Positions 1-44,323 are shown, counted from the stretch's first letter. The stretch: DNA of 44,323 bases from an uncultured Christensenella sp. (GCA_905203645.1 CAJKWP010000002.1:1-44323); one strand, 5' to 3'. Numbers and translations are program-made. The notes: generated by a model not told the origin, from the sequence alone.

Positions 1-95
1 CTGTGTCAAAATTCAATCCCCTCGCAGTGATTATCCGTACGTCCCCATCATTTCCATTGGCTCTACACCGTTGTCCTTTCGCCCGTGCGCATTAT
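1..95 (-). other. GC-rich non-coding segment, possibly the 5' part of a structured RNA or leader running off the left edge
   Basis: Clearly more GC-rich than its surroundings. All three minus-strand frames have stops; plus-strand frames 2 and 3 stay open across it but give implausible peptides. Just upstream on the minus strand, TATAAT-like boxes sit in an AT-rich stretch at ~100-125. Minus-strand reading is GCGCACGGGCGAAAGGACAACGGTGTAGAGCC...GGGGACGTACGGATAATCACTGCGAGGGGATTG. Family not identified. Confidence 0.2.
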
Positions 96-314
96 TATGT
101 ATTATATTATATAAATAATTTGTATAAGTATATAATCAACCTTACCCGCTTAACACTTGACATTGTAATCATATGGACAATGGTCTTACATGCTTGAAAC
201 ATTATATCAGTTGTCGGCAAATGTCACTCGACATCACCTGCCGATAACTTTCTACAATTTGACAAATTTGCACCTGTATAACTTTGAGTTATATCTTGTA
301 TAACAACTTGATAT

Positions 315-343
315 TTGACTTATATAACAATACAAAATATAAT
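315..343 (+). promoter_or_regulatory. sigma70-type promoter for the 351-aa ORF
   Basis: TTGACT (315-320), 17-nt spacer, TATAAT (338-343). The AAAGGAG RBS is at 352-358 and the ATG at 366. Confidence 0.6.
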
Positions 344-365
344 ACTTGTGCAAAGGAGTAAGAAA

Positions 366-1421
366 ATGTATACAGAAAATTATATTTATATTGACACAAC
401 TCAAAAAAACAAAATAAATGAAGAAGCGCGCGAAAAGTATTTTTTGTTGGACAGACAAAAACGTTGTATTGCAAAATACAAAAGATTGCAGAAATATTTT
501 GAAACCGTGGATTTTGACCACATTGACACCAAAGAGCAAAACAAACTTCTGTTGGCATATCTGTTTTGTCAACACGCTGGCATGTATCACAACTTTAAAC
601 CATTCGCACACTATGTGAATACAGATTATCTTGATCCCTATCAACAAATAAAAAACGTCACCTCATTTGACATTAAAAAATTTGCAAGTACATTGATGGG
701 AATGCAAGATTGCAAAGAAACCGATATTTGGCTTGACAAAACTTTTCTTGAAAAAGATTATGAAGTGTGCGATTATGAGCGAGATTATTATTATTTAATC
801 AAACGCATACTCGTACACGTTATTTGCCCATCTGGCTTTGACGACAAAAGAAAATATTCACAAAAAGAAATATTGGAATTGGCGCAATCAAAAAAAATAT
901 TTCTTTTGAGTCTTGAAAGATTTTCAAACAAAATATATTGCGACCTCTATCCATCAGGATGCTCTCAAATCAAATTCAAATCAGGCATCGCCAAAACGAC
1001 ACAAAAAATCACTCTTGCTGAAGAGTATACGAAAAATCCACGAACTATCACAATCCCTGCCGGAACACGCCTTGAAGAAAAAGAACTCGATTTAAACCAG
1101 TTCGAGTATTTTTGCAGTTGGAATAAAACACCAAGAAAAGACAAATTCAATACTTATCTTGAAAGTATACAACAAATTTATCCAAATTTTGTAACCGTAT
1201 ATTTGAAACAACTTGCAGAAGAACTTCCAAACGAAATTTTGGCAAGGACAAAGCAAGCAAAACAAAACCACATGCAAATCAAAACATTCATTGAAGAGAG
1301 TTATACAAAATACAAGGTTGCACTTGAAAGAGAATTAAACAAGGTTGAAGCAGACAAGCAAAAAGAACTTAACAAAGTTAAAACCGAACCAAAATACGAC
1401 GAATCAAAATTTGAATTTTGA
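366..1421 (+). CDS. hypothetical protein (351 aa)
   Basis: Long ORF. I chose the internal ATG at 366 because it is preceded by AAAGGAG. No motif recognised. Lys/Glu-rich coiled-coil-like C-terminus. Confidence 0.6.
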   Translation: MYTENYIYIDTTQKNKINEEAREKYFLLDRQKRCIAKYKRLQKYFETVDFDHIDTKEQNKLLLAYLFCQHAGMYHNFKPFAHYVNTDYLDPYQQIKNVTSFDIKKFASTLMGMQDCKETDIWLDKTFLEKDYEVCDYERDYYYLIKRILVHVICPSGFDDKRKYSQKEILELAQSKKIFLLSLERFSNKIYCDLYPSGCSQIKFKSGIAKTTQKITLAEEYTKNPRTITIPAGTRLEEKELDLNQFEYFCSWNKTPRKDKFNTYLESIQQIYPNFVTVYLKQLAEELPNEILARTKQAKQNHMQIKTFIEESYTKYKVALERELNKVEADKQKELNKVKTEPKYDESKFEF

Positions 1422-1470
1422 AACTTAAAGTCGATATTGCAATGCAAGCCACTCATTAAATCTTTGAAAC

Positions 1471-1507
1471 AAAAAAATCTGACAAGATAAAACTGTCAGA
1501 TTTTTTT
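1471..1507. terminator. bidirectional rho-independent terminator
   Basis: AAAAAAATCTGACA-loop-TGTCAGATTTTTTT between the convergent ORF 366..1421 and argS. Confidence 0.8.
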
Positions 1508-1518
1508 GGTGCAAATAT

Positions 1519-3189
1519 TTACATAGCGTCAACGACATTTATGCAAAGCAAATTGAGTGAAGTTTTGATTGCTTTGTTTATCATTGTGCAAAGAGCAATC
1601 TTTTGGCTTTCAAAATTTCCGCCAACGATTTTTTCTTTGTTGTAGTATTGATTGAAAAGTGAGCAGATATGAAGCACTTTGCGTGCAATTATGCTTGGTT
1701 CACTGCCCAAAAATGCGTTGTAAATACAGTTTTTCAAATCTTGCAAATCTTTCAAAAGCTCATAAGCGATGTCGTCGGAATATATATCAAAATTTTGATA
1801 ATCTGCAACACATCCGCTTTTTTTGATAACGCTCAAAATACGTGCGTAAGTATATTGGATATATGGTGCGGTTTCACCGTCAAACGAAATTGCCGTTTGC
1901 AAATCAAAAACTTTGTCTTTTGTGGTTTCAACCTTGAAAATAGAAAATGCCATTGCGCCTTGTGCGATAGTTTCGGCAACCTTGTCCATTTGTTCGGGTT
2001 CAAATCCCCTGTCTTTTATAATATCCAATGCTTTTTGTTTCGCTTCCGCCAAAATATCTTCCAAAACTGCTTGTTTTCCTTTACGGCTGGCGATTTTTCC
2101 TTCGGGAGTTGAGAACATTCCATAACCTACGTGAAGCAACTTGTCGCTGTAAGGCTTGTTCAAAAGTTTGCAAAGTGTGAACAGTTTTTCAAAGTGACTG
2201 TCTTGCTGAACAGCGGTTATATAAACAAGTTTGTCAAAGTTGTATCTTTCAAAGCGGTCTTCAACCGCCGCCAAATCTCTTGTTATATACAAACTTCCGC
2301 CGTCACTGCGTTCAACAACGCAAATGCCAAGTCCCATGTCAGAAAGGTCAACGATTTTTGCGCCTTCGCTTTGTTTTAAAAGTCCAGCATTTTCAAGTTC
2401 GTCTTTGACATTTTTCATTTTGTCGTTGTAATAACTTTCACCACGCCAATCATCAAATTTGATGCCAAGTCTTGAAATTATATCTTCGACTTTTTGTTTT
2501 GAAATTTGGATAAACCATTGATAAATTTGATAATCTTCGCCCTGTTTGTCTTCGATATTTTTTGACGCTTGACGAGCAAGGGTCATAAGTTCGTCGTTTT
2601 CTTCCCTGTTGAATTTTACATAAAGGTTTTGTATTTCGTCAATGCCGTTTTGTTCAACCTTTTGCTTGTCGCCCCAAAGTTTGTATGCAACAACCATTTT
2701 CCCAAATGGAGTTCCATAGTCACCGATGTAGTTTATACGCACAACGTCATAGCCAAAAAACTCGTACATTCTTGCAATGCTTTCGCCCAAAATTGTGCAG
2801 TTGTAATGACCGATGTGCATAAACTTTGCAAGGTTCACAGACGAATATTCCACACACGCCTTTTTGCCTTGACCAATATTTTGGTGATAAAAATCATTTT
2901 TTGAAAGGTTTGGCATCAAATCTTCGCAAAAATATTTGCGGTCAAAATAGATATTCAAATATCCATTGATTGCTTCGGTTTTTTCAACAAATGGCAGTTC
3001 TTGCAAATCTTGCCCCAGGTCTTGTGCAATCATTTGTGGTGCCTTTTTCAAAACTTTTGCAAAGTTGAAACATGGCAATGCCAAGTCACCCATTTGTGTG
3101 GATGGTGGTGCTGAAAAACAGGTTTCAATTTGTTCGGGCGAGATGCCTTCTATTTTTATTCTTTTTGCTATTTCTTTTTTAAAATCCAT
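1519..3189 (-). CDS. argS: arginine--tRNA ligase
   Basis: 556 aa. HIGH region AKFMHIGHYNCTILGE and C-terminal APYIQYTYARI (DALR-type anticodon-binding signature). The start lies 3 nt after the metG stop, with its RBS inside the end of metG. Confidence 0.9.
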   Translation of the reverse strand: MDFKKEIAKRIKIEGISPEQIETCFSAPPSTQMGDLALPCFNFAKVLKKAPQMIAQDLGQDLQELPFVEKTEAINGYLNIYFDRKYFCEDLMPNLSKNDFYHQNIGQGKKACVEYSSVNLAKFMHIGHYNCTILGESIARMYEFFGYDVVRINYIGDYGTPFGKMVVAYKLWGDKQKVEQNGIDEIQNLYVKFNREENDELMTLARQASKNIEDKQGEDYQIYQWFIQISKQKVEDIISRLGIKFDDWRGESYYNDKMKNVKDELENAGLLKQSEGAKIVDLSDMGLGICVVERSDGGSLYITRDLAAVEDRFERYNFDKLVYITAVQQDSHFEKLFTLCKLLNKPYSDKLLHVGYGMFSTPEGKIASRKGKQAVLEDILAEAKQKALDIIKDRGFEPEQMDKVAETIAQGAMAFSIFKVETTKDKVFDLQTAISFDGETAPYIQYTYARILSVIKKSGCVADYQNFDIYSDDIAYELLKDLQDLKNCIYNAFLGSEPSIIARKVLHICSLFNQYYNKEKIVGGNFESQKIALCTMINKAIKTSLNLLCINVVDAM

Positions 3190-3191
3190 AA

Positions 3192-4763
3192 TTATCCTTT
3201 TGTTTCGCTTGCAATTTTTGCAAGTTTTTCCATTTCAGCTGGGATATCAAGTCTTGGGAAAAGTGGAGCAAGTTCGCCAAGAGTAACTTTTTCCAGTATG
3301 TCAAATTGTTTTATTTTGTCCAATGTTATGTTTTGTCCAAACACGTTCAAAACTTTTTGAGTGCATTCTGGCAAAAATGCTTGCAAAAGCACTGTTCCCA
3401 AATATATTGCGTCAAGAAGATTGTACAAAACAGTTGCAAGTTGTGCTGTATTTTGGTCTTTGAAAAGTTGCCATGGCATACTTTGGTCGATGTATTTGTT
3501 TGCACGAACAAATATTGCAAAAATTTCTTCCAAGGCTTTGCTTACGTTGAAGTCTTGCATAAAAGCAAGTGTATTTTCAAAGCGTTCAAAGCAATAATCT
3601 TCAAATTGTTTGTCTTGTTCGGTTTGCACGCTCTTTTGTGGAACCACGCCATCAAAATATTTTTTTGTCATAGCAAGTGTACGGTTTATCAAATTGCCAT
3701 AATCGTTGCAAAGATCAGAATTGAACCTTGTCAAAAACTTTTCGGTTGTATAAACGCCGTCACTTCCAAATGGAATTTCACGAAGCAAAATGTATCTGAC
3801 TGGGTCAGCGCCATACAAGTCAATCAAAATGCGTGGGTCAAGTACTTCGGTGTTGTTTGTTTCCTTGCTTTTGCTGAGTTTGTCACCGCCAAACAAAAGC
3901 CATCCGTGTCCAAACAGTCTTTTTGGCAAAGGAAGATTCAATGCCATCAAAATTGCTGGCCAGATAATTGCGTGAAATCTTACAATTTCCTTGCCCATGA
4001 TTTGCACGTCTGCGGGCCAAAAATCCATCAATTTTTCGTCACCATTGTATCCAAGTGCGGTAAGATAGTTTAAAAGTGCGTCAATCCAAACGTAAACCGT
4101 GTGGTTTGGGTCAAAGTCAACTTTTACGCCCCATTTCACGCTTGTACGTGACACGCACAAATCTTGAAGACCAGGTTTTATAAAGTTGTTGACCATTTCA
4201 TTTACACGACTGGTTGGCAACAAAAATTCGGGGTTTTGTTTGTACAAATCCAAAAGTTTGTCGGCAAATTGACTGAGTTTGAAAAAGTACGCTTCTTCGG
4301 TTTGTTTTGTTACTTCCCTTCCACAATCTGGGCATTTGCCGTCGACAAGTTGTGCATCCGTCCAAAAAGATTCGCATGGCAAACAATAATTTCCAACGTA
4401 TTGTCCTTTGTAAATATATCCGTCATCATACAATTTTTTGAATGCGATTTGAACAGCCCTTTCATGCTCTGGTTCGGTGGTTCGGATAAATCTGTCATAA
4501 CTTATGTCAAGTTTTTTCCAAAGTGCTTTGCTGTCGGCAATCATCTCGTCCAGATATTGCATTTCGGTTTTTCCAACACTTTCGGCTTTTTTGGCGATTT
4601 TTTGACCATGTTCATCTGTTCCCGTCAAAAAGAAAACGTTTTTTCCCAAAGCACGATTGTGCCTTGCGATAGCGTCACAAATAACTGTTGTATAACAATT
4701 TCCCAATGTAAATTTGTTGCTTGGGTAATAAATTGGTGTTGTGATATAAAATTTGTTGTCCAT
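3192..4763 (-). CDS. metG: methionine--tRNA ligase (short form, non-canonical HIGH motif)
   Basis: FYITTPIYYPS..., TGTDEHGQKI, zinc knuckles CLPC...CPDCG, and KLSKSK (KMSKS). Start moved to ATG 4763 (MDNKFY), which has a GGAG RBS. The HIGH position reads TLGN. Confidence 0.88.
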   Translation of the reverse strand: MDNKFYITTPIYYPSNKFTLGNCYTTVICDAIARHNRALGKNVFFLTGTDEHGQKIAKKAESVGKTEMQYLDEMIADSKALWKKLDISYDRFIRTTEPEHERAVQIAFKKLYDDGYIYKGQYVGNYCLPCESFWTDAQLVDGKCPDCGREVTKQTEEAYFFKLSQFADKLLDLYKQNPEFLLPTSRVNEMVNNFIKPGLQDLCVSRTSVKWGVKVDFDPNHTVYVWIDALLNYLTALGYNGDEKLMDFWPADVQIMGKEIVRFHAIIWPAILMALNLPLPKRLFGHGWLLFGGDKLSKSKETNNTEVLDPRILIDLYGADPVRYILLREIPFGSDGVYTTEKFLTRFNSDLCNDYGNLINRTLAMTKKYFDGVVPQKSVQTEQDKQFEDYCFERFENTLAFMQDFNVSKALEEIFAIFVRANKYIDQSMPWQLFKDQNTAQLATVLYNLLDAIYLGTVLLQAFLPECTQKVLNVFGQNITLDKIKQFDILEKVTLGELAPLFPRLDIPAEMEKLAKIASETKG

Positions 4764-4852
4764 AAAATTTACTCCGTTTTGATAAGGATAACATCTTTGA
4801 TTGTTCAAAGTCAATTTATTACAAAAAAACACTGAAATTTCAGTGCTTTTTG

Positions 4853-6559
4853 TTACATATTTTGTGTATCTTCCGCCTGCAATTTTTTCGTTTTGCGTTT
4901 TGGAGTAATTTTTTGGACTATTTTTTCGAGCAAAACGTCTTCTATGCCTTCAAAATGTCCGTATGCGCCATTTGGTTCAATTGATGCAGTTGGCAGATGT
5001 GTTTGATTGTTGTATTCAACTTCTGCAATATTTTTTGAAAGGTCGCATTCGGGTTTGTTTTCTTGACAAACAAAGACAATATTTCCGTTTTTGATTTGTC
5101 GTTCAATTCTCTTCATAATCTTTTCGGCTGTTTCATATTCGCTCACGCTTTCGATTTTCAGTAATTTGGGATATGAAGAATTGACTACTGCGATATATTT
5201 CAAACTTTCGTGCTCAACGTCAATCCACTTGCCCATCCTTTCGATGGGTTTTATATTTTGCATATCTGGCACGTAAACTGTGTCAATTTTCCAAAAGGTT
5301 TCGGGATATTTTTGTTGCAAGAACGACCTTATTGTTTTTGCCACAACATCACCTTCAAGTGCCATGTTTTGCGCAACCTTGTCTTGGTGTATATACAGTT
5401 TGTCGTTTACACTTTGAACAACAGCCATATCCAAAAGTTTGATTTTTTCTTCAATCCTGCTGTTTTGTTCTTCCAATTCTTTCCACTTTTGGTCGTCGTC
5501 CAAAAATCTGTTGAATGGGTCAGCGTTGGTTGGAACATATCTGCGTTTTGCACAAAGGCTTTCACGATATTTTTCAACTATTTCGGTTTTCTTTTCCAAA
5601 AGTTCACTGCGAAGTTGCATTTTTTCAAAGTTGTTTTTTCCACGCATGAGTTTTGCGTACTTTTTGTCAAGCAAGTCAAAATATTTGTAAAGAGTTGGAA
5701 ATGCTTGTCTTTTGAACGCTTCGCTGTATTTTGTTTTTTCACGTTGGATTTGTTGTTTGTAACTTGGATAAACGTATTCTTCTTCTTGTTCTTTTTGCAG
5801 TTTTGAATTTTCGATTTTTTCAAGCAATTTTACTTTTTCGGCAATCAAATCGTCCACAGCGAAAAGTTTGCTTTTTATATAAGGCTCCATAAAATATACT
5901 TGCCTTAAATTTGTGTAATTGATTTTGTAGTACATTTCAATTTCGTTTTTGATTGCTGAGATGTTTTTGTCTTTGAAAAAGGTTGCAGGGATTTGTTTAA
6001 GATATGCTGGATGAATTGCGATTATTGCAAGCACGTCCTTTATTGTTCTTATTTTTGATTGGTCCAAAAGATAAATGCCAAATTTGTTTACAAAATTTAC
6101 AACTGCTACATAATCATTTTTGACAAGTTTTGCCCTGCCCGTGCCAAGCACTTCTTCTTTCAGGTCAACAGTTTCAAACCTTGATACTTCGGGACACATT
6201 TCTTCTTCGGATCCAAACGCAACAAACTTGTCAGAGATAACTTTGCCACTTGGCAACACAAAACAAAATGTGCCATCGTTGTTATTCAGCCTTGCAAGTT
6301 TTTCATAAAAATAATTTTGATATATTTGCATTCTTTTTGCTTTTGTTTGTGGATTGGCAACAATTTGGTCAAGCAATCTTTGATTGAGCATAACATCACG
6401 ATTTATGTCCTTGAAAAACGCAAAGTCTTGTTCATATATATTGTCTTGAAAAATATTTAAAAAATCGGCGCATTGATAATACTTGTAAAAATATTTTTTG
6501 ATAAGTTTTGAATGTTCTTTGAGTCTTGATACGTATTCGGGTTCGTTGTGATTTTTCAT
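4853..6559 (-). CDS. hypothetical protein (568 aa)
   Basis: Long ORF with AAAGGAG 7 nt before the ATG. Central Lys/Glu-rich helical region. No catalytic motif recognised. Confidence 0.6.
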   Translation of the reverse strand: MKNHNEPEYVSRLKEHSKLIKKYFYKYYQCADFLNIFQDNIYEQDFAFFKDINRDVMLNQRLLDQIVANPQTKAKRMQIYQNYFYEKLARLNNNDGTFCFVLPSGKVISDKFVAFGSEEEMCPEVSRFETVDLKEEVLGTGRAKLVKNDYVAVVNFVNKFGIYLLDQSKIRTIKDVLAIIAIHPAYLKQIPATFFKDKNISAIKNEIEMYYKINYTNLRQVYFMEPYIKSKLFAVDDLIAEKVKLLEKIENSKLQKEQEEEYVYPSYKQQIQREKTKYSEAFKRQAFPTLYKYFDLLDKKYAKLMRGKNNFEKMQLRSELLEKKTEIVEKYRESLCAKRRYVPTNADPFNRFLDDDQKWKELEEQNSRIEEKIKLLDMAVVQSVNDKLYIHQDKVAQNMALEGDVVAKTIRSFLQQKYPETFWKIDTVYVPDMQNIKPIERMGKWIDVEHESLKYIAVVNSSYPKLLKIESVSEYETAEKIMKRIERQIKNGNIVFVCQENKPECDLSKNIAEVEYNNQTHLPTASIEPNGAYGHFEGIEDVLLEKIVQKITPKRKTKKLQAEDTQNM

Positions 6560-6581
6560 ATTTCTCCTTTAACAGGCTTTG

Positions 6582-6617
6582 AAAACGCCGAAAACAATCA
6601 AAAATTCTTTTCGGCGT
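6582..6617 (-). terminator. rho-independent terminator after the 105-aa ORF
   Basis: ACGCCGAAAA-loop-TTTTCGGCGT hairpin with a short T-run on the minus strand. Confidence 0.55.
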
Positions 6618-6636
6618 CAATTTGTTTTAATATTTT

Positions 6637-6954
6637 TTAAAATTCAAAATCATCTTTGTCGTTTTCCAAAAGTTTTCCATTGATTTTTGTTTCAATTTCA
6701 AAAACTTCATACTCAGAAAGCATATTTTTGTGTGGCAAAATGTCTGGATATTTTTTGAGCAAATTGTACACATTTTCACATCCAATTTGGTCGGTGTCAC
6801 AATCTGACGAATGAGGCATCTCTTGTCCTGTTACAACGTTGAAAAATTCGTTGTCTTTCAAAATAAAGATTGATTTGTACAATCTTTTGTTGTAGGTTTC
6901 TCCAACCCTTACAACATCTGCTACAAAAAGTTTGTCAATTTGATATTTCTTCAT
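6637..6954 (-). CDS. hypothetical small protein (105 aa)
   Basis: ORF trimmed to ATG 6954 (MKKYQIDKL), which is preceded by AAAGGAGATAAAAAAA. Confidence 0.5.
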   Translation of the reverse strand: MKKYQIDKLFVADVVRVGETYNKRLYKSIFILKDNEFFNVVTGQEMPHSSDCDTDQIGCENVYNLLKKYPDILPHKNMLSEYEVFEIETKINGKLLENDKDDFEF

Positions 6955-7187
6955 TTTTTTTATCTCCTTTGATTTCTTGTGATTATGATAGCATAAAAAA
7001 AAGCAAATTTCAATACCCAAATATGCAAAATTTGTGCCTTTTTGACCATAAAAACAAAATTTGATATCAATTTACTTGCTGGAAAGTCGTTTTTGACAAA
7101 TATCTTGTGTTTTTTTGAAAAAAATGTTAATATATTAAAAGTGATACAAAAGTATCCAAACAAATGACAAAGCGCCCTTCATTTTGT

Positions 7188-7264
7188 CTGGGTGTGGCGC
7201 AGTTCGGTAGCGCGCTTGAATGGGGTTCAAGAGGCCGGAAGTTCAAATCTTCTCACTCAGACCA
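7188..7264 (+). tRNA. tRNA-Pro (anticodon GGG)
   Basis: Cloverleaf folded by hand. Acceptor CTGGGTG/CACTCAG, D arm GCGC/GCGC, anticodon stem CTTGA/TCAAG with loop ATGGGGT (GGG at 7222-7224), T loop TTCAAAT, and an encoded CCA. Confidence 0.85.
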
Positions 7265-7271
7265 ATTTTGC

Positions 7272-7321
7272 AAAAAACCTTTTGAATACGTCACAAGGCA
7301 AATTTTTCAAAAGGTTTTTTT
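7272..7321. terminator. bidirectional terminator (tRNA-Pro / glycosyltransferase)
   Basis: AAAAAACCTTTTGAA-19 nt loop-TTCAAAAGGTTTTTT. Confidence 0.6.
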
Positions 7322-7335
7322 GTTTATGCAAATAT

Positions 7336-8406
7336 TCAATCAAAGAACTTTTGGTTGTACAAAACCTGCTTGCGGTCGGGATAAAATTTTTTGAGTTTTT
7401 GATGATACACGTACGCACTTTGCAAATCACCTACATGATAGTACAGGCAAACAAGTTGCAAATATGGAACAAAATAATAATATTCCATATCCACAAAATT
7501 GCCACATTCAAGATCTGCATCAATGGTGGTTGCAAACTTGTAAAAATTTATTGCTTGCGTGTATTTTTGTTGGTCGAAATATATTTGACCGACAAGGCAC
7601 AAGGTTTCGGAACTGGGCTGAAAGTTTTTGATTATTTCAAACAACATATCCAGTGCTTTTTGGTCTTGTTGCAAAAAGTAAAAACATCTTGCAATCGTAT
7701 ACATGGCATCAATTTGATTTGGCAAAAACTTGTTTGGCATCTTCAAATATTTTTTCAAATTTTTTATCGCACTTTTGTATTTGCCCAAATAAAAATATTC
7801 TTTTGCAAAATAATATTGACTGCGTGTATCAAATATCTCACCCGCCCTTTTGTGCGTCAAATATATTTTTAAATTTCGCTTTGGGTCAGAAGAAGACAAC
7901 TTTTTGTGCCAAACTTCAAAATCTTCAAAAATTATCTTTCCACTGGGAACAATGACTTCGTGCACAAACCCTTGCCAAAAAAACTTTCCACGTTTCAATA
8001 TTCTTTCACGAAAATATGAATAATTTGGTTTGTCATTTTCGTCAAAGCCAATCACGTACTTTGCCATAACAACGTCTACGCCACAAAGCCTTGGTTTCAG
8101 ACTTGCTATTTTTTTTGCGTTGGCGTCAGATATAACGTCGTCGGCATCAACCCACATTACATAATCGCAAGTGGCTTTTTCAAATGCAAAGTTGCGTGCT
8201 TTTGAAAAATCGTTGCACCAAACAAAATCAAAAACCTTGTCGGTGTATTTTTGTGCAAGCGTTTTTGTTTTGTCGGTCGAACCCGTGTCAACGACAACTA
8301 TTTCGTCAGCAAACCTTTTGACACAATCAAGGCATCTTTCAATGACCTTTTCTTCATTTTTTACAATCAAACAAACCGAAAGTTTCATCGTATCTTTATA
8401 TGGCAT
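7336..8406 (-). CDS. family-2 glycosyltransferase with C-terminal TPR-like helical repeats
   Basis: KLSVCLIVKNEEKVIERCLDCVKRFADEIVVVDTGSTDKT...WVDADD (GT-A fold, DxD), then TPR-like repeats (YYFAKEYFYLGKYKSAIKNLKKYL...). The start is uncertain (8406 or 8388, no clear RBS). The 5' 146 codons of the 502-aa track ORF are rejected. Confidence 0.75.
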   Translation of the reverse strand: MPYKDTMKLSVCLIVKNEEKVIERCLDCVKRFADEIVVVDTGSTDKTKTLAQKYTDKVFDFVWCNDFSKARNFAFEKATCDYVMWVDADDVISDANAKKIASLKPRLCGVDVVMAKYVIGFDENDKPNYSYFRERILKRGKFFWQGFVHEVIVPSGKIIFEDFEVWHKKLSSSDPKRNLKIYLTHKRAGEIFDTRSQYYFAKEYFYLGKYKSAIKNLKKYLKMPNKFLPNQIDAMYTIARCFYFLQQDQKALDMLFEIIKNFQPSSETLCLVGQIYFDQQKYTQAINFYKFATTIDADLECGNFVDMEYYYFVPYLQLVCLYYHVGDLQSAYVYHQKLKKFYPDRKQVLYNQKFFD

Positions 8407-8462
8407 TTGTGGGCAAAAACGTGACAAAATATTTTTGTTTTTTTGAATTTTGTTGTATACTC

Positions 8463-8484
8463 TTGTTGTCACAATTGTGAACAA
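8463..8484. promoter_or_regulatory. palindromic operator candidate in front of the desulfoferrodoxin gene
   Basis: TTGTTGTCACAATTGTGAACAA has a perfect 12-bp core, TCACAATTGTGA (8469-8480), and abuts the RBS at 8485-8490. Confidence 0.4.
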
Positions 8485-8496
8485 AAGGAGATTTTT

Positions 8497-8871
8497 ATGG
8501 AACTTTACAGATGTACAAAATGTGGCGCAATGACTCAAACATTCAAGCCTTGCAAGTGCCACGACTGTGGGATAAAATCGACTTGTTGCGGTCAGCCAAT
8601 GACAAAACAAATCGAAAACACAAACGACGGAGCGGTCGAAAAGCATAAACCCGTTGTTGAAATTTGCGGAAGTTATATCGTTGTAACCGTAAATCACGTT
8701 ATGGAGCCAGACCATTACATCGAATGGATAGCATACGAAAGCGACAGCACCTTTGGCAAAAAGCAACTCTTGCCAAATCAAAAAGCAATTGCTATCTTTC
8801 CTTATCAAAAAAACAGCAAAGTATACGCTTTTTGCAACAAACACGGTCTTTGGTCAACTATTGTTGAATAA
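8497..8871 (+). CDS. dfx: desulfoferrodoxin / superoxide reductase
   Basis: N-terminal Cys-rich domain (CTKCG...CCGQPM). Centre II ligands EKHKP, HVMEPDHYIEW and CNKHGLW. AAGGAG RBS; start trimmed to MELYRC. Confidence 0.85.
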   Translation: MELYRCTKCGAMTQTFKPCKCHDCGIKSTCCGQPMTKQIENTNDGAVEKHKPVVEICGSYIVVTVNHVMEPDHYIEWIAYESDSTFGKKQLLPNQKAIAIFPYQKNSKVYAFCNKHGLWSTIVE

Positions 8872-8885
8872 TCCAAAACAAAAAA

Positions 8886-8930
8886 TACATCAAGAATGAG
8901 TGTAAACCAATATCTTGATGTGTTTTTTTT
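8886..8930 (+). terminator. rho-independent terminator after dfx
   Basis: ACATCAAGA-loop-TCTTGATGT followed by GTTTTTTTTT. Confidence 0.8.
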
Positions 8931-8947
8931 TGTTAGTTTATGAATAT

Positions 8948-9382
8948 TTACATTTCGATTGAATTTTGTTTCTCAAGTCTGCGTGAAAAACTGCGACATA
9001 CATTTTTCAAAATTTCTTGCGCTCTTTCTTCGGACAAATCAGAACTTACTTTTTCAACCATTTCTGCAAACACTGAAAGTTGTTCATTATCCAGTTTTAC
9101 ACCTCTCAATCCGCCATAAAGGTGATGTGGCTTTCTGTAACGATTGTTTTTTCTTACTTTGTTTACAAAAAAGCCATGTTCAACAATTTGGTTTATCAAA
9201 ATATCGCAATTTACTGCAAATTTTTGTGTAGGAATGGCTTTGAGTTTGTTTCCGACCTTTTTTACAAGTACAAAATTTGGCACTTTTGCAATTTCAAGTT
9301 CGATAATATCTCCATAAACATCTTTTTTTGCATGCACCACGTTGTACACTTTTACTATTCTTAAATCTTCAATTTTTGTCAT
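8948..9382 (-). CDS. hypothetical protein (144 aa)
   Basis: ORF with an AAGGAG RBS. No motif recognised. Confidence 0.55.
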   Translation of the reverse strand: MTKIEDLRIVKVYNVVHAKKDVYGDIIELEIAKVPNFVLVKKVGNKLKAIPTQKFAVNCDILINQIVEHGFFVNKVRKNNRYRKPHHLYGGLRGVKLDNEQLSVFAEMVEKVSSDLSEERAQEILKNVCRSFSRRLEKQNSIEM

Positions 9383-9507
9383 TTCTCTCTCCTTTTGTGT
9401 GCTTTATTTTTATGACAGCAAATTTTATATCAACAAATCCAAAATGTCAACCCAAAAAAACAAAACGCAAATGGTTTTTTGTAAATTTACATTTTTTTGA
9501 AAACAAG

Positions 9508-9536
9508 TTGACAAAATACATATTTTGTAATAAACT
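9508..9536 (+). promoter_or_regulatory. candidate promoter for the tRNA-Arg region
   Basis: TTGACA (9508-9513), 17-nt spacer, TAAACT (9531-9536). Confidence 0.45.
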
Positions 9537-9557
9537 TATACCCGTCTTAAAAAAATG

Positions 9558-9654
9558 ACAAAACCTTTGGTTCCTTTTTGGTTTAACAAAAGAACAATAT
9601 CATTTTATATTTGCGCCCATAGCTCAACTGGATAGAGCGTTGGTCTACGGAACC
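9558..9654 (+). repeat. direct repeat copy 1 (upstream leader plus 5' 42 nt of tRNA-Arg)
   Basis: Aligns with 9758-9853 at a ~200-nt offset, with a few substitutions and one 1-nt indel. Identity stops after GGAACC in the 3' strand of the anticodon stem. Confidence 0.9.
9613..9654 (+). pseudogene. truncated tRNA-Arg(ACG), 5' half only
   Basis: GCGCCCATAGCTCAACTGGATAGAGCGTTGGTCTACGGAACC is identical to the first 42 nt of the intact gene. No T arm or 3' acceptor strand follows. Confidence 0.85.
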
Positions 9655-9757
9655 TGCTCGCCTGTTTGTGCTCTTTGGCACGTTTCGCCGTTGGCAAAAC
9701 ATGCGTTTTCGCACAATGGCTCCGCTCCCCAAAAATTTTTCAATTTTCGGGGTCCCC

Positions 9758-9853
9758 ACAAAACCTTTGGTTCCTTTTTGGTCTAATAAAAGAACGATAT
9801 CACATATATTTGCGCCCATAGCTCAACTGGATAGAGCGTTGGTCTACGGAACC
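9758..9853 (+). repeat. direct repeat copy 2 (leader plus 5' part of the intact tRNA-Arg)
   Basis: See copy 1. Confidence 0.9.
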
Positions 9854-9888
9854 AAAGGTTGGGAGTTCGAACCTCTTTGGGCGCACCA
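9812..9888 (+). tRNA. tRNA-Arg (anticodon ACG)
   Basis: Acceptor GCGCCCA/TGGGCGC, D arm GCTC/GAGC, anticodon stem TTGGT/ACCAA with loop CTACGGA (ACG at 9846-9848), T loop TTCGAAC, and an encoded CCA. Confidence 0.9.
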
Positions 9889-10192
9889 AAAAAAACTCAG
9901 TTGAACCCGTAGAAATATGTGGTTTTGCTGAGTTTTTTATTTATCTCTCCTATTTATCTGTGCCAATCGCCAGCCGTATCGTAGCAGCGTTTGGTCGCAG
10001 ATGTAAATGGAAAAAATTATTGCTTAAACAATTAAATAGTATGTTTTTTAGACTAGACATTTTGCTTAGTCTTTTTTGTTGTCTTAAATTTGATTTAATA
10101 CTGATTTGTGTTGTTCCTTTATTAGATATGGTAATTATTTTACAAGTGGCTTTTTAATATGATACACTAAATACAGAAAAAGGAGGAAAATA

Positions 10193-11716
10193 ATGGTAAA
10201 GAAAAAAACATTTTTAAAAATTGCAATATTAATGCTCTTTGTTTTTGCACCTATACTTGCTTTGTTTACAGCATGTGGGGGAAATGCACCAAAATATTTT
10301 TATTTCACTGTTGATGCTCTTCCAGCTCACATCGAAGAATTCTCCGTTTTAAGCACAACTGGTGGTAAAGGTTCAGACAATAAAGGTGAATTCTTAGTGA
10401 ATGGTGAGGTTGCTGAAGTTAAATTATTTATTGAAGAGGGCTACACCCTTGGAAGTTTAAAAGTTTTAAGCAACGGAGAAGAACTCCCTATCAATCAAGA
10501 AAGTGGCACAAATTGTTACAGAACAACTTTCACGCCGACAAAAAATTTTGTAATCACATTTACTGGGGCTGTTGCACCAAAAGTTGCAAACATTCGTCTT
10601 GCAGTTGGAGAAAAGCTGTATCCAAGATATCATGACAGAATCATGATTGAAATTGATAAATATGACTTGTTCGGACTTGAAAAAGGAAAGATGAGTTTTG
10701 CAGAATTTAAAAATGTTGGAAGTTCATTTGCTCAAATAAACTATGATATGCCAATTACAGTTTCAATTTATACAGTTGGTGCATATGATTTTGCAATACA
10801 CAAACAAAATAGCGTTCGTATTACTAATAGTGACAACTATACTGGAATTGGTTATAAAGAGCAAGTTGAAAAGATTATTGATGAAGAAAACCAAAAATAT
10901 GGTTATAAGCACACAATCAGATTTTCAAAAAATAACAATATTACAATTAATGACGATGTTAGAGAAGAATATACAGTTGATTTTGTTCATGACTGGGATA
11001 AGGTTTCAATAAATAATGATTTATTCACTCTTTCAGTGAATGGCGAAATTCGTGCCAAAACTTCAGATTATGAACTTATTCAAGGATTTATTAAGTTCTC
11101 AGATTTCACAGGAACAGATCTTCCAAAACTTAAGATTGATTTCCTAAAATATACAGATGAAAATTATAAAAACTTTTATGATGCTTTAACTTTTGATCTT
11201 GCTGGAACACAAGCACAAAGAAGTGCAGATGGCTCATATGTTGAGATTGAATTTGATAAATATTATAATTATAATTTTGAATATGATGTTTATGTTGTCT
11301 CAACAAACGCGCTAGAACTTTTAAAAACAATGAATATGGTTACAGAAAAAAGTTATCGAATTGTTGATAAAATTGAAATGAATGGAGCTGAAAATTCCTC
11401 GCAACATGGCTCTATTGATACTCCCGAGTTGATTAAAAACAAGTGTGTTGGAAGAGCAAACGGCGGAATCTTGTATTTCTTAAAAAATGAATATTTAACT
11501 TTCACAATTAATTTTTATAGTGAAGTTGATTATGAATTTGTTCGCTTTGGAGAAGTTCTTGTAAAGGTTAATAGCAGTTCGAACTCAGACGTTATTGTAA
11601 CAAAAGAGCAATATGACTATGATGGGGAAACAAAAGCAAGCCGATTTACAATTAAAGCGAGAGCAATTGTTGAAACTGAAAAGATAGAATTTTTCACAAA
11701 TAATCCAGATTTTTAA
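10193..11716 (+). CDS. lipoprotein (507 aa), function unknown
   Basis: AGGAGG RBS. Signal peptide MVKKKTFLKIAILMLFVFAPILALFTAC with lipobox LFTAC. Beta-rich mature part. Confidence 0.75.
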   Translation: MVKKKTFLKIAILMLFVFAPILALFTACGGNAPKYFYFTVDALPAHIEEFSVLSTTGGKGSDNKGEFLVNGEVAEVKLFIEEGYTLGSLKVLSNGEELPINQESGTNCYRTTFTPTKNFVITFTGAVAPKVANIRLAVGEKLYPRYHDRIMIEIDKYDLFGLEKGKMSFAEFKNVGSSFAQINYDMPITVSIYTVGAYDFAIHKQNSVRITNSDNYTGIGYKEQVEKIIDEENQKYGYKHTIRFSKNNNITINDDVREEYTVDFVHDWDKVSINNDLFTLSVNGEIRAKTSDYELIQGFIKFSDFTGTDLPKLKIDFLKYTDENYKNFYDALTFDLAGTQAQRSADGSYVEIEFDKYYNYNFEYDVYVVSTNALELLKTMNMVTEKSYRIVDKIEMNGAENSSQHGSIDTPELIKNKCVGRANGGILYFLKNEYLTFTINFYSEVDYEFVRFGEVLVKVNSSSNSDVIVTKEQYDYDGETKASRFTIKARAIVETEKIEFFTNNPDF

Positions 11717-11974
11717 ATTCGTTTAAATTCTGATTTTGAATCCCCCTCCCCATAAACACCCAGAAACTAGCAGAATAATTTAACCATTTTTATAGCACTC
11801 CTTTTATATTTGCTTTTGTTTGTGTCTTTGTATAACATTTCTCGCATAAGTCAATGGAAAAAAATATTTCTAAACAATTAAACATATCTTTTAAATTATA
11901 TAGATAGACCAGGTTTTTAACAAAGACTTCAATGCAATATTTTGTTTCTTTATCCTTGACTTCTGCAAATGATA

Positions 11975-12154
11975 TCAAGATGAAAGATTATTCCCGAAAA
12001 GTGAATCGACACAAACATTGAACCAGCAAACGAAGATGCCGACCACATAAATCTTACGAGCAACACAAGATGGAACATTATTTTCAAACAAATCTTGCTT
12101 TGTTTTGCCTTGTTCTTCAAGTATATTTTCTACGAGTTTTATAAAGTTAACCAT
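11975..12154 (-). CDS. possible short HTH-like protein (59 aa); may be decayed
   Basis: ATG at 12154 (MVNFIKLVENILEEQGKTKQDLFENNV...) has GGAG 8 nt upstream. The sequence is unusually Cys/Trp-rich after residue 30. A second ORF, 11790..11978, continues in another frame, so a frameshifted gene cannot be excluded. Confidence 0.3.
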   Translation of the reverse strand: MVNFIKLVENILEEQGKTKQDLFENNVPSCVARKIYVVGIFVCWFNVCVDSLFGNNLSS

Positions 12155-12185
12155 TTTAATATCTCCGAATTTATAATTGTTCAAA

Positions 12186-12223
12186 GATATTATTGCCTAT
12201 TTTGGATATTATTGCCTATTTTG
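12186..12223. repeat. perfect tandem 19-bp direct repeat (x2), with a third degenerate copy at 12241-12258
   Basis: GATATTATTGCCTATTTTG GATATTATTGCCTATTTTG. TGCCTA(T/G)TTTGATGACA recurs at 12214-12230 and 12242-12258. It lies between the kinase stop and the small ORF start. Confidence 0.85.
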
Positions 12224-12244
12224 ATGACAAACACTTGCAACTGC

Positions 12245-13609
12245 CTAGTTTGATGACATATAATATTGCATTTCAATAACAACTTTAAATCCATTATCCT
12301 TGGATATAATCAATTCTCCGCCAAGAGTTTCGGCATTTAATCGCATACCTTTTATTCCTGTGCCTTCGATTATTGATTTATTTGCAAATTTGCCGTTATC
12401 GTAAATTTCAATTTTGTTATCTGAAATATTTACGAACAGTTTTGTTGCGTTGGCATGACGAATCGCGTTTGTCGCACATTCTCTTATAATTTTAACAAGT
12501 GCTTTTGCTTTTGGTGTTTCTTTTGGTATTTCACCTGAAATTTCAATATTAAAGCCAATCATTTCAAAGGCTGTTACAATGGAATTTTTCAAATTTTGAG
12601 TTTCGGATATATCCTCATTATCAATTTCATCAAGCATTGTTTTAAGCAAACTTTTAACGCTGTTTAGGTCAAAATTCTTTTCATCAATCACATCTAAAAT
12701 GTGATGTAAAATAAACAACCTTTGACCGATTATGTCGTGCAATTTGCTTTTAAGTGTCAAAACTACTTTTTGTTTTTCAATTTCGTCAAGATTTTCAATC
12801 ATTTGCAAAATTTCTGTTTGTTTTGTTTTAAGTTCGTTTTGTTTGTTTTCAATCTCAATGGTTGTTGAATATTCTTTTGTTATATCAAACGCATAAATTT
12901 GAGTTTTTGATTGCTTAATTATTGAAAATGAATATACTTTTTTATCTGAAAACACCAAAATATTTTGCTCGTCTATAATTTTGGAATTTTCTCTTGACTT
13001 AAGACTTTGCCAAATTTCAAAAGAACTTTGATTTTGTTTAATTTTAAGTTTTTCAAGCAAGGTTTTCATTGCAAGGTTTTCATAAATCACATTAAACTCA
13101 CTTTCAAACATTACAGCCGTTTTAAGTCCGTCCAGTGCTTCTTTTAAAGAATAATAATTTATGTTGCTTTTTAGTTTAGTTAAAGAGTTTAATAAACTTG
13201 TCAGCAATTTTGCAAATAGATAAACGACACTTATAACGATAAACACAACCGAAAGTGTTTCATTTGCATATTTCCAAAAAGGCAAAAGCATAATTAAAAA
13301 TGAGAAATCTATTGCAAGTTTATAGTCTTTTTTTGCTAGCATTAGCGATAACTCGAACACCAAAATCAATGCACTATAATATGCTAAAATCTCGCAAATT
13401 GGCGTGTTTTTAAAGTTATAGAATATAAATGCCCAAATAACGCAAAGAGCAATATTTAAAACTCTGCAAACAACAAAAAGGTCAATTTTAAGTTTTCTAT
13501 TAGAAAACATTTCACAAAGTAATGTAATTGTTAAAAATATTGTGGAAGCAAATAGCAAAACAACCATAAGAGACTGCATTTCGTTGTTTAAAATGGATAA
13601 ATAACTCAT
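12245..13609 (-). CDS. sensor histidine kinase, HisKA_3 (NarL/LiaS-type) class, multi-pass membrane N-terminus
   Basis: H-box LHDIIGQRLFIL, N-box ECATNAIRHANA, G-boxes DNGKF...GTGIKGMRLNAETLGGEL, and about 5 N-terminal hydrophobic segments. I chose ATG 13609 because GGAGG lies 7 nt upstream and it forms an ATGA overlap with the upstream stop. The track ORF starts at 13615. Confidence 0.85.
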   Translation of the reverse strand: MSYLSILNNEMQSLMVVLLFASTIFLTITLLCEMFSNRKLKIDLFVVCRVLNIALCVIWAFIFYNFKNTPICEILAYYSALILVFELSLMLAKKDYKLAIDFSFLIMLLPFWKYANETLSVVFIVISVVYLFAKLLTSLLNSLTKLKSNINYYSLKEALDGLKTAVMFESEFNVIYENLAMKTLLEKLKIKQNQSSFEIWQSLKSRENSKIIDEQNILVFSDKKVYSFSIIKQSKTQIYAFDITKEYSTTIEIENKQNELKTKQTEILQMIENLDEIEKQKVVLTLKSKLHDIIGQRLFILHHILDVIDEKNFDLNSVKSLLKTMLDEIDNEDISETQNLKNSIVTAFEMIGFNIEISGEIPKETPKAKALVKIIRECATNAIRHANATKLFVNISDNKIEIYDNGKFANKSIIEGTGIKGMRLNAETLGGELIISKDNGFKVVIEMQYYMSSN

Positions 13610-15297
13610 AAGCATTCCTCCTTAAAACAAACGATTGTGCTATCTTCTTCCAAAGTGAAAATATATTCCATTTTATATTCATTAGGTAAATTTAGTTCTG
13701 GTTTTTCAAGCCTTATATCATCAAAAGTGATTTCAAACTCCCAAACATCTCTCTTTTTGATTGTTAGCCAAATATCTAGGTTCTCTTTTTTAATTTTTGT
13801 AAACAGTTCGTTGTATATATCATAAAATTTGTTGGCAATGCTAACTGGAATGGGTTTTTCATCAAGCCCAATACCAGCGTTTATATTAAGACATTTAATG
13901 TCATTAAAACTTTCATTGAACAAGAGTTTTAATTCATCTTTTGTGATTTCTTGCTTTTGTTCAGCAAGAAGAATAAGGCTTGTTTTTCGTTTTAAGTAGC
14001 CCACAATGATTTTTATTTCATTTAAAGTTTCTTTTGTCTGTTCTTTGTTTTCAGTGGTTATGGTTTCTGGCAAATTGTTTAACAATTTTTCAAGCACATT
14101 TTTCTTGTTTTTTATTTGTTTTTCCACTTTATCTAAAAGCAAAGCGTGTTGTTTAATTTGTTTTTCTTTTTGCAAAACTTCTTTTTTGTTTTCCAAAATT
14201 TTGTTTATATATTCAAGTTTTTCATTTTCGGTTTTAAGTTCTTTTTGCAAAGATTTAAGTTTTTCAACATCATCAAGCACCAAAAGTGTACCAGAATTTA
14301 ATTTTTGCTTTTGTAAAAGCATATTGCTATTTGTTTTTTGCTTGCGATATTGCGTGTTTTGATATTCAATATCTTGCATTTCATTCACTATTGCAAGTGG
14401 CACATTGCATGTTTCAAAAAATTCAAAATATGCTCCGCTGTTTTTAACAAGTCCACATTTTAGCGAAATATACACAAGCATTGTTCCTAAAATTGTATAA
14501 ACAAGCGTCATATCCGCAAGATATGGAACAGCAATATCTGTAACAACATACAAAATGCTATAAACTAAAACTAGCAAAATAACAACACTTGGCAAAATCT
14601 TTTGCTTTATGGTTGCTTTTTTGTTTGAAAAAGTATAAAACAATACAATTGTAGTTAAAATTTCAAGGAAAATAAAGGCGTAGATAATAAAATAGCCAAT
14701 ATTATATTCGTAGTTGCTTGAATGAGAACCAATTTCGCCATCAGGGAAAATAAAAACAAATTGATGAAAATCGTTTGTTAAAACAAGCAATAATAAAAGT
14801 AGGGATATGGCAAGCGAAATTATTGCAACAACCTTTTTATATGTTTTGTTTTTGATATAAATTTGATTGTTTGTTATAAACCACATACTAGGGATAAAAA
14901 GAAGTGGAATATATAAAAGATACCAAGTATAATCATTGTTATCATTAAAAGCCGACACTTTGTCAAAAATTTTAATACCCAGCCAAAAAGCAAACAAGCA
15001 AAACAAAATGATAAAATATATTTTTGTCTTTTTATCAATTGTTTTGATAATTGCACCAAACATTACAACAGATAAAACAACTGCCACCAAACAGTAAATA
15101 AAAACATTTGCTTTTTTATTGCTTTCAGTGGGGTCAGTTTTGCCAAAAACAAGTGCAAAAATTATGCAAAGCACAACACCCAGCACAACCCCACCAATAA
15201 TTAAGTTCCTTTTGCAAAATAGTTTATTCATAAGTTCATTATAGCATAAAATATCAGCTTTTCCATAAATAAATGCAAATAAAGTTGTAAACAACAC
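13606..15297 (-). CDS. multi-pass membrane protein with long coiled coil and no kinase motifs (sensor-like partner of the kinase)
   Basis: About 9-10 hydrophobic segments, then a Lys/Glu-rich coiled coil (LKSLQKELKTENEKLEYINKILENKKEVLQKEKQIKQ...) and a ~130-aa C-terminal domain. I could recognise no H/N/G boxes. Start ambiguous: GTG 15297 or ATG 15231. Confidence 0.65.
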   Translation of the reverse strand: MLFTTLFAFIYGKADILCYNELMNKLFCKRNLIIGGVVLGVVLCIIFALVFGKTDPTESNKKANVFIYCLVAVVLSVVMFGAIIKTIDKKTKIYFIILFCLFAFWLGIKIFDKVSAFNDNNDYTWYLLYIPLLFIPSMWFITNNQIYIKNKTYKKVVAIISLAISLLLLLLVLTNDFHQFVFIFPDGEIGSHSSNYEYNIGYFIIYAFIFLEILTTIVLFYTFSNKKATIKQKILPSVVILLVLVYSILYVVTDIAVPYLADMTLVYTILGTMLVYISLKCGLVKNSGAYFEFFETCNVPLAIVNEMQDIEYQNTQYRKQKTNSNMLLQKQKLNSGTLLVLDDVEKLKSLQKELKTENEKLEYINKILENKKEVLQKEKQIKQHALLLDKVEKQIKNKKNVLEKLLNNLPETITTENKEQTKETLNEIKIIVGYLKRKTSLILLAEQKQEITKDELKLLFNESFNDIKCLNINAGIGLDEKPIPVSIANKFYDIYNELFTKIKKENLDIWLTIKKRDVWEFEITFDDIRLEKPELNLPNEYKMEYIFTLEEDSTIVCFKEECL

Positions 15298-15316
15298 TAA
15301 TTTTTAAATATGCAAC

Positions 15317-15348
15317 AAAAAAATCACACCGATTAAAGTGTGATTTTT
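15317..15348 (-). terminator. rho-independent terminator after the 647-aa lipoprotein gene
   Basis: AAAAAAATCACAC-loop-GTGTGATTTTT (symmetrical, T-run on the minus strand). Confidence 0.75.
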
Positions 15349-15361
15349 ATTATTTAGATTA

Positions 15362-17305
15362 TTACCAAGAAACATAGAAGCTTATAGGTTTTGAAGAAAC
15401 AGAAGCACTAGCTTCGGCTGTTTTTGTTAATTTGAGAACAAGTGTGTATGTTCCAGCTTCAGAAAGTGTGAATGTGTTAACACCGGCTGTTGCAATTGGT
15501 TTTCCGGTTGTCTTATCGAAAACCGCGTAAGCATTTTCTCCAGCATATCCACCAGCATAATCACTTGGGTAGATAGTGAATGTTGTTGATTGTATTATGG
15601 TTACAGTAAATTCAAGATATCTACATTCGCCAACATTCAATAATTTTTCTGAACTCTTGTTAGTATAATTTTTTCCACTTAGTGATGTTAACGCCTCAAG
15701 CTTTTCATAATCTACTTTTGTAAAGGTTTTGTTAAGAAGTTTTGTTTTTGCATCATTTTCTGTAAAACCTGGTGTTTCAAATGAAATGTCTACTGTTTCT
15801 CCTGCCAATGCAATATTTAAACAAGATGACGAAGAGCTGCCAGAAACACTACCCTTATTAAGTTTAATATCTTTAACTTTCAAAGGAATATTAACTCCTT
15901 CGCAAATCAAATAGTCACCAACTCGCAAGGTTCCAGTTGTAATTTGGTACATTGTGATAGTTGGATATGGAGGGGTTACATAACCTATCCAATTAACATT
16001 ACTCTCAGTTTGGTTGGTTCCAGTAACAACAGGTGCTTCATTGGTATAAACAACAATGCTTATGCTAAGGGTTGATTTATTTGGAATTGGTTTAAAGTTT
16101 TTGTTGTCAAATTCCAAACCTTCGAATTCGCCGTTTGTTTTTGCAATACTATATCTTCCTTGATTTTTGTATTGTTCGCCATATGCACGAAGAGTCAGCG
16201 TTACATTTGATGGAAGACTAGCGTCAGTAACTTCATATGTTTCCAAGGTTATATAATTGTTAGAAGTTGTTTGTTTTTCTTTTATGAACGAAATGCCAAC
16301 TCTAACTTCGATTTGCTTGATAACATAATCTGTTTTTGCAACTTCGCCTTTTAGGTAAGTAGCATTTCCTCTGCAGTAGATTCTTACTTCATAAGTTCCT
16401 GCATTTGTTGGTGCAGTTGTGGTATAGGTGCTATCGTTTGCGCCTTTCACTTTGTATTGAATTTCGCAAAGGTCTTTGATTGCTTCATCAACTGAGTATT
16501 TGGTTGAGGCAACACCTTGTGCTCCAGCATTGTATGTTTTTGCTGAAAGTGTGCCAAATGAACCTTTTCCAGTCAAACTTCTTACATAGCCACAATCGTT
16601 ACAATCAACGTCATTTTCGTCATCATATCTGTGCGAAAGTCCTGTTTCTGTTTTTTGTGTATGTTTTTCTGCGCCACAAATAGATTGGCGTCCGTGGGTG
16701 AATTCACCTTCTGATGTATATTCCCAAATGTGATTTTCTTCGTTTCTTGTCTTCGCTTCGTGTTGAGCGCAAGTTGTTTCTTCCCAGTGCTTTGTGTCAT
16801 CAGTTTTCCATGCCCAAGAATGATTTTCTTCGTTTCTTGTCATCACCTCGTGTTGAGCGCAGGTTGTTTGTTCCCAATGGTATACGTTATCACATTTCCA
16901 TTCCCAAGTATGGTTTTGCTCGTTTCTTGTTAATGGGGTTTCGTGTTCGCAAGTTGTTTGCTCCCAATGTTTTGTGTCATCACTTTTCCATTCCCAAGAA
17001 TGTTCGCCAGTGCCTTCAACTGTTCTGTCTTTTTGATATTGACAGGTTGAGCAAGTGCCTGTTTCCACTTTGTCAGTGTGGACACCAGCAGGGGTCTTTT
17101 CAACCCAAACAAAGTCATGATCCGCTAAGTCGCTTTTTTCTTCACAATTTTTGTCTGTGCAATCATGCCAATGTTGTGATTCTGTTTTTGTCCAATCACT
17201 ACTGAATGAATGTTCGTGTTTCCCGCAAGCCGAAAACAAAAACATTGCGGGCACAAATAACATAAATGCTAATACAAATGCCCAAATTGATTTTTTCTTT
17301 GTCAT
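15362..17305 (-). CDS. lipoprotein (647 aa) with His/Trp/Cys-rich tandem repeats and Ig/MBG-like C-terminal region
   Basis: AAGGAG RBS. Start trimmed to MTKKKSIWAFVLAFMLFVPAMFLFSAC (lipobox). Three 30-aa repeats H-x-W-x-W-K-x-D-x3-HWE-x-TTC-x-x-HE-x3-TRNE-x-N. Later AGTYEVRIY...YVIKQIEV (MBG-like). Confidence 0.8.
   Translation of the reverse strand: MTKKKSIWAFVLAFMLFVPAMFLFSACGKHEHSFSSDWTKTESQHWHDCTDKNCEEKSDLADHDFVWVEKTPAGVHTDKVETGTCSTCQYQKDRTVEGTGEHSWEWKSDDTKHWEQTTCEHETPLTRNEQNHTWEWKCDNVYHWEQTTCAQHEVMTRNEENHSWAWKTDDTKHWEETTCAQHEAKTRNEENHIWEYTSEGEFTHGRQSICGAEKHTQKTETGLSHRYDDENDVDCNDCGYVRSLTGKGSFGTLSAKTYNAGAQGVASTKYSVDEAIKDLCEIQYKVKGANDSTYTTTAPTNAGTYEVRIYCRGNATYLKGEVAKTDYVIKQIEVRVGISFIKEKQTTSNNYITLETYEVTDASLPSNVTLTLRAYGEQYKNQGRYSIAKTNGEFEGLEFDNKNFKPIPNKSTLSISIVVYTNEAPVVTGTNQTESNVNWIGYVTPPYPTITMYQITTGTLRVGDYLICEGVNIPLKVKDIKLNKGSVSGSSSSSCLNIALAGETVDISFETPGFTENDAKTKLLNKTFTKVDYEKLEALTSLSGKNYTNKSSEKLLNVGECRYLEFTVTIIQSTTFTIYPSDYAGGYAGENAYAVFDKTTGKPIATAGVNTFTLSEAGTYTLVLKLTKTAEASASVSSKPISFYVSW
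16733..17002 (-). repeat. three in-frame ~90-bp tandem coding repeats
   Basis: Encodes HSWEWKSDDTKHWEQTTCEHETPLTRNEQN / HTWEWKCDNVYHWEQTTCAQHEVMTRNEEN / HSWAWKTDDTKHWEETTCAQHEAKTRNEEN. Confidence 0.9.
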
Positions 17306-17377
17306 ATTTTTCTCCTTATATTTTAATTTTTGTGAAATACAAGAAGAAAATCTATCAATCTTCTTTTTCACATTTTC

Positions 17378-17386
17378 ATTATATCA
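17378..17386 (-). promoter_or_regulatory. extended -10 box (TGATATAAT) for the 647-aa lipoprotein gene
   Basis: Minus strand reads TGATATAAT. No -35 consensus. The 46-nt element ends 19 nt upstream. Confidence 0.55.
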
Positions 17387-17405
17387 TATAATCATCAAAA
17401 TTGTT

Positions 17406-17451
17406 TGGGACTTAAGTCTAAATTTTTGTTCAAAAAAAAGGACAAAAGTCC
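17406..17451 (-). promoter_or_regulatory. 46-nt conserved palindromic element, copy 1
   Basis: TGGGACTTAAGTCTAAATTTTTGTTCAAAAAAAAGGACAAAAGTCC is 45/46 identical to 19901-19946. It contains the GACTTAAGTC palindrome and GGAC/GTCC half sites. On the minus strand, GGGACTTTTGTCC plus T8 could also terminate the upstream 162-aa gene. Confidence 0.7.
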
Positions 17452-17494
17452 CTTTTTGTGTTTTTGTTTTATTCCATATCAAGTGTGGTATATT

Positions 17495-17983
17495 TTACAC
17501 ATTTGCAGATAGTTTTATAACAACACTGGTTTTAGCACTAACTTGTTGTTTTATGGTTATAACTCTTTTATCTGCACTAAATTTATACTCAGCGCCTAAG
17601 TAGTCATCAGTAACTCGATTAAGTTTGTTTTCAGCATCTTCTTTGGTATCGTAAAACTCTATACAGTTATATTCATTTATAATATAGAACCTTCCACTAT
17701 CGATTTCACCACCAATGGAAATATTAACGCCACCATTTTCATCAAAAGTAAGAATAAATGTAGAAGACATTGCTTTTGCATTTTCTTCACTTCCAATTTC
17801 TTCCATTAGGGCATCTTTATCATCACCCCAATTGATAGTTATATCGCTTTGTTTGTTTAAAACAGTGTAAGTTTTTCCTTTTTCGCTGATTGGTTTATTG
17901 CCACAAGCGGTCATCATAAACATTGCTGGAACAATTAAACAAATTGCTAAAATTAGTGATAAAATTGATTTTTTCTTTGTCAT
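17495..17983 (-). CDS. small lipoprotein (162 aa)
   Basis: AAGGAG RBS. MTKKKSILSLILAICLIVPAMFMMTAC lipobox. It shares a 32-nt identical stretch with the 604-aa gene's signal-peptide region. Confidence 0.75.
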   Translation of the reverse strand: MTKKKSILSLILAICLIVPAMFMMTACGNKPISEKGKTYTVLNKQSDITINWGDDKDALMEEIGSEENAKAMSSTFILTFDENGGVNISIGGEIDSGRFYIINEYNCIEFYDTKEDAENKLNRVTDDYLGAEYKFSADKRVITIKQQVSAKTSVVIKLSANV

Positions 17984-18029
17984 AACATTTCTCCTTTTTG
18001 TTTCATTTTATTTTATAAAATAGTTCAAA

Positions 18030-19844
18030 TTAACTCGCAGAATGGATTTCAAATTGGTTCAAAACCGCTTTGTCAACCCATTCATTGCCTTTTTCACCTT
18101 TTTCTAGGAACTGAATAACGAGTTTATATTGTCCCACTGCACTTGGTCCTGTAACTGTGCCATCTTCTTGATTAACACTGCCTGTCATAACAATATTGTC
18201 TTTTAGGTCTTTGAACACAAATCTTACAGTTTCCATTTTTAACATAGCACCAATATCTTCGCCAGATTCTGTTGTCATATTCAAATCTTTGTAACAATTA
18301 AATTGAACTGCATTGCCATCATACTCTTTGTCCAGTTTGTTGTAAAATTCAAATTTATCGGGTTGTTTGATATATTGTTTGTAAACATAAATAGGAAATG
18401 ACTCACGAGTGTCTGTGGTTTTGTCTACTCCAGTGAATGCAAACGAACCATCTGAGTTTTTAACTAAACGCAAAGCGTTATTTTCTGTTTCGCCTTTTCG
18501 TGGAGCATAAATTGTAACTGCACCGTCTTCAGCAAATTTGGCTAGGTTGCCATAAGTTGTGTCGGTGTTTCTGATTTCTTCTTTGTATCTTGCAATTATA
18601 TTTCCACTCAAACTGGTCCAACCAATTCTGTTTACAACTGGTGTTGCAAGGTTAATTATTGCTGTTCTTGCTCCATAGAAACCCGTGCAGAAATCTACAA
18701 GCAAATCTTCTCTTGATGTGCTTGTTTCTGGGTAATATCTCCATTCGCTTTCAAAATATCTCATTGGAGTGAACACAAAATCAAACTTTCCGCCCAATAC
18801 TAATGAACCATCTTCTTGCATTGCAACAAGTCTTGCACCTGCATCAACATTCAAATCAGTTGTGCTTGAACCATCTGCTGGCATTTGCATAACATACATT
18901 TGACCATTTGCATAGCCAACTATTGTATAGTAGCAAATTTCGCCAAAAATTGTTGGTGCTGTTGTTGCGTCAAAATCACTTACTTCTGTAATTTTTTTGA
19001 AACTGCTTTCTGTTATTGTTGCTTCAACAACCAATTTTTCAGCACCATTATAAGATAAAACAAATTCATATTCTCCAACAACGCAAGGACCAGCAATCTC
19101 ATGTCCAATGGTTATGTTTTTGTCAACGCCATATTGCGTGTTTATTTCGCCAGTAAGTGTGATATCCTTGTCTAAAGTAACTGCCATTTTTGTGTTTTTA
19201 TCTCTCCAAACATAAGATATTTTACTTAAAACATCTTCATCTGTGATTTCGCTCAATTTTGTGCCATCAACAGTGATGTCATCTTTGGAAACAAAAACTG
19301 CCGTTCCATTGTATGGGTGTTCTAATGAATCTGCATGAGTGTTTGTGAATGAAAAAGTTTGTTGATTTATTGGTGGAACTTTGCCAACGACAACAAAATA
19401 TGAAAAACTTTCTGTTTCAAAAACAATGTTTGTTCCGTTTAAGGTTGTTTCAAGTTCTTCAACAGTAGTTTCATTTTTAATGTGGAAAGTGGTGTATCCA
19501 TGTTCACTTTCAAAAGGTTTTGGCATTGTTATTTTTACTTTGCCATCTGGTTGTATTTTTGAACCCTTGCTGTTTGCAAGTGTTATATCAAAAACAGCAA
19601 CTTTTTCTTCGTCATATTCTTTATCAGATATCTTTGCCATAGTGGTTGAATACGAACTATCACTAGTTTCAATTTTATCCGAAGAAAGTGTTGAGCCTTT
19701 TTCAAATTTGCCTTCGGCAACTATGTTATTTGTTCCATTGATTTTTTCAATAGTGTTATTGCCACAAGCGGTCATCATAAACATTGCCGGAATGATTAGG
19801 CAAAGAGCTAAAACAAAAGCCCATATTGATTTTTTCTTTGTCAT
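18030..19844 (-). CDS. lipoprotein (604 aa) with MBG/Ig-like repeats
   Basis: MTKKKSIWAFVLALCLIIPAMFMMTAC lipobox. Motifs HPYNGTAVFV...VGEYEFVLSY and DKEYDGNAVQF...VGQYKLVIQF (MBG-like). Only 46 nt separate it from the 162-aa gene, so the two are probably co-transcribed. Confidence 0.8.
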   Translation of the reverse strand: MTKKKSIWAFVLALCLIIPAMFMMTACGNNTIEKINGTNNIVAEGKFEKGSTLSSDKIETSDSSYSTTMAKISDKEYDEEKVAVFDITLANSKGSKIQPDGKVKITMPKPFESEHGYTTFHIKNETTVEELETTLNGTNIVFETESFSYFVVVGKVPPINQQTFSFTNTHADSLEHPYNGTAVFVSKDDITVDGTKLSEITDEDVLSKISYVWRDKNTKMAVTLDKDITLTGEINTQYGVDKNITIGHEIAGPCVVGEYEFVLSYNGAEKLVVEATITESSFKKITEVSDFDATTAPTIFGEICYYTIVGYANGQMYVMQMPADGSSTTDLNVDAGARLVAMQEDGSLVLGGKFDFVFTPMRYFESEWRYYPETSTSREDLLVDFCTGFYGARTAIINLATPVVNRIGWTSLSGNIIARYKEEIRNTDTTYGNLAKFAEDGAVTIYAPRKGETENNALRLVKNSDGSFAFTGVDKTTDTRESFPIYVYKQYIKQPDKFEFYNKLDKEYDGNAVQFNCYKDLNMTTESGEDIGAMLKMETVRFVFKDLKDNIVMTGSVNQEDGTVTGPSAVGQYKLVIQFLEKGEKGNEWVDKAVLNQFEIHSAS

Positions 19845-19872
19845 TTTTTACCCCTTTATAAGTATATGTATT

Positions 19873-19881
19873 ATTATATCA
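19873..19881 (-). promoter_or_regulatory. extended -10 box (TGATATAAT) for the 604-aa lipoprotein operon
   Basis: Same 9-mer as at 17378-17386, with the same 19-nt distance from the 46-nt element. Confidence 0.55.
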
Positions 19882-19900
19882 CGTAGGTATTAAAATACCT

Positions 19901-19946
19901 TGGGACTTAAGTCTAAATTTTTGTCCAAAAAAAAGGACAAAAGTCC
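19901..19946. promoter_or_regulatory. 46-nt conserved palindromic element, copy 2 (between divergent promoters)
   Basis: TGGGACTTAAGTCTAAATTTTTGTCCAAAAAAAAGGACAAAAGTCC. It is flanked by the minus-strand TGATATAAT (19 nt away) and the plus-strand TGGTATAAT (21 nt away). Confidence 0.7.
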
Positions 19947-19967
19947 TATTATCTTGTGGGGCTTTTA

Positions 19968-19976
19968 TGGTATAAT
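19968..19976 (+). promoter_or_regulatory. extended -10 box (TGGTATAAT) for the response-regulator gene
   Basis: TGGTATAAT lies 30 nt before the ATG at 20006. GGGAG RBS. Confidence 0.5.
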
Positions 19977-20005
19977 ATGAAAAATAAATACTTTTGGGAG
20001 CGAAA

Positions 20006-20617
20006 ATGGATAAAATAAAAGTATTGCTTGTTGAAGACCAAGATTTGCTACTAGACGGAATGTCTTTGTCGCTTGAAGCAAGTGGCGAAATTGAAATTAT
20101 TGGAAAATTTAAGGATATTGCAAATTATTTTACTTTTGAAGATAAAAATATAGTGGATGTAATTTTAACCGATGTTTGCTGTGCGAATAATCACAATAGC
20201 ATTGATTTTATAAAAGAAATTAAGCAAGATAATCCGAACATTAAGATTATTCTAATGACATCTGTTATGGAAATAAGTTTTATTGATAGAGCCAAACAAG
20301 CTGGTGCAGACAGTTTTGTGTATAAGACAATCCCAACAAAAGAACTAATAACAATTATACGGAATGTTATGAATGGATATGGCACTTTTCCAATAAGCAA
20401 AAAAGAAGAAATTTCTTTTTTGAAAAATTTAACTGACAACGAACTCAATATTGTAAGACTATATTGTCAAGGCAACAATCGAAAAGAGATTGCACAAAAA
20501 ATGTCCTTTTCTGAGTCCACAATCAAAAACACAATAACACTAATTTTAGAAAAAACCGGTTTTCCCTCAATGTCAAAGTTTGCAATTTGGCTAATGCAAA
20601 ATGGATATATAGTATAA
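20006..20617 (+). CDS. response regulator, LuxR/NarL (GerE-type HTH) family
   Basis: Receiver domain: KVLLVEDQ, DVILTDV (phospho-acceptor Asp), ILMTS, and the YK lysine. Output domain: LTDNELNIVRLYCQGNNRKEIAQKMSFSESTIKNTITLILEKTG. Start trimmed to MDKIKV. Confidence 0.85.
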   Translation: MDKIKVLLVEDQDLLLDGMSLSLEASGEIEIIGKFKDIANYFTFEDKNIVDVILTDVCCANNHNSIDFIKEIKQDNPNIKIILMTSVMEISFIDRAKQAGADSFVYKTIPTKELITIIRNVMNGYGTFPISKKEEISFLKNLTDNELNIVRLYCQGNNRKEIAQKMSFSESTIKNTITLILEKTGFPSMSKFAIWLMQNGYIV

Positions 20618-20621
20618 CTAT

Positions 20622-20661
20622 AAAAGTTGTATTTCTGCACAAATAGAAATATAACTTTTTT
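20622..20661 (+). terminator. rho-independent terminator after the regulator gene
   Basis: AAAAGTTGTATTTCT-loop-AGAAATATAACTTTTTT (one mismatch). Confidence 0.75.
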
Positions 20662-20846
20662 AATTTCGCTTTTATCAGTTCCTCAGGTGGACTATAACGC
20701 TTTTTTGTGGGTCTAGTTGTGTGAGGAATTGCTATATAATGACTGCCATCAAAATATGAAATGGTTTTTTTTGTTTTCCTTTGCTGGGCAAATTTTTGTT
20801 ATAAAATTTGCAAAAAAAGTTTTACGTATGTTATATATTTTTATAA

Positions 20847-22766
20847 ATGAAAATTAACTGCAAAACAAAAGTTTCAATGTTTGTCATGTTGTGCATAATA
20901 TCCTTTATTTTGCCATGCTTTGCAATGTTTCACAAGCAAGATATTGTTTTTGCCGACGAAAATACAATCGCAAATACATTGGATTCAAATATTGAACAAA
21001 CAGTTACAAAAAAGCGTTACAACAGTTGTGATTATGGTATTGTTACTCCAAATCTTGACCAAGGAACAACAAATATTTGTTGGGCTTATGCAACCGCAAG
21101 TGCATCCGAAATATCAATACTGAAAGATCGATTGGACACCAACACAAAAGATACTTTACGTCTTTCACCAACACAAATTGCATACCGCACTTACAACAGG
21201 GACAGCGATCCCCTTGGCAATACCGTTGGAATTTATGCCAATGACAAATGGAATGTGACAGGAAATCCATACAACACTTTTTTGCCACTGTCACAATGGT
21301 GCGCACCAGTTGCTGGCAACGTACCAGCCAAAGCTGATGCTTTTGAAAACAACCTTTACAGATTGTTAGATGCCGAAAAAATTGATTCGAACTCCACAGG
21401 CACATACAAAATCAACCAAATAAAACAAGCTATTGCAAAATATGGCGCTGTAACAGCTTCTTATTACAATGCACGTGAAGTTGAATATTACAACACAAAA
21501 GGCGAAACCCGTGACGGGATTTCGCACGCAATAACCTTAATCGGTTGGGACGACACAATTCCTGCAAACAAATTTCAACCAAAAAACGCAAGCGTAGATG
21601 GGGGTTGGATTGTAAAAAACAGTTACGACAGTTGCCCTTATTTTTATCTTTCTTACGACAGCTCGATTGGCAATGTTTGTGGATTCAAGTATGCAAATAA
21701 ATCTGAATTTGATTACAATTATTTTTTTGATAACGTTGTAGATGAACCAATACGAAGTGAGAATAATTCAAAGTGCGTCTCAAATATTTTTATGGCAAAA
21801 AACGGCAATGACAACCACACTGAGTACGTCAAAGCAATAAATGTTGCAACTTTCGGCGACAATCTGTCTTGCAGTGTCAAAGTATTCACCAATCTAACCG
21901 ACCAAAACAATCCCGAAAGCGGAACCTTGTCCGCCAGTGGCAAAAGAATTTTGGACTACGGAGGTTATCACACCATTGTACTTGATAACTTGGCAAAAAT
22001 CGACAAAAACTCGTATTATTCAGTTGTAGTCGAAGTAAGCAGCACAATCGGTGGCAGTGCATACATTTTGTACTCACTCAATTCCAGTCCAAACACTCAA
22101 TTCAAATCGGCAAGTGGTTGGAACAAATCAAACTTTGCTGGCAGAATAAAGGCTTACACCGTTTTGCAAAATGTACAGACAAAAACAGATATATCCTCTG
22201 TTTTGTTTGACCCCATATCTCCACAGTTGTATACTGGACAATCTGTTTGTCCACAAGTAAAATTGACAAAAAATTTTCAAACACTTGTTCAAAACGTTGA
22301 TTTTATTCTTTCATACAAAGATAACTTGAACGTTGGAATTGCAACAATTTGTGTAACTGGTATCGAAAAATACACTGGCATTTTGACCGTCCAGTTTGAA
22401 ATACTTCCGATTGATGTTCCCACAAAACCTTATGACAAAATTCAATTTTCAAATAATGCAATAATTTTAAAGGATATTGATTTGCCTGCAGGCTGGCAAT
22501 GGCTTTATCCAGACCTGCCAATTGATGGCTTGTCAAGTGCAACAGCGATATATGTTGGAGCAAACAAACAAAATTACAAAAACACAACAATATCAATCAC
22601 TTTGCAAAAAAAAGAATCAGAAAATGAATTGCCTTCCGCAGAAACAAAGAAGGATAAAAAAGGACTCTCTGACATCGAAATTTTTGTTGTAACTATCGGT
22701 AGTATTGCAGTTTTTTCGATATTTTTGTTTGCGATTAAGAAAAAATTATTTTTCAAAAAGAAATGA
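20847..22766 (+). CDS. secreted papain-like (C1 family) cysteine peptidase with C-terminal Ig-like domain and membrane anchor
   Basis: Signal peptide. Catalytic motifs QGTTNICWAY (Gln/Cys), SHAITLIGWDD (His) and GWIVKNSY (Asn). Later YTGQSVCPQVKL...NVGIATICVTGIEKYTGILTVQFEILP. C-terminal hydrophobic helix plus KKKLFFKKK. No clear RBS at 20847. Confidence 0.8.
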   Translation: MKINCKTKVSMFVMLCIISFILPCFAMFHKQDIVFADENTIANTLDSNIEQTVTKKRYNSCDYGIVTPNLDQGTTNICWAYATASASEISILKDRLDTNTKDTLRLSPTQIAYRTYNRDSDPLGNTVGIYANDKWNVTGNPYNTFLPLSQWCAPVAGNVPAKADAFENNLYRLLDAEKIDSNSTGTYKINQIKQAIAKYGAVTASYYNAREVEYYNTKGETRDGISHAITLIGWDDTIPANKFQPKNASVDGGWIVKNSYDSCPYFYLSYDSSIGNVCGFKYANKSEFDYNYFFDNVVDEPIRSENNSKCVSNIFMAKNGNDNHTEYVKAINVATFGDNLSCSVKVFTNLTDQNNPESGTLSASGKRILDYGGYHTIVLDNLAKIDKNSYYSVVVEVSSTIGGSAYILYSLNSSPNTQFKSASGWNKSNFAGRIKAYTVLQNVQTKTDISSVLFDPISPQLYTGQSVCPQVKLTKNFQTLVQNVDFILSYKDNLNVGIATICVTGIEKYTGILTVQFEILPIDVPTKPYDKIQFSNNAIILKDIDLPAGWQWLYPDLPIDGLSSATAIYVGANKQNYKNTTISITLQKKESENELPSAETKKDKKGLSDIEIFVVTIGSIAVFSIFLFAIKKKLFFKKK

Positions 22767-22850
22767 CGCTTTGAAAACAAAAAGCAAAAAATGAGCCTTG
22801 AAAATTTATTTTTATCAGAACAATCTGCTGTATCGTTTTGTTACAAAAAA

Positions 22851-24308
22851 TTATGCTATTTGAACAACAGTAAGCATTGCACTTGGGGCACCTGAATTTG
22901 TGATTGTTCTTCCCTGTGTAAGAATTGGAACAAGCGTGATTATATCGTTTCGAGCAAGTTCAATCACAATTGTACAACTTACATTTGTACTTGAAGTCAA
23001 TGGTCGAGTCGAACCTTCAACCAAGACGTTGTTTTTGAAAATTCCAATTCGGTCGCCAGCGGTTGCAGATGAACCATTATTGATTGAAAAACTAACAAGG
23101 TATGTCCCTGGTGTAGTTATGGTTATTGATGTGGTGTTTATTATCAACTGATTTGCGGTTAGCGAACTTCCAAATGAGATCGGTTTGGACGACGCAATTG
23201 ATTGGGATTCTGGATTGAAAATTGTTGCGTTTATATTGCTGGTTAACCCAGTTGGACCAGTTGGTCCCTGTATGCCTTGTGGACCCGCAGGTCCACGATC
23301 GCCAGTTGCACCTTTTTCTCCTTGGACACCTCTGTCACCATTATCGCCCTTGTCGCCCTTGGGACCCTGTTGACCTTGGGGAATATAAAATTTCAGATAA
23401 TGTATGTTGTTTTCAAACGTATCTTCAACACGTGCCTCTTCCCCTGGATTTGTGGTTTCAGTGGTATCAATTGAAATATGTTCGCTTCTGCCTATTTCTC
23501 CTGGAAATCCCCTTGGTCCTGTTTCGCCTTGTGGGCCTGTGGGACCAACATCCCCTTGGGGTCCTGTTTCGCCCCTTTCACCCCGTTGACCTGTTTCGCC
23601 TTGTGGTCCTGCGGGGCCAACATCACCTTTGGGTCCAGGTTCGCCCCTTTCACCCCGTTGACCCGTTTCGCCTTTTGCTCCTTGCGGTCCTTGTATTCCT
23701 TGCGGGCCTGTACTACCTTTGGGACCAATTTCGCCTCTTTCACCCTGTAAACCTCTCTCGCCAGTTGCCCCCTTTTCACCCTGAGGTCCTGTCGCGCCAA
23801 TATCACCTTTTTCACCCCTTAAACCTTGCACCCCTTGTGAACCTTGGTCACCTTTTTGACCTTTTGGAATAAAAAAATCAAAATAATGTACACCTTTTTC
23901 GTATCTGTCGACAACTTTGGCGTGTTCGGTAGGTTCAAGTTGAGTTGTATTCCCTGCAAAGACCACCTCAGTTTTTCCATCGCACCCACGTGGAATTTCA
24001 AATTCCAAATACGTGGTATTTCCATCATGAGTTGCAGTTACGCAAGCCTGCTGATCCCAATCAACAGTTTTTGTTGACTTTACTTCCAAATTTTCACCAC
24101 TTGGGCCGGTTGCACCTTTGTCGCCTTTTTCGCCTTGTAATCCACGCAATCCTTGTGGTCCAGTTGGACCAGTTTCGCCCTTTTCACCTTGTGGACCTTG
24201 AGGTCCCATAGGTCCGTAAAAAATCTGAGTTGAATTTCCAAAAATGCTTGTTGGATACAAATTTTTTTTGTCACAGTATGTGCGTTTGTTATGGCAAATG
24301 TCTTTCAT
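22851..24308 (-). CDS. collagen-like triple-helix repeat protein with BclA/C1q-like C-terminal domain
   Basis: Several Gly-X-Y runs (GPMGPQGPQGEKGETGPTGPQGLRGLQGEKGDKGATGPSG...) are interrupted by beta-rich modules ending in Y-x-x-F-x-IP-x-G. The ~130-aa C-terminal non-collagen domain (...TPGTYLVSFSINNGSS...TVVQIA) resembles BclA. GGAG RBS. Confidence 0.85.
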   Translation of the reverse strand: MKDICHNKRTYCDKKNLYPTSIFGNSTQIFYGPMGPQGPQGEKGETGPTGPQGLRGLQGEKGDKGATGPSGENLEVKSTKTVDWDQQACVTATHDGNTTYLEFEIPRGCDGKTEVVFAGNTTQLEPTEHAKVVDRYEKGVHYFDFFIPKGQKGDQGSQGVQGLRGEKGDIGATGPQGEKGATGERGLQGERGEIGPKGSTGPQGIQGPQGAKGETGQRGERGEPGPKGDVGPAGPQGETGQRGERGETGPQGDVGPTGPQGETGPRGFPGEIGRSEHISIDTTETTNPGEEARVEDTFENNIHYLKFYIPQGQQGPKGDKGDNGDRGVQGEKGATGDRGPAGPQGIQGPTGPTGLTSNINATIFNPESQSIASSKPISFGSSLTANQLIINTTSITITTPGTYLVSFSINNGSSATAGDRIGIFKNNVLVEGSTRPLTSSTNVSCTIVIELARNDIITLVPILTQGRTITNSGAPSAMLTVVQIA

Positions 24309-24323
24309 AATTTCTCCATTTTG

Positions 24324-24405
24324 TTACAATATATGAAATTTTACATTTGGTGGTTATTTTTGCATGAATGAAAAACACAAAAAAATTTTTTTTCATATAT
24401 TGTAA
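24324..24405. promoter_or_regulatory. perfect 15-bp inverted repeat pair in a divergent promoter region
   Basis: TTACAATATATGAAA (24324-24338) and TTTCATATATTGTAA (24391-24405). In the direction of each gene it reads TTTCATATATTGTAA, 16 and 22 nt before the respective ATG. Confidence 0.8.
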
Positions 24406-24426
24406 AGAAATCACAAAGGAGAAAAA

Positions 24427-25194
24427 ATGGAAAAAATAATTCTAAATACGTCAAGTCTGACAGCAAAGTACACTTTGCCCGACCATACCGAAAAAACTTA
24501 TTCGACAAAAAGCAATCCATCAAAGACCGAAAATATGTCAGTTTTGTTTGTAAAAGACAAATCTTCAATGTTTGAATATGGCTCACCAAATGATGAAATA
24601 CAACAGAATATAATCTTATCAAATGAAAGTGAATCCGAAATAACTGAAATTCGACTTGTTGAAACAATTGGCAACGGTGCTCACTTTAAGCCAGGTTCAG
24701 TAACAATCGAAGATATCCCTTATGAAAATATGGATATAACAAACCAAATCACACTTCCAAACAGTCTTCCCCCAAATACAAGCGCACTGGTTTCATATAT
24801 CCTTGTCATTGACGAACAACCAAACGTTGACAGTGTGACACTAAAAACAAATGTTACTTTTAATGTCAATGAAATTCAGGATATGTCTGAAGATACACCC
24901 GAAGTTACAATTGCAATAACAGAAAACAAGTTAACAATACAAAAAACAAGCGAACGTGCGGCACTTTCTGGTTCGACTTTGGTTTACACAAACGTGATCA
25001 CCAATACTGGCAAGTACAAAAATACAAATATCGTTTTCACCGATCAAATTCCCGTCGGTACAACGTTTGTAAATGGCAGTGTAAAAATCAATAATCAAGA
25101 TCAACCTACTTTCAACCCAGCGGATGGTTTTGCACTTGATGATATGGAAATCGGTACACAAACAACAATCACTTTCAGCGTAAAAGTTGATTGA
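24427..25194 (+). CDS. DUF11-type (conserved repeat domain) protein, no signal peptide
   Basis: AAAGGAG RBS. The C-terminal half, LSGSTLVYTNVITNTGKYKNTNIVFTDQIPVGTTFVNGSVKINN...TTITFSVKV, is typical of DUF11/CARDB-like repeats. A first, weaker repeat lies upstream. Confidence 0.7.
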   Translation: MEKIILNTSSLTAKYTLPDHTEKTYSTKSNPSKTENMSVLFVKDKSSMFEYGSPNDEIQQNIILSNESESEITEIRLVETIGNGAHFKPGSVTIEDIPYENMDITNQITLPNSLPPNTSALVSYILVIDEQPNVDSVTLKTNVTFNVNEIQDMSEDTPEVTIAITENKLTIQKTSERAALSGSTLVYTNVITNTGKYKNTNIVFTDQIPVGTTFVNGSVKINNQDQPTFNPADGFALDDMEIGTQTTITFSVKVD

Positions 25195-25282
25195 TAAGTT
25201 GCAAATTATTTTTTTAACATCTTTGAAAATTTTGTTGAATTTTTGTGTTTTTACACATTTTTTCAAATAATGCAAATTTTGC

Positions 25283-25311
25283 TTGTCATTGTCAATATTC
25301 AATGATACAAT
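25283..25311 (+). promoter_or_regulatory. sigma70-type promoter for the pyridoxal kinase family gene
   Basis: TTGTCA, 17 nt, TACAAT. Confidence 0.5.
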
Positions 25312-25365
25312 TTGAGAAATCTTCACTTGAAAAGATATTTTCAAAGCGAAAAAGAAGGAAAACAA

Positions 25366-26175
25366 ATGAAAGCAAAAAAAATTTTAACCGTGCAAGATTT
25401 GTCTTGTTACGGACAATGTTCACTTACGGTTGCACTGCCTGTTTTGTCAGCGCTCAAAATCGAAACCGTCGCCCTGCCGACGGCTGTACTTTCAACGCAC
25501 ACCATGTTCCCGTCTTTCGTTGTCAAAGATTTGACCGACCGAATTTTGCCGTTCAAAAAACATTGGGAACAACAAAATATATTCTTTGACGCATTGTACA
25601 CGGGTTATATGGCAAGCTCCGACCAAATTGACAAAGTTTTGAAACTCAAAAGTCTTTTGAAAGAAGACGGCATAACGATCGTTGACCCTGCTATGGCCGA
25701 CAACGGCAAATTGTACGTTGGGTTTGACCAAAGCATAATAAAAGGAATGAAAAAACTTTGCAAAAACGCCGACGTTATTTTGCCAAACATCACCGAAGCG
25801 TGCTTTTTGACAGGAACCGAGTTCAAAGAAAATTATGACAAAGAATATATACTTTCACTTATGGAAAAACTTTCAAAGATATGCCCTGTTTGCGTTGTCA
25901 CCGGTGTAAAGTTTGACCAAAAGCAACTTGGCGTGGCGTACTTTGACGGCAAAGAAACAAAGTTTTGTTTTGAAAAATTGCAACCCAAATTTTATCACGG
26001 CACCGGCGATATTTTCGCATCGGTTTTTGCAGGCACTTATATCAAAGACAAAAACCTTGCAAAAAGTTGCAAAAACGCTTGCAAATTCGTTGCTCAAAGC
26101 ATAAAAGACACTTTGGACGACCAAGACCACTTTTACGGCGTGCATTTTGAAAACAACCTTTGCAAACTCAAATAA
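25366..26175 (+). CDS. pdxK: pyridoxal/pyridoxamine kinase family protein
   Basis: MKAKKILTVQDLSCYGQCSLTVALPVLSA... and the YHGTGDIFASVF anion hole of the ribokinase superfamily. Start trimmed to ATG 25366 with a GAAGGA RBS. Confidence 0.7.
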   Translation: MKAKKILTVQDLSCYGQCSLTVALPVLSALKIETVALPTAVLSTHTMFPSFVVKDLTDRILPFKKHWEQQNIFFDALYTGYMASSDQIDKVLKLKSLLKEDGITIVDPAMADNGKLYVGFDQSIIKGMKKLCKNADVILPNITEACFLTGTEFKENYDKEYILSLMEKLSKICPVCVVTGVKFDQKQLGVAYFDGKETKFCFEKLQPKFYHGTGDIFASVFAGTYIKDKNLAKSCKNACKFVAQSIKDTLDDQDHFYGVHFENNLCKLK

Positions 26176-26252
26176 CGTTTTGCAACCAAAAACAAATCGA
26201 TTTTTCAAATTTGATTTTTGCAACCTTCAAGCAAAAAATCTTTTTCAAAATC

Positions 26253-26281
26253 TTGACTGAACGGCATTTTTATGATATGCT
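26253..26281 (+). promoter_or_regulatory. promoter for tRNA-Trp
   Basis: TTGACT, 17 nt, TATGCT. The tRNA starts 18 nt later. Confidence 0.5.
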
Positions 26282-26298
26282 TGTATCGTTTCAGTCAA

Positions 26299-26372
26299 AG
26301 GGATGTAGTTAAATGGTATAACTATGGTCTCCAAAACCATTGTCGAGGGTTCGATTCCTTCCATCCCTGCCA
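26299..26372 (+). tRNA. tRNA-Trp (anticodon CCA)
   Basis: Acceptor AGGGATG/CATCCCT, anticodon stem ATGGT/ACCAT with loop CTCCAAA, T arm GAGGG-TTCGATT-CCTTC, and an encoded CCA. Confidence 0.9.
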
Positions 26373-26379
26373 AACGCAC

Positions 26380-26417
26380 AAAAAAATCTCAAACGTTAAT
26401 TTGTTTGAGATTTTTTT
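26380..26417. terminator. bidirectional terminator (tRNA-Trp / XRE gene)
   Basis: AAAAAAATCTCAAAC-loop-GTTTGAGATTTTTTT. Confidence 0.8.
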
Positions 26418-26421
26418 ATGT

Positions 26422-27021
26422 TCAATCTTTGAATTTGAAGTTTATGCTCAGATGTCTTTTGTACAAGTACCACAGGATAACAAGTATTTGTGCAACGGCG
26501 CCGACAATGAACACAAACCAAAAGGCGGGTCTGTTCAACACCAAAAATATCGTCGTTACTATTGACCAAATCAATCCCGAAACGGACAAAAATTGCCAAA
26601 GTTTTCCAAACCAAATTGCAGTCATCACAACCAAAACGATAAAACTTGCGGGCATCGCACCGATAAAGACAAGCCACATTCTGTCAAAGTCGATTGTGCT
26701 GTTCAAAACGAAAAACAACAACGTTGCAACAAACCAAACCAATCCAAAACTGAGCAAAGTGATAAACACGTATTTTGTGTGCACTTTTTTGGGCAACTTT
26801 TCTTGTTTTTTGTAAATCAAATCGTTTACGGTTATTCCAAAATAATCGGCAATCAAAACCAACGTTTCGATATCAGGCACCACCGCACCGACTTCCCATT
26901 TGCTTACGGCTTTGTCCGAATAACAAAGTTCTTCCGCAAGTTTTGCTTGGGTCAAATTTTTTGCCTTGCGAAGCTTTATCAAGTTTTGTGAAAAATTATC
27001 TTTTATTTCTTGTTGAGTCAT
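26422..27021 (-). CDS. membrane-anchored XRE-family HTH regulator
   Basis: NLIKLRKAKNLTQAKLAEELCYSDKAVSKWEVG...ETLVLIADYFGITVNDLI, followed by four hydrophobic segments. Confidence 0.8.
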   Translation of the reverse strand: MTQQEIKDNFSQNLIKLRKAKNLTQAKLAEELCYSDKAVSKWEVGAVVPDIETLVLIADYFGITVNDLIYKKQEKLPKKVHTKYVFITLLSFGLVWFVATLLFFVLNSTIDFDRMWLVFIGAMPASFIVLVVMTAIWFGKLWQFLSVSGLIWSIVTTIFLVLNRPAFWFVFIVGAVAQILVILWYLYKRHLSINFKFKD

Positions 27022-27339
27022 AATTTATCCTTTTTGTAATTTTGCTTGTTTTTCCAAATGCGCTTTGAAAGCAAACGTATTTTGTCAAGGCTTTTAAAGT
27101 TTCGTATATTTATATTTTAACAAACGTTTCAAACCTTTCCAAGTGCCGCGCCTTTGATAATTTGTTATATTTTAGCACAAAAAGTCGAATAATACAAATT
27201 TTTTAAGTGACTCTCTTGACAAGAGAGTTGTATTTTTTTGATTAGAATCGCATTTTGAAACATTCTAGGAAATCGAATTTCATTAGGGTGTGTTTTTTTG
27301 AAAAGCGCAATACAATATTAACAAAAAAGGAGAAAAAAA

Positions 27340-28179
27340 ATGAAAATAGCTATATCTGCGGAAAGCACAATCGATCTTCCGCAAAATCTTTTGGAAAAAT
27401 TCGATATTCATACGACACCTTTTACAATAAATCTGGACGAACAAGTACTTCACGACGAACAAGGTATTTCGTCAAAAATATACGACTTTGTTGCAAAAAC
27501 GAAAACGTTGCCGAAAACAAGCGCCGTAAACCAAGTGCAATTTGAAGAACACTTTTCTTCTCTTTTGAAATCTTTTGACGCCGTCGTTCACGTCAGTTTG
27601 AGTTCCATGATAAGCAGTGCTTGCCAAAACGCTTTGACAGCAGCAAAAAACTTTGACAATGTGTGTGTTGTTGATTCAAAAACCCTTTCGACTGGCATTG
27701 CACTTTTGGCAATAAGGGCACGCAAACTTGCAGACAGCGGACTTGATGCAAAGACAATAGCAAACAAAATTCAAAACCTTACTCCAAATGTTCAAGCAGG
27801 ATTTATTTTGGAAAATTTGCAATATTTGTACCGTGGTGGAAGATGCTCTTCCCTTGCGCTTTTTGGTGCAAATCTTTTGAAAATCAAACCACAAATTATT
27901 GTGAACAGCCAAGGAAAAATGGTCCTCGGCAAAAAATTTATGGGGAACTTCGGTGTATGTGTAGAAAAATATGCCAATCAAATTTTGTCCGATTACAAAA
28001 ATCCTGACCTTGAAAATATTTTTATCACCCACTCGTCACCTATGGACGAAATTGTACAAAAGTTGACGGCAAAACTCAAAGAACGCGGCTTTGAAAACGT
28101 TTACGACACCTTTGCCGGCGGAACGATTTCAAGTCACTGTGGGCCAAACTGCATTGGAATTTTGTTTCTAAACAAATAA
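27340..28179 (+). CDS. DegV family (fatty-acid-binding) protein
   Basis: 279 aa. KIAISAESTIDLP..., KTSAVNQVQF (the TSQPS-like position), and GGRCSSL. Strong AAGGAG RBS. Confidence 0.75.
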   Translation: MKIAISAESTIDLPQNLLEKFDIHTTPFTINLDEQVLHDEQGISSKIYDFVAKTKTLPKTSAVNQVQFEEHFSSLLKSFDAVVHVSLSSMISSACQNALTAAKNFDNVCVVDSKTLSTGIALLAIRARKLADSGLDAKTIANKIQNLTPNVQAGFILENLQYLYRGGRCSSLALFGANLLKIKPQIIVNSQGKMVLGKKFMGNFGVCVEKYANQILSDYKNPDLENIFITHSSPMDEIVQKLTAKLKERGFENVYDTFAGGTISSHCGPNCIGILFLNK

Positions 28180-28200
28180 CAATTTTAAAAGGAAAAAATT

Positions 28201-28902
28201 ATGAAAAAAAACAAAGTTATCGTCATAGGCGATTCCATTACAAAAGGCATAATTTTTGAAGATAACAAACTTTCTTCAACACAACCTGCAATTGATATTA
28301 TTGGCAATGCGCTGAATTTGGAAATTGAAAATTTTTCTTCATTTGGGCAAACAATCAAACGAGTAAATCAAAAGGGCATTGTTGACAGAATAATAATGCA
28401 AAAAGATAAGTCCAAAACCAACTATGCGGTTTTATGCATCGGCGGAAACGATTCCGATTATGACTGGAAACAAGTTGACAAAATGCCACAACAAAGACAC
28501 AGTCCCAAAACAAATCTGGACGAGTTTGAACAAATTTACAATCAAACAGTAACAAAACTCAAAAAGCATGGCTTTAAAGTTGTTGTTTGTTCAATATGCC
28601 CCATCAAAGCAGAATGGTATTTTGAAAACGTTATATCAAAAATTGCAAATCCACAAAACGTGTTGACTTTTTTGCACAATGATCTTTCAAATCTTACAAG
28701 ACATCAAGAACTGTTCAACAACGAAATAATCAAAATCGCAACCAAACAAAATCTTCCTTTTTTGGATATAAGAAAAATATTTTTACAAGATAATGCTTGC
28801 TTTGAATATTTTTGCAAAGATGGATGTCACCTTACAAAACAAGGGCAAAATTTGATTGCAGCCAAAGTTATATCAAAATATTACAAGGAACTTAGAATTT
28901 GA
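28201..28902 (+). CDS. SGNH/GDSL-type hydrolase
   Basis: Block I VIVIGDSITKG, block III CIGGNDSD, block V KDGCHLT (DxxH). Confidence 0.75.
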   Translation: MKKNKVIVIGDSITKGIIFEDNKLSSTQPAIDIIGNALNLEIENFSSFGQTIKRVNQKGIVDRIIMQKDKSKTNYAVLCIGGNDSDYDWKQVDKMPQQRHSPKTNLDEFEQIYNQTVTKLKKHGFKVVVCSICPIKAEWYFENVISKIANPQNVLTFLHNDLSNLTRHQELFNNEIIKIATKQNLPFLDIRKIFLQDNACFEYFCKDGCHLTKQGQNLIAAKVISKYYKELRI

Positions 28903-28920
28903 TTTTTTTTACAAAAAGTC

Positions 28921-28949
28921 TTGACAAAAAAAAATCAAACCTTTATATT
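28921..28949 (+). promoter_or_regulatory. promoter for tRNA-Leu
   Basis: TTGACA, 17 nt, TATATT. A ~70-nt leader precedes the tRNA. Confidence 0.55.
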
Positions 28950-29026
28950 ATATATGCTTTCATGCAAACGGTTTTCAAGCAAAACTTGCACAAATCGTTT
29001 TTCAAAAGCAAGTGAAAGCATAATAT

Positions 29027-29109
29027 GCGAGTGTGGCGGAATCGGCAGACGCGCACGTTTAAGGGGCGTGTTCGAAAGAGTAAGGGTTCAAGTCCCTTCA
29101 CTCGCACCA
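29027..29109 (+). tRNA. tRNA-Leu, class II, anticodon read as AAG
   Basis: Acceptor GCGAGTG/CACTCGC, D region GCGGAATCGGCAGACGCG, anticodon stem CACGT/GCGTG (one G-U) with loop TTAAGGG (AAG at 29061-29063), long variable arm TTCGAAAGAGT, T arm AAGGG-TTCAAGT-CCCTT, and an encoded CCA. Alternative registers that would give TAA pair badly. Confidence 0.75.
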
Positions 29110-29112
29110 ATT

Positions 29113-29136
29113 ACAGGCTATCAAGCCTGTTTTTTT
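29113..29136 (+). terminator. rho-independent terminator after tRNA-Leu
   Basis: ACAGGCT-atca-AGCCTGT followed by TTTTTT. Confidence 0.8.
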
Positions 29137-29214
29137 ATGTATTTTTTGTGAATACGCTGACTTATCGGGACTTGAACGTGACAGCGTAGCGGAACAAGTT
29201 TCTTCCCTCTCACC

Positions 29215-29257
29215 AAAAAAAAACAGAACTTTTAACTTTGTTTAAGCTCTGTTTTTT
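29215..29257. terminator. terminator downstream of glnS (symmetrical)
   Basis: A-run, ACAGAACTT-loop-AAGCTCTGT, T-run. Confidence 0.65.
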
Positions 29258-29271
29258 ATCTTCATATTTTA

Positions 29272-30948
29272 TTATTTTTTGAATGAGTCTTTGAGCGATA
29301 TTGTCGAATTGAAAATATATTTATCTTTTGTTGAATCTTTGTCCAGCGTATAGTAACCTTTTCGCATGAATTGAAATTTGTCAAAAGGTTTTGCTTCTTT
29401 CAAAAAGTTTTCTGCAAGTGCAGTTGTTTCGATCAAAGAATCTGGTTCCAATATTTCGTCAATACTTACTCCTTGTGCAAGTGCCTTAGTTGGCCACAGA
29501 TATTCGGCCTTTGTCAAATTTTTAAAATTTCGTATGGTACATTCAAAACAGTTTTGTTTTGCGACAAAATGAATTGTACCTTTCACTTTCAAACCGCTTG
29601 TGTCTTGTCCACTTTTTGTCCCAGGTATGTACTCGCATTTCAAATAATCAATTGAACCATCATTTTTATAAATTACTTCATTGCATTTTATGATATATGC
29701 ACCTTTCAAACGTACCATTCCACCAACTATCAACCGATTATATTTTGGTGGTGGGTCAAGCGAAAAGTCGTCTTTTTCAATAAAAATTTCACGACCAAAC
29801 AATGCTTGATGAACCCCTGCATTTTCATCATTTGGATTGTTTTGTATTTCAATTTCTTCTGTTTTGCTTTCATCCCAATTTGTTATCACAACTTTTAATG
29901 GATCAAGAACAACCATAGCCCTTGTTGCAATGCGGTTCAAGTCATCACGAATATAATATTCCAGTTGACTAAATGGAATTGTGCTTTCACTTGCAACAAC
30001 ACCGCAACTGCGAATAAAATTTTTGACTCCATCGGCAGTATAACCACGTCTTTTCATTCCAACTATTGTCAAATATCTTGGATCATCCCATCCAAGAACC
30101 TTGCCAGAATTAACAAGTGCTTTTAAATATCTTTTTCCAAGCAAAACATTTTCCAAATTAAGCATAGAAAATTCACGTTGCTTTGGTGGATATGGTTTGT
30201 CCCAACCGTGCTGAATAAACCAATCGTAAAGTTCGCGATGTACACGGAAAGTAATATCGCACAAACTGTAAGTTACCCCTTCCAAAGCATCTTCCATAGG
30301 ATGTGCAAAATCATAAATTGGATATATACACCATTTGTCACCTGTTTTGTAGTGGTGTACGCGTGAAATTTTGTACATAATTGGGTCACGCATCAATATA
30401 TTTGGGTGATTCATGTCAATTTTTGCACGCAAAGTAAGACTTCCATCAGGATATTTTCCCGCCTTCATTTCGCGGAACAAACGCAAACTTTCTTCGGCAG
30501 GGCGGTCACGATATGGGCTGTTCTGTCCAGGTTCGGTAAGTGTTCCTTTCATCGAAAGTTGCTGTTCTTGACTGAGTTCGTCAACATATGCATATCCTTT
30601 TTTAATCATTTTTTCGGCTATTTCATAAATTTTATCAAAATATGCCTCAGATGCAAAAATCATTGCTTTTGGTGTATAGCCAAGCCATTTCAAATCTTCC
30701 AAATAACTTTCGGCGAATTCTCCTTGTTCCCTGCTTGGGTTTGTATCATCCATACGCAAATATGTATACCCACCAAACTTTATTGCAGTTTCAAAATCAA
30801 TCATCCATGCTTTGCAATGACCAATATGCCAATATCCACTTGGCTCAGGTGGGCATCGAGTGATTACTTCTTTGCTTCTTCCTGCTTTCAAATCCGCCAA
30901 AATTTCATCTTCAATAAAATTTGATGGTACAATACTGTCTAAATTCAT
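29272..30948 (-). CDS. glnS: glutamine--tRNA ligase
   Basis: 558 aa. PPEPSGYWHIGHCKA (HIGH), YLRMDDTNP, LNLENVLLGKRYL (VMSKR-like), and a long C-terminal beta-barrel anticodon-binding region typical of GlnRS rather than GluRS. Confidence 0.85.
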   Translation of the reverse strand: MNLDSIVPSNFIEDEILADLKAGRSKEVITRCPPEPSGYWHIGHCKAWMIDFETAIKFGGYTYLRMDDTNPSREQGEFAESYLEDLKWLGYTPKAMIFASEAYFDKIYEIAEKMIKKGYAYVDELSQEQQLSMKGTLTEPGQNSPYRDRPAEESLRLFREMKAGKYPDGSLTLRAKIDMNHPNILMRDPIMYKISRVHHYKTGDKWCIYPIYDFAHPMEDALEGVTYSLCDITFRVHRELYDWFIQHGWDKPYPPKQREFSMLNLENVLLGKRYLKALVNSGKVLGWDDPRYLTIVGMKRRGYTADGVKNFIRSCGVVASESTIPFSQLEYYIRDDLNRIATRAMVVLDPLKVVITNWDESKTEEIEIQNNPNDENAGVHQALFGREIFIEKDDFSLDPPPKYNRLIVGGMVRLKGAYIIKCNEVIYKNDGSIDYLKCEYIPGTKSGQDTSGLKVKGTIHFVAKQNCFECTIRNFKNLTKAEYLWPTKALAQGVSIDEILEPDSLIETTALAENFLKEAKPFDKFQFMRKGYYTLDKDSTKDKYIFNSTISLKDSFKK

Positions 30949-31183
30949 AAATAACCTCTTGGGTTATGATAATGTATTTGATTTAAAATGTCAATCAATA
31001 CACAAAAAAAACAAAAATGACAATGGCTATGTCGTTTAGTTTCAATCAAACGTTTTCAATACAAACAATCAAAAAGTGTGTGATTTTGTGCAAATTTGAC
31101 GCAAAGAAAATTGTAAATTTGCAACCAAAAGAGATGCAAAAAGTATAAAAATATGTTAGACTACAAAAAAGGAAATTATACTT

Positions 31184-32161
31184 ATGAAAAGATTGTCAAA
31201 ATCAAATATAATTATTATTGTAGTTTGTTGTATAGTTGCATTTCTTACACTTGCGGTTTGTGAGTACTATTTTGGACACAACCCAAGCAACTGGAACAAA
31301 ATTTCCACAAACGTTTTTGAAATTCCAGATTTGAAGCAAGGCTTTATCCCACAAGGGTTGTGTTTTGACGAAATGCAAGAAAAATATTTTGTCAGTGGAT
31401 ATATGAAAGACGGCTCACCTTCTCGTATCTATGTAATTGACAATCAAACAAATCAAAAGAAATACTTTACACTTTCAAGCCAAGATTTTGAAAGGGGACA
31501 TTTTGGTGGAATATCCACTCATGGCGATTTTGTTTTTGTTGCAAGTGACAAGCATGTTTTGACACTTTCGGCAAACGACATTGCAAACGTAAAAAACGGC
31601 GAAAAAGTACAAGTTCAAAATTCACTTTTGACACCCACAGGCGCAGACTTTTGCTTTGCACAAAACGACGGACTTTGGGTTGGCGAATTTTATCGTGCAA
31701 AGAAATATGAAACAGACCCAACTCATTATGTGAAAATAAGCGAAAAAGAAATAAATCACTCAGTTGCAATTTTCTATCCTTATGACAATCTTGCACAAAG
31801 CGAACTGAGCGCAGTGGCAACAAAAGCACTTTCTATCCCCGACCAAGTACAAGGAATGAGTATTTTGCCAGACGGCAGAATTGTACTTTCGTCATCTTGG
31901 AGCCTTGCCGATTCAAAAATATATATCTTTGGCACAGAACGCGCGCAAGAAAACACGACACTTGCATTGGGCGAAACACAAGTTCCAATGGAAGTTTTGT
32001 CAAAGCAAGATATCCAAAAAACAATAGTTGCTCCTTGTATGGCAGAAGGTATTGTTTGCAAAGACAACAATTTGCAAATCTTGTTTGAATCTGCTTGCAA
32101 CAAATACAAATTCTTTACTCGCAATCGCATACGTCACGTGCAAAGCGTAAAAATTGATTGA
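31184..32161 (+). CDS. membrane-anchored hypothetical protein (325 aa)
   Basis: N-terminal hydrophobic anchor IIIIVVCCIVAFLTLAV. The rest is beta-rich. No motif recognised. Confidence 0.6.
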   Translation: MKRLSKSNIIIIVVCCIVAFLTLAVCEYYFGHNPSNWNKISTNVFEIPDLKQGFIPQGLCFDEMQEKYFVSGYMKDGSPSRIYVIDNQTNQKKYFTLSSQDFERGHFGGISTHGDFVFVASDKHVLTLSANDIANVKNGEKVQVQNSLLTPTGADFCFAQNDGLWVGEFYRAKKYETDPTHYVKISEKEINHSVAIFYPYDNLAQSELSAVATKALSIPDQVQGMSILPDGRIVLSSSWSLADSKIYIFGTERAQENTTLALGETQVPMEVLSKQDIQKTIVAPCMAEGIVCKDNNLQILFESACNKYKFFTRNRIRHVQSVKID

Positions 32162-32233
32162 AAAATACTGAAAAACAAAACTTTATAAAAAAATTTGTTT
32201 AGAAAAAAATATCGCAATAAATTTAAAAAATAT

Positions 32234-32279
32234 CAAAAAAAATCACAAAATTGGGTGTAACTACACATTTTGTGATTTT
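32234..32279. terminator. bidirectional terminator (325-aa ORF / valS)
   Basis: AAAAAAAATCACAAAAT-15 nt loop-ATTTTGTGATTTTT. Confidence 0.75.
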
Positions 32280-32302
32280 TATTTTGTTTTTTTGAAAATC
32301 AA

Positions 32303-34717
32303 TTATTCTTCGTCGGGGATGATTTCGCCGATTTGAACGTCAAGGTCTTTGCCGTCGTGAAGGTTTATTTGATTTATGGAGCACACCGCTTTGATGTCGG
32401 TTTCGGCTTGTTTTAAAAATTCGGTTATGTTTGAAGTGATTGTCACGTCTTTGATAAATGTTTTGAGTGAAACTTTGTTGACAGATTTGAATTGTCTTAT
32501 TTGTGCAACTATGTCAACCACCATGTCGCCGTTTTGTATAATTGATGCATCTTCAACATTTCCCAAATCCAAATATCCCGAAACGTGCACGGATTTTTTG
32601 TTTTCTTTTTCGGCAAAAAAGTCCATGTATATTTCTTCGGTTATATGTGGCAAAACTGGTGCAAACATTTTGAGCATTCCCAAAAGAACATAGTAGCACG
32701 CATATTTTGCTGAGTCGCATTTGTCTTGACCGTAAACATCTGGGTTGTACAATCTGCGTTTTACAATTTCAACGTAATTGTCACAGAAATTCCAGAAGAA
32801 TTTTTCAAGTTCGTTGAGTGCAAGGGCAATTTCATATCTATCCAAAAATTTGATAAATCTTGAATATAACTCCTTGTATTTTTCAATTATCCACTTGTCC
32901 ATAACTTCAAGTTTGATTGGTTGTGGATTGTAATCTTGCAAGAATGACAAAACAAATTTGCTTACATTCCATATCTTGTTAACCAACTTTTTGCCGTTGT
33001 CAAATTCGACAAACGAAAATGCGGTATCTTTTCCAAGTGTAAGGCTGTTTGCCCAATATCTTGTCACGTCGGCAGAATAATTTTTGATAATTTCTTGTGG
33101 AGTGTTTTTGCTGTTGCCCTTTGATTTTGCAAGTTTTGAGCCGTCTTCACTGGTAACGTAGCCAGATATCATAAGGTCAGTCCAAGGCAATTTTCCAAAG
33201 TGATACAAACTTTTTGTGATTGTGTAAAAGTCCCAAACACGAATGTTGTCGTGTGCGTTTGGACGCAAACTCATTGGAACCATGCTGTCGTCAAGGCCTT
33301 TGCCCGTTTGCAAATCGGTGCTGATTTGTGGTGTCAGACTGGAAGTTGCCCATGTATCCATAACGTCAGTTTCGGGTACAAATTCGTTGCATCCGCATTC
33401 GCAGGGATGTTTTGGACTGTCTTTGAGTGGGTCAACTGGCAAGTCTTGTTTATCTGCCAAAACGACTTTTCCGCAGTTTTTGCAGTACCATACTGGGAAT
33501 GGAACGCCAAAATATCTTTGACGTGAAATACACCAGTTCCAAGCCAAATTTTCAACCCAATTAAGGTATCTTGCACGCATAGATTGTGGATGCCAATCAA
33601 GTTTCATGCCCGCATCATAAAGTTCTTGTTTGTGGCTCAAAACGTCAATAAACCATTGTTTTTTGACTGCGATTTCGATTGGTGTGCCACATCTGTCGTG
33701 TGTGGAAACTGCGTGAGAGATGTTTTCTTCTTTTATAAGCAAGTCATTTTCTTTGAGTTTTTCTTTTATCAAAGCACGTGCTTCGGCGATTTTCATGCCT
33801 GCAAATTCTTTTGCAAGTTCGGTCATTCTTCCGTTGTCAGTAAAGCACTTTTTGATTTGTAAATTGTGTTTTCTTTGCCATTCTTTGTCGGTAGTGTCAC
33901 CAAAAGTACAGCACATAACAATGCCCGAACCTTTTTCCAAATCAACAAGTTCGTCTGTCAAAACTGGGACTTCGTATCCAAAATAAGGAACAACAAGTTT
34001 TTTGTCCAAAAGGTGCAGATTTTTTTTGTCTTTGGGGTTGATAAACACGCAAACAACACCGCAAAGCATTTCGGGACGAGTAGTTGCAACAGTAACATAT
34101 TCGTCTGTGCCAGAAATATAAAATTTCAGATAATTGAAAGTGCTTTCGATTTCCTTGTCTTCAAGTTCTGATTGAGCGCAAGCGGTTTGACATTCGGTGC
34201 ACCAAAGAGCCGGTGCTTCTTGGTGATAAATGTATCCCTTGTTGAAAAGGTCAATAAATGATTCTTGGGATATTTTTTGTGTGCGTGGTGCGATTGAAGA
34301 ATAGTGCGTTTTCAAGTTGCAACTGAAACCCGCTTTTTTGTAAAGGTCAAAAAATTCTTCTTCAAGCTTTTTTGTTTCGTCCAAGCAAATATTCACAAAT
34401 GTTTGACGTGGAAGTTCATACGCTCTTTTTTTGATTATTTTTTCGACATATCTTTCGGTTGGCAAGCCATTGTCGTCAAAACCAAATGGAAAGTATACGT
34501 TTTCGCCTTTCATTCTGTGATGCCTTGCAACCGTTTCAATGTGCATATATGACGACAAATGTCCCATATGAATTTTGCCGTTGCAGGTTGGTGGTGGCGT
34601 ATCGATTGAATAAGTCTTTTTGTCACTGTCAGGTTGATATTTGTAAATATCGTTTTCAAACCAATAATTTTGCCATTTTTCTTCTTTTTCACCAAAATTG
34701 TATTTTTTGTCCAACAT
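32303..34717 (-). CDS. valS: valine--tRNA ligase (short, archaeal/actinobacterial-like type)
   Basis: 804 aa. IDTPPPTCNGKIHMGHLSSY (HIGH) and KLAKSKGN (KMSKS). CP1 editing-domain-sized insertion. No long C-terminal coiled coil. Confidence 0.8.
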   Translation of the reverse strand: MLDKKYNFGEKEEKWQNYWFENDIYKYQPDSDKKTYSIDTPPPTCNGKIHMGHLSSYMHIETVARHHRMKGENVYFPFGFDDNGLPTERYVEKIIKKRAYELPRQTFVNICLDETKKLEEEFFDLYKKAGFSCNLKTHYSSIAPRTQKISQESFIDLFNKGYIYHQEAPALWCTECQTACAQSELEDKEIESTFNYLKFYISGTDEYVTVATTRPEMLCGVVCVFINPKDKKNLHLLDKKLVVPYFGYEVPVLTDELVDLEKGSGIVMCCTFGDTTDKEWQRKHNLQIKKCFTDNGRMTELAKEFAGMKIAEARALIKEKLKENDLLIKEENISHAVSTHDRCGTPIEIAVKKQWFIDVLSHKQELYDAGMKLDWHPQSMRARYLNWVENLAWNWCISRQRYFGVPFPVWYCKNCGKVVLADKQDLPVDPLKDSPKHPCECGCNEFVPETDVMDTWATSSLTPQISTDLQTGKGLDDSMVPMSLRPNAHDNIRVWDFYTITKSLYHFGKLPWTDLMISGYVTSEDGSKLAKSKGNSKNTPQEIIKNYSADVTRYWANSLTLGKDTAFSFVEFDNGKKLVNKIWNVSKFVLSFLQDYNPQPIKLEVMDKWIIEKYKELYSRFIKFLDRYEIALALNELEKFFWNFCDNYVEIVKRRLYNPDVYGQDKCDSAKYACYYVLLGMLKMFAPVLPHITEEIYMDFFAEKENKKSVHVSGYLDLGNVEDASIIQNGDMVVDIVAQIRQFKSVNKVSLKTFIKDVTITSNITEFLKQAETDIKAVCSINQINLHDGKDLDVQIGEIIPDEE

Positions 34718-34767
34718 AAAATTACCTCTCGTTATTTTGCGTCAGTGGCGCAATTCAAGTCTTTATG

Positions 34768-34796
34768 ATTATATATTTTTTGTGATATAAAATCAA
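34768..34796 (-). promoter_or_regulatory. sigma70-type promoter for valS
   Basis: Minus strand reads TTGATT (34796-34791), 17 nt, TATAAT (34773-34768). It leaves a ~45-nt leader, too short for a T-box. Confidence 0.6.
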
Positions 34797-34798
34797 GT

Positions 34799-34836
34799 AA
34801 AAAAAAGATGCTTGTCGCATTTTGCGAACAAACATC
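34799..34836 (-). terminator. rho-independent terminator after the P-type ATPase gene
   Basis: Minus strand reads GATGTTTGTTCGCAAAATGCGACAAGCATC followed by T8. Confidence 0.75.
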
Positions 34837-34853
34837 AAAAACATTTGAAAGAT

Positions 34854-37232
34854 TCATTTGCTTTGGGCTTGTGCTTGCCTTTTGTGTTTTTTGCGTTTTG
34901 ACAATTTTATAAGCCACGGAACCATAAACAACAAAATCGACGAAGCGACAGCGCAACACAAAAGTGTCATAATCACCCGTAGTGTAAATGCTGTCATTCC
35001 AAAAAATTCGGGCATGATAAGGTTGAGTGCAAGTATCAAAACAAACGAAATCACAAGGCAGGCTCCCCTTATTTTTGTAAGTGGCAAACAAAGTCGCAAA
35101 AGGTTAAGATAGCCAATTGTGTAAAGTATCATTGTTCCAATTGTTGTAAACTCTTCTGCGGTAAAAAATGATAATCTGTAAAGTGCTTTTATTGCAAGGA
35201 TATTTGCCAAAAGTAACATTCCATAAGGAATTGAGTTTTTGAGTACCTGTTTTATAAAATTTCCTTGTATCATTTGGTCATTGGGTTGCAATGCCAAGAT
35301 AACAGATGGTAAACCAATAATTAACATTTCCAAAATGTAAAGTTGTTTTGGCTTAAATGGATACGTTGACATTGTAATAATTGTGATAAGTGAAAGTGCA
35401 ATTGTAAAAAATGTTTTCATAAGATAAAGCGATGAAGATTGTTGAACATTGTTTACAACTTGCCTACCTTCCTTTACAACAGCGGGCAATGAAGAAAATT
35501 TTGAGTCCATAAGCACAAGGTGCGAAAGGTTACGTGCAACGTCACTTCCATCTGCCATGGAAATTGAGCAATCTGCTTCTTTCAATGCCAATGTGTCATT
35601 TACACCATCACCTGTCATGGCAACAACTTTGCCACTGTTTTTCAGTTCTTTTATAAGCGCGTGTTTTTGTTCGGGTGAAACACGTCCAAATACCGTAAAT
35701 TTGTCAGCAATCTTTTTGACTTCATCAATCGACATGCCATCAAGCGAAATTGTTTTGTCGCTGTCTTTTACTCCAACGCGCCTTGCAATCGCACCAACAG
35801 TTGCTGGGTCGTCACCCGAAATAATTTTTATTTCTACACCATTTTGTTTGAACCATTCGATAGTCGCAATCGCATCATCACGGATATGATCTTCGATAAC
35901 CAAAAGCGCAACAGGTTCAAGTTCGGGCAATTTGTCACCTGCAATTCTGTTTTTGCTGTGGCCGACAATCAAAACTCTTTCACCTTTTGCCATGTATTTT
36001 TTTATTTTGTTTTTCAATGATTGTTTGAGTTTGATACCCATAAATTCGGGCGCCCCAACTGCGATTGTTCCGATGTTTTTAAAATAACTTGCACTAAACT
36101 TTCTTTCGGATGAAAACTCAATTTTTTCTGTTGCTTTCGTGTTTGAATCAGTGCCAAAAAATTGTATCATAGCACGCGAAGTCGAGTTTGTTGTACTTTG
36201 ATTTGCCAAATGGTTTGCCAAAACCCCGTTAAGATTGAAATCAACTTCTTTGAGTGCCAAAAGTTCCTTGACTTGCATTGTGCCATCTGTGATTGTGCCC
36301 GTTTTGTCAAGACACAACACATTTGCCCTTGCAAGCATTTCGATACTGTACAAATCTTGCACAAGCGTCTTTTTTTGTGCCAGTTTTACAACACCAACTG
36401 CCAAAGCAATGGTGATGAGCAAAAACATGCCCGCAGGCACCATTCCGATAAGTGAACCACAAGTAAGTTCGATTGCCCTTGCAAAATCACGGTTGCAACC
36501 AAAGTAGTTGCTGACAAACATAAGTCCACCAACAGGAATAATCATTATCCCGATGTATTTTATGATTGTGTTCAAATCTTTAAACAGGTTTGAACTTGGA
36601 CTTTTGAATGTTTTTGCTTGTGTTGCCACAGTTTGGATATAGTTGTCTTTGCCAACCTTGTCGATACGAACAATACAACTGCCCGAAGTCAAAAAACTGC
36701 CTGCAAGCAAAGTATCGCCTTGATGTTTTTTGACGGGTTTGCTTTCACCAGTAAGCAAACTTTCGTTAACTTCGATTTCGCCACTTTGAACAATACAATC
36801 GGATGGAACTTGGTTACCAATTGAAAGTTTTACAATATCGTCAAGCACCAGTTGATTTGCAAAAATTTGTTGAACTTTTCCTTCGCGGATAACATCTACT
36901 CTGGGCGAAGTTATAAGTTTGAGTTTTTCAACAGTTATTTTGGCTTTTATTTCTTGAACAATGCTTATAAGAGTATTCAAACAAACAACTACCACAAACA
37001 ACAAGTTTGAATATGATTGCACCGCCATAAGTGCGATAAATATCAAAAGCCAAATCAAATTGAAAAAGGTGACAACGTTGTCAAAAATTATTTTGAACAC
37101 CGATTTTGATGATTTTTGCTTTACTTTGTTTACAAGTTTGTCCGCTTGACGTTGTTTTACCTGCAACAAACTAAGCCCATTTTGGTCGGGCTGATATCTT
37201 TGTATAATATTTATTTTCTTTTCTTTTTTCAA
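34854..37232 (-). CDS. cation-transporting P-type ATPase (HAD-IC family), substrate unclear
   Basis: LTGESKPV (TGES), CLDKTGTITDG, MTGDGVNDTLALKEAD, and about 10 TM segments. TTG start with an AGGA RBS. The TM4 motif reads VPAGM instead of PEGL. Confidence 0.85.
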   Translation of the reverse strand: MKKEKKINIIQRYQPDQNGLSLLQVKQRQADKLVNKVKQKSSKSVFKIIFDNVVTFFNLIWLLIFIALMAVQSYSNLLFVVVVCLNTLISIVQEIKAKITVEKLKLITSPRVDVIREGKVQQIFANQLVLDDIVKLSIGNQVPSDCIVQSGEIEVNESLLTGESKPVKKHQGDTLLAGSFLTSGSCIVRIDKVGKDNYIQTVATQAKTFKSPSSNLFKDLNTIIKYIGIMIIPVGGLMFVSNYFGCNRDFARAIELTCGSLIGMVPAGMFLLITIALAVGVVKLAQKKTLVQDLYSIEMLARANVLCLDKTGTITDGTMQVKELLALKEVDFNLNGVLANHLANQSTTNSTSRAMIQFFGTDSNTKATEKIEFSSERKFSASYFKNIGTIAVGAPEFMGIKLKQSLKNKIKKYMAKGERVLIVGHSKNRIAGDKLPELEPVALLVIEDHIRDDAIATIEWFKQNGVEIKIISGDDPATVGAIARRVGVKDSDKTISLDGMSIDEVKKIADKFTVFGRVSPEQKHALIKELKNSGKVVAMTGDGVNDTLALKEADCSISMADGSDVARNLSHLVLMDSKFSSLPAVVKEGRQVVNNVQQSSSLYLMKTFFTIALSLITIITMSTYPFKPKQLYILEMLIIGLPSVILALQPNDQMIQGNFIKQVLKNSIPYGMLLLANILAIKALYRLSFFTAEEFTTIGTMILYTIGYLNLLRLCLPLTKIRGACLVISFVLILALNLIMPEFFGMTAFTLRVIMTLLCCAVASSILLFMVPWLIKLSKRKKHKRQAQAQSK

Positions 37233-37426
37233 ATTTTGTCCTACTTGAGTAATTTTGATGTTTTTAAAAAATTGTTTGAATATTTTTTTGTAATCTTTTT
37301 ACAAGTTAGTTTAACACATTTTAAAACATTTTTGTAAATGTTTTGTACGTTTAGATTTGACAAAAACGACAAAATTGCAATAATTTTCTATTATTTTTGT
37401 CCAAATTTGATACATTCCCACTTTGG

Positions 37427-38392
37427 TTATTTTTTCAGAGCAAGTTCGACGGCAACTGCCAATGCAACTGTTGCACCAACTATTGGGTTGTTTCCCATTC
37501 CAATAAAGCCCATCATATCAACGTGTGCTGGAACAGACGAACTGCCTGCAAACTGAGCGTCACAATGCATTCTGCCCATTGTGTCGGTTATTCCATAACT
37601 TGCTGGACCTGCACCAACGTTGTCTGGGTGCAATGTCCTGCCAGTGCCACCACCAGATGCAACCGAAAAATATTTTTTGCCGTGGTCTGTGCACCATTTT
37701 TTGTATGTGCCTGCCACTGGGTGTTGAAATCTTACTGGGTTTGTTGAATTGCCCGTGATTGATACGTCAACATCTTCCAACTGCATAATGGCAACGCCTT
37801 CACTTACGTCAAATGCACCATAAACTTTTACATTTGCTTTTTCACCATCAGAAAATTTGACTTCACGCACAATGTTCAACTTTTGTGCTTGGTGGTCAAA
37901 ATATGTTTCAACATAAGTAAAACCATTTATACGAGCAATGATGTACGCTGCATCTTTTCCAAGTCCGTTCAAGATTACGCGAAGTGGAGTTTTGCGCACT
38001 TTGTTTGCGGTTCTTGCAATGCTCATTGCGCCTTCTGCGGCTGCAAAACTTTCGTGTCCTGCCAAAAAACAAAAACATTTTGTATTTTCGTCCATAAGCA
38101 TACTTGCCAATTTTCCGTGACCAATACCAATTTTACGTTCGTCGGCAACCGAACCAGGCACACAGTACGCTTGCAATCCTTCGCCAATATATTCCGCTGC
38201 TTTCCCTGCATCTTGTGCATTGTTTTTCAGGGCAATAGCAACACCAAGTTCATATGCTCTTACCGCATTGTCAAATGCGATTGGTTGTACACCTTTTACA
38301 ATTTCTTCAACGTTTATTCCATGTTTTGTGCAAAGGTCCCTTGCATCCTTTTCGCTTTCAAATCCATGCAAAGCAAATTCAACTTTTCTCAT
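37427..38392 (-). CDS. GGGtGRT family protein (uncharacterised)
   Basis: Contains the eponymous SGGGTGRTLHPDN motif and ...GSSSVPAHVDMMGFIGMGNNPIVGATVA. Its ATG overlaps the upstream stop (ATGA). Confidence 0.75.
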   Translation of the reverse strand: MRKVEFALHGFESEKDARDLCTKHGINVEEIVKGVQPIAFDNAVRAYELGVAIALKNNAQDAGKAAEYIGEGLQAYCVPGSVADERKIGIGHGKLASMLMDENTKCFCFLAGHESFAAAEGAMSIARTANKVRKTPLRVILNGLGKDAAYIIARINGFTYVETYFDHQAQKLNIVREVKFSDGEKANVKVYGAFDVSEGVAIMQLEDVDVSITGNSTNPVRFQHPVAGTYKKWCTDHGKKYFSVASGGGTGRTLHPDNVGAGPASYGITDTMGRMHCDAQFAGSSSVPAHVDMMGFIGMGNNPIVGATVALAVAVELALKK

Positions 38393-39060
38393 TGCAGTTC
38401 CTCCCTTGGATTTACAAAATTTACACCTTCGTTAAACCTTCCATAAACGTTGGTTGCCTTTTTCAATGCTTCGTCTGCCGAAACACCAGATTTTAAAAGT
38501 TCAATCAAATATGGAGTTTTTACGTATTCGTACCCAATAATTTCACCATTTTTGTCAAGTGCTTGGCGAGTGATATATCCTTCGACCAAATTAAGATATC
38601 TTGTACCCTTGTCGCTTGCATAGACTGTACCAAGGCTGGAATATTTGTGTTTGCCCAAATCTTCCATGGCACTGCCAACTGGCAATCCGCCGTCTGAAAA
38701 TGCCGATTGGCTTCTGCCATAGACAAGTTGCAAGAACACTTGTTTCATTGCATCATTGATTGCATCGCACACAAGGTCGGTGTTCAATGCTTCCAAAAGT
38801 GTTTTTCCTGGCAAAATTTCCGCCGCCATAGCCGCCGAATGTGTCATTCCACTGCAACCCACGGTTTCAACAAGCGCCTCCTTTATTATTCCGTCTTTGA
38901 CGTTGAGTGTAAGTTTGCAAGCACCTTGTTGTGGTGCACACTTTCCGCAGCCGTGCGAAAAACCATTGATATCCACGATTTGTTTGGATTGCACCCATTT
39001 GCCTTCTTCTGGAATTGGAGAAGGTCCAGCACAATCAAGATTTTTAAGATAACAACTCAT
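38389..39060 (-). CDS. NifU/IscU-N-terminal-like Fe-S scaffold-like protein with C-terminal extension
   Basis: GFSHGCGKCAPQQGACKLTLNVKDGIIKEA...VETVGCSGMTHSAAMAAE...LVCDAINDA resembles the IscU Cys pattern. About 100 extra C-terminal residues. AAGGAG RBS. Confidence 0.65.
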   Translation of the reverse strand: MSCYLKNLDCAGPSPIPEEGKWVQSKQIVDINGFSHGCGKCAPQQGACKLTLNVKDGIIKEALVETVGCSGMTHSAAMAAEILPGKTLLEALNTDLVCDAINDAMKQVFLQLVYGRSQSAFSDGGLPVGSAMEDLGKHKYSSLGTVYASDKGTRYLNLVEGYITRQALDKNGEIIGYEYVKTPYLIELLKSGVSADEALKKATNVYGRFNEGVNFVNPREELQ

Positions 39061-39092
39061 AATTTTCTCCTTGTAACTAATAGTATATAATC

Positions 39093-39127
39093 AAAAAAAA
39101 AATTTACCAATTATTTTTGGCAAATTT
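39093..39127 (-). terminator. rho-independent terminator after folD
   Basis: Minus strand reads AAATTTGCCAA-loop-TTGGTAAATTT followed by a T-run. Confidence 0.75.
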
Positions 39128-39159
39128 TTGTTTTGTATTTTTCTTTTTGTTACTCTTTT

Positions 39160-39990
39160 TCAGTTTTTTTGTTGCAAACAAAAACATTTGTAAGTGTTGC
39201 ACAAAAGCATTGCGATTGTCATTGGTCCCACACCTTTTGGCACAGGGGTAACAAAAATATCTTGCCTTTCGCCTTTTTCAACATCTCCACACAACTTTCC
39301 GTCAAGCCCACGATTGATTCCTACGTCAATGACTATCGCACCAGACTTGAAGTCTTTTTGTTTCAAAAGCCCACTTTTGCCCACCGCGCAAACGACTATG
39401 TCGGCATTTTTGACATACTTTTTTATATCCTTGCTTTTGCTGTGCAAGTTTGTTACTGAGCAGTTTTTTTGAAGTAACAGTTGTGCAACTGGTTTTCCTA
39501 CAAGATTGCTTCTTCCAATCACCACTGCATCTTTGCCGTCAAAATCACTGGTTACACTTTCCAAAAGCACCATACACCCAAGCGGTGTGCAAGGCACAAT
39601 ATTTTCCTTGCCCACAAAAAGTCTGCCAAGATTTTCAAACGTAAGTCCGTCAACATCCTTGTTTGCAGGGATAAGTTCGATTGCGCGTCTTTCGTCAAGT
39701 CCCTTTGGAAGTGGCAACTGCAAAAGTATTCCGTTTATGTTGTTATCTTGCGCCAACTCTTTGATTTTCTGTTCAAGTTCTGCTTGCGACGTTTGACTTG
39801 GCATATTTACGGTTATACTGTTTATGCCTACCCTTTGACAAGCAACACCCTTGTTTCTTACATAAATTTGACTTGCTGGGTCATCACCGACCAACACAAC
39901 AGCAAGGGTCAATGTCAGACTTTGCTTTTGTATTTTTTCTTTCAATTCTTGTTCAATGTTTTGCGCTATGCTTTTGCCGTCTATTATCAT
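39160..39990 (-). CDS. folD: bifunctional methylenetetrahydrofolate dehydrogenase/cyclohydrolase
   Basis: MIIDGKSIA..., VVLVGDDPASQIYVRNK, VVIGRSNLVGKP, VIDVGINR, TPVPKGVGPMTIAML. Confidence 0.92.
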   Translation of the reverse strand: MIIDGKSIAQNIEQELKEKIQKQSLTLTLAVVLVGDDPASQIYVRNKGVACQRVGINSITVNMPSQTSQAELEQKIKELAQDNNINGILLQLPLPKGLDERRAIELIPANKDVDGLTFENLGRLFVGKENIVPCTPLGCMVLLESVTSDFDGKDAVVIGRSNLVGKPVAQLLLQKNCSVTNLHSKSKDIKKYVKNADIVVCAVGKSGLLKQKDFKSGAIVIDVGINRGLDGKLCGDVEKGERQDIFVTPVPKGVGPMTIAMLLCNTYKCFCLQQKN

Positions 39991-40045
39991 CTTTCACCTT
40001 CTGTCCTTTATTATGCCACAATTTTTTTTTATTGTCAAAAATCAT

Positions 40046-40852
40046 TTAAAGCACAAAGAAAGATACAACGGCGATAGCCACCAAATATATCGAAAACCAC
40101 CAAAGTTTCATATTTTTTACTGCTTTAAGCATAAGTGCGATTGACAAAAAACCGATAACAAAAGCAAAAACAAAACCCAAAGCGCATGGCAAAAATCCAA
40201 CCAAATTTGCGCCACCGTCTTTTATTATGCCAAAAACTTCATAGCACATAGATGCCAAAATAATCGGAATACTCATCAAAAACGAAAATCTTGCCGCTTG
40301 CTCCCTGTCACGACCAAGCATCATGCCTGTGCACATGGTTGCACCCGAACGGGAAATCCCTGGCAAAATTGCAATTCCTTGCGCTACTCCCATAAAAAAC
40401 GCCGTTTTGTTGTCTGTGTACTTTCCATAATCGTTTCCGTCACCATTTTTTATTTGTCCTTCAAAATTATTTTTGTTTTTTTGGCACAAAAGTTGGCAAA
40501 CAAACAAAAGCACCGCGGTGAACATAAAGCAAAATGGCAACAAAACACCGTCAAAAGCACTGTCGACAAAATCTTTGAACACAAGCACGATTACAACGGT
40601 TGGAATTGTGGCAAGATACAACTTTCTTGCATCTTTTCCAAAAGGATGCTTGCAAAGATACCAAATGTCCTTGTGAAAGTAAATCACAACTGCAAAAAGT
40701 GTTGCGACGTGCATAATTACGCTGAACAACACAAAATCGCAATCTACGCCAAAAATACGCGAAAACAAAACCAAATGTCCACTTGAAGACACTGGCAAAA
40801 ACTCCGTAAGCCCCTGAATAATTCCAAAAATAATTGCTTGAACTATTGTCAT
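40046..40852 (-). CDS. uppP: undecaprenyl-diphosphate phosphatase
   Basis: GLTEFLPVSSSGHL and PGISRSGATM motifs. Eight hydrophobic segments. Confidence 0.9.
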   Translation of the reverse strand: MTIVQAIIFGIIQGLTEFLPVSSSGHLVLFSRIFGVDCDFVLFSVIMHVATLFAVVIYFHKDIWYLCKHPFGKDARKLYLATIPTVVIVLVFKDFVDSAFDGVLLPFCFMFTAVLLFVCQLLCQKNKNNFEGQIKNGDGNDYGKYTDNKTAFFMGVAQGIAILPGISRSGATMCTGMMLGRDREQAARFSFLMSIPIILASMCYEVFGIIKDGGANLVGFLPCALGFVFAFVIGFLSIALMLKAVKNMKLWWFSIYLVAIAVVSFFVL

Positions 40853-40902
40853 AATTTCACCAATGTATTTTAGTATTTATTAAGAGCAAATATAACTTTC
40901 AA

Positions 40903-40931
40903 CAAAAAATCGACACACAAATTGTGTGCCG
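40903..40931 (-). terminator. rho-independent terminator after the 124-aa ORF
   Basis: Minus strand reads CGGCACACAATTTGTGTGTCG followed by TTTTTT. Confidence 0.7.
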
Positions 40932-40937
40932 ACATTT

Positions 40938-41312
40938 TTAACTTTCATAATCAAAAGGTATTTTGTTCTTTTTTTCACCTTTCAAATTTACTATATACCC
41001 GTTTTCGACCTTACACCAACAATTTTTGTGATTTTGTGGAAGGTCTTTGAAAATGTTTTCGTCTGTACATTTGTTGTCTTTGACAAGTTCCAAATCTTGG
41101 ATTTTGACACCAATGCAAATATCGTCGTCAAGTTTGAAAACATTTTCTTCCTTACTCATAAAATCTTTGTCGAGTACACGTTGGTCTTGAAAGCACACAA
41201 AAAAACTGTTCCACCTTATATCTGCATCAACAATAGTGCCAATCATTCCGTTTGTAACATTTTGTTTTTTGTAATTGTCATTGATTACTCTCACGTCATC
41301 CAACAGTTTCAT
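40938..41312 (-). CDS. hypothetical protein (124 aa)
   Basis: ORF trimmed to ATG 41312 (MKLLDDVRV...). It is the last gene of the XRE-XRE operon. No motif recognised. Confidence 0.5.
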   Translation of the reverse strand: MKLLDDVRVINDNYKKQNVTNGMIGTIVDADIRWNSFFVCFQDQRVLDKDFMSKEENVFKLDDDICIGVKIQDLELVKDNKCTDENIFKDLPQNHKNCWCKVENGYIVNLKGEKKNKIPFDYES

Positions 41313-41363
41313 TTTTGCCAACCTTTTTGTATAGATTAACACAAAACAATTTGATTATCCAAT

Positions 41364-41807
41364 TTATTCCACCACTTCCGCAAGCAGAAAGTCAATGCTT
41401 ATGTCAAGATATTTTGCTATGACAACCAATTTCGATGTTTTGGGAAACTTGCCACGCTTCCACCTGTAAAAAGTAAATTCGCCCATACCGACTTCTTTCA
41501 TAAATGTGGCTATCGACATTCCTTTTCTTTGAAGCAATTTTTGAACATTGTTTACAAAATTTGATAGCATTTTGTCATATTCAAAATCATATCTTTTCTC
41601 AACTGTATCCGAAAGCCCAAACAAAAAATCTAAGGAGCAATCAAAAAATTTACTCATAGATATTGCGATGTTAATTTCTGGATAATACTCCTTGTTGAAA
41701 TAATCGTTTACAGTCGTTGAACTTATATTCAACCTTTTTGAAAGTTGAAGATTATTCAAATTGTTTTCAATCATCAAATCTTTCAACCTGTCTTGAAACT
41801 CTGCCAT
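41364..41807 (-). CDS. XRE-family regulator with two HTH domains (147 aa)
   Basis: HTH 1: LNNLQLSKRLNISSTTVNDY...FDCSLDFLFGLSD. HTH 2: KGMSIATFMKEVGMGEFTFYRWKRG...VVIAKYLDISIDFLL. Confidence 0.8.
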   Translation of the reverse strand: MAEFQDRLKDLMIENNLNNLQLSKRLNISSTTVNDYFNKEYYPEINIAISMSKFFDCSLDFLFGLSDTVEKRYDFEYDKMLSNFVNNVQKLLQRKGMSIATFMKEVGMGEFTFYRWKRGKFPKTSKLVVIAKYLDISIDFLLAEVVE

Positions 41808-41836
41808 ATTAACACCACTAAACTTTATTTTTACTT

Positions 41837-42280
41837 TTAATTTAATTTATCTGCAAGGAGAAAGTCAATACTTATGTCAAGATATTTTGCAACATTGACA
41901 ATACTTACAGTCCTTGGAAATTCACCGTTTTTCCACCTGTAAAACGTGTGTTCACTCATTCCGACTTGTTTTGCAAATTTTGCTTTTGACATATTCTTTC
42001 TTTCAAGCAATTTTTCCACGTTTGCCACAAAGTTGCCTCTTATATCAACTTTTTCAAAATCGTACTTGGGTTCATTTTCATCAGAAAGACCAAACAAATA
42101 ATCCATTGAGCAGTCAAACATCTTGCATAACTTTATAGCAGTTTTCATTTCGGGATAAAGATCTTTGCAAAAATACGCATCTACGGCAGAAGAACTTATC
42201 CCAAGCATTTTTGAAAGTTGCAAATTGCTGAGTTCTTTATCATCCATAAATTCTTTTAACCTATTTTGAAATTCTGTCAT
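41837..42280 (-). CDS. XRE-family regulator with two HTH domains (147 aa), paralogue of 41364..41807
   Basis: Same architecture and length. Shared blocks include FQ-RLK, NLQLSK, FDCS-D-LFGLSD, FYRWK-G-FP and AKYLDISIDFLLA. Start trimmed to MTEFQ with a GGAG RBS. Confidence 0.8.
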   Translation of the reverse strand: MTEFQNRLKEFMDDKELSNLQLSKMLGISSSAVDAYFCKDLYPEMKTAIKLCKMFDCSMDYLFGLSDENEPKYDFEKVDIRGNFVANVEKLLERKNMSKAKFAKQVGMSEHTFYRWKNGEFPRTVSIVNVAKYLDISIDFLLADKLN

Positions 42281-42415
42281 AGCCCACTCCAAAAAATAAT
42301 TCGACAATCTTTGTCATAACTCAATTTTTTTTTACATAATAAGCCATCGAATTTATTTCGTTCTAATATAATGGCAGTGGTAAACTATTAACGAAATCAA
42401 ACAAAAGGAGAAAAA

Positions 42416-42553
42416 ATGGAAGATTTAGTCACGGATATTGTAAAAATATATTTTTACTATGAAATATCCAACAACATGAGTTTTGGCAAAAATAACATTG
42501 ATGTTAATTTGCCAAACAACAAAACAGCAAAAATTATTGTAGAAAAAATCTAA
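42416..42553 (+). CDS. unannotated micro-ORF (45 aa)
   Basis: Absent from the ORF track because it is under 60 aa. AAAGGAG lies 7 nt before the ATG. Translation: MEDLVTDIVKIYFYYEISNNMSFGKNNIDVNLPNNKTAKIIVEKI. Its stop is 18 nt before the next ORF. Confidence 0.45.
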   Translation: MEDLVTDIVKIYFYYEISNNMSFGKNNIDVNLPNNKTAKIIVEKI

Positions 42554-42571
42554 ATAAAAGGAGAAAACAAA

Positions 42572-42772
42572 ATGGAAAAACATCATGTTTTTGATCATGA
42601 TTATCAAAATTTATTCTTTCCCAACAAACTTGAACTAAGATCCCTGCAAGACTGCAAAGATTATTTGGTTGATATAACAAACAATGCTTTTGAAGCCAAA
42701 TATGAAAATCAAGTTTTGACATTTGAAGATGGTACAAAATATTCAATAAAAATTTACTTGTTAAATGCTTAA
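42572..42772 (+). CDS. small hypothetical protein (66 aa)
   Basis: AAAGGAG lies 8 nt before the ATG. No motif recognised. Confidence 0.5.
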   Translation: MEKHHVFDHDYQNLFFPNKLELRSLQDCKDYLVDITNNAFEAKYENQVLTFEDGTKYSIKIYLLNA

Positions 42773-42955
42773 AAATAGCAACAAAAAAGTAGCGAATTTT
42801 AACTTATGTGTTAATTTCGCTACTTTATTTTTTTTATATCAACAAATATTTTCGTGTGACACTTGAAAGTTATGTGTTATGATTGTTTGCGGTATATTTA
42901 TTTTGTTGCTTTGTGCGTGATATTTATGTTAAGATACAAAAAAAGGAGATTATGT

Positions 42956-43732
42956 ATGATAGAAAGTTTTTTTTCTGGACTTGATGGAATTATTGCAATC
43001 ATGCTTATTGTTTTGTCGGGATTTATTGGATTGCTGTCGATTGTTTCGATTACAACAAATGTTGTCCTTACGATAAAATATCTTAAATACAACAACACAC
43101 TTAACAGCGCAGGACTTACTGGTGAAGAAGTCGCAAGGAAAATCCTTGACAAAAACGGACTTGAAGACGTTGCCGTAAGTACATCTGGTGCATTTTTGTT
43201 TGGAAACAGTTACAGTCACCGAGCCAAAAAAGTACGCATCCGAAATATGACAACAAACACAGCAAGCATAACCGCCCTTGCAATGGGCAGCCAAAAAGCA
43301 TCACTTGCCATTATGGACAAAAACGGTGATCCCGCCATGAAGGCTCGTGTGGCATTGACACCTTTGGTTGTGTTCGGACCACTGGCGTTTATCCCACTTG
43401 TTTTGATTGGTTTTGTGGTTGATATATTCCTTTTGAAAACAAACGGAATTGTTTCGGTTGTGATTGCATTTCTTGCTCTTTTGTTTTATCTTGTTGCTAT
43501 AATCGCTGCAATAATCGAACTGAAAACCGAAAAGAAAGCGCAAAACATGGCTCGTGAAATACTTGCCGAAGAAAACCTTGCAACCGAAGATGAACTTGAA
43601 CAAATAAAAAGTCTTTACACTCTTTACAATGTTCAGTACATAAACGACATAATTTTGGCTGTTCTTGAAATTTTGTATTACGTTTTGAAAATACTTGCTA
43701 TCTTTGCAAAAAGTTCATCAAAGAAAAAATAA
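42956..43732 (+). CDS. YugP/Zn_peptidase_2-like membrane protein lacking the HExxH site
   Basis: AGLTGEEVARKILDKNGLEDVAV and the later IELKTEKKAQNMAREIL match my recollection of the YugP family. The position of AAHEVGHA reads AMGSQKAS. Start trimmed to ATG 42956 with AAAGGAG. Confidence 0.6.
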   Translation: MIESFFSGLDGIIAIMLIVLSGFIGLLSIVSITTNVVLTIKYLKYNNTLNSAGLTGEEVARKILDKNGLEDVAVSTSGAFLFGNSYSHRAKKVRIRNMTTNTASITALAMGSQKASLAIMDKNGDPAMKARVALTPLVVFGPLAFIPLVLIGFVVDIFLLKTNGIVSVVIAFLALLFYLVAIIAAIIELKTEKKAQNMAREILAEENLATEDELEQIKSLYTLYNVQYINDIILAVLEILYYVLKILAIFAKSSSKKK

Positions 43733-43738
43733 ATCCAC

Positions 43739-43768
43739 AAAAATTGCTCTGCAATGAGCAATTTTTTT
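43739..43768 (+). terminator. rho-independent terminator
   Basis: AAAAATTGCTC-loop-GAGCAATTTTTTT. Confidence 0.8.
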
Positions 43769-43831
43769 GTGCCATTCACGTTGCAAAATCAAAATGAATA
43801 TGTTAACATTGTATATATACAAGGAGTTAGT

Positions 43832-44275
43832 ATGGAATACATAAATTTTGAAAATCAAATTTTGGAAATTGACAAAATCGACTTTGTAGGAGTTGACACT
43901 GCAAAACAAGCGGGTATGCCCAATCAATATACTATCACCGCTTACAAAAATGATAACACCGAGCAAATTTTGTTTTCTTGCTTTGATATAGCCCTTGCAA
44001 AAAAAGCGTGTTCAAATTTGAACCAAAGTTTGCAAGCAAGCAATTTTCCAAATTTTGTACAAATAGGATACAGCTTTGTCAATCTTGATTGTTTGACAAA
44101 TATAAACATCGTCGCCCAAAGCATATATGGTCAAGTCTTTTATACTTTGAAATGCAAATTCAAAAGCGGTTACAATTATGACGTTTACAATGGCAACAAC
44201 CAAACGGCAGAAAAACTCAAATATCAACTTTTGAAAATTTGCAAGGCTTACAAGGAACAAAAATTTTTTGAATAA
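43832..44275 (+). CDS. hypothetical protein (147 aa)
   Basis: ORF trimmed to MEYINFENQ, which has AAGGAG 5 nt upstream. No motif recognised. Confidence 0.5.
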   Translation: MEYINFENQILEIDKIDFVGVDTAKQAGMPNQYTITAYKNDNTEQILFSCFDIALAKKACSNLNQSLQASNFPNFVQIGYSFVNLDCLTNINIVAQSIYGQVFYTLKCKFKSGYNYDVYNGNNQTAEKLKYQLLKICKAYKEQKFFE

Positions 44276-44323
44276 AAAATGCAAATAATATTGCAATAAA
44301 ATTTAAAAAGAAAATTAAAAAGA

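Follow-up and report, generated by a model that had tools for sequence, protein, structure and literature searches.

Paired 12-bp dyads as candidate operators linking a NarL/LuxR-type regulator to surface lipoprotein genes in an uncultured Christensenella sp.

A 46-base element that occurs twice in a locus of an uncultured Christensenella sp. is probably a pair of 12-bp dyad operators, GGAC-N4-GTCY, for dimers of the adjacent phosphorylated NarL/LuxR-type regulator, and its arrangement points most likely to class-II-type activation combined with positive autoregulation. The window, that is, the whole stretch of 44,323 nucleotides that was analyzed (GCA_905203645.1 CAJKWP010000002.1:1-44323), contains the dyads in the company of a module comprising a REC plus LuxR-HTH regulator, lipoprotein genes, a 7TM sensor and a histidine kinase. 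This association is kept in other lineages, while the flanking genes differ between them.

Hypothetically, the kinase encoded downstream would phosphorylate the regulator, whose dimers would then occupy the dyads. Site A would drive the lipoprotein operon and, in the regulator-proximal copy, site B would drive the regulator's own gene, each regulator-proximal dyad acting from about -42.5, 21 nt upstream of an extended -10 without a -35 (the placement of dyad centers at -42.5 assumes that transcription starts 7 nt past the -10). We hypothesize that promoter, operator, signal peptide and 5' end were duplicated before further lipoprotein genes, copy 1 of the window being one such duplicate. In copy 1, site A would still stand at -42.5, and site B, now at -74.5, would have gained complementary flanks and would double as an intrinsic terminator of the preceding operon. 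The architecture is an ordinary, textbook regulatory design in a new organism. A literature search on a GGAC/GTCC operator, on Firmicutes HisKA_7TM systems and on lipoprotein regulation in Christensenellales found nothing relevant.

The repeated element, its promoters and the regulatory module

The 46-mer is present twice on the plus strand, at 17406-17451 and 19901-19946. As originally predicted, the copies are identical at 45 of 46 positions, with a single T/C difference; 100 shuffles with 3 mismatches allowed gave 0 matches, and 0 are expected by chance. Two further claims of the prediction also hold. The same 9-mer, TGATATAAT, lies on the minus strand at 17378-17386 and 19873-19881, exactly 19 nt from the respective copy, and TGGTATAAT lies on the plus strand at 19968-19976, 21 nt past copy 2 and ahead of the response-regulator gene. 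TGNTATAAT occurs 6 times in the whole window, against 1.8 expected. The flanking DNA had been described as unrelated, but the flanks of the 46-mer are not wholly so, because the full repeat is 74 nt long at 86% identity (17378-17451 and 19873-19946; repeat family D8), extending over the -10 box and a 19-nt spacer that is half similar, and because the signal-peptide coding regions are likewise repeated (family D4).

The unit of the element had been thought to be a perfect palindrome, GACTTAAGTC, with additional half-sites. Instead, GGAC-N4-GTCY dyads of 12 bp occupy four places in the window, two in copy 1 (17408-17419 and 17440-17451) and two in copy 2 (19903-19914 and 19935-19946). The first dyad of copy 2 is the regulator-proximal site A, GGACTTAAGTCT, centered at about -42.5 from the promoter of the 604-aa lipoprotein gene and reading GGACTT[ATG][AG]GTC[CT] in at least 10 lineages. 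The second is the regulator-proximal site B, GGACAAAAGTCC, whose center falls at about -42.5 relative to the regulator promoter and, counted from the lipoprotein promoter, at about -74.5. The internal copy of site A (17408-17419), again GGACTTAAGTCT, stands at about -42.5 from the promoter of the 647-aa lipoprotein gene. We reject a single 46-nt palindrome or hairpin, as the window lineage alone has its inner stem, TTTTGTCC/GGACAAAA, and other lineages vary in the spacer. Because the two window copies match at 19 of 20 bases in a spacer that is not conserved between lineages, their 45/46 identity appears to reflect recent duplication or gene conversion and not constraint on all 46 bases. A near-site, GGACAATGGTCT at 175-186, lies by another TGATATAAT at 201-209 in the wrong geometry, downstream of the -10, and is taken as chance.

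Each of the 9-mers is an extended -10. The one at 19873-19881 belongs to the 604-aa/162-aa operon, is found as TG[AT]TATAAT in orthologues and sits 28 nt ahead of the ATG, with AAGGGG as ribosome-binding site. That of the response-regulator gene is kept as TGnTATAAT in orthologues, and that of the 647-aa lipoprotein gene lies 21 nt from the internal site A. None of the three promoters passed a two-hexamer sigma-70 scan, in keeping with the claim that the -35 is missing. The step from there to activator dependence is weaker than it had been made to seem, since a -35 can be dispensable where the TGnTATAAT is perfect. The HisKA_7TM gene has a promoter of its own on the minus strand, TGGAAA-16-TGCTATAAT (15238-15265), which ends 6 nt ahead of the ATG.

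The response regulator (20006-20617, plus strand, 203 aa) had been called LuxR-type and does consist of a REC domain and a LuxR/GerE HTH of the NarL/FixJ family (Pfam Response_reg 3.5e-15, GerE 9.2e-8). It has the acceptor Asp56, and orthologues keep its recognition helix. Its nearest solved structures are DesR (1.3e-22), VraR (2.4e-18) and LiaR (2.3e-14); the identities to them are low, and NCBIfam searches reached no equivalog cut-off. Two membrane proteins are encoded on the minus strand, a 541-aa HisKA_7TM sensor (13606-15231; Pfam HisKA_7TM 1.7e-13; start from the L001 gene call) and a 456-aa histidine kinase (12245-13615) with an HDxxGQxL H-box, HATPase_c and weak NarX/NarQ/UhpB-type matches. 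The kinase is presumably the partner of the regulator, and the gene order of its region is conserved in orthologues.

Conservation and geometry of the dyads across lineages

We compared the orthologous loci of at least 10 Christensenellales/Caccovivens-like gut lineages, with regulator identities from 94% down to 67%. Their pattern is the one that an operator predicts: the dyads and the -10 boxes are conserved islands. Between the promoters, conservation is confined to two 12-bp dyads, site A (GGACTTnnGTCY) and site B (GGACWAAAGTCC), which are 32 bp or three helical turns apart from center to center; the 20-nt spacer between them is variable across lineages except for an A-run. In a footprint of 12 sequences from at least 10 lineages, which are related and hence not independent samples, conservation is 1.66 bits per column in site A, 1.91 and 1.46 in the -10 boxes and 0.9-1.2 in the spacers, and site B is the most conserved block of the intergenic region at 1.91. 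The layout is dyad-symmetric and suited to a dimer, GGAC-N4-GTCC (GTCT in site A), in the window and in all orthologues.

From site A to the lipoprotein TGnTATAAT the distance is 21 nt in 20 of 20 distinct promoters, including internal copies, which share this geometry in L006, L010, L057, L135, L137 and L216. From site B to the regulator TGnTATAAT, 13 distinct lineages have the same 21 nt; the exceptions are L218 with 20 nt and L010 with 42 nt. The dyads of L010 are 124 nt apart, and each is kept with its own promoter. Its site B has moved exactly two helical turns further, so that the helical face is kept, as expected of an activator contacting RNA polymerase; this observation on helical phase comes from one lineage, L011 and L144 being further copies of the same region. 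In other words, the operator geometry of the original prediction stands, but its one 46-nt palindromic element for two divergent promoters is in fact two separate sites, one per promoter, that can come apart.

Within 206 kb of module loci, 21 of the 22 perfect GGACN4GTCC sites lie within module promoters, compared with a single site in 406 kb of unrelated regulator loci. Conservation at orthologous loci, spacing and co-occurrence with the module thus support the dyads as a candidate operator linking the regulator to the lipoprotein genes, as first proposed.

Activation, repression and other readings of the dyads

From these sequences we infer that the regulator is the protein that binds the dyads and that it activates rather than represses. 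Repression by the regulator through the same sites seems rather unlikely to us, although several features are compatible with it. In that case the extended -10 promoters would be constitutive, and a dimer over -37 to -48 would exclude RNA polymerase until a signal arrives. The promoters have perfect TGnTATAAT boxes, and a -35 is known to be dispensable with such boxes; the dyad overlaps the -35 region; and the sensor genes own a promoter, so that no self-bootstrapping would be needed. However, the regulator promoter of L010 has site B at about -63.5, where a bound dimer would leave polymerase unobstructed although the helical phase is kept, and a dyad at -42.5 by a -35-less promoter is the usual activator layout, as in the lux box, the inverted repeat of LuxR with its center at -42.5 (PMC3376562). 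The conservation of an A-run at an UP-element position also argues against repression. In the window this is an A8 run (19927-19934, plus strand) that abuts site B on the upstream side, at -49 to -56 of the regulator promoter. An A-run is found in all lineages, as A7 to A9 where the window's spacer is shared and shorter or interrupted in L006 and L220, and its position suggests that it acts as an UP element of the regulator promoter.

It is very unlikely, in our view, that the dyads serve some other DNA-binding protein, for instance a global regulator or one resembling LexA with a box of the type GAAC-N4-GTTC, and that the adjacency of the response regulator is coincidental. Their 4-4-4 layout does resemble the Gram-positive SOS box in form, but GGAC/GTCC is invariant in the orthologues and is never replaced by GAAC/GTTC, and one site falls precisely in the regulator's own promoter. 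The sites also follow the regulator module across contexts. They occur neither in 200 kb of flanking genes nor at the locus of a 55% paralogue (L214), which has another genomic context and a different recognition helix (SKKTIRN vs SES/HTIKN).

The element might also be mainly structural, a terminator or RNA hairpin or a by-product of recent lipoprotein cassette duplication, with no operator role. The copies that lie between lipoprotein genes, copy 1 of the window included, do have site B extended into a terminator of A-tract, stem and U-tract. The intrinsic terminator of the 604/162 operon, AAAAAGGGAC-UUUU-GUCCUUUUUUUU (17432-17457, minus strand), has copy 1 site B (17440-17451) as its core and begins 38 nt past the 162-aa stop codon; its GC core is short, at 4-5 bp, and a 41-nt segment has a folding energy of -12.0 kcal/mol (z -2.8), which bears out the earlier suggestion that copy 1 doubles as the terminator of the upstream 162-aa gene. 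In L006, L010 and L216 the internal copies have stems of 8-12 bp with a U-run and fold at -16 to -20 kcal/mol. In L010 and L216 the internal site B shows paired changes, from GGAC/GTCC to AGAC/GTCT, with extended flanks and 8-9 bp stems, and such changes are no less compatible with a hairpin than with a protein site. A structural origin would likewise suit the match of the window copies in an otherwise variable spacer and a slot whose gene content varies between strains. However, the stem of site A is only 4 bp and lacks a U-run, and the regulator-proximal site B, with a stem of only 4-5 bp and no minus-strand upstream gene to terminate, still shows the highest conservation of any block. A hairpin spanning the 46 nt is not conserved, and Rfam searches gave no match to a known RNA family, either at gathering score in the window or at E<=1 in 17250-20050. 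Duplication, for its part, cannot explain conservation between lineages with diverged spacers. We therefore consider a purely structural element as improbable as a site for an unrelated protein.

Finally, a generic dispersed or mobile palindromic repeat, REP- or MITE-like, of the kind that the original prediction had weighed against itself, is highly improbable: the dual-dyad pattern does recur at at least 120 loci in Cyanobacteria, Verrucomicrobia, Chloroflexi, Bacteroidota and other phyla, with shared GGACTTTAGTCC...GGACTAAAGTCC cores inside long GTAG...CTAC hairpins, but the complementary 7-nt flanks and the palindromic loop region of those elements are both lacking in the window element, and the dyads of the Christensenellales module loci lie at module promoters at a fixed distance from the -10 boxes. 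Terminal inverted repeats and a long spanning hairpin are absent from the window element, whose flanks are not complementary and whose TTTTGTCC/GGACAAAA stem is lineage-specific. Among the matches listed in a scan of genome contigs for the dual-dyad pattern, only L057 and L109 were relevant. Phage and plasmid collections held no similarity to the element, and a mobile-element origin was rejected on that ground.

Lipoprotein genes, a possible cassette and comparable systems

The 647-, 162- and 604-aa ORFs all start with lipoprotein-type signal peptides, in agreement with their original description as lipoprotein genes. The 604-aa lipoprotein (18030-19844, minus strand), first gene of the regulator-proximal promoter, has a signal peptide with an ...MMTAC lipobox; the 162-aa gene (17495-17983, minus strand) is separated from it by a 46-nt gap without a dyad and is predicted to be co-transcribed. 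The 647-aa lipoprotein (15362-17305, minus strand) has 90-nt tandem repeats (family D5), of which the L001 version carries one more, giving 677 aa; a terminator with the stem AAAAUCACAC...GUGUGAUUUUUUU lies past the gene (15319-15348, minus strand). An AlphaFold model of the 604-aa protein (pLDDT 85.5) is all-beta and multi-domain, and Foldseek gave only weak matches of low TM-score to generic beta-sandwich arrays (S-layer, Ig-domain). The lipoproteins match no Pfam or NCBIfam family, lenient thresholds included. They are alike only in residues 1-33, their mature parts being unrelated, and their number and identity at this slot differ between close strains. No invertase, inverted repeats or long homopolymer switch was found.

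The transcript of the 647-aa gene has a predicted 5'-UTR hairpin, UGUGAA...AAGAAG/CUUCUU...UUCACA (17330-17373, minus strand), that starts about 5 nt past the -10. Across lineages its outer stem is invariant and its inner stem covaries, and its pyrimidine strand is complementary also to the ribosome-binding site.

As a tentative extension of the operator model, operator, promoter, 5' end and signal peptide may form a portable expression cassette, recombination between whose copies might add, delete or swap unrelated surface-lipoprotein genes under one two-component switch. The same 12-bp dyad would then be both operator and cassette-insulating terminator, and the covarying, RBS-masking 5'-UTR hairpin would be a second layer of control. 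We think this possible rather than probable.

Several known systems share parts of this design. The lux system of Vibrio fischeri combines a -35-less promoter, divergent regulator and target genes, and class-II-type activation. A LuxR-type HTH, an inverted repeat at -42.5, the lack of a usable -35 and the divergence of regulator and targets are common to both. The lux box differs from the dyads in its length (20 bp vs 12 bp), its unrelated site sequence and its Gram-negative host, and LuxR senses an acyl-homoserine lactone through an N-terminal ligand domain where a phospho-receiver domain is found here. The ComA box of Bacillus subtilis is TTGCGG-N4-CCGCAA. ComP-ComA, in a comparison based on Pfam and NCBIfam alone, has in common a NarL-family regulator, a many-span membrane kinase and a palindrome with a 4-bp center upstream of the core promoter, but ComA boxes have another half-site sequence and carry a third half-site, and no peptide-pheromone genes are seen here. 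DesK-DesR, VraSR and LiaFSR are autoregulated envelope-related operons in Firmicutes. Their regulators belong to the same family and the kinases share the HisKA_3-type H-box, whereas here the HisKA_7TM protein and the kinase are separate, the targets are lipoproteins, the operator sequence is another and identity is low.

The vsp/vlp genes of Mycoplasma are variable lipoprotein families with a shared promoter and signal-peptide cassette. As here, promoter, 5' end and signal peptide are conserved, mature parts are unrelated and the gene set varies between close strains; control here, however, is apparently through a two-component regulator and not through stochastic phase variation. The internal site B with its flanks resembles a bidirectional intrinsic terminator in having an A-tract, stem and U-tract just past a stop codon, and differs in that the core of its stem, with a GC core of 4-5 bp in the window, is elsewhere a conserved dyad and putative operator.

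The significance of these results is one of annotation rather than principle. They provide a testable cis-regulatory code, GGAC-N4-GTCC at 21 nt upstream of TGnTATAAT, in uncultured and poorly understood human-gut Firmicutes (Christensenellales / Candidatus Caccovivens-like), and a motif usable for finding regulons in metagenome-assembled genomes and for reading metatranscriptomes. They would also tie an orphan-looking two-component system to strain-variable, multi-domain lipoproteins of the cell surface, candidates for interaction with host or phage. If the cassette hypothesis is true, it would account for strain-variable surface repertoires in uncultured gut Christensenellales.

The element, its promoters and its genes

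The 46-mer TGGGACTTAAGTCTAAATTTTTGT(T/C)CAAAAAAAAGGACAAAAGTCC stands at 17406-17451 (copy 1) and 19901-19946 (copy 2) with one base different, as originally predicted, and 100 dinucleotide-preserving shuffles gave no match to it with up to three mismatches. The coordinates agree with the predicted spacing: on the minus strand TGATATAAT (17378-17386 and 19873-19881) lies 19 nt from each copy, and on the plus strand TGGTATAAT (19968-19976) lies 21 nt past copy 2. The predicted lack of a -35 box also held, as none of these three extended -10 promoters passed a two-hexamer sigma-70 scan; TGNTATAAT occurs six times in the 44-kb window against 1.8 expected. The repeat extends beyond the 46 nt first described, forming a 74-nt unit at 86% identity that includes the -10 box, and the signal-peptide coding regions of three lipoprotein genes constitute a second repeat family. 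The element has no match in Rfam and no similarity in phage and plasmid collections. An imperfect inverted repeat, CAGTTGTCGGCAAATGTCAC...TGCCGATAAC (195-260), adjoins a TGATATAAT and is a candidate for a small element, either mobile or structured; it resembles a ~150-nt insertion that L140 carries downstream of the regulator's -10 and ahead of the ribosome-binding site (L140:90-230; L numbers denote comparison loci from other genomes and metagenome contigs).

On the minus strand, promoter copy 2 is followed by genes for lipoproteins of 604 aa (18030-19844) and 162 aa (17495-17983), and promoter copy 1 by the gene for one of 647 aa (15362-17305). The mutual resemblance of these proteins is confined to residues 1-33, and no Pfam or NCBIfam family covers them. 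The 604-aa protein is predicted to be an all-beta multi-domain string (pLDDT 85.5), its model having weak structural neighbours among S-layer proteins and Ig-domain arrays, and its sequence relatives contain Flg_new, Big and DUF6273 domains. The 203-aa REC and GerE response regulator (20006-20617, plus strand) is encoded divergently from copy 2, and its nearest solved structures are DesR, VraR and LiaR. The locus proteins come from human-gut metagenomes and are labelled Christensenellales or Candidatus Caccovivens.

A strong terminator (15319-15348, minus) after the 647-aa gene stands between the lipoprotein genes and those for a HisKA_7TM membrane protein (13606-15231, minus) and a membrane histidine kinase with an HDxxGQxL H-box (12245-13615, minus). 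Within 15231-15348 (minus) this terminator is followed by TGGAAA-16-TGCTATAAT, which ends 6 nt ahead of the 7TM sensor ATG and suggests that the sensor and kinase genes have their own promoter and a leaderless mRNA. Near the regulator, a 639-aa papain-family peptidase with a lectin-like domain (20847-22766) and a collagen-like Gly-X-Y repeat protein with an exosporium-type BclA_C domain (22851-24308, minus) are further surface or secreted proteins. Elsewhere, the 5' half of tRNA-Arg(ACG) is repeated as a perfect 49-nt copy with 45 nt of upstream region (9558-9654 versus 9758-9888); the first copy escapes both ARAGORN and Rfam, which call the second, and is thus a truncated tRNA duplicate.

Conservation and geometry of the paired dyads

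The comparison of orthologous loci suggested with the original prediction covered regulators 94% to 67% identical to that of the window, plus one 55% paralogue. The recurring module has the regulator divergent from one to at least five lipoprotein genes, then the 7TM protein, then the kinase; flanking genes vary, and include enolase/WYL, gyrA/SSB with phage genes, a type I restriction system and metK. In a gap-free alignment of 12 regulator-proximal intergenic regions, conservation peaks at the lipoprotein -10 box (1.91 bits per column), at two 12-bp dyads, site A (GGACTT[ATG][AG]GTC[CT], 1.66) and site B (GGAC[AT]AAAGTCC, 1.91), and at the regulator -10 box (1.46), with the three spacers lower at 0.9-1.2. 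The 20 nt between the dyads vary freely among lineages except for a terminal A-run, so the inner TTTTGTCC/GGACAAAA stem of the window is not a conserved feature. Most loci have eight adenines in this A-run (19927-19934), L134 seven and L221 nine, with dyad spacings of 31 and 33 bp in the latter two; either true slippage or a homopolymer assembly error could explain the variants.

Site A lies 21 nt from the lipoprotein TGnTATAAT in 20 of 20 distinct promoters, internal copies counted. Between site B and the regulator TGnTATAAT the interval is likewise 21 nt in 13 distinct lineages, with L218 (20 nt) and L010 (42 nt) as exceptions. If transcription starts 7 nt past the -10 hexamer, the dyads span -37 to -48 with their centre at -42.5; the lux box of LuxR, an inverted repeat, is classically centred at -42.5 (PMC3376562). 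With 32 bp, or about three helical turns, from centre to centre, each dyad also stands at -74.5 from the opposite promoter. L010 has 124 nt between the dyads and keeps site A 21 nt from its -10, so the dyads are separable, each belonging to its own promoter. Site B of L010 is exactly 21 nt farther than usual from the regulator -10, at about -63.5, keeping the helical phase expected of an activator that contacts RNA polymerase.

We propose that a dimer of the phosphorylated regulator probably binds each dyad and activates the neighbouring extended -10 promoter, which would induce the lipoprotein operons and provide positive autoregulation. In its predicted behaviour the element resembles operators of the LuxR/NarL family in class-II position, with lux box/LuxR, ComA box/ComA and the autoregulated DesR, VraR and LiaR systems as closest analogues. 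It is not a member of a named system; the regulator reached no NCBIfam equivalog cut-off, and our literature search found no published GGAC-N4-GTCC operator. Activation is the best reading and repression by the same protein the main rival, the others being less likely. A perfect TGnTATAAT promoter does not require a -35, which makes repression plausible, and we regard it as possible yet rather unlikely.

Specificity and duplication

That another DNA-binding protein occupies the dyads is improbable. The 55% paralogue locus, L214, adjoins a hybrid kinase and lacks both an A/T-centred dyad at the promoter and lipoprotein genes; its regulator's recognition helix reads SKKTIRN, versus SES/HTIKN in all orthologues. 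We give equally little credence to a purely structural element or duplication artefact. The 45/46 identity itself looks like the product of recent duplication or gene conversion and not of selection on all 46 bases, for the inter-dyad spacer, variable among lineages, has 19/20 bases in common between the window copies and is the same in both copies within L057 and within L137. A generic dispersed repeat is the least credible reading, as non-redundant module loci totalling 206 kb (33% G+C) contain 22 perfect GGACN4GTCC sites, 21 of them in module promoters; 406 kb around unrelated response regulators contain one.

A dual-dyad pattern also occurs elsewhere, in more than 120 loci at least (among L014-L133 except L057 and L109). 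The matches listed include Cyanobacteria, Verrucomicrobia, Chloroflexi, Bacteroidota, Ignavibacteria, Planctomycetes, Acidobacteria and Gammaproteobacteria, and have in common a long hairpin of the form gtagNNN-GGACTTTAGTCC-(palindromic loop)-GGACTAAAGTCC-NNNctac, with a 12-bp core identical between phyla (e.g. L023:5153-5279, L077:2809-3000, L121:7654-7960). Some are tandem with a period of 75-132 nt. With its 5' GTAG this hairpin looks REP-like; six sample loci gave no Rfam match.

Internal copies and lipoprotein gene variation

Internal promoter copies between lipoprotein genes (window copy 1, L006, L010, L057, L135, L137, L216) keep site A 21 nt from the -10, and their site B directly follows the preceding gene's stop codon. 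The flank of this site B is T-rich and complementary to the A-run, in place of the regulator-proximal TATTAT, so that the minus strand folds as an A-tract/stem/U-tract hairpin: -20.4 kcal/mol in L006, -17.6 in L216, -16.1 in L010 and -12.0 (z -2.8) for the 41-mer of window copy 1. In L010 and L216 a paired change to AGAC...GTCT preserves the stem. The regulator-proximal site B has a stem of only 4-5 bp and no upstream gene to terminate; the original caveat that the element may double as a terminator is therefore upheld for copy 1 only. Judged from sequence and folding, the copy 1 site B dyad is apparently used doubly, or has been taken over as a terminator.

Strain comparison supports active recombination at the locus. 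L002, with the same regulator protein, is missing the 604-aa gene, and there the regulator-proximal promoter leads directly into the 162-aa gene, the crossover being at the start codon or signal peptide (17627-19844 versus L002:1-520); L136, L135 and L057 have still different arrangements, and many metagenome contigs end 100-290 nt upstream of the regulator gene. The 647-aa gene contains three 90-nt tandem repeats (16720-16989), and its L001 version is 90 nt longer (677 aa), a gene length that fits one additional repeat.

Many lipoprotein genes have a 5' UTR of 64-83 nt opening with an invariant UGUGAA...UUCACA stem (17306-17373, minus; L006, L008, L010, L012, L057, L135, L136, L141, L216); the hairpin is absent from short UTRs such as that of the 604-aa gene. 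The outer stem encloses a purine/pyrimidine stem covarying between lineages (AAGAAG/CUUCUU, AAUAAGGA/UCCUUAUU, GGAAA/UUUCC), whose pyrimidine strand could alternatively pair with the ribosome-binding site. This hairpin may serve to stabilise the mRNA or to switch translation.

The regulatory design is a textbook one, and the GGAC-N4-GTCC motif can help to predict regulons in an uncultured gut lineage. Cassette-like lipoprotein variation together with a putative dual operator/terminator dyad makes a neat combination.
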